A stretch of DNA of 64,000 bases from a virus, in the IMG/VR virus record IMGVR_UViG_3300030329_004457, positions 1-64,000 of that record; one strand, given 5' to 3'. Below the pieces are notes generated by a model. That model ran no database searches and was not told the DNA's origin. It saw nothing but the letters and a program-made list of their open reading frames with translations. Below, one piece after another: positions 1 to 64,000 of this stretch (position 1 is its first letter; every line of letters begins with the position of its first letter). The translations under genes were made by a program, and so were the position numbers.

Positions 1-378
1 TATTGTGTCAAACTGATCATAGCGTTCTAAACAACCATCGTCATTTTCATCAAAAACATGATTAAATCTACGCCATTGATAGCCATATATTGGTCCTAAA
101 TCATTATCATCATTATTTGTAGGATTAGACCATTCATTCCAAATATTACAGTTTCTATCTTTAAACCACTGTTTGGACGTAATGCCTTTAATAAAGCCTT
201 CTAGCTCGGTCCAAATACTTCTATAAGCCATCTCTTTAGTTGTTAAAAGAGGAAAGCCATCTTGCATATTATGTCGAAAGACTTGTCCAAACGACGTTAA
301 AGCCCTATCTCCAGTACGTGTTTCTTTCCAAAAACCATTTACTAAAACGTCTTCAACGATATTTAAATATTGTTTCAT
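1..378 (-). CDS. thyA: Thymidylate synthase (C-terminus runs off the window)
   Basis: Own translation from ATG at 378: MKQYLNIVEDVLVNG..TRTG..FRHNMQDGFPLLTTK..WTELEGF..CNIWNEW..DLGPIYGYQWR, all ThyA motifs. Missing from the ORF track because it is truncated. Confidence 0.93.
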   Translation of the reverse strand, partial: MKQYLNIVEDVLVNGFWKETRTGDRALTSFGQVFRHNMQDGFPLLTTKEMAYRSIWTELEGFIKGITSKQWFKDRNCNIWNEWSNPTNNDDNDLGPIYGYQWRRFNHVFDENDDGCLERYDQFDTI

Positions 379-839
379 TTAAAATCTCCTTCCGATAACG
401 ATTTTAAGGAGAATACCTCAGATGGATCTATAGCCAAAGAACTATCTTTACTGTCGTCATTCTGTTCATCGTCAAAAAGAAGCTTCCATTTTGCAATAGT
501 GTCAAGTATAGTAGATTGGTATTCAGGATGTTCTTTAGACCATAAATATAATGATTGTAAGAAATATTCAGCCAACAAACCTGAGTTCATCATATGTAAA
601 ACAGTTCCGGTAACCTCTATAGCTTCATCGTTAGCTCTGGTCATACTAGTCGTCACCGCAAATTCTCCATCTTCACGCATATACATAGTAAATACTGTGC
701 AAGCACTAGATAAATTACTTGCCAGATCAACATCTGTAGCTATGTCATCGTCCTTTTCTAGGGAAGGCTCTGATGATTGTTCGCTTTTAGTATAATTTAT
801 CAGTATTTTTCGTAATTTGTTGAGAAATATATGTATCAT
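375..839 (-). CDS. Hypothetical protein
   Basis: 154-aa ORF; ATGA overlap with thyA start. Confidence 0.7.
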   Translation of the reverse strand: MIHIFLNKLRKILINYTKSEQSSEPSLEKDDDIATDVDLASNLSSACTVFTMYMREDGEFAVTTSMTRANDEAIEVTGTVLHMMNSGLLAEYFLQSLYLWSKEHPEYQSTILDTIAKWKLLFDDEQNDDSKDSSLAIDPSEVFSLKSLSEGDFK

Positions 840-883
840 AAATATTTTTAGCCTTGATCCCTATATATACTATACACCCAATA

Positions 884-1984
884 CTAAAGCGACCGATCAA
901 AGTGGGTGCGATTAACTCGAATGAATTCTGCACATTTCGACATATCTTTAATAGATGTTGCGCCTATATATGCACAACAACTTCTCACACCACCTAAAAT
1001 ATCTTGAATTACGTACTTTGCTGGTCCTTTATAAGGTACTTTTATACTACGTCCTTCACTACTTCGATAATCATTTAAGCCTTCTCCATGTTTATCTTGA
1101 GCTATTTTAGATGACATTCCATAAAATTTTAAATATTTTTTAACTGTTTTGTCTGTAATTTCCGGGGGCTTGTCTTCATGCCAGTTTACCAAAGCTCCCT
1201 CTTCCCATTCTCCTTCACACTCTTCTGTTCCGGCTAGCATACCGCCCAACATTACAAAATCAGCATTGGCGGCTAGGGCCTTACAGACATCGCCCGCAGT
1301 TCTACATCCTCCATCAGCGCATATTAGACCCATTCGTTTTTCATCGCTTTTTAATCCGTGAGCAGCATGAGCACATTCGATAATTGCAGATAGTTGAGGA
1401 TATCCCACTCCCGTTTTTAGTCTGGTAGTGCAAGCCGATCCGGGTCCAATACCTATTTTTACAATATCTACACCTCCATGTAGGATGAGTTCTTGTACCA
1501 TTTCCGGCGTACATACATTACCTGCCATAATAATACATCTATGAGAAAATTTTTGTCGAACCTTTGCACAAAATTTTACAAAATTTTCAGTGTATCCATT
1601 AGCCACATCAATACAAATATTAGGTACGATATTAGTCTGTTCAACAGTGTTGCATAACCTATCAAAATCAATGTCTTTAATACCTAATGTATACCAAGTA
1701 TAAGTAGAAAATGGACAATATTCTAATTGCAATATAGTATTGGGATCATAATACTTATGTAAGCATGTTATCATTCTATGAGGCGATAGTGCTTTAGACA
1801 TAGCTAACGTGCCCGTAGTATCCATGTTAGCAGCCATAATTGGAATTCCGCTCCATGACTTATTAGCATGATAGAACTGAAATGTTCGATCTAGTTTAAC
1901 ATTTTTACGCGATGCTGTATAAGTTCGATGCGGAGCTAGCAACACGTCATCAAAATCTAATTTTATATCGTGCTGTACTTTCAT
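884..1984 (-). CDS. guaC: GMP reductase
   Basis: KLDFDDVLL, PIMAANMDT, ICIDVANGY, KIGIGPGSACTTR..TGVGYPQLSA, ADGG, FYGMSS, YRSSEG. Confidence 0.95.
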   Translation of the reverse strand: MKVQHDIKLDFDDVLLAPHRTYTASRKNVKLDRTFQFYHANKSWSGIPIMAANMDTTGTLAMSKALSPHRMITCLHKYYDPNTILQLEYCPFSTYTWYTLGIKDIDFDRLCNTVEQTNIVPNICIDVANGYTENFVKFCAKVRQKFSHRCIIMAGNVCTPEMVQELILHGGVDIVKIGIGPGSACTTRLKTGVGYPQLSAIIECAHAAHGLKSDEKRMGLICADGGCRTAGDVCKALAANADFVMLGGMLAGTEECEGEWEEGALVNWHEDKPPEITDKTVKKYLKFYGMSSKIAQDKHGEGLNDYRSSEGRSIKVPYKGPAKYVIQDILGGVRSCCAYIGATSIKDMSKCAEFIRVNRTHFDRSL

Positions 1985-2403
1985 TGACCGCTACTCCCAA
2001 AACCTCCAGTACCTCTTTTTGTACTATCTAAGCGATCTACCTCTATTAAGGGTAAAGGAGGCGCTGGCTGAACAAGTAACTGTGCCATCCTTTCTCCTTT
2101 ATTAATAACGCAGTGTTCGTTAGAAGAGTTCCATAAGCATACTTTAATTTCACCTCGATATCCACTATCAATTACTCCCGCAAAACGATGGACGCCACGC
2201 TTAGTAGACATGCCCGATCTATCCCATATTAAGCCTACGTAACCGTTGGGAATAGCCATGGCGATATCAGTCCCAACCAACATTCGTTCGGAAGGTTCGA
2301 TAATTACGTCTTCAGATGCATACAAATCCCATCCCGCATCATCTTGATTTGCTTTGGACGGTAGCCTTGCATGTTTACTAAGTTTTTTGACTTTTAGTTC
2401 CAT
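1981..2403 (-). CDS. dut: dUTP pyrophosphatase
   Basis: AGWDL, RSG, GVIDSGYRGEI, GERMAQL, RGTGGFGSSG. Confidence 0.97.
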   Translation of the reverse strand: MELKVKKLSKHARLPSKANQDDAGWDLYASEDVIIEPSERMLVGTDIAMAIPNGYVGLIWDRSGMSTKRGVHRFAGVIDSGYRGEIKVCLWNSSNEHCVINKGERMAQLLVQPAPPLPLIEVDRLDSTKRGTGGFGSSGQ

Positions 2404-3475
2404 AGATAGCCTCCTCTAGTTTGTCAATAGTATTGGTCCATGAAAATTCATTAGCTGTATTAAGACCTCCTTTATTTATAATAGAATTGTCGGACTGCCA
2501 TTTACGATAAAATTGTCGCATATGTTCTATCCCTTGGCTAATACAATTATTATCTAATGATGCCCATTCTCCTAACCCGCTCTGGAAAAACATATCATCT
2601 TCTGCGGGTTCTAAAGTTGAGACATCTATCAAAAAGGAATTTTCATTATTACAGAATTCGGTATGCGCGGAGTAATTAGTAGCAATAACATGCTTGCCCA
2701 TAGCCATCATTTCTAATAATTCTAAATTCCAACCTTCTGCTCGACTAGGAAATATACCACAATTAGTGCGACCCATAATGTGAGAGACTTCGGCTGAAGT
2801 AGCTACTCTGGGTAATAAGCGTATTCTATTATCTGTTTTATAATATCGTTCCCACTCTTGTCGTTGCTTGGGAGGTAAGAACGGATTAGAACACATCATC
2901 CAAAGTTCTACGTCTTGTTCGTTAGGAAATGCTTTTTTAAAGATTTCTAAGATCACGTCATGACCCTTACGCCTTTCCCATTTACCACAATTAAAAAACA
3001 CACACTTATTAGTATCGTGGTTGCTTGGTGTTGCCGTAGGGGTAAAAATTGTAGAATCCACACCTAATGGAACAACATAAGTTGATGCCGATGGTATGTG
3101 GTCGTGAATAATGTCTTGTGCCCATTTCGACGCAACAATAATATGATCTACAGAACTAAGATGATTAAGTCGTCTTTGGTCCAATGTATTAAGTTCAAAA
3201 AACGGAAATGCAAATGATGTTCCTTGCCCAATACGATCTGCCAATGCAAATTCATGCCATATTTTTAATGATGGCGAATCTGCAAAATTTTCAAACTGAT
3301 TTGCCACAGATATAGCTTGTGTAATTAGTGAGGCATCTTGTTGATCAGAAGTTTCGACATTTCCAATGGGAAATAGAGCCACGTCAAATCGTGACATGGT
3401 GTGTTTTAAGATGTTAAGTCCGACTACGCCGTAACCTAATGTATTAATAGGTGCTATAAGATTAAGTTTATGCAT
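2378..3475 (-). CDS. Glycosyltransferase, GT-B fold (GT4-like)
   Basis: GKWERRKGHD and PSRAEGWNLELLEMMAMG (EX7E motif). Confidence 0.88.
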   Translation of the reverse strand: MHKLNLIAPINTLGYGVVGLNILKHTMSRFDVALFPIGNVETSDQQDASLITQAISVANQFENFADSPSLKIWHEFALADRIGQGTSFAFPFFELNTLDQRRLNHLSSVDHIIVASKWAQDIIHDHIPSASTYVVPLGVDSTIFTPTATPSNHDTNKCVFFNCGKWERRKGHDVILEIFKKAFPNEQDVELWMMCSNPFLPPKQRQEWERYYKTDNRIRLLPRVATSAEVSHIMGRTNCGIFPSRAEGWNLELLEMMAMGKHVIATNYSAHTEFCNNENSFLIDVSTLEPAEDDMFFQSGLGEWASLDNNCISQGIEHMRQFYRKWQSDNSIINKGGLNTANEFSWTNTIDKLEEAIYGTKSQKT

Positions 3476-3513
3476 ATAGATAGACCGCTACGTAAAAAGT
3501 GACAGTATAATAA

Positions 3514-3551
3514 AACCCCTTTACCTAGCTGATTCACTAAATAAAGGGGTC
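3514..3551 (-). terminator. Putative intrinsic terminator after ssb
   Basis: acccctttа-type stem (accccttta/taaaggggt) followed by a T-run on the minus strand. Confidence 0.55.
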
Positions 3552-3589
3552 TTGTAAACCTAAAAACGACAATGGCGTTTTAAGGAGAT

Positions 3590-3994
3590 TTAAAAGGGCA
3601 CTTCTTCAGCTTGGGCACTACTATTAGCGCGCGCTGGGGTATCTGACTGAGATTTATTATTCTTACCACCTCCCGGAGTAAGATTAATTTTTTCAGCAAC
3701 CATAGTAAGCTTGCTGCGCTTATCTCCTTCATCAGTTTCCCACTTGTTTAGCTTAAGTCGTCCCACAACCATCAGATGCCTTCCTTTAACAAGGTAGTCG
3801 TTTAGAGACTCGGCTTGTTTGCCCCAAATGGTTACGTCTACAAAAGTTGTTTCTTCTTGTCGATCAGAGTCCTTGGACCAAATACGATTAGAAGCAATAA
3901 CAACATCGGTAACAGCCGTACCACTAGGAGTAAACCGAAGCTCACTATCTTTTGTTAAACGTCCGCTAATAACTACTTCATTGAGATCACTCAT
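3590..3994 (-). CDS. ssb: Single-stranded DNA-binding protein
   Basis: LNEVVISGRLTKDSELRFTPSG, WGKQAE, acidic tail EEVPF. Confidence 0.96.
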   Translation of the reverse strand: MSDLNEVVISGRLTKDSELRFTPSGTAVTDVVIASNRIWSKDSDRQEETTFVDVTIWGKQAESLNDYLVKGRHLMVVGRLKLNKWETDEGDKRSKLTMVAEKINLTPGGGKNNKSQSDTPARANSSAQAEEVPF

Positions 3995-4008
3995 GTGTTT
4001 TAGGCCTC

Positions 4009-4236
4009 CTACTTTAATAGATTGCGATATCTCAAGGCTTTTCGTGCAAGGCGACGAGCATACATAGAGCCGTGTGTTCTAACAAGCTTGCGAAATTCGC
4101 CAGCTTTTTCCGTATTGGCAAAGCAAGACGTTACACCCTTAGTGCTTACTTCGCCAGTGGCAAACTTATTAATAGTTTTAATACCACACTTGTTAGATAA
4201 GAGAAGATTCCAGTCGGTAGTAGTCGTGTCCTTCAT
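4009..4236 (-). CDS. Hypothetical protein
   Basis: 75-aa ORF with AGGAGG Shine-Dalgarno. Confidence 0.65.
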   Translation of the reverse strand: MKDTTTTDWNLLLSNKCGIKTINKFATGEVSTKGVTSCFANTEKAGEFRKLVRTHGSMYARRLARKALRYRNLLK

Positions 4237-4338
4237 TTTTTCCTCCTTTGTTAGGGTTAAAGATGGCTGACTAATTTTTGTGCCGATGCAATATTATACT
4301 CATGATTTTCCTGCTGAGAGCAAAAATTTTCAAAATTT

Positions 4339-5448
4339 TTATAAAGTTGTTATTTCAATTTCGTCTGCATCTCCTATAACGCCTACGCCTATAACTACCG
4401 ACGTTTCTAACTGTTCGTTAGAGGCTCCCGGATTCGTTGCCGGATAATATAGAGCATTATAGTTTCCGCTGGGCCTATTGTTAAATAAGAGAAACTTTTC
4501 TGTGGTATTATTATATAATGAAATCGAGGCCATTCGCCCAGATTGTACGCCAGTAGCTGTCTGTCGTCCCATGGCGATAACAAAAGAATCTTGATTATTG
4601 CCATCAATGGTTTTGGTTCCCCATGTTCCACTTGTACCATGATCGGTCCAACTACTTAATCTACCCGTAGCATTAACGGCGGGGCCAGTGTCCAGATTTA
4701 AACTGAAAACGTAAGAATAATTCGTCGAAATAGCTTGCGTGTCTAAATTTTTAAGCTGAACGGAGGTTCCGCTTGATATGTTCGCTACAGCAGCAAAGGG
4801 CAACGTTTTCATATCGAGGTTATTGGTGGAATATCTCGATCCGCTAGCTTCTAAAGTGCCATCTATAAGTAATCCTACTGGGGTTGGTGCTGCTGTGTCA
4901 TGTGATTTACATGCAGCTAATATCAAGGTGGTTCCACCAGTATGATCAGTTGTATGAGAATGGAAGATATTATTACTCGCAGTGGTGCGTACACTGGTGT
5001 CTGTAGAACTACTATAGTCTGTGCCACTAATTAACGTGCCGCTTAAACCAGAATATGACAGATCAATAACAAAACACTGTCCATAATCGGTCTCTTCATT
5101 ATGACCATCATTATAAATTCTTTTTCTATAAATGCCAATATTTTGCGGAGGTGATGGTGCTGTAAATTGCCCTATATGACATACATATTGTCCTGAGCTA
5201 TTGGTGTCATGTCTTTGATCTATAGAGCCAAGAATGTCTCCACCATCTCCTTCAAACGCAAATTTTGTACCTCCATGATTTCCGCCGGGACTAGTACAGT
5301 TTACCCATGAAACCATAACATATTCATTGCCCCCAACCATTTGATTCGCATTGAGCAAAACACCTTGCTGAGTCCAGTCAGACTCTGTGGTCGTCTCTTG
5401 TGTAGTCTTTTCTTGATATACAAACTTCAACTTATTGGTAATAGCCAT
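4339..5448 (-). CDS. Hypothetical beta-rich Thr/Ser/Gly-rich protein, possibly a virion appendage
   Basis: 369-aa ORF; composition typical of tail/fibre proteins; no family recognised. Confidence 0.5.
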   Translation of the reverse strand: MAITNKLKFVYQEKTTQETTTESDWTQQGVLLNANQMVGGNEYVMVSWVNCTSPGGNHGGTKFAFEGDGGDILGSIDQRHDTNSSGQYVCHIGQFTAPSPPQNIGIYRKRIYNDGHNEETDYGQCFVIDLSYSGLSGTLISGTDYSSSTDTSVRTTASNNIFHSHTTDHTGGTTLILAACKSHDTAAPTPVGLLIDGTLEASGSRYSTNNLDMKTLPFAAVANISSGTSVQLKNLDTQAISTNYSYVFSLNLDTGPAVNATGRLSSWTDHGTSGTWGTKTIDGNNQDSFVIAMGRQTATGVQSGRMASISLYNNTTEKFLLFNNRPSGNYNALYYPATNPGASNEQLETSVVIGVGVIGDADEIEITTL

Positions 5449-5496
5449 ATCTATATCTCCATTTTGTAAATTAATTCCTCTAAAGGGTTATCCTCT

Positions 5497-5895
5497 TTAT
5501 AATTCATAATATTTTTCACCATCATATACGGTAAAGTTGTCATTATCGTTAAATAAATCAGCTTGTTCTAATTCGTCTTCATTAAGCTCGCACCCCACTT
5601 CTTTTATAGCGGTAAGCACTTTACCTCCCATAGTCATATATTTAAACCATCCTAGATGGCGACGTACCACCCTTTTTAAAATACGATTCTCATTGATTGT
5701 GGGAGCGATGACGACCTCTTGACGTTCCTCTCTAGACTTTTTACATCCCTTAATTAAACGAATAACTGTTACAGAAATTTTACCTATTAAAATAAGAGTG
5801 GCTGGATCGACAAACACCTCTTCCGCTGCCCTACCCTTATTATAAGCTCTATTGTAAATTTTTGTACTTAAAACGTTCTCTACATAAAGATTCAT
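5497..5895 (-). CDS. Hypothetical protein
   Basis: 132-aa ORF. Confidence 0.6.
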   Translation of the reverse strand: MNLYVENVLSTKIYNRAYNKGRAAEEVFVDPATLILIGKISVTVIRLIKGCKKSREERQEVVIAPTINENRILKRVVRRHLGWFKYMTMGGKVLTAIKEVGCELNEDELEQADLFNDNDNFTVYDGEKYYEL

Positions 5896-5940
5896 CGCTC
5901 ACTCCACTATACAGCTACTATCGTTAAGTCTTCATAATAA

Positions 5941-5972
5941 AAAAGGGGAGTAGGAGATACCCCCTACCCCCC
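5941..5972 (-). terminator. Putative intrinsic terminator
   Basis: GC-rich hairpin followed by a T-run on the minus strand. Confidence 0.55.
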
Positions 5973-5996
5973 AGAGTAGTTATCTAATTATTTAAA

Positions 5997-6632
5997 TTAG
6001 TTGCCACCAAACGTGCTGGTTTCATCAGAAGGTAAAGTTCCCGTAGGAATGTCGCTTCTGTTAACTTCTCCACCCTTACGTTGTGTGAGAGTGTACAAGA
6101 CGTTCAATAACGAACGAATCATAACCGACTCATACTTAGTAAGAGAGTAGGGCTGATGGCGACTATCTACACGAGTAAGCTCAACAAACAAGTTGTCAAG
6201 AGCAGCAATAAAGCTGCGAGCTGCATCGTTCGGACAATTACCCGGATGTAACTGAGGAATATCAACATCGTTGCCCGACAAATCCCAAGTAACGGTTCGG
6301 TTAACACCCACGGGCATTAAAACGTTATCTTGCGTAAGGGCTACGTCATTGTAATCGTCAGCTACTGCACGAGTAGTGTCAGCTGCCTGTGCTTCAAGCT
6401 CTTCTAAAGTAAGAGCATCAGGATTGTAGGTAATATTCTCAAGAGTATCACCAATCTTTTCAATTTCTGTTACCATATAACGGTTAAGAGCATTGTTCCA
6501 GCCAGACTGTGACTTAAACTCTTGTCGTACCGTCAACTGCTTTCTGAACTTAATAATTTCAGATAAAATAAAGTGAATACCAAGATTCGGAAATTCGGTA
6601 TTAGCGCCTTTAAAGGTATTTTGCGCTGCCAT
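5997..6632 (-). CDS. Hypothetical protein
   Basis: 211-aa ORF with GGAGG SD. Confidence 0.7.
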   Translation of the reverse strand: MAAQNTFKGANTEFPNLGIHFILSEIIKFRKQLTVRQEFKSQSGWNNALNRYMVTEIEKIGDTLENITYNPDALTLEELEAQAADTTRAVADDYNDVALTQDNVLMPVGVNRTVTWDLSGNDVDIPQLHPGNCPNDAARSFIAALDNLFVELTRVDSRHQPYSLTKYESVMIRSLLNVLYTLTQRKGGEVNRSDIPTGTLPSDETSTFGGN

Positions 6633-6710
6633 AATTAACCTCCCATTAAATATACTTGTTAGTGTGTTACGTTACTAGACTTATACATGTTGAATGTATA
6701 ATCCTAGCTG

Positions 6711-9047
6711 TTAAAACTCAAAACCCATGCGGCGCATGAATTCGGTTTTAACCCATTGCTCAATAGATTCTGCTACTTCCTTATACCCCAAAACATTAAA
6801 CTCACCACGTTTTAATCGGCTTATTGCCTGCTTATATAAAAATCCTATCATCGCTTCATGGTAAAGGATATGACGATTAATAGTAGCACTAGAAACTCGT
6901 TTTAAAAATTGGTTCTGTACATATGACTCAATAGCGTCAGCAGCTTTGGTTTGACTGCTAACTTTAAACGGCACTGACTTCTTAAGAACAATTAATCTAT
7001 CGCGCTTTAATAACTCTACAGCCTCTTTGTACAGATGTGCGTAAAATGCCAATTCTTCTACTCGTTCTCCATCAGATTTTTTTAAATCGACAAAATCTTT
7101 AATTCTGTCGCTCGCCTTTGGAAATGAAGGTTCTTGAATACAATCTAACACCCGATCACAGTCACAGTCTTCCTTCGCATCTGGTTGTGATCGACGTGTT
7201 TCTTTCTTAGGGGTAGAATGCGAAACCTTTATATGGTCTTTGTCATCAATTGTATTGTAGATATTAAAGTCTATGTCTTTTGTTGCTGTTTGTAAATTAT
7301 GAAACTTATGATCGATTTCTTTTTTAAGATTATCAATTTTTGATTCAAATGCAGAACCTAGTCTATCTTCAAGATAGTCAGCCAAGCCTCTCAGGTCGGC
7401 TGTTTGCGTAGGTTTCGTAGGTTCTGGTTCTGTAGCAGATGGATCATTATCTTGCGATGTAGGTGGAATATCATCTTCCCATATACCATCAATCATGTCT
7501 GTAACCTTTGTCTTTCCTCTGAGTTGCCAGTATAGTCCTGCAATCCATGCGAGCGCTCCAGTAGCAGTACCTCCAAACAACCACCGGAATAAATTACGTT
7601 GTTGTTTTACTTCTATTGTATCTTGTTCCAAATTATAATTTTCATTTGCCAACCCATCAATAATATTGCTCTTGCTGTCTAAGTCTTCTTTCAGGTTAGA
7701 GATTTCGCCAAGCTGTGTAGTAATATCGTTTTGTAATGTTCCGATACGCTTTTGTAGGTATAAAATTTCATCATTGTTTAAATTTTCATTTGACTTTAAT
7801 GACTTTAATTGGTTTTGTAATTTCTCTAAAAGTTCTTGTTTTTCGCTAATCGTGGTTGATAATGATTCTTTTTCTTTGACCAATACTTCGATTGTTCCAT
7901 CTTTTTCACTTACTGATGTAGTTAGGTCTTCTACTTGCTTAGCTAGTCCTCCAATATCATTTTTTAATTTTTCTATAGTATCTTTATATTCTTGAAGTTT
8001 TTTATTGGCTTCTGGAACAAAGTCTTTACCAAAGTTGGGAGGTAATACCCCATAAGGGTTCGTGTTGTCGCCATCGTTTTCAGGAGCTGGATTTTCTTTG
8101 GGAGGAGTATTATTATTAGGAGGACTGATAAATGGAGGACAACGACCACCCGGACATTGTACTTCCATTAGAATTCCCCACTGAGCAATTGGTACTGAAG
8201 GAGATCCCGCAGGGAAGGTAACTGACTGTAACCATCCCGTATGGTCCCAATTTTGCAGATAATAAACACCATTAACGCCTAATGCATAATATGCTTTTCG
8301 AGTAATAATATTAGCAGTATCTGTGTTTGTAGACGCATTAGCATATTGCCAACTATCGGGAACTTGTGTGGGGTCATAGGAAGCCTCACCTTTTACCGCA
8401 CGTAAAAAGTTACCAATATGTATCGCTCCACCTTTACTATTTTCAATTCTCCATGTTAATACCGCACAGAGATACGTGTCCCCATCTATAACTGTATAGA
8501 CTCCCGATCCGCTTTGCCCTCCTAATGGGGGTGGTGTAAATAGTACTCGGTTTTTAGAAGCTTCTGATAACGCATGACCTTCCCACAGCTGAAGCCACCG
8601 GGCTTGAGGACAACCTGCGGACGCTATATAGTCATTTTTCTGTACGACATGGTCAGCAGGGGCTAATGGTACAATCCGTGGAGGAAATTCTCCAAACAAA
8701 GCTTTCTCAATACGAATAATCGCAAAGTCTTTGACGCTTCTATCACTGTGGGACTTCCAGATAATTGCGCCGGGAAGTCTCTGTGTCTTTCTTCCGTATC
8801 TAAAAAATTCACACGTAGCTGTTCTATTAGAACCTACAACGTGCGCGTTGGTTAAAATATATACGTGTGTGTCATCAGCCGCAATTGATGTTCCACTGCC
8901 AGCAGAACCGGATACTCGTACCCTACAAGAAGCTTCACCAATTTCATTAAGGCTTAAAAATTTACCTTGTGCTACGGATAAGCACAACGTTAAAAATAAT
9001 ACGAAAGAAAGGATAAAAGATCTCATAATATTACCTGCTATTGTCAA
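6711..9047 (-). CDS. Membrane-anchored trypsin-like serine protease with coiled-coil stalk
   Basis: Signal peptide; GSGT, LTNAHVV (His), DFAII (Asp), GGQSGSGV (Ser); Pro-rich linker; heptad region; TM segment WLFGGTATGALAWIAGLYW. Confidence 0.8.
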   Translation of the reverse strand: MTIAGNIMRSFILSFVLFLTLCLSVAQGKFLSLNEIGEASCRVRVSGSAGSGTSIAADDTHVYILTNAHVVGSNRTATCEFFRYGRKTQRLPGAIIWKSHSDRSVKDFAIIRIEKALFGEFPPRIVPLAPADHVVQKNDYIASAGCPQARWLQLWEGHALSEASKNRVLFTPPPLGGQSGSGVYTVIDGDTYLCAVLTWRIENSKGGAIHIGNFLRAVKGEASYDPTQVPDSWQYANASTNTDTANIITRKAYYALGVNGVYYLQNWDHTGWLQSVTFPAGSPSVPIAQWGILMEVQCPGGRCPPFISPPNNNTPPKENPAPENDGDNTNPYGVLPPNFGKDFVPEANKKLQEYKDTIEKLKNDIGGLAKQVEDLTTSVSEKDGTIEVLVKEKESLSTTISEKQELLEKLQNQLKSLKSNENLNNDEILYLQKRIGTLQNDITTQLGEISNLKEDLDSKSNIIDGLANENYNLEQDTIEVKQQRNLFRWLFGGTATGALAWIAGLYWQLRGKTKVTDMIDGIWEDDIPPTSQDNDPSATEPEPTKPTQTADLRGLADYLEDRLGSAFESKIDNLKKEIDHKFHNLQTATKDIDFNIYNTIDDKDHIKVSHSTPKKETRRSQPDAKEDCDCDRVLDCIQEPSFPKASDRIKDFVDLKKSDGERVEELAFYAHLYKEAVELLKRDRLIVLKKSVPFKVSSQTKAADAIESYVQNQFLKRVSSATINRHILYHEAMIGFLYKQAISRLKRGEFNVLGYKEVAESIEQWVKTEFMRRMGFEF

Positions 9048-9234
9048 AGGTTAAATCATTGCTTTGGACGAAGTGTGTTATCATGTCCTCAATAGTATCA
9101 ACATGATTCCAATAAATCGCAGATCCTAGAGTCCCTTCATCTTGCGCGATATCGTTTTCAGGATAGAAAAGATTCGCTATATCTTCAGCTAAAAAGCGAT
9201 ATGTAGGTGTATTATTTGTACTACTAGTATTCAT
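9031..9234 (-). CDS. Hypothetical protein
   Basis: 67-aa ORF overlapping both neighbours in an operon. Confidence 0.5.
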   Translation of the reverse strand: MNTSSTNNTPTYRFLAEDIANLFYPENDIAQDEGTLGSAIYWNHVDTIEDMITHFVQSNDLTFDNSR

Positions 9235-9586
9235 GATCTTCTTTAGGAATACACTTGCCGTTTTGTTCTATATATCCCTTATTACAATTTGGTGGATATC
9301 CAGCTAACTTATTTGCTTGAGCTGACAACATAGATGCCGTAGCCACAATAGCAGCAGCGTCATAGCCTTTATCATACATCCAATCTGTAACAACCTTTAC
9401 GTCTTTCGCATCAAAATATATATCATTATCGCTAGCTTTTTGAGCAAATTTTTCTGGACCGTCTATTGCGACTCCTTGTTTAATAGCCTTTTTTTTGGCG
9501 TCTGGTCCTGTATAGCATTTGCCCTTATCTCCCCATTTATAACCACTTTTTTGATTTTCAGTACATTTTTTAAGAGGCATTCTCAT
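9224..9586 (-). CDS. Hypothetical protein
   Basis: 120-aa ORF, YKWGDKGKCYTG motif. Confidence 0.6.
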   Translation of the reverse strand: MRMPLKKCTENQKSGYKWGDKGKCYTGPDAKKKAIKQGVAIDGPEKFAQKASDNDIYFDAKDVKVVTDWMYDKGYDAAAIVATASMLSAQANKLAGYPPNCNKGYIEQNGKCIPKEDHEY

Positions 9587-9650
9587 TCCCTTCTATCTTA
9601 TAAGCCTTATATTTTAGCAAAACCTCATACCCTTATACACCAGACCATGT

Positions 9651-10130
9651 CTATTGTGCTGATATATAATCATATGCTTGTTCAATCAGGACGCTAGAAG
9701 AATAGGTTTTAGTATCTCCATAGCCATATTTGAGGCGTATATTGTTGGTATTGCAAAATTCTACTTCAGGAGTACGGGCTGAATGACAATCTCTGTCACC
9801 GCCATTGAAAAAATAAAAATCACAATTATTTGTCACTCTTGAACATGTCTGCGTTCTATACTCATAAATAGCAGACAAACTCTGTACTACACTAGTGTCG
9901 CGATCAATAGACAAGAAGGCTTGATCGACATATTCCAGATGTTGTACTATATAACATCTAGCCACTTCGTCCAAAAATGGAACAGATTTTTTTAATTTTA
10001 CTTGATAATCATTATTAACTATGGCTATTAATATACACTTAGGGTATTCCAATTTAATTTGTTGCATCATACTAATGTGCCCCGGATGAATAGGGTTGAA
10101 ATATCCTGATACAATGCAAATATTCATCAA
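9651..10130 (-). CDS. Cytidylyl/adenylyltransferase (HxGH family)
   Basis: SGYFNPIHPGH, NGGDR, KTYSSS. Confidence 0.88.
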   Translation of the reverse strand: MMNICIVSGYFNPIHPGHISMMQQIKLEYPKCILIAIVNNDYQVKLKKSVPFLDEVARCYIVQHLEYVDQAFLSIDRDTSVVQSLSAIYEYRTQTCSRVTNNCDFYFFNGGDRDCHSARTPEVEFCNTNNIRLKYGYGDTKTYSSSVLIEQAYDYISAQ

Positions 10131-10160
10131 GCAAGTTATCCTTTATAAACAAGACTGGTG

Positions 10161-11132
10161 TTAGTGTTCGTTGATGATCATCGATCCCTTCTTATCTACA
10201 TCAACATCAATATATCTATTTTTATATTTTTGCTTAAAAGTTTTTTGATCTATACCTTCTTGTAAGATCCCAAACATAAAGCCAGAACCGCCTGCTCCCA
10301 ACAGCTTGGCACCTATAACGCCGTCTTCTTTTAATTCCTCATATAAGTTATCTAATTTATTATTAGAAATTAAATTCGATATATTTCTTTTATAAGACCA
10401 TGATAGGTCTAGTAATTCTCCAAGACTGGTAATGTCTTGTTTTTCAAACTGACGATATGCTTCGTTAGTAATAGAGGCAATTTTTTTCTGGTACTCCTCT
10501 GCTCTATCGTTCGTATATGATTTAGCTATCTCAAATGAATTTCTATCATTTCCAGTATAAATTACTACAGATCTTTGTAGAAACCTATCTATAAAGCTAT
10601 TACTTATCGGTAAGGGTTTAACCTCGAAACACCCATCTTTATTAATATCTATACGATTAAAGCCTCCATACGCAGACCAAATTTGATCTTGTATACCTCC
10701 CGACTCATTTAATAGTTTACGCTCTACATAAATAGCTTGTCTGGCTAAGTCGTTATTACTACATTTTTGACCTTGAATAGAATGTAATGCGTTTAAAAGT
10801 CCGACCACAAATGCCGAAGAAGATCCCATCCCTGTTTTAGCAGGAATATCTGATAGATGAGAGATGTCTATTCCGTATTCGATATCTAAAAATTGTAATA
10901 CTCCTCGCATACCATCATGCTTAATTTCATCATGATTATTAACTATTTCTATACTGGAATAGCCTAGCTTCGTTTTGTAATCAAATATTGTGGGCGTTTT
11001 ACGAACACATAAATAACAATATTTATCAATAGCAAAGCCCAATACACACGACCCATGTGTTTTGTAAAAGCTTTCATAGTCGGTCGAACCTCCAAACAAT
11101 GAGATTCTAAAAGGCGTTCTAGATATAATCAT
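10161..11132 (-). CDS. hddA: GHMP kinase, HddA-like heptose-7-phosphate 1-kinase
   Basis: SRTPFRISLFGGSTD, IPAKTGMGSSSAF, GIQDQ, KLLGAGGSGF. Confidence 0.85.
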   Translation of the reverse strand: MIISRTPFRISLFGGSTDYESFYKTHGSCVLGFAIDKYCYLCVRKTPTIFDYKTKLGYSSIEIVNNHDEIKHDGMRGVLQFLDIEYGIDISHLSDIPAKTGMGSSSAFVVGLLNALHSIQGQKCSNNDLARQAIYVERKLLNESGGIQDQIWSAYGGFNRIDINKDGCFEVKPLPISNSFIDRFLQRSVVIYTGNDRNSFEIAKSYTNDRAEEYQKKIASITNEAYRQFEKQDITSLGELLDLSWSYKRNISNLISNNKLDNLYEELKEDGVIGAKLLGAGGSGFMFGILQEGIDQKTFKQKYKNRYIDVDVDKKGSMIINEH

Positions 11133-11222
11133 GTAATGTCTCTAAAAATATAGGGTATCCCTTAGTAATGTTAGCTTGCCATTTATGTTCGGGTGGTAGT
11201 TCTTCTTTCGTCGCACATACAA

Positions 11223-12170
11223 TCAATAATTTCGACATCTATCAACATCACTTTCAGATAATAAATTATAAAACTTATCCATTTGCATAATACCATAATC
11301 TAAGTCACGTTTACATTCAAAGCCAAGATCATAAAGTTTTTGACTACTTACAATATAGTCTCTTTTATCAGGATCGGTTTTAGAATTATCAACTGAATAG
11401 GTTGCGTCAAGGAGATTGCATATTTTTTCTACCAACTCTTGCTTAGTTGTATTGATGTTATCATTGCCTAAGTTATATACATTCCCATACATTCTGTGCT
11501 TTTCATATAGAGTGAATAAAAACGCATCCACAATATCTTGAACATGTATATAATTCCTTCGGAAGTGGCCATCAAAAACACTAATATGTCCGTGTTCTTT
11601 AGCTACCTTGACCAAATTATTAACTAGAAGATCTGTGCGAGGACGGTAAGACCAACCAAAGACTGTGGCAAGTCTAAAACATATGGCTTGACTATAATTC
11701 TCTAGTAGTAGATCTTCTGTATTCTGCTTGGTTTGTGCGTAAAGTGAAATAGGGTTTGACGGAGTTTCTTCCGTGCATATATCATCTCCTGTAGTTCCAT
11801 ATCCCGAATTGGTATTGGGGTATATAACGATTTGTGAGTCTAAATATTGTAATAATCTTTTAAACCATGAATAATTGGTTTGTACGGCAAGAACAGGATG
11901 CTTATCACACAATGGCGCTCCTACTAAAGCGGCAAGTGGAATAATAATATCAGCTTCTTTAATACAACGTATAAGATTGGGTGACCACTTATTAATATCT
12001 TCCTTATAAAATTTAATAGATGGATGTAGCATAGACTTCGCTACCAATGTGCCCTGATCATAAAATAAATTATCAAAGCACGTAATATTTGCGCTACCCT
12101 TAAATGCTTCTATAATACTTGTACCTAAATATCCAGCACCTCCAGTAATTAGAATTTTCATACTCCACAC
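11223..12170 (-). CDS. NAD-dependent epimerase/dehydratase
   Basis: TGGAGYLG, YAQTK (YxxxK), FRLATVFG. Confidence 0.9.
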   Translation of the reverse strand: MWSMKILITGGAGYLGTSIIEAFKGSANITCFDNLFYDQGTLVAKSMLHPSIKFYKEDINKWSPNLIRCIKEADIIIPLAALVGAPLCDKHPVLAVQTNYSWFKRLLQYLDSQIVIYPNTNSGYGTTGDDICTEETPSNPISLYAQTKQNTEDLLLENYSQAICFRLATVFGWSYRPRTDLLVNNLVKVAKEHGHISVFDGHFRRNYIHVQDIVDAFLFTLYEKHRMYGNVYNLGNDNINTTKQELVEKICNLLDATYSVDNSKTDPDKRDYIVSSQKLYDLGFECKRDLDYGIMQMDKFYNLLSESDVDRCRNY

Positions 12171-13294
12171 CTTCCTAGTCCTTCTTTTAAAGCCTTTTGA
12201 ATACGATCAAGGTCTGCGTCACTCAAATATTGATGACATCCGATATGGATACCGTTATTGCCTACCCATTCGGATTCAGGAAAATCGCCTAGCTTATAAC
12301 CCAAATCAGCAAAAGCTTGATGTTGTGTTGGAATACATCCAAAATTTCTTTTCCAATGAATGTTATATTTGTCTAATGTAGATTTTATATGCTCTATGTC
12401 ATGTTCTTTTTTACATGTTATACTAAATCCATGAGGACAATTAGTATTTCCATTGTCCTCTTCGGAAAACCATGCTACATCCTCAAAGCCCAAGCACGCT
12501 TTTCTCATCTGCTTCATATATGCATGTCTAGTATAAAAGGTGATCCAGAAATTTTCTATAGCCTCAAGCCCTAAAGAAGCTTCCATATCATTCATTTTGG
12601 AGTTTAACCCAGTACGTTGATGATCAAAGTATATAGAATTGAATGGCCTGCCATGAGATCTGGTTGATGATAAAATATTTCCAACCTCTTCATTGTTAGC
12701 AGAAACCATACCGCCTTCACCACAACACACCAAATGTGCAATATAAAAACTATATATGGACATCTCCCCCCAATGACCTACCGATGTTCCTTGAAGCTTT
12801 GCACCATGTGCTTCACAGGCATCTTCAATCACTTGTAAATTATGCTTACGTGCAATTTCACAAATTATATCCATCTGCGCCATTCTACCCATAGTATGTA
12901 CTGGCATAATTGCTACAGTATTCTTAGTGATCGCCTGTTCTATTTTGGACTCATCAATATTCAATGTTTCTTTTTTTACATCCACAAAGTTAGGGACTAG
13001 TCCAGCAGCACGCACGCCATTAGAAGTTGCTATAAAAGATAGGGCTGGTACAATAACTTCGCTGACGCCCCTTTTGGCATTTTTTAAATCATACAATGCA
13101 AGACATGCATTAATAACCCCGTCCGTTCCAGAACTCATCGCTACGCTTTTTTTATAACTAAATAGATCATTCCATTGCTTTTCAAAAGCTTTAACTTTGG
13201 GACCGCCAGATGCCCAATTAGTATCACACACGTTCATTAAATGTTTACGTGCTATATCACCAATACGTAATTCACCAAATTCTATTTTATGCAT
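12158..13294 (-). CDS. DegT/DnrJ-family PLP enzyme, ColD/RfbH-like sugar 3-dehydratase
   Basis: IEDACEAHGA; SFYIAHLVCCGEGG has His where aminotransferases have the Schiff-base Lys. Confidence 0.85.
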   Translation of the reverse strand: MHKIEFGELRIGDIARKHLMNVCDTNWASGGPKVKAFEKQWNDLFSYKKSVAMSSGTDGVINACLALYDLKNAKRGVSEVIVPALSFIATSNGVRAAGLVPNFVDVKKETLNIDESKIEQAITKNTVAIMPVHTMGRMAQMDIICEIARKHNLQVIEDACEAHGAKLQGTSVGHWGEMSIYSFYIAHLVCCGEGGMVSANNEEVGNILSSTRSHGRPFNSIYFDHQRTGLNSKMNDMEASLGLEAIENFWITFYTRHAYMKQMRKACLGFEDVAWFSEEDNGNTNCPHGFSITCKKEHDIEHIKSTLDKYNIHWKRNFGCIPTQHQAFADLGYKLGDFPESEWVGNNGIHIGCHQYLSDADLDRIQKALKEGLGRCGV

Positions 13295-13348
13295 TTTAAC
13301 CTTTAAAATATTCTGGGATTAATAGAAACAATATTGCATCCAAATTCT

Positions 13349-14542
13349 TTACGAAATTGAGAACCATTTATAATGCTCGAAAAAGGGACTCTGGTCATTC
13401 TCTATAATATATTTAAACTGATTAAAGAAGCTATGCTTTTTAACCCACTCCTTTTGCTTAGTTAAAATATGCGTGGTTGTTTCCATATCTTTTGTTACTT
13501 CATCATACGTTGCTTTTATAGTGTCAAAGTTATTATATTCATATAGAGGAAAAACATCTTGATAAAAAATAGCGTTCCAGTAGTAATCATCATATATGAG
13601 AACCACATTTAAAAGTGGGGCCAGAAAATCTTTAACCCCCTTCATGCATCTCGCAATACGTCTTTGCATTATGTGTTGTTGATAATAATGAGGTGTTTGT
13701 ATCTGGGACGAAGAGCAAGAAGGTTTTAAGCAGTCTGGATTCTTACATGGATGATAGTAGGTAGACTTGTTACTCAACTCCTTGACTTTGTCCCCCCAAG
13801 CAGATGATGTGTTTCCTAGATGAACTTTTATCTGTAAATACTCTTGCAGCGTTTGTTCTATGTTATATGTAGACAAGCGTGTAGTGGTTGCCTGTCCTAA
13901 AAATGGGTTTTTAAAATGCTTGTGCAAATATGTCTTTAGATTGGAACGATACTCGTTTTTATGTTTAAAACTCATAAGACATCCAATGTCGTACTGCCTT
14001 CCCTCAGTAGGAGCTGGAAATTGATTAATTATTTCTATCAGTTTTTTACATGGTGTGGAAATATAAAAATGAGCCTTGACACCCAATTGTTCGCGTAAAA
14101 AATTAATACTTCTTGGATCATTAGTTAGATATAAATTTGCTAGCTCTAAGTTAAGCATATTGTTAAGTTGGTAATAGTCATCCCATGCTAAAACAATTAT
14201 TTCGCACTCTTCGTTACATAGCTTTAAATCTATTAGGCTAAAATAATCATCCTGCAACATCCATGATTCTATAATAAAAAGAATCTTTCCTAGCTTTTTA
14301 AGTTCTCTATTATATACATCGTATATGTCAAATCGTGGACCGAGTTGAATATTGTACAACTCTGCGTCTAGTAGTTCAGCGATTTCTGACATATCTAGAT
14401 AAAAGCTCATTTCTGAGTTTAAAGTATATCTGTTAAAAAGCTGTTCGCTATTATATGAGGAATCCGCAAAGTTTCCCCCCATGGGATCTACTTCTAGAGG
14501 CGTAGTTCTAAAACATATTACTGTATCGAATCCCACACGCAT
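13349..14542 (-). CDS. Hypothetical protein in glycosylation cluster (possible glycosyltransferase)
   Basis: 397-aa ORF; context only. Confidence 0.5.
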   Translation of the reverse strand: MRVGFDTVICFRTTPLEVDPMGGNFADSSYNSEQLFNRYTLNSEMSFYLDMSEIAELLDAELYNIQLGPRFDIYDVYNRELKKLGKILFIIESWMLQDDYFSLIDLKLCNEECEIIVLAWDDYYQLNNMLNLELANLYLTNDPRSINFLREQLGVKAHFYISTPCKKLIEIINQFPAPTEGRQYDIGCLMSFKHKNEYRSNLKTYLHKHFKNPFLGQATTTRLSTYNIEQTLQEYLQIKVHLGNTSSAWGDKVKELSNKSTYYHPCKNPDCLKPSCSSSQIQTPHYYQQHIMQRRIARCMKGVKDFLAPLLNVVLIYDDYYWNAIFYQDVFPLYEYNNFDTIKATYDEVTKDMETTTHILTKQKEWVKKHSFFNQFKYIIENDQSPFFEHYKWFSIS

Positions 14543-14612
14543 TAATTTATCTCTTATTGCTTACTTTCTAAATCATAATCTTGTATTAGGTCACGATCAA
14601 TAGATTGTTTGC

Positions 14613-15779
14613 TTAGTATAGCATATCCTTCACCATATCTTTAACGGCTTGTTGTTGTATAGGATTAAGTTCGTCTTGAGCCGATTGTGTCGAGACCGCT
14701 GAAGTCGTACTACCATTTTGCTTCGTCGCGTAGCCATCTAGAACGCTCTTTTCAGAATTAGAGTCTGTATCTTGAGCAGTCTCGCCCATCGCAGATACAG
14801 CTCTATCCTTCGAAGCAGGTACTAGTTGGTCTGTTAGGTTATTAGTCGCCATAGTTAAATGCTGAGCCGTAGCTGGTACTAATTGGGGTATGACATTACG
14901 ACAATGACAATTAGAACATATAGTCATATTTGGATTAACCGTATTAACGGGTATTAAAATTTCAGAACCACAAACCTTACATGTCACAGACATATACATT
15001 ACTATTGCTGATATTGGATTAACTTCTGAAGCAAGGTTTGAATAAACGACTTCATCTAGTTTGCTTACGCCCGCCTGTCCTGTTTCCAAAAAATATGTAT
15101 CAATCCCCTGAAAACGTTCTATCTCAATTCCGGCATTTTCATCATGATTATAGACTACTACTTCAGGGATGTTAAAAAATCTATTGGCTAAGCTAGTATG
15201 AAATACTTTAGCTAAACCAATCTTAGCGGCGTCTATAGATAGATCTACCGGAACTAAATATCCTAATGTGTCATATACTTGACGAGTAATTAATGGGAAA
15301 ATTGCATAGTCAAATTTAAACCAGTTACGCTCTGTTCTATTTATCATAGACGGATGTTTGTAGTCGTTGGCGTTTTTAGATCGTTCGTTAGTTTTAACAC
15401 ACAATAAAGTATCTCGTTTGGTTTGTAAAAAGGATCTCATAGAGCCTTCTATTATAGAATCAAAGTTCTTGGTTTGTATCTCTATCTCATCACTTAGAAG
15501 CCACAAGCATTGACCACTAGATTGTTCTACAAGCAATGGTAAGATATCTTTGTTGACAGATGTGGAAAAAGTCCATTTAAAAGCCAGTTTTGTAATTGAT
15601 AAACCCTTATTATAAGTTGTCAACAGCTCCTGCGTTTCTGCATCCTCTATATCATGCCCTATAACAACTTCAATATTATTGTAGCTAGAAGCATTAACAG
15701 CAATACTATCTAATGCTCTTTGTAAAGATTTAGTATTGTTTCGCGTTGTAATAAAAATAGAAATCATTTTAGTCCTCAT
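14613..15779 (-). CDS. GT2-like glycosyltransferase with C-terminal Zn-ribbon
   Basis: ISIFITTRNN..LQRALDSI start; CKVC..CSNC. Confidence 0.65.
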   Translation of the reverse strand: MRTKMISIFITTRNNTKSLQRALDSIAVNASSYNNIEVVIGHDIEDAETQELLTTYNKGLSITKLAFKWTFSTSVNKDILPLLVEQSSGQCLWLLSDEIEIQTKNFDSIIEGSMRSFLQTKRDTLLCVKTNERSKNANDYKHPSMINRTERNWFKFDYAIFPLITRQVYDTLGYLVPVDLSIDAAKIGLAKVFHTSLANRFFNIPEVVVYNHDENAGIEIERFQGIDTYFLETGQAGVSKLDEVVYSNLASEVNPISAIVMYMSVTCKVCGSEILIPVNTVNPNMTICSNCHCRNVIPQLVPATAQHLTMATNNLTDQLVPASKDRAVSAMGETAQDTDSNSEKSVLDGYATKQNGSTTSAVSTQSAQDELNPIQQQAVKDMVKDMLY

Positions 15780-17284
15780 GTACCTAGTATTCTTCGTTTA
15801 ATTTTTATAGAAGTCATATTTTTAATACTTTCAATAGCTTTTGGTCCAAATTTATTTTCAATCATATTTAAGAAACGAGGACTCTCAAAGAGAACATGAA
15901 ATGCATAGTCACGAAATGCTAATGTGTCTTGAGATGATAATGAATATGTTTGACTAGGAATATGATCATATGATAGAAATCCATATCCTGAATATGTTTC
16001 TGGTAATACCCATCCTTCTTGTTGTGCTTTTAAATGTAAGGGACTTCCGGGTAAAGATGTTGCAGCATATATATTAGAATTTTCGGCATTAAGCTCCAAT
16101 GCTAAATTTAATGTTTCTTGCATAGTATCCCAAGTATCATGTCCAAGCCCCACAATATAGTTTGCGCAGACGTTGATTCCAGCGTCTTGAATCATTTTGG
16201 TAACTTCTCTAATATTAATATCTTCAAATTTCCCTTTAGTAATCTCCCGTCTAATTTCTTGATTGCCCGCCTCTATACCAATAGCAAGCCAATTAACCCC
16301 GGCCTGTTTTAGCTTTTCTAAATATTGTGGCTTTACTGTATCTATCCTAGTATACGCCCATATATTAAAATTATATTGTCTTTCAATTATTAAATCGCAT
16401 AAGGTCATAAAATGTTTTGGTTTTAATACCCACATTTCATCTGCAATTTTAAGTTGCTTAATACCCTTTTCAGCTAAATAATCCAGTTGTTTAATAGTAA
16501 ATTCAGGATTCCAAAATCTAAATTTATTAAAAGACGATGACGCTTTAAGAGGGTCGTTATCATCTCTATTAATTATATTGATCATACAAAATTCACACTT
16601 ATAGATACATCCTAATGAGGTGTATATACTGGCAAATGGACTTCTATCTTCGTCTATAAAATTGCAATGCCAATGACTAGTGCGATACTTTGATAAGTCT
16701 GGCATCAGATCAAAAGCAACACCCGGAAGATCTATCTCTAATCGTTCTTGCGGCACTACGCGCTCTGGAGGGTTGGTATTGATCTGTCCGTCTGAATCTC
16801 GATATAAAATACCTTTAACGGATTTTAGTTCTGAGTCGCTTAAGTTTGTAGATAATATATTATTTAACGCATAGACACCTTCATTTGTAAAAACTATATC
16901 TATACAACTATGCGCTTGCATGGTTTGTAACGGTAGTGCATTAACATGCGGACCTACAATACCAATTTTATATTCAGGATATGAATTTCTCAGTGCTTCG
17001 GCACTCTCTATAGCTCCTTGCATTGCTGGAGTCGAAGCACTCGGATTTTGACCTGTTGCAACAAATAATACAAACTTTGGTTGATATTCATTTACTGAAT
17101 TACAAAAACTTTCAAGGCTAGTATCTTGAATTTCTATATCGTGAACTATAACTTCAAATCCATTACTACGAACCGAGTTGGCAAGAAGTCCTGCCCATAT
17201 ATTAGGTTCTATAGCGGAAAAATCATTCTTTAACGATTGATATATACTTGAAGAACTAGGAGATACAATTAAAACATCTACCAT
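15776..17284 (-). CDS. Cobalamin-binding radical SAM enzyme (class B methyltransferase-like)
   Basis: N-terminal B12-binding domain; GCIYKCEFC (CxxxCxxC); GIEAGNQ. Confidence 0.9.
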   Translation of the reverse strand: MVDVLIVSPSSSSIYQSLKNDFSAIEPNIWAGLLANSVRSNGFEVIVHDIEIQDTSLESFCNSVNEYQPKFVLFVATGQNPSASTPAMQGAIESAEALRNSYPEYKIGIVGPHVNALPLQTMQAHSCIDIVFTNEGVYALNNILSTNLSDSELKSVKGILYRDSDGQINTNPPERVVPQERLEIDLPGVAFDLMPDLSKYRTSHWHCNFIDEDRSPFASIYTSLGCIYKCEFCMINIINRDDNDPLKASSSFNKFRFWNPEFTIKQLDYLAEKGIKQLKIADEMWVLKPKHFMTLCDLIIERQYNFNIWAYTRIDTVKPQYLEKLKQAGVNWLAIGIEAGNQEIRREITKGKFEDINIREVTKMIQDAGINVCANYIVGLGHDTWDTMQETLNLALELNAENSNIYAATSLPGSPLHLKAQQEGWVLPETYSGYGFLSYDHIPSQTYSLSSQDTLAFRDYAFHVLFESPRFLNMIENKFGPKAIESIKNMTSIKIKRRILGT

Positions 17285-17295
17285 GCTTGCTACCT

Positions 17296-18036
17296 CTACA
17301 TAGAAAAACGCGATTGAGCTTGATTGCCGCCCCTGTCGAGAAACTCTCTTTCTCTCATAGATTCCGTAACACTGTCGGATTCTGTTTTTTGATTATGAAT
17401 CGATATATGTTGTATTGCAATCTGCGTGCATAAATCTATCATTTCAAAAGAACTATCAGCACGACATCTATGGTATAGTATGATATCACCACCCCATGCT
17501 CTGGCGTCAGCAGGCATTGGACCTCTTGTTTTAATGGCGTAGTTAGTAGATATGATTGGGAAACAAGAGCCTGCATCTTTATTTCCAGCCGTGCAGGCAT
17601 CATTACAATGTGTATCGTCATCTATGTAAACATAATATGACTTAGTATCATTAGCAATATCCTCAAATGTATGCTGCAAAGATTTCTGCAATATCATATC
17701 CCACCCATCCGTTGTCAACAGAATGTCATTACCTAAAATCCATACATAATAAGACTCAGCTAATAGCGCTGCCAAATTAAAATAATCTTTATTAAGATGG
17801 GATGCTTGATGTCGGACGATATTAAATAGCTCATAAGATGGTTGAGTGTTGTTATAGAATGTGCTGATATTGGCTATATCATCAGGAGCATTCCAATCTG
17901 TTAGTGTTATCACTCGAATTTGACTTTTATCATGCGTGCTGTTTTCTATACTTTGTAAAAAGTCGATAGTTTTGTCGTGACGCTCTCTACAAGGCACCAA
18001 TAAGGTAATTAGCTTTTCAAAGTTTCGATAAAACAT
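17296..18036 (-). CDS. GT2-like glycosyltransferase
   Basis: ITLLVPCRER start; paralogous to 24408-25103 and 14613-15779. Confidence 0.6.
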   Translation of the reverse strand: MFYRNFEKLITLLVPCRERHDKTIDFLQSIENSTHDKSQIRVITLTDWNAPDDIANISTFYNNTQPSYELFNIVRHQASHLNKDYFNLAALLAESYYVWILGNDILLTTDGWDMILQKSLQHTFEDIANDTKSYYVYIDDDTHCNDACTAGNKDAGSCFPIISTNYAIKTRGPMPADARAWGGDIILYHRCRADSSFEMIDLCTQIAIQHISIHNQKTESDSVTESMREREFLDRGGNQAQSRFSM

Positions 18037-19004
18037 TATACTTCCCCTCTCAATTCGTTCATAAAAAATTTAATACTATCTTCAAAAGAGTGCTTAGGCT
18101 TCCACCCCGTATGCTCTTTGAACTTAGAGCAGTCGGGAACTTGCAGGGTAACGTCTACGGGTCTCATCAACGAAGGACACTGTTCTGTTTTGATAGGAAC
18201 ATGAGAGTTTTTAATTAAAATATTCAAAAAATCTCCAACAGATATTGATGTCTCTCCTCCTATATTATATACCTCACCCGTAACTCCCTTGGTTACACTA
18301 TACCAATATGACTCCATAGCATCTCTAACATCTATTAGCGTTCTTATAGAATTTAGATTTCCATGCTTCAATACGTCTAGCTCACCTCGTTCGATTTTAA
18401 TAATTTGCGAAGCAAATGAAGAGGCAAATAAATCATTTCGCCTTGCATTTAAGTATGAAAACATTCTTGTACGTATTATTTTTAAATCAAAACTATGCTG
18501 ATATACCAAACCTAAACTGTCTTGTGCCAGCTTGGAAGAGGCATAAGGATTAACGGGCTTTAGAGGACAGCTTTCTTTAATGGGAACGTCTTCTTTCGAT
18601 ACTAATCCATAAACTTCCGACGTGCTGCATAGTTGTATCATAGGGTCGTATTGATCCGTTTCCTTTATCGTTCTTATAGCTTCTAATAGATTAAGAGTAA
18701 TGTTTACATTATTATTATACATAGATAGGACGTTGTCGAATGCGTCTCTAACATGTGCCAATGACGCTAAATGGAAAATAATATCGGGACGTTCACGATT
18801 TATTATTCTAAATAAATTAGCAAAATCACACAAATCACAGCTATAGACTTTAACTTTATCGTGAATACGAAAAAGGTTTTTGCGTGAGGTGGTACTATGC
18901 CATCTAGAAGTGCCAATGACTTGACAGTCAGCTATATTGTCCACCAGATATTCCGCTAGATAGCTTCCTCCACTGCCCGTAATTCCAGTGATTAAAATTT
19001 TCAT
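18036..19004 (-). CDS. GDP-mannose 4,6-dehydratase / Rmd-like SDR
   Basis: ITGITGSGGSYLAE, STSEVYG, PYASSK, GNLNSIR..DVRD, MRPVDV. Confidence 0.85.
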   Translation of the reverse strand: MKILITGITGSGGSYLAEYLVDNIADCQVIGTSRWHSTTSRKNLFRIHDKVKVYSCDLCDFANLFRIINRERPDIIFHLASLAHVRDAFDNVLSMYNNNVNITLNLLEAIRTIKETDQYDPMIQLCSTSEVYGLVSKEDVPIKESCPLKPVNPYASSKLAQDSLGLVYQHSFDLKIIRTRMFSYLNARRNDLFASSFASQIIKIERGELDVLKHGNLNSIRTLIDVRDAMESYWYSVTKGVTGEVYNIGGETSISVGDFLNILIKNSHVPIKTEQCPSLMRPVDVTLQVPDCSKFKEHTGWKPKHSFEDSIKFFMNELRGEV

Positions 19005-19031
19005 GAATAATCCCCTTTACTATCTTACGTA

Positions 19032-20072
19032 TTATCGATATATTTTGTCAACATTTTCATTAAACCACGCCACTGTTTTTTGTAATCCATCACTTAATGA
19101 AATAGTGGGTTTAAAATTTAATTCCGAAGCAATTCGCTCAACAGAGACAAGTCTCTTTTTAATCATCTTAGGCTTGTCTGTAAGATAAGTAATTTCTGGG
19201 TGGGTATTACATATTTCACCTAACATATTAACTATCTCATTGACAGTATAGTTTTCACCAACTCCAACATTATATGCATTAAATCCTGTACATTCAAACG
19301 ACCTTACCACATACTCGACGACATCATCTACATATATTAAATCCCTTGAGTCTTCACCATCTCCCCATATCTCTAAAGGAAACAGTTTTTCACAGAACTT
19401 TCTCACCATAGCAGCGAGGACATGAGATGTCTCTAGGTCAAACTTAGCATATGGGCCATAGACGTTTGACAACCTTAAGACTGTGCAGTCCATAAGATTC
19501 AATTTCTCTGAATATAGTCTCATTAAAACTTCAGTATACCTTTTCATCCATCCTACACTAAAGTACGCATCGAAAGGGTCTCCGTCAAACATGTTTTCTT
19601 CATACATTATTTCTTCAGTGTCTGGATACCCCGTTGTACTTCCAAAGTAGATTACTTTTTTTACACCATTTTTATAAGCTCCATCAAGCAGATTAACATT
19701 CATGATAATATTATCATTGACGAGACCTAGTGGATTATCCTGTATAAAAGACGCTCCAAAAGAAACGGCGCTACATAACACTAAGATGTCTACATCTTTT
19801 GTTATTGAGTGACATTGCTCTTTATCTGTAAGATCGCACTTGACTAAAGTTATACTGTCATTATCATGAAGATTATAATAGTAATCCCTCTCCGTATGTG
19901 TTGTTACAACAATATCTGAAAACCCTCTTTCCACTAGTCCTTTCACTATATTCAAACCAATGAAGCCTGTGCCTCCAGTGACTAAAACTTTTTTATGTTG
20001 CATCTTTGTGTCCTTTAATTTTTTACTAGGGCTATTATATATAATGTTGTTTCTAACAATACTTCTTTGCAA
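19032..20072 (-). CDS. NAD-dependent epimerase/reductase (Fcl/ColC-like)
   Basis: TGGTGFIG, SNVYGP, SHVLAAMVRK, WGDG..RDLIYVDD; true start probably the internal MQHKK. Confidence 0.85.
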   Translation of the reverse strand: MQRSIVRNNIIYNSPSKKLKDTKMQHKKVLVTGGTGFIGLNIVKGLVERGFSDIVVTTHTERDYYYNLHDNDSITLVKCDLTDKEQCHSITKDVDILVLCSAVSFGASFIQDNPLGLVNDNIIMNVNLLDGAYKNGVKKVIYFGSTTGYPDTEEIMYEENMFDGDPFDAYFSVGWMKRYTEVLMRLYSEKLNLMDCTVLRLSNVYGPYAKFDLETSHVLAAMVRKFCEKLFPLEIWGDGEDSRDLIYVDDVVEYVVRSFECTGFNAYNVGVGENYTVNEIVNMLGEICNTHPEITYLTDKPKMIKKRLVSVERIASELNFKPTISLSDGLQKTVAWFNENVDKIYR

Positions 20073-20760
20073 ATTCTCGAACTATTGACTCGCTACTCCT
20101 ACTGGCAAAGTCGGGCATATACTTTGACAAAGCAGAGTTGTCTACGTCTGGTGATTCATACTTATATCTGCCCTCATTGCTTTTAACGGGCTCTGTATAG
20201 AAGTCATAGAGATGGGTTTTTGATGCAGGAACGAAATCTATTATTCCCGATATGTTTTCATGCATAGCTATTTTAATAAATTCTAATACGTGTGAATGAT
20301 TGCAATAGTAAAAACTAGAATCTAAGTCCAATGTAACACTGTCGGTTTCGCCAAGAAGTATTCTTTGTATAGAGTTTTTCTGTATATATTTTCCTAACAT
20401 AGCACATAACCTAATTGATAAATTGTTCTTATTAGCTGTTTGTACAATGTCTTCACATCTTTTTTTAGCATCAATATAAAAACTATTTTCCTTTCTATAA
20501 ACATCTATAGAAGACATAAAAATAAGCTTTGTTTTTGCCAATGAACATAGACGAGTTGTTAAATCTACATTTTGCACCATACAAGACTGAGAATTACCTT
20601 TATCAACAGCGCAATGGATAATGTAGTCGTATTTATTATTAGAGCTTAAGATACTATTTCCGTTATCTCTATTAAGCTTTTCAGCATCGGGAAAATGGTC
20701 ACAGAGATATCTTCCTAACCCACTATTAGACCCTGTTATAAGTATCTGTTTCTCGCTCAT
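20053..20760 (-). CDS. Short NAD-dependent epimerase/dehydratase
   Basis: ITGSNSGLG, SSIDVY, YIDAK. Confidence 0.75.
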   Translation of the reverse strand: MSEKQILITGSNSGLGRYLCDHFPDAEKLNRDNGNSILSSNNKYDYIIHCAVDKGNSQSCMVQNVDLTTRLCSLAKTKLIFMSSIDVYRKENSFYIDAKKRCEDIVQTANKNNLSIRLCAMLGKYIQKNSIQRILLGETDSVTLDLDSSFYYCNHSHVLEFIKIAMHENISGIIDFVPASKTHLYDFYTEPVKSNEGRYKYESPDVDNSALSKYMPDFASRSSESIVREFAKKYC

Positions 20761-20772
20761 ACTAATTGCCTA

Positions 20773-21744
20773 TTACTCCTTAAATGAATCATACCTATTA
20801 CTTACAGTTAATTTATTTTCATGATACCACTCTATAACTTCTTGAATAGCTGTATCAAACTGTGTAAAGTCATTAAATCCTAAAGATAAAAGCCTATCAA
20901 CATTTAATACTCGTTTTGCGTCCCCAGACGGTTTGGTTACGTCCCACTCAATACTAGGTTTATTAATTGTATATTTAACCATAGTCTCAACTAATTCTTT
21001 AATAGATATGCCTTGTCCAGTACCAGCATTAACTGGTTTTGTAATTTCATTTTCAACTAAAAAACAACATATTTTCGCAACATCTTTTGCGTATATAAAA
21101 TCTCTAACCGCTTCTCCCGTTCCCCACACCGTCAGAGGAGACTCCCCTTCTTCAATCCGAGTAATAAGAGCAGGAATAACCATAGACGTTTCTTTATCAA
21201 AGTTGTCTTTTTTGCCAAATACATTAGCTGGTCGTATTATGCTGGTCCTATTCCAATCGTATTGTATTTTATAAGTTTCAGCTTGTAGCTCGCCCATTCT
21301 TTTCGCCCAGCCAGCATACCAATCATTTTTAGACGGAGGTAAGTCCCAGAGATTGTCTTCAGGAGATTCAAAATCGCCATAAACACCCACACTGCTTGTA
21401 AATAAATACCACCCCACATCGTTAAGTCTTGCCGCTTCCATCATATTGGTATCAAATTGTAACATTGGCACAAAAAAGCTAGCGGGCCTTTCTCTTGCCA
21501 TTACTGGAGATCCTTTAACGCCTATCATATTAAAAACGACATCCACACCTTTGCAAATTCGTTTACAGTTATCAAAATCTCTTAAGTCTGCTTTTTCATA
21601 TTCTACGTCTTGAGATAGTCGGCTTTTATCTTCAATAGAAACAACTTTAACATTAGCACCTTTAGCTACTAACTGGTTTACTACTTCATTACCAATCATT
21701 CCTGTACCACCAGTGACTAACACATTTTTATTTCTTAAAATCAT
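20773..21744 (-). CDS. NAD-dependent epimerase/reductase (GDP-fucose synthase-like)
   Basis: TGGTGMIG, YAGWAK, RPANVFG, WGTGEAVRDFIY. Confidence 0.87.
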   Translation of the reverse strand: MILRNKNVLVTGGTGMIGNEVVNQLVAKGANVKVVSIEDKSRLSQDVEYEKADLRDFDNCKRICKGVDVVFNMIGVKGSPVMARERPASFFVPMLQFDTNMMEAARLNDVGWYLFTSSVGVYGDFESPEDNLWDLPPSKNDWYAGWAKRMGELQAETYKIQYDWNRTSIIRPANVFGKKDNFDKETSMVIPALITRIEEGESPLTVWGTGEAVRDFIYAKDVAKICCFLVENEITKPVNAGTGQGISIKELVETMVKYTINKPSIEWDVTKPSGDAKRVLNVDRLLSLGFNDFTQFDTAIQEVIEWYHENKLTVSNRYDSFKE

Positions 21745-22319
21745 CTATATAAATCTCCATGTTCTATTAAAAGAGTAGACACTCCATCCTTACGATCTAG
21801 CGCAGTCTTATAAGCATCCAACACCTTGTGTGAGTGAATTAATTCTACCACATTAATATGTTCACATGAAGTTTTAAATGCTTGGGTAAAATTGGCTTTA
21901 TGTTGAAAGCCGGGATCAAGTGGATGGTCTGAGCCAACAACCGCTTTCATAATCACCTTAGGATTACTTTTACCACAAGACATATCTCCCCACTTGTCTA
22001 AATGATTGACAATTTGATTCATAGCTAAAATTATAAAATTCATTCGAGGATATAGCGAAACGGGAATATATCCTTCCAGAGCTAGTCCTAGCGCAAAACC
22101 AGCCTGCATTTCTTCTGCAACGGGTAGTTCTAGCTTTTTCTCTTCTGCAAAATCTTTAACCTGATGTGTCAGGGCTGTTCCTTTGTAAGTTACAGCTTGC
22201 CCAATGAATAGCGTGTGTTCATTGTTCCCTAGATATTGCATACCCTTATTGACTTCTTCGATGTATTTCATCTTATCCTTATTTCTTTTTCTTATAGTAT
22301 CCCTTTTAAAACTCCACAA
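21741..22319 (-). CDS. TPP-dependent enzyme, E1-beta/transketolase pyrimidine-binding domain
   Basis: ELPVAEEMQAGFALGLAL, MNQIVNHLDK, PGFQH; lacks the C-terminal domain. Confidence 0.8.
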   Translation of the reverse strand: MWSFKRDTIRKRNKDKMKYIEEVNKGMQYLGNNEHTLFIGQAVTYKGTALTHQVKDFAEEKKLELPVAEEMQAGFALGLALEGYIPVSLYPRMNFIILAMNQIVNHLDKWGDMSCGKSNPKVIMKAVVGSDHPLDPGFQHKANFTQAFKTSCEHINVVELIHSHKVLDAYKTALDRKDGVSTLLIEHGDLYR

Positions 22320-23043
22320 AAACCCCAGTCCCAGAATGTGGATAGCTAGTTTTATATTTGTAGTATTCCATCTCTACATTTGTGCATTTATATTTGCGTA
22401 GTATTTTACGTAAGCTTTCATAAAGATCTACAGTGTAAATTCCACAGGTCTCGAACGTATCAGTCCCTACTGATTTTCCATTATCTTCTACTATCCATGT
22501 TATTGGTAGGTCGTGACCTATTGAATATCGTACACACTCATTAACTATGCCGGTATGAAAGCTCATATCTCCTACAAAACAATATACTCTTGAATGTTTC
22601 TTTTGTATTAATAGCGCTTTAGCTACGCCGATAGCGATAGGAGCAATCCCTCCAACTATAGCAGAAGAATAAAATTTATATTCAGGATAATGTAATGTAA
22701 TAGATCTACCGTCTAAAATGTCTTCCTTTACCTTAGCTGCCGGAACCCCTTTTAATAAAGCGTGAAGATGGCTAGCCCATGTAGAAAATACATAATCTTC
22801 TTGACCAATAGATCTTTGAGAAATAGAAGAGTACAACTTTATTAATTCATCTTCGTTACCATTACGTAAGTGTATCGGTCCCTTAATTTTACCAGTTTCG
22901 TAAATTTGGGCTATATCTTTTTCAAAATCTATGAGCGTCTGTTTGTCCATTATATAGTCTTTCCTACAATTTCGCTTTGTAAATCCAATAAAGTTCCTGA
23001 TGACATATCTCTGTCGGACAGACATACTGGTGGTAGTTGCCAC
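22306..23043 (-). CDS. TPP-dependent enzyme, E1-alpha-like
   Basis: GPIHL..GNED, SSAIVGG, TPP motif GDMSF...EDNG; true start probably MDKQT at 22950. Confidence 0.85.
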   Translation of the reverse strand: MATTTSMSVRQRYVIRNFIGFTKRNCRKDYIMDKQTLIDFEKDIAQIYETGKIKGPIHLRNGNEDELIKLYSSISQRSIGQEDYVFSTWASHLHALLKGVPAAKVKEDILDGRSITLHYPEYKFYSSAIVGGIAPIAIGVAKALLIQKKHSRVYCFVGDMSFHTGIVNECVRYSIGHDLPITWIVEDNGKSVGTDTFETCGIYTVDLYESLRKILRKYKCTNVEMEYYKYKTSYPHSGTGVFVEF

Positions 23044-23459
23044 TTATGATCTATAGTTTTGTCGTTATACTGAACAGCCCATTGATCTTCAGGTGATGTG
23101 TAATATTCACTCCACTTATATAAAAATATACATGTGGACGACAAACATTGATGAGCGTTTAAATATTTTGGTGGAACCAATACTGTGGTTTGGTCTTGAC
23201 TATCGGCATCAAGTATCATTGAAGTTTTGACATTTTTTTGAACGTCATAAACTACAAAATCAATCTTGCCCATTAAACAAGTTACTAACTTATATGTTTT
23301 ATCATCTCCATGAAATCCTCTAATAACACCTCGATGAGATATAGAAATTTTATCCTGTACGAAATCTACATGAGAAATCAACTTCTTAGCATAAAGCGTA
23401 TATATTTCTCCACGTTTTTCTACGTGTTTTTTCCAAGTGTATTTATGAAGTTCAGACAT
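22950..23459 (-). CDS. dTDP-4-dehydrorhamnose 3,5-epimerase family (RmlC-like cupin)
   Basis: EKRG, FVQDKISISHRGVIRGFH, KLVTC, LSDRD. Confidence 0.88.
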   Translation of the reverse strand: MSELHKYTWKKHVEKRGEIYTLYAKKLISHVDFVQDKISISHRGVIRGFHGDDKTYKLVTCLMGKIDFVVYDVQKNVKTSMILDADSQDQTTVLVPPKYLNAHQCLSSTCIFLYKWSEYYTSPEDQWAVQYNDKTIDHKWQLPPVCLSDRDMSSGTLLDLQSEIVGKTI

Positions 23460-23472
23460 GATTTTTTATCTA

Positions 23473-24462
23473 TTATACTACCGTACTATCTAATTTAGAA
23501 TAATCAAATTCTTGTTTCTGTAAAAATAAATTGTCTTTTATCCATTTTTTAAGATCGTTATTCGTACAAAAATCATTCTCATCATAGCGGTCTGGCTTAT
23601 GTAACATTATACCTCGCCATTCTTCATATCCGAACCCTAGATTGTGTCCTTCTTCCGTTAAAAGTCTTTGATGTACGGAAGGAATTCCAAAAGCATGATT
23701 AGACGTTGGTAAGTTAGACCGTAAAACATACTGTTCAGGAGAAAAGCCCGCAGATCTACCATCCATACTGGTTTCATGATGAACGATAATATCTTTAATA
23801 ATACCCCATCGTGTCTGTAGTGCGGCGCATAAGAATGAAAATGTAGATTCTGTACAAAACGAAGCAAATATATCTGGAATTGCCCTTCCATAGTAATCAA
23901 CTAGATCTTTAGAAAAGGACTGACAGTGTAAGTTAGTAGCTTTGCCTATAGGCATATTAAATATCGCATCTTTAATGCTATCGTTTGTTGGATCAATACC
24001 CCATTCTTTATGATTTTCATCACTATCACATGTAATGGAGACCATCGAATATGCTTTGTCTGTTATGTGCTGATGCATCAAGTCTAAACAATTCGAGCTA
24101 TCTAATCTAACTCCTGAGTCAATATAAACAAAAGACTCGTAATCGTTATTAAATATAAAAGGGGCACTAAGAACTGCGTTGTTAAATGTTACATTCACTG
24201 GAACTGTGTCTGCAACTTCTACAACCTTATATTTTTGTGACGATAATATTTCGATAACATGTTTAGAACTTTTACAAGACGATACTAAAATATCGTATTC
24301 ACTATCTAACATCTCCTGATTTCTAATAGAAGCCAAAGATTGTAAATAGTAATTTATATCTTGATAGCCATTAATTCCACAAATGTTATAGACAACTAAA
24401 CATTTCTTCATACATTCTCCTGTAATGCTTGTATTTCCTCCGAAATATCTTCTTTCCAACAA
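23473..24462 (-). CDS. Putative GT-A glycosyltransferase
   Basis: FVYIDSG (DxD-like); cluster context. Confidence 0.55.
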   Translation of the reverse strand: MLERRYFGGNTSITGECMKKCLVVYNICGINGYQDINYYLQSLASIRNQEMLDSEYDILVSSCKSSKHVIEILSSQKYKVVEVADTVPVNVTFNNAVLSAPFIFNNDYESFVYIDSGVRLDSSNCLDLMHQHITDKAYSMVSITCDSDENHKEWGIDPTNDSIKDAIFNMPIGKATNLHCQSFSKDLVDYYGRAIPDIFASFCTESTFSFLCAALQTRWGIIKDIIVHHETSMDGRSAGFSPEQYVLRSNLPTSNHAFGIPSVHQRLLTEEGHNLGFGYEEWRGIMLHKPDRYDENDFCTNNDLKKWIKDNLFLQKQEFDYSKLDSTVV

Positions 24463-25103
24463 TCAACAAAGTCGCTAAATGTTAATTTAATTGCTGCTTG
24501 TGCGGTTTTATCTTTATGCATTAACTGTAGATTTTGTATATTATTATGCATAACATGATCTAACGCGATAGGAGCCATAACAACTTTTCCTATTGCGTTA
24601 AATATTCTCCACAAATGAACATCTCCCCCATGAGAAACAAACTTTTCCGACATAAAAAATCCAAGAGATTCGTATGCCTTTCTCGTTAATATCGGAAAAG
24701 ACGGGTATCGTATACTATGTGTTTTATCAATACTGCTATCTTGAGTTCCAATGTAATATATTTCGTTTTTAAGGTCGGAATATAAGCTTAATAGCTTTTT
24801 ATCCCACTGTGGAGTTAGGAATACAACATCATCATTCAATACAAACAGAAAGTCCCCACTGCACTGATTGGCCATGTTGTTTATGCTAGAGTGTAGATTT
24901 GAGGGCTTTGTAGAAATTAAGACCCGAAGATTGGGAATGTCCTTATATGATTGCAGAAAGCTAATAGTTTCAGCATCATCGTCATCCGCAGTTATTAACA
25001 GTTCAATATTGTTAATAGCAAAGGTCGTATCAACAATAGAGTCTAGTAGATCCTTTAACAGACCAACTCTATTTCGTGTATTTAAAAATAAAGATATGTC
25101 CAC
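24408..25103 (-). CDS. GT2-like glycosyltransferase
   Basis: ISLFLNTRNR, ADDDD, FVLNDDV, GGDVHL. Confidence 0.75.
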   Translation of the reverse strand: MDISLFLNTRNRVGLLKDLLDSIVDTTFAINNIELLITADDDDAETISFLQSYKDIPNLRVLISTKPSNLHSSINNMANQCSGDFLFVLNDDVVFLTPQWDKKLLSLYSDLKNEIYYIGTQDSSIDKTHSIRYPSFPILTRKAYESLGFFMSEKFVSHGGDVHLWRIFNAIGKVVMAPIALDHVMHNNIQNLQLMHKDKTAQAAIKLTFSDFVDCWKEDISEEIQALQENV

Positions 25104-25131
25104 TTAATCTTGTTCCATTTCCTTATATCAG

Positions 25132-25938
25132 CTATTCCAACCAATAGCTTCCTGTAACTCCTACGACTAATATTTCATATGACAATCTTGGTAAATTACC
25201 ACTCCAAGGATTAACCGCCGGTTCTCCTTTAGCGTCTACATGTCCACTAAAATCATTCCATATCTGATAATAAACAGGCTCTCCGCTAGTTCCGCTATTT
25301 AAACCCCCAGAGCCAGAAATATTACTAAAGTTTTCAGTTGTTATACTTACAACATGCTCATACTTAGGAGCAGAAGTATTATATATTGGAGTCCTACCTA
25401 TCGTATCAGTAAAAGACCACGTACCTTGTGGATTTAGCGATATATTCCCTGATTCTCCGTTAAACAGACTGGTAAATCCTCCACTGACTGCCGAGGAACT
25501 TCCTGTAGCATGTATATTCAGGCGTGGCAATTGGTCGCTGGATAGTCCTGTTGTATTAGGCAAGACAATCCCACTCCACTGGGAAATGTTGTCGGCGCCA
25601 GTAGGTAGAAGACTACTATTCCAAGAGTTAGTGATTATTATGGCTTTAATTCCTCTTTCGGGATTGATAGTGCCCGAAGGAGAGGAAAAGTCTAATGGGA
25701 CTTCTGAGCCCCAAACCTGCTTGGAAAATTGTTGAAAATCAAAATGAATTGTTTCTCCTGAAGATATATAGCCAGTTTGTACAGCGCCTATGTTGATATG
25801 TCCAGTACCAGTACCATCGTTAAATGCAAGACTAGTATATCCTATACTGGTACTTTCAGTAGTAGTTGCAAAACCTTCGCTATTAACAAGCGTATAGTCT
25901 ATATTCAGCGAGGGTGTGGACGTTGCAGTAATAGCCAT
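25132..25938 (-). CDS. Hypothetical Ser/Gly/Thr-rich protein, possibly structural
   Basis: 268-aa ORF; composition only. Confidence 0.5.
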   Translation of the reverse strand: MAITATSTPSLNIDYTLVNSEGFATTTESTSIGYTSLAFNDGTGTGHINIGAVQTGYISSGETIHFDFQQFSKQVWGSEVPLDFSSPSGTINPERGIKAIIITNSWNSSLLPTGADNISQWSGIVLPNTTGLSSDQLPRLNIHATGSSSAVSGGFTSLFNGESGNISLNPQGTWSFTDTIGRTPIYNTSAPKYEHVVSITTENFSNISGSGGLNSGTSGEPVYYQIWNDFSGHVDAKGEPAVNPWSGNLPRLSYEILVVGVTGSYWLE

Positions 25939-25949
25939 TTAATCTCTCC

Positions 25950-26384
25950 TCAGTGTCGTTGATACTTGTCTTTATATTTAATTTTAATAATTCTATGGGC
26001 GCGCTGATGTATATTCAAGTCTTGTAGATATCCATCTTTACCCATATATACAAACTCATAGTAATTTCCACGCGAAGCAATGCTCCAAGCATGTATACCG
26101 TGATCTGCTATTTCTTTTACCCTATATTTACCTTTAGCACCCATAAAAATCCTATCGCCTTTTACGCCTTCACCACAGTCTCGTGTTAATACATAGTAAG
26201 GGCCTGTTCCATTAACTACTCTAAAAGCTTCTCCCGGCTGAAGACTTTTCCAGTCTTTAATTTCATTTTTAATGGGTGTATTTTTTAATGTAAATTCGTG
26301 TTTACATTCAATACAAATTCTCTGTCGCGCAGCATTAATGGCTTGACACTTCTTGCAACGTTTTTGTCCACGCTTTAATTTCAT
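25950..26384 (-). CDS. Zn-ribbon-containing hypothetical protein
   Basis: CKKC..CIEC at the N-terminus. Confidence 0.6.
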   Translation of the reverse strand: MKLKRGQKRCKKCQAINAARQRICIECKHEFTLKNTPIKNEIKDWKSLQPGEAFRVVNGTGPYYVLTRDCGEGVKGDRIFMGAKGKYRVKEIADHGIHAWSIASRGNYYEFVYMGKDGYLQDLNIHQRAHRIIKIKYKDKYQRH

Positions 26385-26672
26385 TACTAGTTCCTTTATA
26401 AGGACAATGTAGTGTGTGTTGTTGTAATTTGTGTTCGAGAGTTTTTGGATCTAGCTTATTATATTCTCCATTCTTCCAACACTTCCATCCGCTTTCATCA
26501 TACGTCATACATTTACATGCAAAAGCCACATGAATGCTATCTTGATTAATTTGCACAACCTGTGCAATAGACCAAGGATATCAGTCAAAAGGCTCATTTC
26601 CCGGCAGAGGAACATCGGTTCTTTGTACCCAGTCATTAATTTCGACCATTTAATTATACCTTCTTTTTGTAT

Positions 26673-27014
26673 TTAAAAGTTAAAGAAAAAGCCAAAGTCG
26701 CCATTACCATTATAATAGCCACCATACGGCAGATACGGTTGTGGTGGTACGGGCGCATAATACGGACGATAGTATCCTCCATATGGATATGGGTATACAG
26801 GAGGTGCCCACATACCAAATCCCCAATTTGGACGACGGCGACGACCATGACGATGACCTCCGCGATGTCTATGTCTATTCCCTTCCTTTTGGCGATGTGC
26901 TTCGCCACCAGATCTTCCAGAGCCTTTACCTTTATCTTCACCATTAGCCATTGCAAATGATGAAGCAAAACCCATAACTATTAATAGGACGATAGGAAGG
27001 ATAAGTCGCTTCAT
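26673..27014 (-). CDS. Secreted low-complexity (H/R then Y/P/G-rich) protein
   Basis: Signal peptide MKRLILPIVLL..AMA; GAGG SD. Confidence 0.6.
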   Translation of the reverse strand: MKRLILPIVLLIVMGFASSFAMANGEDKGKGSGRSGGEAHRQKEGNRHRHRGGHRHGRRRRPNWGFGMWAPPVYPYPYGGYYRPYYAPVPPQPYLPYGGYYNGNGDFGFFFNF

Positions 27015-27027
27015 GACACTACCTCAT

Positions 27028-27360
27028 TTAAAAAAGATTAATACCAAAGTCTAAGCCGTGAGATCTAAAAACACCAAAATTAAGCCCGAAGTCTGTGCCA
27101 AGTCCGCGACCATTAGGATTTGGAGAAAAACGTATATAGGGTATCAGATGGGGAGTTATTCTTTCTCTGTTTTCCCCATGATAAAAAGGCATTGTCTGAA
27201 TAGGTTGAATAGACGGTAATGCGTTCGGATGGGCAGGCAAAATAGGATAAGGAACTATCGTTCTTTGCTCAATTTTTTCTAATACGTTACTATGATCGGC
27301 TATTGCCATTTTGCAATTCAGCAATACTAAACAGATTATAATTAATATATACTTTTTCAT
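27028..27360 (-). CDS. Secreted hypothetical protein
   Basis: Signal peptide; ends DFGINLF, similar to the neighbour's DFGFFFNF. Confidence 0.55.
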   Translation of the reverse strand: MKKYILIIICLVLLNCKMAIADHSNVLEKIEQRTIVPYPILPAHPNALPSIQPIQTMPFYHGENRERITPHLIPYIRFSPNPNGRGLGTDFGLNFGVFRSHGLDFGINLF

Positions 27361-27623
27361 TTTTCTACACCTTCTTCTACAGGAGTAGCCTCATTGGCTC
27401 CACGCAGTAAAAGTCGTAACTTATTACGTAGATTACCAAGGGGCCGTATGTTATTCAAATTGCCTTTTATGTCTTGTAGAAGTGTACAAATCGGCCTACA
27501 TGTGTCCGTGACTATAACAGTCTTTGTAACAATCGATTTTTCTGGTTTGATTTCAGTACCATGCACGCCATATCCAACCAACATACTTAACATAAACACC
27601 AATACCATAATTCCACTTTTCAT
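27357..27623 (-). CDS. Secreted hypothetical protein
   Basis: Hydrophobic N-terminus; AGGAG SD. Confidence 0.55.
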   Translation of the reverse strand: MKSGIMVLVFMLSMLVGYGVHGTEIKPEKSIVTKTVIVTDTCRPICTLLQDIKGNLNNIRPLGNLRNKLRLLLRGANEATPVEEGVEK

Positions 27624-27674
27624 TTGAAACGCTCCTTTGTCTAATACATTATTAATAGTAAGTTATATTATTTC

Positions 27675-27887
27675 CTATCTCCATTCTGTACGTTGTTCGT
27701 CTGATTGAACGGAGGACGGATCAGAATTATTCATTTTTCTATACAGTTTATTTAACTTTTTGTTTAATTTAGCTTTCTTTCTTAGTAGTTCTGTTTGATC
27801 TTTCTGACTAACAGCAATATCTAGTGCTGCTTCGATATTAAAAAGGCTATCTTCCATATTGTGGATTTGTTTTCCAATACTATTCAT
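27675..27887 (-). CDS. Hypothetical protein
   Basis: 70-aa ORF in operon. Confidence 0.5.
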   Translation of the reverse strand: MNSIGKQIHNMEDSLFNIEAALDIAVSQKDQTELLRKKAKLNKKLNKLYRKMNNSDPSSVQSDEQRTEWR

Positions 27888-28182
27888 AAGGCCACACTTT
27901 CGCTAGAGACTCATTAATTCCTTCAATATTTACCAGCCAACGTCCATATTTTCCAGTTTTGGTTGTTTGGATTTTCACATAATCCTCCTCATCTTTTTTT
28001 TCATTAAGTAAATTAGTTAAAACCGATGTAGCTTTTGCCCAATCTTCATGACCTCGTTCTGGAGTATCCACACCTAGAAGTCTGGTACGTATACGAATAT
28101 TAATACGAAAGCCAAGATCAACATCAAAATCTACAGTATCTCCATCGACTATTTTAATTACTTTAGCTCGATATTCGTGCAT
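27880..28182 (-). CDS. Thermonuclease (SNase-like)
   Basis: KIVDGDT, RLLGVDTPE, GKYGRWL. Confidence 0.9.
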   Translation of the reverse strand: MHEYRAKVIKIVDGDTVDFDVDLGFRINIRIRTRLLGVDTPERGHEDWAKATSVLTNLLNEKKDEEDYVKIQTTKTGKYGRWLVNIEGINESLAKVWPYE

Positions 28183-28702
28183 TAGACCACCAATCAGGAC
28201 TATTCCTATTCCGCCAACTGGCTAGGTGTGATTTTTCATTAATATAATAGTTGCGATATGCTAAGACCGGATCATCCATTTTACAATAGGATGGTATTGC
28301 TTGCACAAAAGTAGTGCGCCCTTTATTGGCTATTCTTTTGGGTATTCGTTGCAAACAATCTTCAATAATCCTTTCGCATTTGTGTTCTTTTCCATAACGA
28401 TATGTGTATTCTTTACATAGCTCTATACCTAATATACACAGCCATACGTAATTCTCTGCACTTTCAGCAGCCCATTGACAACAGGGATGATGTTCATGTG
28501 TCGATTTATACGGAGCAGTTAGGTCTCCATATTGTCTACGTACCGTGCATAGAATTTGGGCTGTTTCTAGAGGCATTTTGACAATATGCTTGTCCATATG
28601 CCATTTAGCGGCCTCTTTAGGGTCTTTAGATAATACAAAAATATTCAAATACAAACCCTCCCTTTGGATGTCTTGACTATGTAGCTGTTTTGGAGCAACC
28701 AC
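28163..28702 (-). CDS. Pyrimidine-dimer DNA glycosylase / endonuclease V-like protein
   Basis: NIFVL..DP..AA..HMDKHIVKMPLETAQIL, HHPC..W, EYTYRYGKEH, AYRNYY; true start probably near 28648. Confidence 0.75.
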   Translation of the reverse strand: MVAPKQLHSQDIQREGLYLNIFVLSKDPKEAAKWHMDKHIVKMPLETAQILCTVRRQYGDLTAPYKSTHEHHPCCQWAAESAENYVWLCILGIELCKEYTYRYGKEHKCERIIEDCLQRIPKRIANKGRTTFVQAIPSYCKMDDPVLAYRNYYINEKSHLASWRNRNSPDWWSNARISS

Positions 28703-29562
28703 GGTTCAATTATACTCTCAATAGTCTGTTTGTCAATCCCCGTAATGCAACATAGTGTTTCAATACCTAACGGCTGGTCGCTATTTTTTAAAACTTTTAA
28801 ATATTTTCGATCCATCGCGGTCATACCTTGAGAGTCTATGCCTTTCAGGCCCATAGCTGCCTCGACATTGCCCTCTGTGAGCGTTTCAATACCCTCTGCG
28901 AGTTGATAGTCCCGTAACCATTCGAGGGCCGCATTGGCGATTCTCGGCGTTCCTCTTGAAACTTTTGTTACAAAATTAGATGCCTGAGGGGACATTTTAA
29001 GATTTAATTTTTTAGAATTAATATTAATAATCTCTTGTAGCTCTACCTTATTATATAGCTTAAGGGTATGTTTATGTTGAAATCTATCAATTAAGGGCTT
29101 AGAAAGTGAACCATATTCTGTAGTAGCTCCCATTAAAGTGAAGCGAGGGATGTCGATACTAAGGGTTTCTCCCATCATTTCTTTACTGGACATGGACATA
29201 TCAACTTTAAAGTCCTCCATGACTGGATATAGAAATTCTTCTACAATATTAGTCATCCGATGAATTTCGTCTATAAATAAAATAGAATGTTCTTCTACCC
29301 TCATGATATAAGGAAGAAGATTCTTAATACTTCTTAGATTAGCTCCATTAGCAACCTGAAGGGAAGAGCCCATCTCGTTAGAGATCGCATTAGCCAGAGT
29401 CGTTTTACCTGTACCGGGAGGGCCGTAAAATAATGTATGCGCTAGACAGTCCTGTCTGGCTTGTGCGCTTTTAATACTAATGTTTAATACTTTTACAACG
29501 TCTTTTTGTCCAAGGATATCTGACAGCGTGTTAGGTCGTAGCTGGTTCATGCTTTTTATCAA
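28645..29562 (-). CDS. ruvB: Holliday junction branch migration motor RuvB
   Basis: LRP..L..ILGQ, LFYGPPGTGKTTLA, LFIDEIHR, EEFLYPVMEDF, FTLMGATT, SRGTPRIAN, IEPWLLQ. Confidence 0.95.
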   Translation of the reverse strand: MIKSMNQLRPNTLSDILGQKDVVKVLNISIKSAQARQDCLAHTLFYGPPGTGKTTLANAISNEMGSSLQVANGANLRSIKNLLPYIMRVEEHSILFIDEIHRMTNIVEEFLYPVMEDFKVDMSMSSKEMMGETLSIDIPRFTLMGATTEYGSLSKPLIDRFQHKHTLKLYNKVELQEIININSKKLNLKMSPQASNFVTKVSRGTPRIANAALEWLRDYQLAEGIETLTEGNVEAAMGLKGIDSQGMTAMDRKYLKVLKNSDQPLGIETLCCITGIDKQTIESIIEPWLLQNSYIVKTSKGRVCI

Positions 29563-29929
29563 TCCTAGAAAGAACTTCTTTAACTATGGTTTCGATAGCC
29601 ATACCGTCTGTTTCTAAGTTCTTTAATACATTATCAATCTCCTTTGAAGCAAATCCGTATGATTGAATAATCTTTTTAGCATCTTGTTTGCCATATTCTA
29701 ACAAATCCGAAACCACCTTTTCTGTGGATTTTTTGATCTTAGGAGTTTTCTTGTACTTAATTTTAATAGAAACTGGCTTAATCTCTAAGGGAATTTGACA
29801 ATTTTCACACACCTGATATGTCGATCCCTCTGTGGGAATAGAATAATTAGAAAGCTGAAATAGATAATCACATTTAGGACATCCCAATGTTATATCTAAA
29901 TTATACTCGACTAATTGTGCTTTATCCAT
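29531..29929 (-). CDS. Zn-ribbon fused to a RuvA C-terminal (domain III)-like helical domain
   Basis: CPKC..CENC; C-terminal DAKKIIQSYGFASKEIDNVL..IETIVKEVL resembles RuvA domain III; directly upstream of ruvB. Confidence 0.6.
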   Translation of the reverse strand: MDKAQLVEYNLDITLGCPKCDYLFQLSNYSIPTEGSTYQVCENCQIPLEIKPVSIKIKYKKTPKIKKSTEKVVSDLLEYGKQDAKKIIQSYGFASKEIDNVLKNLETDGMAIETIVKEVLSRIDKKHEPATT

Positions 29930-29949
29930 TTAATTTCTCCATATAAAAA

Positions 29950-30195
29950 TGATGTTTTTGGTCATTCTCCCTACTCACTCAAGAAACATCAAAAACTTGG
30001 TTTTTAATGTAGGAAGACGGTTTGACTGTGCTTGTTACTCACGTAAGACCGTTTACTTAGTTTTAATATAACAAGAGAGGTTTGGGACTACACTCCACTC
30101 AGTCAAGACCTCAAACTTGCTTTTTGTTGTGGAGAGGTGTAATTTGTGTAATCACCTACCCAGCCAAGATTACGAACTTGCTTTTGTTGTAGGAG
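29950..30195 (-). ncRNA. Structured RNA array, units 1-4 (~60-nt pseudoknot repeats)
   Basis: Units at 29950-30016, 30017-30075, 30077-30134, 30139-30195; three covarying helices; the last unit overlaps the TnpB-like stop codon. Confidence 0.8.
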
Positions 30196-38807: not shown

Positions 38808-39170
38808 TTAAGTAGTTAATACAGACTCATTCTCCAACATAATAATATTATCTGTATCCACTATACAAATGGTATGTTGTTTAAATTTAACGATCAATGC
38901 TTCTGCTAAAGTTCTCATCCATCCACGTATTTGTCTTTGATTATAAGGAAGTTTAGGGTAGTCAATTGCCGCAATTTCCCATCCCCTTTCTTTATAATTA
39001 CTTTCCGATACAAAAGTTGTAGGGGTTATGCGTACAGGTATAGTGTAATCATAACTCTCCTGCATTTCTCCACAAAACATCTCCACTTGATCTTGTGTAA
39101 ACGTTTTGTCTTTAGTAAATGACACAGAACCAAGATATATCTTACATTCGTAATATTTTCTACGTTTCAT
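38808..39170 (-). CDS. Hypothetical protein
   Basis: 120-aa ORF in a run of small co-oriented genes (37908-41247). Confidence 0.6.
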   Translation of the reverse strand: MKRRKYYECKIYLGSVSFTKDKTFTQDQVEMFCGEMQESYDYTIPVRITPTTFVSESNYKERGWEIAAIDYPKLPYNQRQIRGWMRTLAEALIVKFKQHTICIVDTDNIIMLENESVLTT

Positions 39171-40368
39171 TTAATAATACCATAATTCAGCATATAATAT
39201 CATATTAGTCAAATATGTGAGAATACCTAAAAATATACACCACATGAATGCTGTTTGCGCACTATTCATACCCGTGTATAAACGATTGCTCTTAATAGTT
39301 ACTGCTTTATTAGTGGCAGAATCCATGCACCACACATCAAAAATAACATTGTCTTCTTCTAGACTTGCATCTACTGTTAAACCTGTAGTCAATTCGTTGT
39401 CAGTTGTCATGTACTTTTCAATTTCATCCTTGCTAATATGTATTTGTACATTTCTAGTCATCTATGACTCCTTTAATGTTTTTTTCGCATAACTCCTGTC
39501 AGAATTTTTAGGAGGAGTAAATTTTGGTATTGGCAATAGATCCTTATCTTGTAGTGGTGGTGGAGGGTTGCTCTTTAAATCTTCATACATCTTAATTTTC
39601 CATTGAAGATATTGAAGCCTCTGTATAGTTTTAATATCGTCCTCACAACTCTTAATCCTTTGATGCTGTACAGAAATAACTAAAGCAACCACAACCACAA
39701 ACAATGTCTGTAAAGTTCTAATGAACCATTTTTCAATTACCATATACGCCCACCTTTACATCCCAGTATCTAGGCATACAATGTCGTAGGGCGCTGATAA
39801 TAAAATCTGCCGTTTCCTCATCACAACATTCGCAAACAAACTTAGTTCGTTGTTTGGGTACTTCTGCATAAATTTTAAGATTCTGACGATAGTACGTTAC
39901 TACCTTGTTTTTTCCGTAATACATATCGCCTCTAGGAGTTCCTGTCGGATGAAATATATTTTCACACTTTAATACTTTACTAAGATAATTTATAATATTT
40001 TTGCAATCTCCCCCAGAGTTGAGTGAGCTATATATCTTTTTATCATCCATGATAAGATTTAAACTCCCTTTACCAGTTTTTAACTATATTGGCTACAATA
40101 AAAAAACAAGTTATTATATTAATAAGAACTATGACGGTTCTCATAATAGCTACGATATCTGCTTCCTTGTCTAGCTTGCTGGACTTATCTCCTAAACTTT
40201 TAGCCCACAATTTCCAGAACTTTTTAATTTTTATTCTCTCTTACTTTATAGATTGAACTGTTATTTAAAATGGAGTATACCATACCCCAATACTCCGCTT
40301 GTTCCTCTGAGTCAAACACTAGTCTGACCGGATAACCATCACTTTGTTTGTAAGTTAGCAGATACATA

Positions 40369-40788
40369 TTAATAGTTCCAGTTGATGGGCTCTAGATTGT
40401 CTTGCATTTGTTCTGAATAGGTTCTTGCACTATCATCGACAGCATTGTCATGAGGTGTAAGTTCTGTAGCAAACCACTCTTCCATACTCGCCGTTAGTTC
40501 TTCTGCATTTTTTACACATTCGGCATTGTCGCCAAACATACCATGAACTATCTCATGTAAGAACTGATATACATTTTTTAGTGTTTCTTCTTGTTCAATT
40601 TTAAATACCATATTTGCTAACTGACGTTTAAATTTATAGTTAATTGGTGCTTCAACAATCATTACGTTTAAATCGCTAATAACATCTGACACTTTTTTGT
40701 ATTGACCAACGCTATCCTTGCTATTCATTTTCATATTCCTCAAAAGTAGAACTGTCGATTTGAAAAGACCCTGATACATACTCAGCAT
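40369..40788 (-). CDS. Hypothetical protein
   Basis: 139-aa ORF. Confidence 0.55.
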   Translation of the reverse strand: MLSMYQGLFKSTVLLLRNMKMNSKDSVGQYKKVSDVISDLNVMIVEAPINYKFKRQLANMVFKIEQEETLKNVYQFLHEIVHGMFGDNAECVKNAEELTASMEEWFATELTPHDNAVDDSARTYSEQMQDNLEPINWNY

Positions 40789-40905
40789 TAATATTAGATA
40801 GCTTTGTTTCGTTTTCTACCTTTGAAATAGCCTCTTCAAGAGAATTTGCTTCTACATCTACATGACCATACACTTCCCAAGAACAATCTATAGTATATTT
40901 TTTAC

Positions 40906-41247
40906 TCATTCTGTATCTCCTATATACAGATCATCATCATCTTCATCGACCGAATCCCAATACTTATTAATATCTTCATTATAACTGTATTTGTCTTCAA
41001 GAGTATCTAGATCATCGCCATCATTAACAATAGTGAATAACGGTTCCACCTGAACATCCCAACCTCCAGAATTAGGACAATGATTAGCTATATACTTCAT
41101 AAGATGTAAAGTTACTTCTAAATCTTGATCTTCACATGTTTCGTTTTCTGCTACTTTTACCGCTTGCGAAATAACCTCTGAAGGAATTTCAAGCTGGAGT
41201 ACACTTCCCGTACTACGTCTCCGACATACTGAAATCGCTCTAACCAT
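40906..41247 (-). CDS. Hypothetical acidic protein
   Basis: 113-aa ORF directly below the promoter at 41287-41317. Confidence 0.6.
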   Translation of the reverse strand: MVRAISVCRRRSTGSVLQLEIPSEVISQAVKVAENETCEDQDLEVTLHLMKYIANHCPNSGGWDVQVEPLFTIVNDGDDLDTLEDKYSYNEDINKYWDSVDEDDDDLYIGDTE

Positions 41248-41286
41248 TTTTGAGTTTCCTGTGAGAGTAAAGTGGTCGTTTCTTAT

Positions 41287-41317
41287 ATTATACTCATCGG
41301 TCAGAGAATGTCAACCC
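41287..41317 (-). promoter_or_regulatory. Sigma70-type promoter
   Basis: GGGGTTGACA..TATAAT on the minus strand. Confidence 0.75.
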
Positions 41318-41356
41318 CTTGAGCATATTTTTGGTGTATTTAGATTTTGTACGGCT

Positions 41357-41627
41357 TTTTTTGAAAGGAAAATCAATGTCTGATATTATTGCAAAATGTA
41401 TAACTGCCAATCCTATTGATAATGGTGGTATTTTAGTTGCTGCTCCTAAAAAAGACAATCAGTTAGGATCTAATTATCAAATTAATACCTATTCGTCTAA
41501 TTCACCAGCAACGGGTATTATCTTTAGTAAATATGATACAAGATTTACAGGTCTTGCTCCATGTGTAAATTCATGCGGTAAAGAAGAGGTAATAGGTAGC
41601 GGCGTAGCCTGTGTGTTGTGGGTATAA
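41357..41627 (+). CDS. Hypothetical protein on the plus strand (start MSDIIAK)
   Basis: AAGGA SD; fills the gap between minus-strand genes. Confidence 0.55.
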
Positions 41628-41661
41628 AATAAAGCCTGTGCAGGGCAAGCAAAACAATAAT

Positions 41662-42099
41662 TTACTTAATCGAGATATGTCTTGGTTTCTTATCAGGAGG
41701 AAGTATTTCCTCTAACTCGATAACTAGCATACCATCATTAAATTCTGCTGAATTAACTTCAACATGCTCGCCCAAAGTAAACTTTTTAATAAAGTTTCTA
41801 TTGGCTATACCTCTATAAGACCTTCCATCTCCTTCTGGTGCATCCTTTTTACCAGAAACAGAAAGAACCCCGTCTTGCACTACCACTTCTAAATTAGATC
41901 TTTTATAGCCTGCAAGAGCTATTTCTACATAAGTTTTTCCCTCGTTTCTTATTACATTATAAGGGGGAAAACCAGAAGATTGATGAGTTTCGGCTGTAGT
42001 ATTAAGCCGATCAAAGAAATCATCATAACCTATAGAAAAAGGAAAGAATAAGTCTCTAAAATGTTTGGCATTTTTATGCGCTAATGTAATTTCAGTCAT
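41662..42099 (-). CDS. Small heat shock protein (Hsp20/IbpA-like)
   Basis: FPPYNV, EIALAGY, YRGIANRNF, NDGMLVIEL. Confidence 0.93.
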   Translation of the reverse strand: MTEITLAHKNAKHFRDLFFPFSIGYDDFFDRLNTTAETHQSSGFPPYNVIRNEGKTYVEIALAGYKRSNLEVVVQDGVLSVSGKKDAPEGDGRSYRGIANRNFIKKFTLGEHVEVNSAEFNDGMLVIELEEILPPDKKPRHISIK

Positions 42100-42161
42100 A
42101 GAATTTCTCCTTATAAAAGCGAGATAAAATATGTTACCCTATATAGGCGTAACTAAAAATA

Positions 42162-42224
42162 GTACTTTTGTCTCTTCTATCCTCTCACTCAAGAAGTACC
42201 AAAACTTGGTTTTATTGAGGATAG
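42162..42224 (-). ncRNA. Structured RNA unit 11 (solo copy in the hsp20 leader)
   Basis: gtactt-ttg-tctctt-ctatcctc-tcactcaag-aagtac-caaaacttggttttatt-gaggatag matches the array consensus. Confidence 0.75.
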
Positions 42225-42378
42225 TAGTGCCCTGCACAGGCGCACTCTATTATATTATACTCCTTAGTAGGGTATTTTATATATATTTTTTTTACATTTA
42301 GTGCAAAACCTTATACCGTTTCGATCTAGCATGGTAGAATTATGCCTACATAACCATTGTAAGAGCGAAATATAAATA

Positions 42379-42819
42379 TTAACGATCATAGCTATGTATT
42401 TTATTTATTCGTCTCTCATGACGATCACCATCAAAGTCTGTTTGTAGCCAAATATTTACAATTTTATCAATAGCGTCAAATCCTAATAAATCAGCCCCAA
42501 TACATAATACGTTTAAATCGTTATGTTGACGACTTAGTTTTGCGGATAATTCATTCATGCAAGATGCTGCTCGTACAGAAGGAAATTTATTAGCTGTTAT
42601 TGCCATTCCTATGCCTGTGCCACATACTAAAATTCCACGGTCTGCATATCCTTGGCTTATTTCATGTGCTACTATAGCTGCAAAATCTGGATAGTCTACA
42701 CTATTTTCACTAAATGGCCCTGCGTTAGAAACAGAGTGTTCTGAAGACAATTGTAAGAAAATCCTTTCTTTAATTATAAACCCACGATGATCGCTTGCAA
42801 TTATTATTTTCATTATCAA
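42379..42819 (-). CDS. rpiB: Ribose-5-phosphate isomerase B
   Basis: ASDHRG, VDYPDFA, CGTGIGM..ANK, RQHNDLNVL, RHERRI. Confidence 0.96.
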   Translation of the reverse strand: MIMKIIIASDHRGFIIKERIFLQLSSEHSVSNAGPFSENSVDYPDFAAIVAHEISQGYADRGILVCGTGIGMAITANKFPSVRAASCMNELSAKLSRQHNDLNVLCIGADLLGFDAIDKIVNIWLQTDFDGDRHERRINKIHSYDR

Positions 42820-42828
42820 CTCCTAAAG

Positions 42829-43167
42829 TGGAGGCGGGGGGAATTGAACCCCCGTCTTGTCTAGATTCCATATTAGCGTCTACATTATTAGTTTGTTGTA
42901 TTCGCACAGCAAAACAAAGCTATCAGAATTATCTGAGTCAGGTTCATTAGAACCATCAGACTAGATTAATTCAGGTTTGTCGTCCCTATCAGAATTATCT
43001 GAGTCAATACAATTGGGCAATGAGGCTTGTATAACCCCAGCAGCTTATGCTGCCATTGCAAAACTAGGTTCAGCAATTAAAGGATTTAATCGGCTTTTAT
43101 ACTGGACTGCCGACCAACCAGTTAATGCAACTAATACTTCCGCTATCAATCGACTCCAATCGCCCCC
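42829..43167 (-). ncRNA. ssrA: tmRNA; tag peptide AEPSFAMAA* (43074-43045)
   Basis: 5' GGGGGCG pairs with 3' CGCCTCC-A and has G3-U70; T-arm GGGGGTTCAATTCCCC; internal tag ORF ending AA-stop. Confidence 0.93.
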
Positions 43168-43355
43168 TGTGTAGATCTTTGTAGTGAATATCCCTTTAAT
43201 AAAAATACTATTTCTCTGCCATTAATTTTTTCATCAAACTTAAATAGTAAGTCTCCCTGTGGATTAAATACAGTAACTCCTTCATCCCCTCCTCCATTGT
43301 TATAAAAATAACAATCATACACTCTACCATTAATTTCATAAGTTTTCATCATAAC

Positions 43356-44168
43356 TCACTTCAGTCCAATACCATCAAAATATTTAGTTATAAAATTGCG
43401 CATTTCTTCCGTTTCTTTAGAATTACGAAAGCGGTTTAAAAACTCTTCTTGTTTTTTCCATTTAAACTCTGGATAATCTTTACCAGCCATATAAGTATTA
43501 TATGCTCGTTGTAAATTCCACTTCATAAAAGCTCTAAATTGTTTATTATCGTTCCAATATGTGTTATCATATTTTTCTATTGCCATGCAAAGACCAACAG
43601 AATATAGTCCGAGTTCTAAACATCCAGAAACACCATCCGTTCTACCCCCACGATATACTCCTCTCCTTATATCATCTATTCCAACCAATGCCCCATTAAT
43701 ATATGCACACCATTCATCTATAATATAAAGTGGTTGTTTATCCCACTCTCTCGCTCCTGTAATATATGTGTTATATCTATAGCCTCTAACGTTATCGGGT
43801 ATAAAGTTGGCCGCTTGTATTTTTCGTATATTAGGTTCATGCGTAACAAATGCCCATCCTGTAGGTAAATAAAAAGCATTTATAGCGGTTTCTTGACGAT
43901 ATTTATTACGCAACTCAGAATTAATCATATGCGTAGTTTCATGCGCACAGGTCATTCTATTTTTTATATCTAATGTAGGATTGTGTGCATAATTAACTAT
44001 GTCAGCATATATACTACTTTCTTGTATTTTATCTGATACTTTATTAACTTCAATAAAGTCTATTTGATCATCTGCTACATTATTAGTAACAAATGCTACC
44101 ACCAATGCTGTAGAAGCAAAATCAATTAGTATTCCAAACTTACTTGACATACTCATAGTCAGATCCAT
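43356..44168 (-). CDS. Hypothetical protein with HExxH motif (possible metallopeptidase)
   Basis: AHETTH; downstream DEWCAY; N-terminal hydrophobic segment. Confidence 0.55.
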   Translation of the reverse strand: MDLTMSMSSKFGILIDFASTALVVAFVTNNVADDQIDFIEVNKVSDKIQESSIYADIVNYAHNPTLDIKNRMTCAHETTHMINSELRNKYRQETAINAFYLPTGWAFVTHEPNIRKIQAANFIPDNVRGYRYNTYITGAREWDKQPLYIIDEWCAYINGALVGIDDIRRGVYRGGRTDGVSGCLELGLYSVGLCMAIEKYDNTYWNDNKQFRAFMKWNLQRAYNTYMAGKDYPEFKWKKQEEFLNRFRNSKETEEMRNFITKYFDGIGLK

Positions 44169-44643
44169 ATGTTGAACCGTATTTTATTTCTTCTTTTATT
44201 GGGTAAGGCAAGCTATACTCTTTAATGCGTTCTCCATATGTCTTATCGGCATCTGATGCCTTTTCACTTGAGATTGTTTCCAGAGCATTATAAATTTTTT
44301 CCTTATCCTTTTTATCCTCTTTACCCAATAGAGCATCCAGCGCAGTCCCGTAAGGATTACGAAACTTCTTATCGGTTTTTCCAGTTTGAGTTTTCTTTGT
44401 ACTATCATGACATATAGCACATTTTGTTTTTGTTACCAGAGCTTTAAACTCTTCTGGGCTATTTTCCGTAACATAGACCTTTTTAAATGCTGTATAGAAC
44501 TGAGCATATCCAGAGACAGACTTAGTACTGATGGTAAAAACAAGCAGCAGACAACAGGTAATAATTACATTCTTCATTTTATTCTCCATCCTTAATAAAA
44601 AAAGATCCAAAAAACGCCGCAATCGCCAATAAGATAATTTCAA
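44140..44643 (-). CDS. Secreted monoheme c-type cytochrome-like protein
   Basis: Signal peptide after the internal Met (MKNVIIT..); CAICH heme-binding motif; RNPYG. Confidence 0.7.
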   Translation of the reverse strand: MKLSYWRLRRFLDLFLLRMENKMKNVIITCCLLLVFTISTKSVSGYAQFYTAFKKVYVTENSPEEFKALVTKTKCAICHDSTKKTQTGKTDKKFRNPYGTALDALLGKEDKKDKEKIYNALETISSEKASDADKTYGERIKEYSLPYPIKEEIKYGSTYGSDYEYVK

Positions 44644-44837
44644 TCATTTACTCGTCCTCTAGATATAGTTATAAATCAATATACCAAGACCTATAATAAC
44701 TACTAAGTTAATACCGATAATAGCTACTACATCTGTTTTATATTCTTCCATTCAACGATCCTTTGTAGATATTGCGTAGAAAAACCAAGTCCCTAAACCC
44801 CATCCGGCTAAAAATAGAATAATATAAATTAGTATCA

Positions 44838-45245
44838 TTACTGCATGACCTTCGGACTGCCATAATTAATACTTTGTATTGTTGGATGATTAAAATTAAC
44901 ACTAGCCGCACCAATAGGATCAAGAATAAACACAGACCCCACCACCTCTTCCATCTTATGCTTTTGGTCTGTCATATGTAGGTATTGCATAGTTTCAACT
45001 AATGATTGATTAAACATACCTTCATCTTCATTGTACATAATCCACTTGGGCGTGTCAAGCATTCTATAGGCTATGATATCATTAAATGCTTCTTCCGCTA
45101 CTATTCTTGACCTCTCTTGTATTTCCGCCTCTCTCATATTACGCGCACCGACCACAAATAGGGCAGAAATACTAAGTAGTCCGAAGGTAATAATACCTAA
45201 TGAAATCAAAACTTCCAGTAATGTTAGACCTTTTTTATTCATCAT
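44838..45245 (-). CDS. Prepilin-type N-terminal cleavage/methylation protein (PilV-like)
   Basis: KKG|LTLLEVLISLGII class III signal peptide. Confidence 0.8.
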   Translation of the reverse strand: MMNKKGLTLLEVLISLGIITFGLLSISALFVVGARNMREAEIQERSRIVAEEAFNDIIAYRMLDTPKWIMYNEDEGMFNQSLVETMQYLHMTDQKHKMEEVVGSVFILDPIGAASVNFNHPTIQSINYGSPKVMQ

Positions 45246-45344
45246 TAAATTTCTTCCAAATCATATAGTCCACACGGTTCAATACTGCCAACATAGACAG
45301 TAACAATACTACAAAGATCGCCATTTTCATATGTTTCCTCCAAA

Positions 45345-45617
45345 CTATATAAGAGGTTCTTTTTTCTCTGTAATTACTTCACAATTAGGTGCCATCTCCG
45401 CATTGAGTTCAATGAATCCTTCCCATTCTTTTGGAACATCTTCTTCATTAAAAATTGCCTCGACCGGACACTCAGGCACACAGGCTTCACAATCGATGCA
45501 TTCATCTGGATGAATGTAAAGAATCTTTTCACCTTCGTAAAAACACTCAACCGGACAAACAACCACGCAGTCCGTATACTTACAATTATAACAAGGCTCA
45601 CAAACTACATGTGCCAT
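45345..45617 (-). CDS. 7Fe-type ferredoxin (FdxA-like)
   Basis: [37 protein letters not shown]. Confidence 0.95.
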
Positions 45618-45643
45618 TTCTTACTCCTTAATCAATATTGCCT

Positions 45644-45973
45644 CTAAGATATTCCAAAACTACTACCACAACCACAACTTTTAACTGCGTTTGGATTATC
45701 AAACTTAAACCCCTGTTTCATTGGATCTTCATACCAATCAAGAGTTGTTCCATCAATATATAGTTCGGCTTTTTTATCTACTAACACACTAAATCCTTCA
45801 TAGTCATATTTGTTATATATTGCCGAATCTTGTTCTTCTTTGGGAAATAGGTCTAACTTATATTCAAAGCCTGAACAGCCACCTCCCGCAATTCCTACCC
45901 TTACGTAATAGTCAGGTTGACCTTCTATGGTCTTTTTAAGTTGGACTTGTGCTACTTCAGTTAGAATTATCAT
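45644..45973 (-). CDS. A-type Fe-S carrier (IscA/HesB)
   Basis: GGGCSGFEY, FDNPNAVKSCGCGSSF. Confidence 0.93.
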   Translation of the reverse strand: MIILTEVAQVQLKKTIEGQPDYYVRVGIAGGGCSGFEYKLDLFPKEEQDSAIYNKYDYEGFSVLVDKKAELYIDGTTLDWYEDPMKQGFKFDNPNAVKSCGCGSSFGIS

Positions 45974-45982
45974 ATTGTTTCC

Positions 45983-46396
45983 TTACTTAAGTTTATAAGT
46001 TTTTACAGACTTTATCTTTTTCACATCATTAAATTCTATTATATAAACTATACTCTTTGTAATAGATGTTCCCTTTCCTCTTATAATTGAATCGAATACG
46101 TCTGCCACATCAAATATATAGCGATGACTTAACACCGTCTCAAGACAGACATACTTATCCTTATATGTAATATTTAATATATCTATTTTTGTATATTCTA
46201 CTAATTCTAAGTGTATCCTATTTGCTTCTATTGCTTTTTCTTTACCTTGAGCATGAACGTTCCAGTTGTAGAAGTTAATATTTGGAGAAAATATATCGGC
46301 CATTGTTTCTAGGTCTTTATTAGCAATGGCTTCCAAGTATTGTGTTGCAGTCTCTATATATACTAGAGAAAGACTAGTATTATCGCTCTCTTTCAT
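45983..46396 (-). CDS. SnoaL/NTF2-like protein
   Basis: YLEAIANKDL..FSPNI..W; IIEFNDVKKIKSV. Confidence 0.7.
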   Translation of the reverse strand: MKESDNTSLSLVYIETATQYLEAIANKDLETMADIFSPNINFYNWNVHAQGKEKAIEANRIHLELVEYTKIDILNITYKDKYVCLETVLSHRYIFDVADVFDSIIRGKGTSITKSIVYIIEFNDVKKIKSVKTYKLK

Positions 46397-46582
46397 AAGG
46401 TTTATATTTTTGTTAAATTAAGTCACTGCGCTAAGGTTTGAAATTTATTACTATTTCTTATTTCTTCATTCTTAGGTAGTTCTGGACACTTAAACAGTTC
46501 AAAAACTCCCAAAATTGTAAATATTATCAATATAATGATACCATATATATTTATCTTGTCAGCTTTAGTCGATGATAGTTTA

Positions 46583-46921
46583 TTATGCACTAAAGCTACT
46601 TCCACATCCACACGTCTTATTCGCGTTAGGATTATTAAATACAAATCCTTTTTGATAAATATTATCATAATAGTCAATAATAGTACCGTCTATATATAGA
46701 TCTGACTTACGATCTACAATGACAGTAATTCCATCTTGTTCATATTTGGTATCTGTCTGACTATCATATCCTGTAGATTCAATAAATCCCAGCTTATATT
46801 GAAAGCCTGAACATCCTCCACCTTCTATAGATACTCTTAAATAGCTTTTATCATCACATTCCTCAGTTTCGTTAATAATCCGCTGAAGTTCTGAGACTGC
46901 TTCCTTACTTAACGTGATCAT
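46583..46921 (-). CDS. A-type Fe-S carrier (IscA/HesB), second copy
   Basis: GGGCSGFQY, FNNPNANKTCGCGSSF. Confidence 0.93.
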   Translation of the reverse strand: MITLSKEAVSELQRIINETEECDDKSYLRVSIEGGGCSGFQYKLGFIESTGYDSQTDTKYEQDGITVIVDRKSDLYIDGTIIDYYDNIYQKGFVFNNPNANKTCGCGSSFSA

Positions 46922-47286
46922 ATCTTAACCTCTTCTTTCATTCTATATAATCGAATTAGTTTAATTTTTCCCCAGTCATCGAATTCTAAAATGAATACTA
47001 TCGGTGATGTTCGGGTTTGTTTCTTTTCTACATTAGTTGTTGTGTAAGACAATTCACATTCCATACATACATATTTATTACGATATGCTGTATTTATGAT
47101 TTGAATCTTAATATCTTTTACAAAATCAAAAAAGTTTTGTAAAGCCACCATTGTGTTATGTTTTCCAGCAACATCACACGACCAACTTGTTAGTTTTACT
47201 TTATCCTGTAATAACGGCTGAATAGTCCCAATGTCTTGAGATGCTATTGTGGTTAGGAATTTTTTTGCTGCATCTACCCATCTCAT
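46918..47286 (-). CDS. SnoaL/NTF2-like protein, second copy
   Basis: Paralog of 45983-46396 (shared KYVC.E and I.EF...KIK). Confidence 0.7.
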   Translation of the reverse strand: MRWVDAAKKFLTTIASQDIGTIQPLLQDKVKLTSWSCDVAGKHNTMVALQNFFDFVKDIKIQIINTAYRNKYVCMECELSYTTTNVEKKQTRTSPIVFILEFDDWGKIKLIRLYRMKEEVKI

Positions 47287-47949
47287 AATAACTACACCTG
47301 TACGGTTTATGTATATTTATTTAATTCTATTTAATTAGGTTTTATTTTATTAATATATCCCCATACTCCCCTTATCAAATATATAAGATAATACATTGTT
47401 AACATACATATAAGAGTAAAGAGAATACATAATAATAGTACACTATTGTATAATACACCTTCATACCAGTAAGAATAATAAGGATACTTTGTATTACTGT
47501 ATATAGGAAAACGCATATTTGAACCACGTTCCCGTCAAATAAGTGATTTTTGTTTTATTTTATTGAATTTTGGGTTCATTTCCCACATATATTGGTCAAT
47601 TTTGGTACTGGTTGGGAGACTATCCCCATATATCATTATACTTACTGGAGGATTGAAGTCAAGTCCTAAAATAAAAAAGATAAAACATGCCGCAAAGTTG
47701 TTGAAACTTAAACTATTTTGACTTTTTTGAAATTTTTTGGCCTGAAAACCGTTTCGCCGTTTGTATACTTAAGTACACGGGTATTATTAATGATCTGTAG
47801 GTACTAATATGAAGTTATTTGAGACTTTTATGTATGCTATTTTGTTCTATGTTTGTATAGGTAGTTTTCTTTGGAACTTTAGCTCATTCACTTTTCAACA
47901 AAAAGTAATAATGTTTACATTAATTGCTGGATTTCAGTGTATTGTGGGC

Positions 47950-47977
47950 TTGACAAGAGGAGATTCTGAGGTATAAT
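47950..47977 (+). promoter_or_regulatory. Sigma70-type promoter, plus strand
   Basis: TTGACA-N16-TATAAT; divergent from a minus-strand promoter at 47635-47663. Confidence 0.7.
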
Positions 47978-48695
47978 ATATAAGGAAGTTCTTAAGTTTG
48001 GGGGATGGTAATTAAAATGTATAACTATTTATATTTTATATTACTTTTCCGTACATTTTGTTACCACTCCCCTTTTTACAAAAATAACCTTTAATCAATA
48101 TAGATATGTTCCGCTTCATACTCTAGATTAAAGTGAATGCAAAAGCGGATGGTTTCTTGATTACCATATAAGATAAGTTTACTATTTTATTATTCTTAAA
48201 ATTAAGTATTGTCAAAAATAGTTTATTTTGTACATAACTTTCCTGTTGAGTTGTATACTCTATACTGATTTAGTATGAGATACGGGCAAAGCTCTAGGTT
48301 TTACAAATGCCCTGTAAAATCTTTGGAAAGTTTTAAAAGTTGCCGCAGACTATTTATAGTTTAGCGGGGAGGTTGGTGGGAATTTTTTACAATTACATAG
48401 GTTTCTTAAGTACCTTAAAAGTTATGTTTATACCACTTCATACACTTCAAACTTAAGTTAGTCCAAAAGTGGTTTTTAAAGAAACAAAGCAGTTTAGCGG
48501 GGCAACCGGTGGGTTTCAAAAAACTCGCGTGCTACGCTCATTCGCGCGACACTTAGCTATAAGGGACAAGACAATGGTCCGATATATTAGAATTATTTTA
48601 GCCACCCCGCTATATTTAACTGCTAGTTTATTTCTCTTATTATCTCTGAAAGTTTTCCCACCAGATGTAAGAGAAGAAGCAAAGAATAGTTTTAT

Positions 48696-48872
48696 CTAGT
48701 TGGTAGCGCGAATAGAATCACCAAAAATCCAACTAGCTAATACAATGGTGATATTTTGAGATTGCTCTGCTGAGAGACCAAGTCCCAATACATCAAAACC
48801 TACAAAAGCTACACCACCCACAGCAACCCAAAATCTTCGGGATGTCACTAACGTCTGAATCTTGTTGGCCAT
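48696..48872 (-). CDS. 58-aa two-TM membrane protein (holin-like)
   Basis: Own translation MANKIQTLVTSRRFWVAVGGVAFVGFDVLGLGLSAEQSQNITIVLASWIFGDSIRATN; GGAGA SD; below the ORF-track cutoff. Confidence 0.6.
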   Translation of the reverse strand: MANKIQTLVTSRRFWVAVGGVAFVGFDVLGLGLSAEQSQNITIVLASWIFGDSIRATN

Positions 48873-49323
48873 TAAATTTCTCCATGACTACAGGAACAGG
48901 ATGCGCAACACTGACAATTTTCATCACATTGACAAATATTGTCGGAAGTACTATTACCAATAGCAAATCCTAATGTTGAGCAGAAAACTACAAGTGCAAA
49001 ATATATATAATATTTCATTTGTTTACCTCTTTTAAATGTCGAGCAATAATATCATTATGTAGTACTTCAGTGGTATCGCTTGAACTTGACTTCTCTGGGA
49101 TGGGAATATTAGAGACTGATTGATTTTTTTTAACTCTAATATAATTAAATAGATTGAAAAGTGCCGGAATTCCCCAGACTACAGTAATTATCCCTACCAG
49201 TACCACATACTCCATGTATGCTCTTTCTATATTAGACTCTGCAAAACACCCATTTAGTCACAATTGTCTAAAATAATTTTTGAGTGCTAGCATATTTCTC
49301 TACCATAGTATACCCCCAATTTA

Positions 49324-49623
49324 CTACTTTGGGGCTAGAATTTCTGGATTAGATTGTGCAATACAATTGTCTTGTACGGTACAAAAATAACTATATTTTA
49401 TTTCATAATTTGGACCATACATATTCTCAGGCCATGTACAAGTCCAAACATTAACTCTCCACTTATTGTAGTAAACATTCTTAGCGCTTACTTTATAGAA
49501 ATCTTTAATCTTGCCTAATTTTTCTAAAACTTCTTCACATACTAATTTTTCTTGTAAAGAAGGGTCTATATCTTTTTGCTTCTGTACTTTACTTTTTACT
49601 GTTTTTTCTAAGGTTTGACTCAT
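49324..49623 (-). CDS. Hypothetical protein
   Basis: 99-aa ORF with AAGGAG SD; KWRVNVW. Confidence 0.65.
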   Translation of the reverse strand: MSQTLEKTVKSKVQKQKDIDPSLQEKLVCEEVLEKLGKIKDFYKVSAKNVYYNKWRVNVWTCTWPENMYGPNYEIKYSYFCTVQDNCIAQSNPEILAPK

Positions 49624-50384
49624 CGTAGTACTCCTTTATAAAAACTCGCGTGCTAAAGACTATCACAGACTCATAAGGCTAAGTCGGAAAGGACATCCGT
49701 CCGTGGGTGAAAAATTTATTGATTATTAATAACTTTATAAAAACTCGCGTGCTATAGACTATTCGAGACTGCAAGGGGCTACAAGGGCCAGTACGCCCCT
49801 GTTGTTTCTTGGTTTTTTGCTTTATTTTTCTGAGTTTTTATGTAAGCCTATACACCGTAAGCACTTACGTTCATTATACAGTAAGGATCGGCAGAATCAA
49901 CCCCTAATCTTGAGAAAATCTCCATAAGTCTTTATATATCAACAACTTACAGTTCGGCACAAGAGTTGCACTACGGAATTGCCGTAAGTCTATATATATC
50001 AATAACTTAGAGCGATGCGGGCGGGCTGCGATTTCCCTAAGTCCTTTGGTAGTAAGGGGTTATGTCAATTTACTTCGCTTTTTGCTGTCCTTTCCAAAAC
50101 CAGTTCCCAATTTATGTTCACCTCTACGCCGTCACCTCGGTCCCGTGGACCTTCAGCATACAAAGCTTTACATCGAAGTACTTCGTTCTCAGCACCTTCC
50201 TCGTTCCAACCTATAGTTCGCAAAAATTCCAAGAGCCTTGTCCAATGTGCGTTTTTTATTTCTTCATTCATGATAAATACTTTCTAAAAGTAAAAACCCC
50301 CACGCGAGTGCGTAGGGGGAAAGGGCTAGGAAAGACAGGGCATTGAGCAACAGAGCTTTACCCTACCTTCCCGGCTTCACCTTT

Positions 50385-51365
50385 TTATGTAGCCAGTGCA
50401 AGTGCTGTATCCAGCGCTTTCTGGCTTAGGTTTCCATTCTGCCCAAACCATAATGAGTCCATGCGGTTCTCATTAGTTCGGCCCTTTTCATAATTAAGGT
50501 ATTCGGTAACACCGTTATAAGCGGCCCAATAAGTGCCGTTTACTCCCGGCATATCGTTACCTTTACCGATCAAGAAGAATTCTTCTACTTTCCCGATTAT
50601 GTTTTTAGTTCGGGTTGATAGGTCGTCATCTTCTTGTTGTTGTACGTCCAATACGATTTTAACGTACTTGTGAAGATCGGAAGCGTTAATCTGCTTTGAA
50701 GCTAAAAACCGGTACTGTTCGGCAGTTGCTTCAAATTCCTGATCTGCTAAGTTCATAATGTCGCGTAGTTTTTCAACATTGTTCTTGACAAATCGGTGAT
50801 GCCTAATCCGAATCAGCTTAGAGGCTTTACTACTACGGGCCATTGATTCCGTATTAGCACAAACCACTCGAATCGGAGTAAATCCAAAGTGAACTGCCAG
50901 CTTTCCATCATGCCCATTGGAGAGCAAAGCAAACTTGGCAATCTCATCATTTGGTACGATTTCGGTATTTTCCAAACCTAATTGGCAAAGCACCCAAACA
51001 CGTTCACCGCCACGCAAGGAACCAGCAGTATGCAAACGCATATCTCCCGAATCAATCAGCGGCTCAAACACTTTAAACGCATCACGATTCTGCAATGGTG
51101 TCCAACGAGGACCAACAACGCCAAGCACCTTATCGTCTGAGGTTCTCACGGCAGCTTGGGCCTTTACCTCTTCACCCACAACCTGATCCGCTGCGCCTTT
51201 ACGGTAGAGCGGTTCGGTTTCAACTTCCCAATCTAAACCGGCTAACTTGAACGCATCCCAAAAGTTGGTAGCGTCGTCAATCTCGGTTCCCAAACCATGC
51301 CAAGGGGTAGCACCTGCGAAAACCATTCTTTCTACTTCGTGAGACATACTTCCTAATCCTTTCAA
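50385..51365 (-). CDS. DUF932/DUF945-family phage protein
   Basis: TPWHGLG, AGLDWEV, LQNRDAF, TAGSLRGGERVW, NGHDG, TPIRVVCANT, GTYWAAYNGVTEY. Confidence 0.88.
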   Translation of the reverse strand: MKGLGSMSHEVERMVFAGATPWHGLGTEIDDATNFWDAFKLAGLDWEVETEPLYRKGAADQVVGEEVKAQAAVRTSDDKVLGVVGPRWTPLQNRDAFKVFEPLIDSGDMRLHTAGSLRGGERVWVLCQLGLENTEIVPNDEIAKFALLSNGHDGKLAVHFGFTPIRVVCANTESMARSSKASKLIRIRHHRFVKNNVEKLRDIMNLADQEFEATAEQYRFLASKQINASDLHKYVKIVLDVQQQEDDDLSTRTKNIIGKVEEFFLIGKGNDMPGVNGTYWAAYNGVTEYLNYEKGRTNENRMDSLWFGQNGNLSQKALDTALALAT

Positions 51366-51430
51366 AAAAACAAAACTGTTGAATACTCTTTAATTGTACC
51401 ACAAGACTTAGCAATGTCAATCCCTAAAAT

Positions 51431-51736
51431 TCAAAATTCTTTACCCTCTTCCCATCGCACGGTATCTGTGTCGTCTGAACAAGGGAATAGATCATTGAAG
51501 CACTTGTCACATGTATTGCTAATTAACAGTTCTCGTTCAGCAGCATTTAGATATGGCATTACATCTTGAATCAATTTGCCTTGTTGCCACTGAATTACAT
51601 CAACAGGGTTTACTGCGAGCGTAGTGCTATTGTTGCAAATATTGCAAGCCACATTCATTTCCATCGTTCCAGTTTCGATCATTTGAGTTTTTCCTTTCGT
51701 TGGTTGTTCTTTCATTATACTATATACATCGTCCAA
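51431..51736 (-). CDS. Zn-binding hypothetical protein
   Basis: CNIC..LIQDVMPYL..ERELLISNTCDKC. Confidence 0.6.
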   Translation of the reverse strand: MDDVYSIMKEQPTKGKTQMIETGTMEMNVACNICNNSTTLAVNPVDVIQWQQGKLIQDVMPYLNAAERELLISNTCDKCFNDLFPCSDDTDTVRWEEGKEF

Positions 51737-51986
51737 GTCAACCCCTAAACTTTAAAGAAAAATAGAATTGCCGTAAGTCGTTATCAGCAAAGGAGTTACG
51801 GTTCGCGGGGCGGGCCAGCACCGTCCTAAGTGCTTACCACATAAGGGTTTAGAAAAAGGGTGGGCGAGATTTACCCGCGCCACCCTTATACCCTATTCCG
51901 TACCGTCAACCATCCACCACAGCATCCCAATCGTGCCTAAGATAATTGACATAAGTAGATATCCTACCATGCACATATCCTTTACT

Positions 51987-52238
51987 TTAGAGTGCGGCTA
52001 ACAGTTCTGCGGCCTCCTGTGGAGTAGGGATTCGACGTTGATCACTGAGGTATGGTTGCCATTCGTGATATAGCTCAGGATAACGCTTTTTTTCTGTAAT
52101 AAGTCGTTGCTTAAAGCTAGCGGGAGTCATTCCCAATTCGCTAGCAGCATCGCCAATACTGTTGAATGTGTTACGCTCTTTAATAGTGACGCGCAAAAAA
52201 TCTTGTAAAGTCACTACTGCTCTCGTTTTAGTGCTCAT
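51987..52238 (-). CDS. Small HTH-like protein
   Basis: FNSIGDAASELGMT. Confidence 0.5.
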   Translation of the reverse strand: MSTKTRAVVTLQDFLRVTIKERNTFNSIGDAASELGMTPASFKQRLITEKKRYPELYHEWQPYLSDQRRIPTPQEAAELLAAL

Positions 52239-52423
52239 AACTTACCTTTCAATAGTTAAAAAAAACTGGTCAGCATCTAGTACAGAATCACCTTCACTAA
52301 ATTCAATAGTATCACAAGGGTAATATTCTCCTTCCTTTTTATCATAGACTGTAGCGGTTTCCTTTAAAAATTCTGGTTCCTGCATTCCTTTTTCATATAA
52401 AAATTCTACCAACTCCCCATAAT

Positions 52424-53218
52424 TCATACCTTGACCTTTCGAGAATAAGAATGTTTAACTTTATTTTTCCTTAACAATTGCAACGCTTTCGACGCGTCCG
52501 TGTCTTTCGGTTGTGTGCCGTGAATCAGCAAAGCAAAATCTTGGTTTTTTAATTCAGGATCGGCAGCATGACTATCATCGTGGTCGATGTCCAAACCTAA
52601 ATCTTCTGCCTCTTGCTCACTGAAAACGACTTTTGACGCTCTAAGATTATTCGCCTCAATCAAAGGGTCAGCTTTCCCGCCATAACTTGCTGTCAAAATA
52701 AAATTCGGCAGACTACTAACCAGCGATTGATTATGGAGCCAATACGTTATTGACTTTGTGTAGGCATAAAATAGTTTTTGCGGAAACATTTTCGCAATTG
52801 CCAACCAAGCTAAAAAGTATTTTTCGTTGAAAAAATCACCCGCCACATGAATACGACAGACACCTAAATCTTTTGGCATTGCCTCTAAAATTTCCTTGAC
52901 TAATTCTACTGTGTCTAACTTGCGCAGACTATCAAAATTGTTTTTACGTAAATTGTATAGATTAGTATACTGAACTTCTTGACTAGCAGAAAAGCACCTA
53001 AACTCTGTATTTGGTCCGTCTTTAATAGTTCGCTTACCTTCGCTATTTTCCACAGCTTTACTTAGACATTCCTTAGCAAACGGACACGAGAAGCCAGACA
53101 ATAGGTCAAACGAATAAACTTTTTTACCTTCCAAATATTTTTCTAGAGACTTGACTTGTTTCAATGCTTCGATTTTCGCGTTTGCCTTTGAGAACTTAAC
53201 CATTTTGTTTCCTTTCAT
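52424..53218 (-). CDS. Phage Gp88-like protein
   Basis: FDLLSGFSCPFAKEC..CF, RIHVAGDFF, FYAYTKS, ALLIHG. Confidence 0.75.
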   Translation of the reverse strand: MKGNKMVKFSKANAKIEALKQVKSLEKYLEGKKVYSFDLLSGFSCPFAKECLSKAVENSEGKRTIKDGPNTEFRCFSASQEVQYTNLYNLRKNNFDSLRKLDTVELVKEILEAMPKDLGVCRIHVAGDFFNEKYFLAWLAIAKMFPQKLFYAYTKSITYWLHNQSLVSSLPNFILTASYGGKADPLIEANNLRASKVVFSEQEAEDLGLDIDHDDSHAADPELKNQDFALLIHGTQPKDTDASKALQLLRKNKVKHSYSRKVKV

Positions 53219-53394
53219 GTGTTTTGTGTTATGCTTCCATTATACTATATTATCGTCCAATGTCAACCCCTCACATGAGAAAAACTTATAGAAATTTTAA
53301 ATGTCGTAAACCCTTGATATCAAAAGACTTACGCAAAACTCGCGTGCTATAACTCATTAAGGACTCCAACCAGCCTAGAACGGCTGATACAAAG

Positions 53395-53468
<74 letters not shown>

Positions 53469-54531
53469 ATATTATTATTATACTATATTTATCGGCTAAG
53501 TCAACCCCAAACTTTACAATAAAATAAAATAGCTCTAAGTCGTTATGTAGTAAGGGGTTACGTCGAGCGGGGCGGGGCGCCATCGTCCTAAGTCGTTGCA
53601 TCACAAGGGGTTAGGTCAACATAAGTATATCCAGCTTCTTTCAACAGGTCCACAAATTGGATTTCGTGTTCGAGTTGTGTAAAATATACGGACTTTTCAA
53701 ACGGTCCCGTAACATAAGTGATAAAGACACCGTGCCTACTTGCGTCAGCAAAATCTGCATTCTTATCTCTAGGTTTGACTGTATACTCTTTTTTCTTTAG
53801 TTTAGTCATTGTATACTCCAGAGTAAAAAAAGGGACACCTAGCCAAAAGGATTAAAGGCCAGATGTCCCCACACGAAAGGAGAGGTTCCTTAGATATTTA
53901 CATTTAGATTATATCTCTCTTTCGCAATCTTCTTAATATACGACGTTTGTCCAGTGTGACAAATCACACCGTCCACAACAATCTTGGCCCATTGATGACG
54001 GTTCTTGTTAGTTGTGTTAAGAACCACGCGAGCGACCTTGTGAATGTTTCCTTGTACAGCTTTCATCTCATCTCTCCTTCGCAAAAAGTAAAAAAGTAAA
54101 AAGGTTGTTGCTTCTGATGCCTTCATTATACTATATACATCGGCAATGTCAACCCCTCTACTTTAGAAAAAAACAAAATAGCTGTAACTTGTTGTGTGAT
54201 AAGAGGTTACGTCAATCGCGGCCCGCCCCCTTCGCCCTAAGTCGTTTAGTACCAAGGGTTTAGGGATATTGCAACATCACATAAAGACAACCACTTACCC
54301 ATAAGATCACGCCTACAAATTGTAGGAAGTTAATAACAAAATCTTTCATAGTTATTGTTCCGTTTTAATTTCATAATTCATCGGAATAAACTGCCAGTCA
54401 AACTCTTCGCCTATCCATTGCGTGCAGTCATATGGATCGGTTCCGACGTGTTGTGGAACCATGATCGTTATTGTACTGTTAGTTGTAGGTCGAATCGCTT
54501 GACAAATGACACTCAACATTTATATACCTGT

Positions 54532-54750
54532 TTAGCTAGGAACTTTGGCTAGGAATTGTACCTTGTTATTACTATAGGATTTATAAAATCCCCCATGATC
54601 CAAGCAAAAACCTCCGGCCTTTAACCCGCCTCTGTAACTAGGCCATGTGCGTTCAACGCGACCTTTTCTCATCTTGTCATGATATCGAAACTGAACCACA
54701 TCGCCTTCTTTTACCTTTAACATTTTCTTTTCTCCACTAAAATTTTCCAA
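54532..54750 (-). CDS. Small SH3/WYL-like early protein
   Basis: GDVVQFRYHDKMRKGRVE..YKSYS pattern. Confidence 0.45.
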   Translation of the reverse strand: MENFSGEKKMLKVKEGDVVQFRYHDKMRKGRVERTWPSYRGGLKAGGFCLDHGGFYKSYSNNKVQFLAKVPS

Positions 54751-55917
54751 ACTTACCTAACTACTATTATTATACCACACTCAGACTCAAAGTCAAGCCC
54801 CAGCGAGTAAATTTTTTACCTGAGTATCCCAAAATTCTTCAACTGTTTCCAATTCTTCCATATCAACCTCGTCGTGAATACTTTCAAATTCAGCTCGTTC
54901 TTCTGGTGTGAACATATCAAAACTCATTTCTTCACATTGTACTTGTGTGTCGTAATCGTCAAACGTCATGACTTACCCTTTCGTTATTCGCAAGAAAATC
55001 GACCGTTACTAGTGACATCTTTCCAAGTTGGTGGAATTACTTCTTCAGTACAAATTACTTCAGATGGGCCGTGACCGTAAAGTTTTACATAACTTTCACC
55101 GTCTTCATTCTGGAAGATTCTATCTTGGCTAATGTACATGTGAGTTTCCTCACGTCCCGTTTTTGAATTCAAGATTGTTACGTTGAAGTGTTTCATGGTT
55201 CCTCTTTCGTGTTTGTTGTTTCTCATGCCCTCATTATAACTATATATCGGCAGAAGTCAACCCCCTAGATCAATAATTCTGAGAAATTTCCCAAGATTGT
55301 TCTAAGTCGTTGGTATATAAGGGTTTACGTCGAGCGCGGCCCGCCCCCAGCGATGTAAGTCGTTACACACCAAGGGTTTAGGTCATTCTGTTATAACCAA
55401 CCATAATGCCTTACCCCCTATCAATAATCCTACAGTCCATAGAATGATATCTATCCATAATATCATATTACTGCCCTCATATATACGAGTCGATGGCCGC
55501 TATTGAGAAGTTTTTCTTTAACTTTTTCCGCTTGTTCCCTAGTGCTAAACAAAAAGTTTTTGCGTTTACCTTTCCGTGTTTCAACGCATAGCTCTACCAT
55601 GTTAGAGGCTCAACGCCTTCTCCACGTCTTGCTGTGTTAGTTTGATAGTTTTTCCCGCACTATCTTGAAACAGACAAACCACACCGCCGCTCTTGGTGTT
55701 TTCAATCTTAGTAAAAGTCAACTCTGCACCATTAAATTCAATCTTGCTACCATAAGGGAAATTCATAATTTTCTCCTAGTATTCTCTAGTCCACTCTTTA
55801 GTGATTTCGTATTGGATATGCTCATCAGGAAATTGGTGTTTTACAATTACTTTAGTTGTAGCAACACATCCTGACATTACACTACACATGAGCGCTATCC
55901 ATAGCATTCTAACCATC

Positions 55918-56256
55918 TTAATCCTCTAAATCAATATTCATTGCCGATGCAAACGCCATATTAGCACGATATTGGGCGTCGGCATCAACGTGTGCGTTTG
56001 ATCTATCAAGTTCGCCTGACAAATCAATAAACTGACCTATTGCATCGTGCCTACTTAACTTATCGACTTGTTCTCGATAGTTCTTTATGTTTTCTTGGCG
56101 TTTTCTCTCATTTTCTTTTTTTAATTCGATTCTTTTCTTTTCTTCGTCCGCAGCATTACAAAGCTCATCCCATTCCGTTAGGCTTTTACCTTCATATTCA
56201 ATACAATCCATAAAGGCCGTTTGAAGGTTGTAATACAATTCTTTCATGTTGCTCAT
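55918..56256 (-). CDS. Hypothetical early protein
   Basis: 112-aa ORF with GAGG SD. Confidence 0.6.
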   Translation of the reverse strand: MSNMKELYYNLQTAFMDCIEYEGKSLTEWDELCNAADEEKKRIELKKENERKRQENIKNYREQVDKLSRHDAIGQFIDLSGELDRSNAHVDADAQYRANMAFASAMNIDLED

Positions 56257-56831
56257 AATTTTCCTCTCGTGTTACTGGTTGTCTTTCCAAGTTCTTTTGA
56301 ATTGTTCCCACGGTACTCGTGGTTCTGGCAACGCTTTCCACGCTGCCATTCTACGCTTAGCCCGTTCCTCCGTCTTGCGATGGTGTTGCGCTAGTGCTGA
56401 TGTCCAGTTCTTTGGTTTGTTGTTTGTCATGATTGTCCTTTTATTGTACCATACTATTTAGAGTTGTCAACCCCCTAAATGTTATTTTTTTAAACTGTGT
56501 AAGGATACTCTTCACTACCATGAATTTTACGACGAACGAAAATTTTAGTTTCGGCATATTTCAGCATTGCATTCCAACGAGCAGTACTAATTTCCGCAGG
56601 TCGTTTGGTTGTGAATCGAGTGTACAGTAAAAATCTTTTGAGTGTCATTGTTTCTCTCCTTTTCATGCCCTTAGTATATTATATATATCGGCACTTGTCA
56701 ACACCCATCATCACTAATTCTGAAAAGTTTTTAAAATAGCTGTAAGTTGTTGATATGAAAGGAGTTACGTCGCGCGGGGCGGGGCGCCGTTGTCGTAAGT
56801 CGTTACAGCGTAAGGGGTTAGGCTTATAGGC

Positions 56832-56937
56832 TACCCCGCTTCGGACTTGCACCGAGAATGCTTGCGGTGTCTACTTGTGGCTAGGTTACCACACCATATT
56901 CACCGACCTATCAAGCATCGCCTGCTATGACCGGGGC
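56832..56937 (-). ncRNA. tRNA-like structured RNA with extended, pseudoknotted anticodon-position arm
   Basis: GCCCCG/CGGGGU-A acceptor-like stem; UCGG-UGCAAGU-CCGA T-arm; nested AUGCUUG/CAAGCAU, CGGUG/CACCG, UGUGG/CCACA. Confidence 0.6.
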
Positions 56938-57663
56938 TCAATGTTTATACCCATTCAGTGACTCTAAATCCTAGCTTGCGAACAAGCGCCAGTTGGGCTT
57001 TATTTTCAATACTCGTCATATTGGCCATGATCCCAATCGTCACCGCCGTAGAGAGCTTGATATTCCGTGTACTCATCGGGTTGGCCGTCATCCTCAAAAT
57101 CGACAAATTCCGCATTATCCACAAGATCAAAATTGTCAATACTCATGTTGTTTCCTTCGTGCCAAGCGTTGTTTGTTATGCTTTTATTATACCAGAGAAT
57201 TCGAGTTTGTCAACCCCTGTTTTCTAAAATTCTACCAGTCGATTTGTCCAAACCGTTACGATTCCAGTACCGTATATTTCTTTACCACGGTGTCCAACAA
57301 ATCGCACTTTACAGTGTCGAACGCCATACTCTTCCATACAAACAGCAAGTCTTTCAACGCCTCGATCATCCTTCCAGATGTGCTTGTATTTTCCGAGTGT
57401 AGCATTTGGCCAAAGTTTAGTAGTACTCATTTCATTTCCTTTCGTAGTATTGTTTCTTATCATGCCCTTAGTATACAAGTAGTATCGTCATTTGTCAACC
57501 CCATACGCCACTTATTTTCAAAGTTTTTTAAAATAGTTGTAAGTCGTTACTACCAAAGGAGTTACGTCGCTCGGGGCGGGGCCGGATCGTCGTAAGTCGT
57601 TACCACGTAAGCACTTACCCCTATACCCTACTAGCCACAGAGGGCTATATAGGGTAATACGCC

Positions 57664-57981
57664 TTACATTGTCGGTAAGTAATATGGCCAGTTTGATATA
57701 AAGTTAAACCATATTCTGTGCAAGAGGGTAGGTTTCTTAGCCGCAAAGCAACGGTTTTCATAGTACGTTTGTATACTACTATCCGCATGTTTAACAGTGA
57801 ACAGATTACCACTACGATGAAAGTTTTTATCAAACCAACGATATGAACTATAGCGTACAGGATACTTTGTTACGTTGCGAATACTTAATACCCTGCCTGT
57901 TCGGCGTTCAGTAGTATTCTGTACGGGTTGCCGATATCTAAATGATACTATGTCGCCTGTTTTAAAGATAGCCTTACTCAT
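57664..57981 (-). CDS. SH3/WYL-like early protein
   Basis: GDIVSFRY..ERRTGRVLSIR..IQTYY. Confidence 0.45.
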   Translation of the reverse strand: MSKAIFKTGDIVSFRYRQPVQNTTERRTGRVLSIRNVTKYPVRYSSYRWFDKNFHRSGNLFTVKHADSSIQTYYENRCFAAKKPTLLHRIWFNFISNWPYYLPTM

Positions 57982-58886
57982 TGTTTAATATCCTAAGAAG
58001 TCAAGAACCTCGGAACCGCGATATTCTTCTTTATCGCCACATTCTAGTACAAACCTACGAAATGATGAGCTATGAGCTTCAATTTCATCTCGGGCTTCCT
58101 GTTGTGATACAATCGCCTCACATGCTTCATTATAGTCCATGTCTAATCCTCAACCGTGTAAAATGTAATGCGTTAGGATAGCTGATCCGTATAAGATAAT
58201 AGCTGATGGTACAAAGCAGTATAGTACCGTTATCATCCACCACATTGCAATTTCTAAAAGTCTCATCTTATTTCCTTTCGTTTCCTTAATTATACCATAC
58301 AATAAAGCAATGTCAACCCCCATTTGCAACAGTCCATCGCTTACCGTTCGCATCGTGTGATAATCGCATAGGCTCTCGCTTTGTAAAATGCAATCCACCC
58401 TGAATGAGCTGATGTACAGCACCGATACCACCGGCAAACCTTTTACCGTTTTGCATAGTAAAAGACCAGCATACGCCGTCCTTCTTGATATCAGTACAAC
58501 CAATTCCTTGTAGGTCTTCGATAGTCTGAGTTACAATAGTGCGAGCCTGTCGTACCTTCTTCATACCTTCAAGCGTTGTCATGTCATTTCCTTTCGTGTT
58601 ATCATTGTTGTTTGTCATGCTCTTAGTATATACTATATATCGTCATTTGTCAATAGCATAGGCCACGAATTCTTGTAATTATATCAAAATAATTAAAATA
58701 GTTATAAGTCGTTGCTACGTATAGAGTTACGAAGAGGGAGGGCAGGCCCGTTACTACAGTAGAAGTAGGTGGGGTTTTTCTAATCTGGATCGTTGTACGT
58801 CGGAGTGGTATAAAAAGCGCAGGTGGTACAGACAAACTGTAACCACCCACGTTAAATGTCCACTTTTATTATATTCCTAACATTCA

Positions 58887-59948
58887 TCAATATTGATGTA
58901 ATATATTTCGTGCAATCACCGTGTCGGGAATTTGCGGCAGGAATTCGGCTGAGTCAATGATCACGCGCGTATCTGTATTATGATAGATAATAGGTTCGTT
59001 GCGCGGCTTATGTTTCAAAGAGTTAGGAAAGTGAAGATGGTTAAATTTTACCGTCAGTTTTCCTACGGTATTTCTACCGTCGAGTAGTAGCGGAAATTGC
59101 TGTTGTCGAGCGTCACATGTAATATGTTCGATAACAACCGAACCATTTCCATTACCTTGTTGACCAGTGACTAAAATTCTATTAACATTCTCTGGGGCTA
59201 GAAGTGAACAGTGGAACTTTCCTCCTGCTGCTAAATTAATCATCGTGTCTGTGTCGTGGGCTGTATAGAAACCGAACGAGAAGTTTACACCCTGAGAATT
59301 ATTGACCAACAGACCGTTCTGACACCCATGCACCTCCAAGTGCTGTATAGCTATATCTGCACAATTACCATCTGTTAATGTTTTTCCACATTCAATACCA
59401 TTTGTACAGTTATCAATTGTAAAATATCCCATACGATAGTGACCGGTAGCGTTCCCCTTGTCATGTTCAAGCTTTAAACCAGCACTTGCCTTTCCGTTAC
59501 CCCATAAAGAAATACCGTCGAGCGTTAATCCCTTACCCCTACAAAGCAAGATTGGCTGATCCACCGGCCCATCATACAAAATAGCGGTTCCAAGGAAATT
59601 AAATCGTTTACTTAGCCATGGACCACCGCCGTCCAGAACTCCCTTCTTAGGCATTTGTGTTTCGCATCCAGCACCACGCACTTTTAATCCCATACCATCA
59701 GGTAGCTTGATAGTATCTGTAATTCGATATATGCCAGTGGTGAACTCAAGAGCACCGCCCTTACGACGTGTGTCATTACCACTAAAAGCATTAGGTTCCC
59801 ATTGCTCACACATTTTTGCAATTCGCTGTCGAATTACTTCTGTTGCATCCTTTTTACCGTCACCGTAGGACGGGTCAATAACTTGTGCTTGTAACGCATT
59901 TCCTATCAACACCATACATACTACAATCATAGATCTCATGTTGCACAC
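58887..59948 (-). CDS. Secreted parallel beta-helix (pectate lyase-like) protein
   Basis: Signal peptide; GDGKKDAT, FTTGIYRITDTI, KVRGAG; repeating beta-helix pattern. Confidence 0.75.
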   Translation of the reverse strand: MCNMRSMIVVCMVLIGNALQAQVIDPSYGDGKKDATEVIRQRIAKMCEQWEPNAFSGNDTRRKGGALEFTTGIYRITDTIKLPDGMGLKVRGAGCETQMPKKGVLDGGGPWLSKRFNFLGTAILYDGPVDQPILLCRGKGLTLDGISLWGNGKASAGLKLEHDKGNATGHYRMGYFTIDNCTNGIECGKTLTDGNCADIAIQHLEVHGCQNGLLVNNSQGVNFSFGFYTAHDTDTMINLAAGGKFHCSLLAPENVNRILVTGQQGNGNGSVVIEHITCDARQQQFPLLLDGRNTVGKLTVKFNHLHFPNSLKHKPRNEPIIYHNTDTRVIIDSAEFLPQIPDTVIARNILHQY

Positions 59949-59961
59949 TCCTTGATTCCAT

Positions 59962-60258
59962 TTACCAGCCTTTTTGGGGTTGTTCTAAATCTTTATCTTT
60001 ACTATAATCTACCAGTAATTCCTCCCCTTCTTTAATTTCCCTTAAAGTTACTAAATATTTAAAATCTCCCAGAGTAAGAGATTGACAATTTGGCTTAGAG
60101 GAATGATTATATGAGCAATTCGGCATAAGATTAACCCACTCTAAAGCACCGCTTGTCTTTTTGTGGGTTTCAAAAAGCACTTGATTTGCCCCTAGATCCT
60201 TGGATGCAAAGATACCCTGTCCATGTACATTACTATTTTTAAGTTCGCAGTCACTCAT
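59962..60258 (-). CDS. SET-domain protein
   Basis: SNVHGQGIFA, YNHSSKPNC, REIKEGEELLVDY. Confidence 0.9.
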   Translation of the reverse strand: MSDCELKNSNVHGQGIFASKDLGANQVLFETHKKTSGALEWVNLMPNCSYNHSSKPNCQSLTLGDFKYLVTLREIKEGEELLVDYSKDKDLEQPQKGW

Positions 60259-60452
60259 AATTCTTTTAACTCACATCTACCTCGTCCACTTTTTTTAAAA
60301 ATTCCCATCCTTTGTCGTAGTTTTCTTACGGCATCGATAGAAACACTACGTTGATTACGTTCACTTAACTCTATTGCTAAGTCTTTATCTTTAACATTCC
60401 AAGCATGGTCCTTAATAAATTGTTTATCTGCTTGAGTCCATTTAATATTCAT
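60255..60452 (-). CDS. Small HTH/Myb-like DNA-binding protein
   Basis: WTQADKQFIK..LA..RSVSIDAVRKLRQRMG. Confidence 0.55.
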   Translation of the reverse strand: MNIKWTQADKQFIKDHAWNVKDKDLAIELSERNQRSVSIDAVRKLRQRMGIFKKSGRGRCELKEL

Positions 60453-60667
60453 TGCTTTATTTTTTACCTATTAGTGTATTAATAAAGTGGCCATTTGCGT
60501 ATATAATATTATAGTGATCTAATACGACATGGAGACCAAAAGAATGAAAAAAATTATTGAGTCTATTGAACCTGTAGTAATTCCGGCTAGCGGTGTAGAT
60601 GAGCAAGCAATAGCACAAGCCAATTTATCTGAAGAAAAAAATATTCAAGAACTTTTAGGAGACCAAG

Positions 60668-64000: not shown

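What the first reader, a model, noticed from the sequence alone, without database searches (positions are those of the whole stretch)
28645..29929. Zn-ribbon/RuvA-domain-III fusion plus RuvB directly downstream of the RNA array
Seen: the 132-aa ORF has a CxxC..CxxC ribbon and a C-terminus resembling RuvA domain III, without RuvA's OB and HhH DNA-binding domains. It overlaps ruvB and starts 20 bp after RNA unit 1, all co-oriented. Known: RuvA domain III is the part that binds RuvB. Inference: an adaptor that recruits the RuvB motor to something other than a Holliday junction, possibly the TnpB-like RNP, which would give an RNA-guided motor or remodelling complex.
Basis: partly seen in the sequence, partly recalled or inferred. 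Interest (0 to 1): 0.72.

Follow-up and report, generated by a model that had tools for sequence, protein, structure and literature searches.

The report
Phage RuvB with zinc-ribbon mini-RuvA
A large uncultured T4-like phage carries its own RuvB DNA motor plus a small partner that keeps only RuvA's RuvB-docking domain joined to a zinc ribbon; the TnpB-like gene and RNA units next to it are a separate mobile insertion, not part of the machine.

Summary
ORF 29531-29929(-) encodes 132 aa: a Cys4 zinc ribbon, a Lys-rich linker and a C-terminal three-helix domain. It overlaps a full-length RuvB gene (28645-29562, -).

The C-terminal domain is homologous to RuvA domain III:
- Family profiles hit RuvA domain III first among all PDB sequences (E down to 6e-6).
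- hhalign against E. coli RuvA gives 89% probability.
- A pLDDT-89 model superposes on RuvA domain III at 1.2 A over 48 of 48 residues, the top hit of 48,161 chains.

No RuvA OB or HhH domain occurs in this record or in five complete relatives.

The pairing is conserved. RuvB follows the adaptor in every close locus that extends far enough. An adaptor-family ORF abuts RuvB in 67 of 80 more distant IMG/VR loci.

- 12 of 16 close relatives have the adaptor directly after the upstream gene, or after an unrelated small ORF, with no TnpB or RNA units.
- None of the 80 distant loci has a TnpB.
- TnpB-bearing genomes are scattered among TnpB-free nearest relatives.

Best reading: a minimal RuvA substitute that docks on and activates phage RuvB. 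This scan had already noted the same module in at least 15 other genomes. I found no paper describing it.

The parts
29531..29929 (-). Mini-RuvA adaptor, 132 aa: zinc ribbon + basic linker + RuvA-domain-III homologue
   Evidence: ORF. The family has 54 close homologues and 46 cluster representatives. The AF2 model has pLDDT 89.1.
29762..29929 (-). N-terminal Cys4 zinc ribbon (about residues 1-56; four strands at 12-16, 23-27, 37-40 and 47-50)
   Evidence: C17, C20, C41 and C44 are invariant in 58 sequences. The model has pLDDT above 90 here. The nearest folds are small zinc ribbons such as the ZitP zinc finger (Foldseek prob 0.90, TM 0.60 normalised by target). Weak Pfam hits go to DUF7836 and Zn_ribbon_4.
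29702..29761 (-). Lys-rich flexible linker (about residues 57-76)
   Evidence: Model confidence is lower here. Net charge is +4 in this protein and up to +14 in relatives, and linker length ranges from 11 to 45 residues across the family.
29558..29701 (-). RuvA domain III homologue (residues 77-124; three helices)
   Evidence: VIA-align top hit is 7pbp_G (RuvA domain III): Z 6.7-7.2, rmsd 1.2 A, 48 of 48 residues. hhalign to E. coli RuvA residues 155-200 gives prob 88.5-89.3%. The top PDB sequence hits are all RuvA. Pfam RuvA_C matches 9 of 29 members, best E 5.6e-7.
28645..29562 (-). RuvB AAA+ motor, 305 aa, overlapping the adaptor's 3' end
   Evidence: Pfam RuvB_N 2.3e-50, AAA_lid_4 2.1e-13 and RuvB_C 1.4e-19, all above cut-off. 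PDB RuvB hits reach 4e-67. Identity to E. coli RuvB is 39%, with Walker A/B, the Arg finger and the beta-hairpin kept.
29930..31572 (-). Separate mobile insertion, not part of the module: TnpB-like gene (30170-31405) with two ~60-nt RNA units upstream and four downstream
   Evidence: It is absent from the same site in 12 of 16 close loci. The window, L009/L013 and L016 share its junctions. The unit core motif occurs only in TnpB-bearing loci.
31573..31830 (-). Upstream gene (85 aa, unknown function) that abuts the adaptor in relatives with an empty site
   Evidence: tblastn synteny. The empty-site junction is stop codon, 1-16 nt, then the adaptor ATG.
28163..28702 (-). Conserved downstream gene: phrog_624 'DNA binding protein' with weak similarity to pyrimidine-dimer glycosylase
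   Evidence: PHROG E 4.5e-57. Pfam Pyr_excise E 8e-4 is below cut-off. It is present after RuvB in most close loci.
27880..28182 (-). Conserved downstream small nuclease (SNase-like, phrog_452)
   Evidence: PHROG E 2e-23. It is conserved after RuvB in close loci and in L020.

Best explanation
The 132-aa protein is a phage-type minimal substitute for RuvA. Its C-terminal domain is a homologue of RuvA domain III. That domain docks hydrophobically on RuvB's presensor-1 beta-hairpin and acts there as an ATPase and nucleotide-exchange activator and as an anchor. RuvA's tetrameric OB/HhH junction clamp is replaced by a single Cys4 zinc ribbon on a flexible, positively charged tether, which would hold the complex on phage DNA or on another fixed partner. 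The gene is translationally coupled to the phage's own RuvB, so the two are made together. The pair most likely drives branch migration or fork remodelling during the recombination-dependent replication and repair of this T4-like phage, with junction cutting left to an endonuclease VII-type resolvase encoded elsewhere. Shown: the domain III homology, the absence of RuvA domains I and II, the intact RuvB, and the conserved coupled gene pair. Inferred: physical docking, activation of RuvB, what the zinc ribbon binds, and the DNA substrate. The TnpB-like gene and its ~60-nt RNA units are an unrelated mobile insertion that landed between the upstream gene and the adaptor in some lineages.
For: Domain III homology: the A3 and A5 profiles rank RuvA domain III chains first among 177,635 PDB sequences (E 5.8e-5 and 6e-6). 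hhalign to E. coli RuvA residues 155-200 gives prob 88.5-89.3%, E about 2e-6. Pfam RuvA_C hits 9 of 29 diverse members, best E 5.6e-7. An ESM Atlas neighbour cluster carries RuvA_C on 50% of its members.

Contact residues: E. coli L167 and L170, whose Ala mutants abolish RuvB activity in vivo (PMC2628435), align to I88 and Y91. In 58 family members these positions are hydrophobic in 57 and 52 sequences. G92 is kept in 57 of 58 and F93 is aromatic in all 58.

RuvB: all three Pfam domains are above cut-off. Identity to E. coli RuvB is 39%, with Walker A/B, the Arg finger and the RuvA-binding hairpin retained.

Coupling: the two genes overlap by 20-32 nt here. RuvB follows the adaptor in all close loci that extend far enough. 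In 67 of 80 IMG/VR RuvB loci an adaptor-family ORF ends between 47 nt inside and 3 nt before the RuvB start. Five of five complete adaptor-bearing genomes have exactly one copy, located next to RuvB.

No canonical RuvA: none in this record, in 80 loci or in 5 complete relatives.

Resolvase: no RuvC, but an endonuclease VII homologue in 4 of 5 complete relatives.

Role of domain III: it binds the hairpin, raises ATPase activity and anchors RuvB, and RuvA serves as a fulcrum (PMC9477746).

TnpB independence.
Against: No physical or co-folding evidence for adaptor-RuvB contact could be obtained, because no multimer prediction is available. The structural Z scores (6.7-7.2) are modest in absolute terms because the domain has only 48 residues, and UBA-type three-helix domains score nearly as high. 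In 13 of 80 RuvB loci, including two complete genomes, there is no adaptor at all, so RuvB can evidently persist without it. The RuvB hairpin shows no difference between adaptor-bearing and adaptor-free phages. In this clade the zinc ribbon is acidic (net -3 to -7), so direct DNA binding by the ribbon is doubtful. Its nearest fold, ZitP, is to my knowledge a protein-binding finger. Nothing shows that the protein oligomerises as RuvA does, so the junction specificity of the complex is unknown.
Confidence: 0.7

Rival explanations
1. One reading: the adaptor recruits RuvB to the neighbouring TnpB-like ribonucleoprotein, giving an RNA-guided motor or remodelling complex.
For: In the window the TnpB-like gene, its RNA units, the adaptor and RuvB are adjacent and co-oriented. 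A TnpB-like gene sits at the same place in L009/L013, L016 and, at 60% identity, L019.
Against: Ten close loci have the upstream gene's stop codon 1-16 nt before the adaptor ATG, and two more have an unrelated small ORF there. None of 80 distant RuvB loci has a TnpB within 3 kb. Each TnpB-bearing adaptor has TnpB-free nearest relatives, while the TnpB copies are 89-94% identical across lineages whose adaptors are 41-73% identical to the window's. That pattern indicates lateral spread of an insertion. The unit motif travels with TnpB only. The RuvC-III catalytic Asp of the TnpB-like protein is replaced by His.
Confidence: 0.03
2. The adaptor is a decoy or insulator rather than an activator. Its domain III occupies the RuvB hairpin to stop host RuvA from capturing the phage RuvB, or it sequesters host RuvB and disables host recombination during infection.
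For: It has only the docking domain and lacks the junction clamp. The hairpin is conserved in phage RuvBs whether or not an adaptor is present, so host RuvA could plausibly bind it. Some complete RuvB-bearing phages do without the adaptor.
Against: Tight translational coupling to the phage's own RuvB in 67 of 80 loci points to a cognate stoichiometric partner. A pure decoy would not need an invariant Cys4 ribbon and a charged tether conserved across the whole family. Domain III binding is itself activating in RuvAB (PMC9477746).
Confidence: 0.12
3. The zinc ribbon tethers RuvB to another phage protein or machine (replisome, resolvase, packaging or transcription complex) rather than to DNA, so the motor acts on a substrate other than a Holliday junction.
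For: The ribbon is acidic in this clade. Its best structural neighbours are small zinc ribbons such as ZitP. Two unknown conserved genes lie just upstream of the adaptor in 78 of 80 distant loci.
Against: No partner has been identified. Across the family, positive charge moves between ribbon and linker but stays in the N-terminal half, which fits nucleic-acid contact. Neighbouring genes are otherwise miscellaneous.
Confidence: 0.12
4. The C-terminal domain is a generic UBA-like three-helix bundle with no RuvB contact, and the gene merely shares an operon with ruvB.
For: UBA, CUE and SOUBA domains score close to RuvA in the structure search (Z 5.5-6.8). The single-sequence Pfam hit is below the cut-off.
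Against: The sequence-only profile searches pick RuvA specifically and repeatedly. The most conserved positions coincide with RuvA's RuvB-contact helix and the GY/GF motif. Gene overlap with RuvB is conserved down to about 20% adaptor identity.
Confidence: 0.03

Closest known systems
Bacterial RuvA-RuvB branch-migration complex (E. coli, T. thermophilus 1IXR/1IXS, the 7PBL series, P. aeruginosa 7X7Q)
   Same: The RuvB is full-length and has all motifs and the presensor-1 hairpin. The partner gene lies immediately upstream, as in ruvA-ruvB. The partner's C-terminal domain is homologous to RuvA domain III, sits on a flexible linker, and keeps the hydrophobic L..LGY-type helix that contacts RuvB.
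   Different: The partner has no OB-fold domain I and no HhH domain II. It therefore has no evident tetramer, junction clamp or acidic pin. A 56-residue Cys4 zinc ribbon stands in their place. There is no ruvC; complete relatives carry a T4 endonuclease VII-type resolvase instead. The family was found in viral contigs and in metagenome contigs syntenic with this phage.
Isolated RuvA domain III fragment (as used in 1IXS and 7X7P)
   Same: It is a docking and activating module without junction-binding domains.
   Different: That fragment is a laboratory truncation. Here it is a natural protein with an added zinc ribbon and a charged tether, conserved across a large phage family.
T4 UvsW / gp49 branch-migration and resolution system
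   Same: The biological setting is the same: a T4-like phage (rIIA/rIIB present) that needs branch migration and junction resolution. An endonuclease VII homologue is present in relatives.
   Different: The motor is a RuvB-type AAA+ hexamer with a domain III cofactor, not an SF2 helicase. I did not test whether UvsW is also present.
TnpB / Cas12f-family proteins with guide RNAs (the neighbour)
   Same: The neighbouring gene has the Cas12f1-like TNB domain (2.1e-11, above cut-off), and its best PDB sequence hits are Cas12f and TnpB proteins.
   Different: It is not functionally tied to the RuvB pair. It is a variable insertion, and its RuvC-III Asp is replaced by His.

Membership tests
RuvA (canonical, three-domain) | Domain I OB fold (Pfam RuvA_N, PF01330) | tested here: not met
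   No hit in the protein at E<=1. None in the 92-kb record. None in 5 complete relatives. The model shows a zinc ribbon there instead.
RuvA (canonical, three-domain) | Domain II with two helix-hairpin-helix DNA-binding motifs | tested here: not met
   No HhH family appears among the Pfam hits. Between the ribbon and domain III the model has only a linker (residues 57-68) and the start of helix 69-90.
RuvA (canonical, three-domain) | Domain III (RuvA_C, PF07499), the RuvB-binding three-helix domain | tested here: met
   Profile to PDB sequences: RuvA ranks first, E 6e-6. hhalign prob 89%. Pfam RuvA_C on 9 of 29 members, best E 5.6e-7. Structure: Z 6.7-7.2, rmsd 1.2 A, 48/48 residues. This member alone scores 18.8 bits, below the 24-bit cut-off.
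RuvA (canonical, three-domain) | Tetramer or octamer that sandwiches a Holliday junction | not testable with these tools
   No multimer prediction or biochemistry is available. The domains that form the tetramer are absent.
RuvB | RuvB_N AAA+ domain, AAA lid and RuvB_C winged helix | tested here: met
   170.9, 50.3 and 70.3 bits, all above the curated cut-offs. PDB RuvB hits reach 4e-67 over residues 7-304.
RuvB | Walker A, Walker B, sensor 1 and Arg finger (EcRuvB R174) | tested here: met
   GPPGTGKT, LFIDEIH, GATT and DRF all align with the E. coli motifs.
RuvB | Presensor-1 beta-hairpin that binds RuvA domain III (EcRuvB L135-L152) | tested here: met
   It is present at the aligned position, one residue longer than in E. 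coli, and present in all 80 related phage RuvBs. Its role is taken from PMC2628435 and PMC9477746.
   TnpB is absent at the site in 12 of 16 close loci and in all 80 distant loci.
TnpB/Cas12f nucleases (the neighbour gene) | Intact RuvC D-E-D catalytic triad | tested here: not met
   The RuvC-III motif reads SAHSNAADNIA where a solved TnpB/Cas12f-family protein (7wju) has NADYNAARNIA, so the Asp is replaced by His. Only this one position was checked here.

The most novel reading that the evidence does not exclude
The zinc ribbon re-aims the RuvB motor at something other than a Holliday junction, for example stalled or reversed forks, protein roadblocks on DNA, or a phage protein machine. The family would then be a natural 'plug-in adaptor' for a AAA+ translocase, with domain III as a universal socket. 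An RNA-guided link to the TnpB-like RNP is a sub-case that I put at about 2%.
Probability: 0.25. Interest if true: 0.7.

Novelty: new variant of a known kind. Interest (0 to 1): 0.45.

Why it matters
RuvAB is a textbook recombination machine, and all studied versions use a tetrameric RuvA to recognise the Holliday junction. This large family of uncultured T4-like phages keeps RuvB and only the RuvB-docking domain of RuvA, on a new zinc-ribbon handle. That is a natural experiment on which RuvA functions are needed: activation and anchoring through domain III, versus junction clamping. It offers a small tractable system (132 aa plus 305 aa) for testing the fulcrum model of Wald et al. 2022. A comparative review of jumbo phages found RuvC there uncoupled from any RuvB-like ATPase (PMC7824862), so a widespread phage RuvB with its own cofactor adds to that picture. 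The more striking idea of an RNA-guided motor does not hold.

Tried and rejected
I used metagenome and IMG/VR loci instead.
- Scans of viral contigs with the adaptor alone and with alignment A1 found nothing.
- Alignment A3 was too diverse to seed a scan.
- The close-family profile A2 did not reach RuvA among PDB sequences and gave only 8.5% hhalign probability. The diverse alignments A3 and A5 were needed.
- PHROGs has no family for the adaptor.
- Deposited phage genomes have no match to this region's DNA or to the adaptor protein. RuvB matches there are at most 41% identical.
- Foldseek gave no significant match, because both domains are small.
- I compared the RuvB hairpin between adaptor-bearing and adaptor-free phages to look for co-variation. 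There was no difference, so the test was uninformative.
- Rfam has no family for the ~60-nt units.
- Promoter and terminator scans of 27500-32500 were at or below shuffled expectation.
- jackhmmer from E. coli RuvA against all ORFs of the 80 loci found no RuvA.
- One call failed on a coordinate slip and was not repeated.
- Co-folding of adaptor with RuvB could not be done with the tools on hand.
Full report
**Observation.** All features lie on the minus strand. ORF 29531-29929 encodes 132 aa. ORF 28645-29562 encodes 305 aa and overlaps the first by 32 nt from its TTG start, or by 20 nt from the next ATG. Upstream lie four ~60-nt repeat units (about 29950-30190) and a 411-aa TnpB-like gene (30170-31405). 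The last unit ends about 20 nt before the adaptor ATG, which has a GGAG ribosome-binding site. The window is part of a 92-kb IMG/VR virus record estimated at 45% complete. It carries rIIA and rIIB homologues, a tmRNA and four tRNAs, so it is a large T4-like phage.

**RuvB.** All three RuvB Pfam domains score above their cut-offs: RuvB_N 2.3e-50, AAA_lid_4 2.1e-13 and RuvB_C 1.4e-19. The best PDB sequence matches are bacterial RuvBs, at E 4e-67 over residues 7-304. Identity to E. coli RuvB is 39% over 299 residues. Walker A (GPPGTGKT), Walker B (LFIDEIH), sensor 1, the Arg finger (DRF) and the protruding hairpin at E. coli positions 135-152 are all retained. That hairpin is the RuvA-binding element (PMC2628435; PMC9477746).

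**The 132-aa protein: sequence evidence.**
- The single sequence gives only sub-threshold Pfam hits: RuvA_C E 0.0023, 18.8 bits against a cut-off of 24.
- It belongs to a family of 54 close homologues and 46 cluster representatives at 50% identity.
- A narrow alignment of close homologues (A2) did not reach RuvA.
- With a diverse 29-sequence alignment (A3), the nine best RuvA chains rank within the top ten PDB sequence hits, matched at residues 154-200, best E 5.8e-5.
- hhalign of A3 against E. coli RuvA gives 88.5% probability, E 2.7e-6, over residues 155-200.
- Nine of the 29 A3 members hit Pfam RuvA_C at E<=0.01, best 5.6e-7.
- A 58-sequence alignment (A5) gives the same picture: T. thermophilus RuvA domain III at E 6e-6, and hhalign at 89.3%.

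**The 132-aa protein: structure evidence.**
- AlphaFold2 with A5 gives a mean pLDDT of 89.1. The model has a four-stranded zinc ribbon (residues 12-50), a less confident linker and three helices at 69-90, 95-104 and 112-126.
- In an all-against-all comparison with 48,161 PDB chains, the top hit is RuvA domain III (7pbp_G): Z 6.7, rmsd 1.2 A, all 48 residues aligned to model residues 77-124.
- M. tuberculosis, T. thermophilus and P. aeruginosa RuvA entries are also in the top ten. The first, lower-confidence model gave the same ranking.
- The Z values are modest because the domain is small, and UBA-like domains follow closely. The structure alone is therefore not decisive; the sequence profiles make the assignment specific.

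**Conserved positions.**
- E. coli L167 and L170, whose Ala mutants abolish RuvB activity in vivo (PMC2628435), align to I88 and Y91.
- Across 58 family members, position 88 is L, I, V or M in 57 sequences and position 91 is hydrophobic or aromatic in 52.
- G92 is present in 57 of 58 and F93 is aromatic in all 58.
- The C-terminal L-[VI]-K..L motif mirrors RuvA's LIR..L.
- The four cysteines are invariant.

**What is missing.** The protein has no OB or HhH domain. The record has no RuvA_N, and its only RuvA_C-like segment is this ORF. It also has no RuvC or RecA, though it is incomplete.

**Conservation of the pair.**
- Sixteen metagenome loci and three IMG/VR loci encode close relatives. Wherever the DNA extends past the adaptor, RuvB follows and overlaps it, usually followed by the same two downstream genes.
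- A RuvB-seeded scan of IMG/VR confirmed 147 stretches encoding RuvB relatives, and the best 80 were kept as loci (42-67% identity).
- In 67 of those 80, the ORF ending between 47 nt inside and 3 nt before the RuvB start belongs to the adaptor family (E 1e-11 to 1e-40). None has a full-length RuvA.
- Many of these distant members use a CxxC...CxC ribbon and a basic N-terminal half.
- Five of five complete adaptor-bearing genomes (131-231 kb) have exactly one copy, located beside RuvB.
- Of five complete genomes tested, none has RuvA_N or RuvC, and four have an endonuclease VII homologue.
- Thirteen of the 80 loci have no adaptor, and two of these come from complete genomes that lack it entirely. 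The cofactor is therefore common but not obligatory.
- ESM Atlas neighbour clusters are 94-100% viral.
- Deposited phage genomes hold no match to the adaptor.

**The TnpB question.** In ten close loci, the 85-aa gene that lies at 31573-31830 in the window ends 1-16 nt before the adaptor ATG, with no TnpB and no units. Two further loci carry a different small ORF at that junction, which suggests an insertion hot spot.

The TnpB-like gene sits at this site only in the window, L009/L013, L016 and, at 60% identity, L019. The window, L009/L013 and L016 share both junctions.

Each TnpB-bearing adaptor has TnpB-free nearest relatives: the window is closest to L003, L004 and L002 (77-80%), L009 to L012 and L008 (87-88%), and L016 to L007 (80%). 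The TnpB copies are 89-94% identical across lineages whose adaptors are only 41-73% identical to the window's.

The unit core motif occurs only in TnpB-bearing loci. None of the 80 distant loci has a TnpB. So about 1.64 kb (29930-31572) is a laterally spreading insertion, and its adjacency to the RuvB pair is incidental.

The TnpB-like protein also has His in place of the RuvC-III Asp. Rfam has no family for the units.

**Mechanism.** Wald et al. (PMC9477746) show three things. RuvA domain III binds the presensor-1 hairpin. It stimulates ATP hydrolysis and nucleotide exchange through the converter. RuvA acts as the fulcrum against which RuvB pulls DNA.

The phage protein keeps this socket. I infer that it activates RuvB and anchors it through the zinc ribbon and charged tether.

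Net positive charge stays in the N-terminal half across the family but shifts location. In this clade the ribbon is acidic and the linker is +4 to +14. In the distant clade the ribbon is basic and the linker neutral. That fits loose nucleic-acid contact, but the evidence is weak. The ribbon's nearest folds are generic small ribbons such as ZitP. The substrate (junction, fork or other) is unknown.

**Standing.** I found no paper describing this architecture. A comparative review of jumbo phages notes that their RuvC is not coupled to a RuvB-like ATPase (PMC7824862). Within this scan the same module has already been noted in at least 15 other genomes, and follow-up agents confirmed it in several. 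This window is therefore another member of that family. What is specific to it, the TnpB neighbour, turns out to be unrelated.

Noticed in passing
window 29930-31572 (-); L009, L013, L016, L019: A TnpB-like gene with two ~60-nt structured units upstream and four downstream forms a ~1.64-kb insertion. Its junctions are shared by the window, L009/L013 and L016, whose copies are 89-94% identical at protein level; L019 has a 60%-identical copy at the same site but its junctions were not compared. Its RuvC-III Asp is replaced by His (SAHSNAADNIA). No Rfam family matches the units.
   Followed up: partly
L015:350-611 and L017:711-972: A different ~260-bp segment with a small ORF occupies the same junction between the 85-aa gene and the adaptor. 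This intergenic point looks like an insertion hot spot.
   Followed up: no
L002:346-1161, L007:8303-9067, L011:636-1400: A second, divergent TnpB-like gene (25-27% identical to the window's) lies upstream of the CAP-domain gene homologue in relatives that lack the insertion next to the adaptor.
   Followed up: no
L026, L027, L032, L049, L051, L056, L061, L063, L068, L083, L091, L092, L093: These 13 IMG/VR RuvB loci have no adaptor; a conserved acidic 132-146-aa ORF of unknown function abuts RuvB instead. Of five of their source records searched whole, none has an adaptor, and two of those are complete genomes (153 kb and 229 kb). In most other loci that same acidic ORF sits just upstream of the adaptor.
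   Followed up: partly
window 42826-43167 (-); 32169-32241, 32996-33068, 33072-33156, 53395-53468 (-): A phage-encoded tmRNA (86.7 bits) and four tRNA genes.
   Followed up: no
window 33164-36216 (-): rIIA (714 aa) and rIIB (294 aa) homologues. rIIB lies about 2.2 kb upstream of RuvB in 47 of the 80 distant loci, so the rII-to-RuvB region is syntenic across this phage group.
   Followed up: partly
window 27880-28702 (-): Two genes are conserved downstream of RuvB: a phrog_624 'DNA binding protein' weakly similar to pyrimidine-dimer glycosylase, whose GTG start overlaps the RuvB 3' end, and a 100-aa SNase-like nuclease (phrog_452). Together with the RuvB pair they may form a small repair module.
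   Followed up: no
window 32545-32946 (-): A 133-aa protein with a CAP / cysteine-rich secretory protein domain (Pfam E 4e-11), which is unusual in a phage early region.
   Followed up: no
L062:5206-6219: A Volactin/actin-like gene (Pfam E 3.3e-60) lies about 1.3 kb downstream of the RuvB start in 44 of the 80 distant loci.
   Followed up: no
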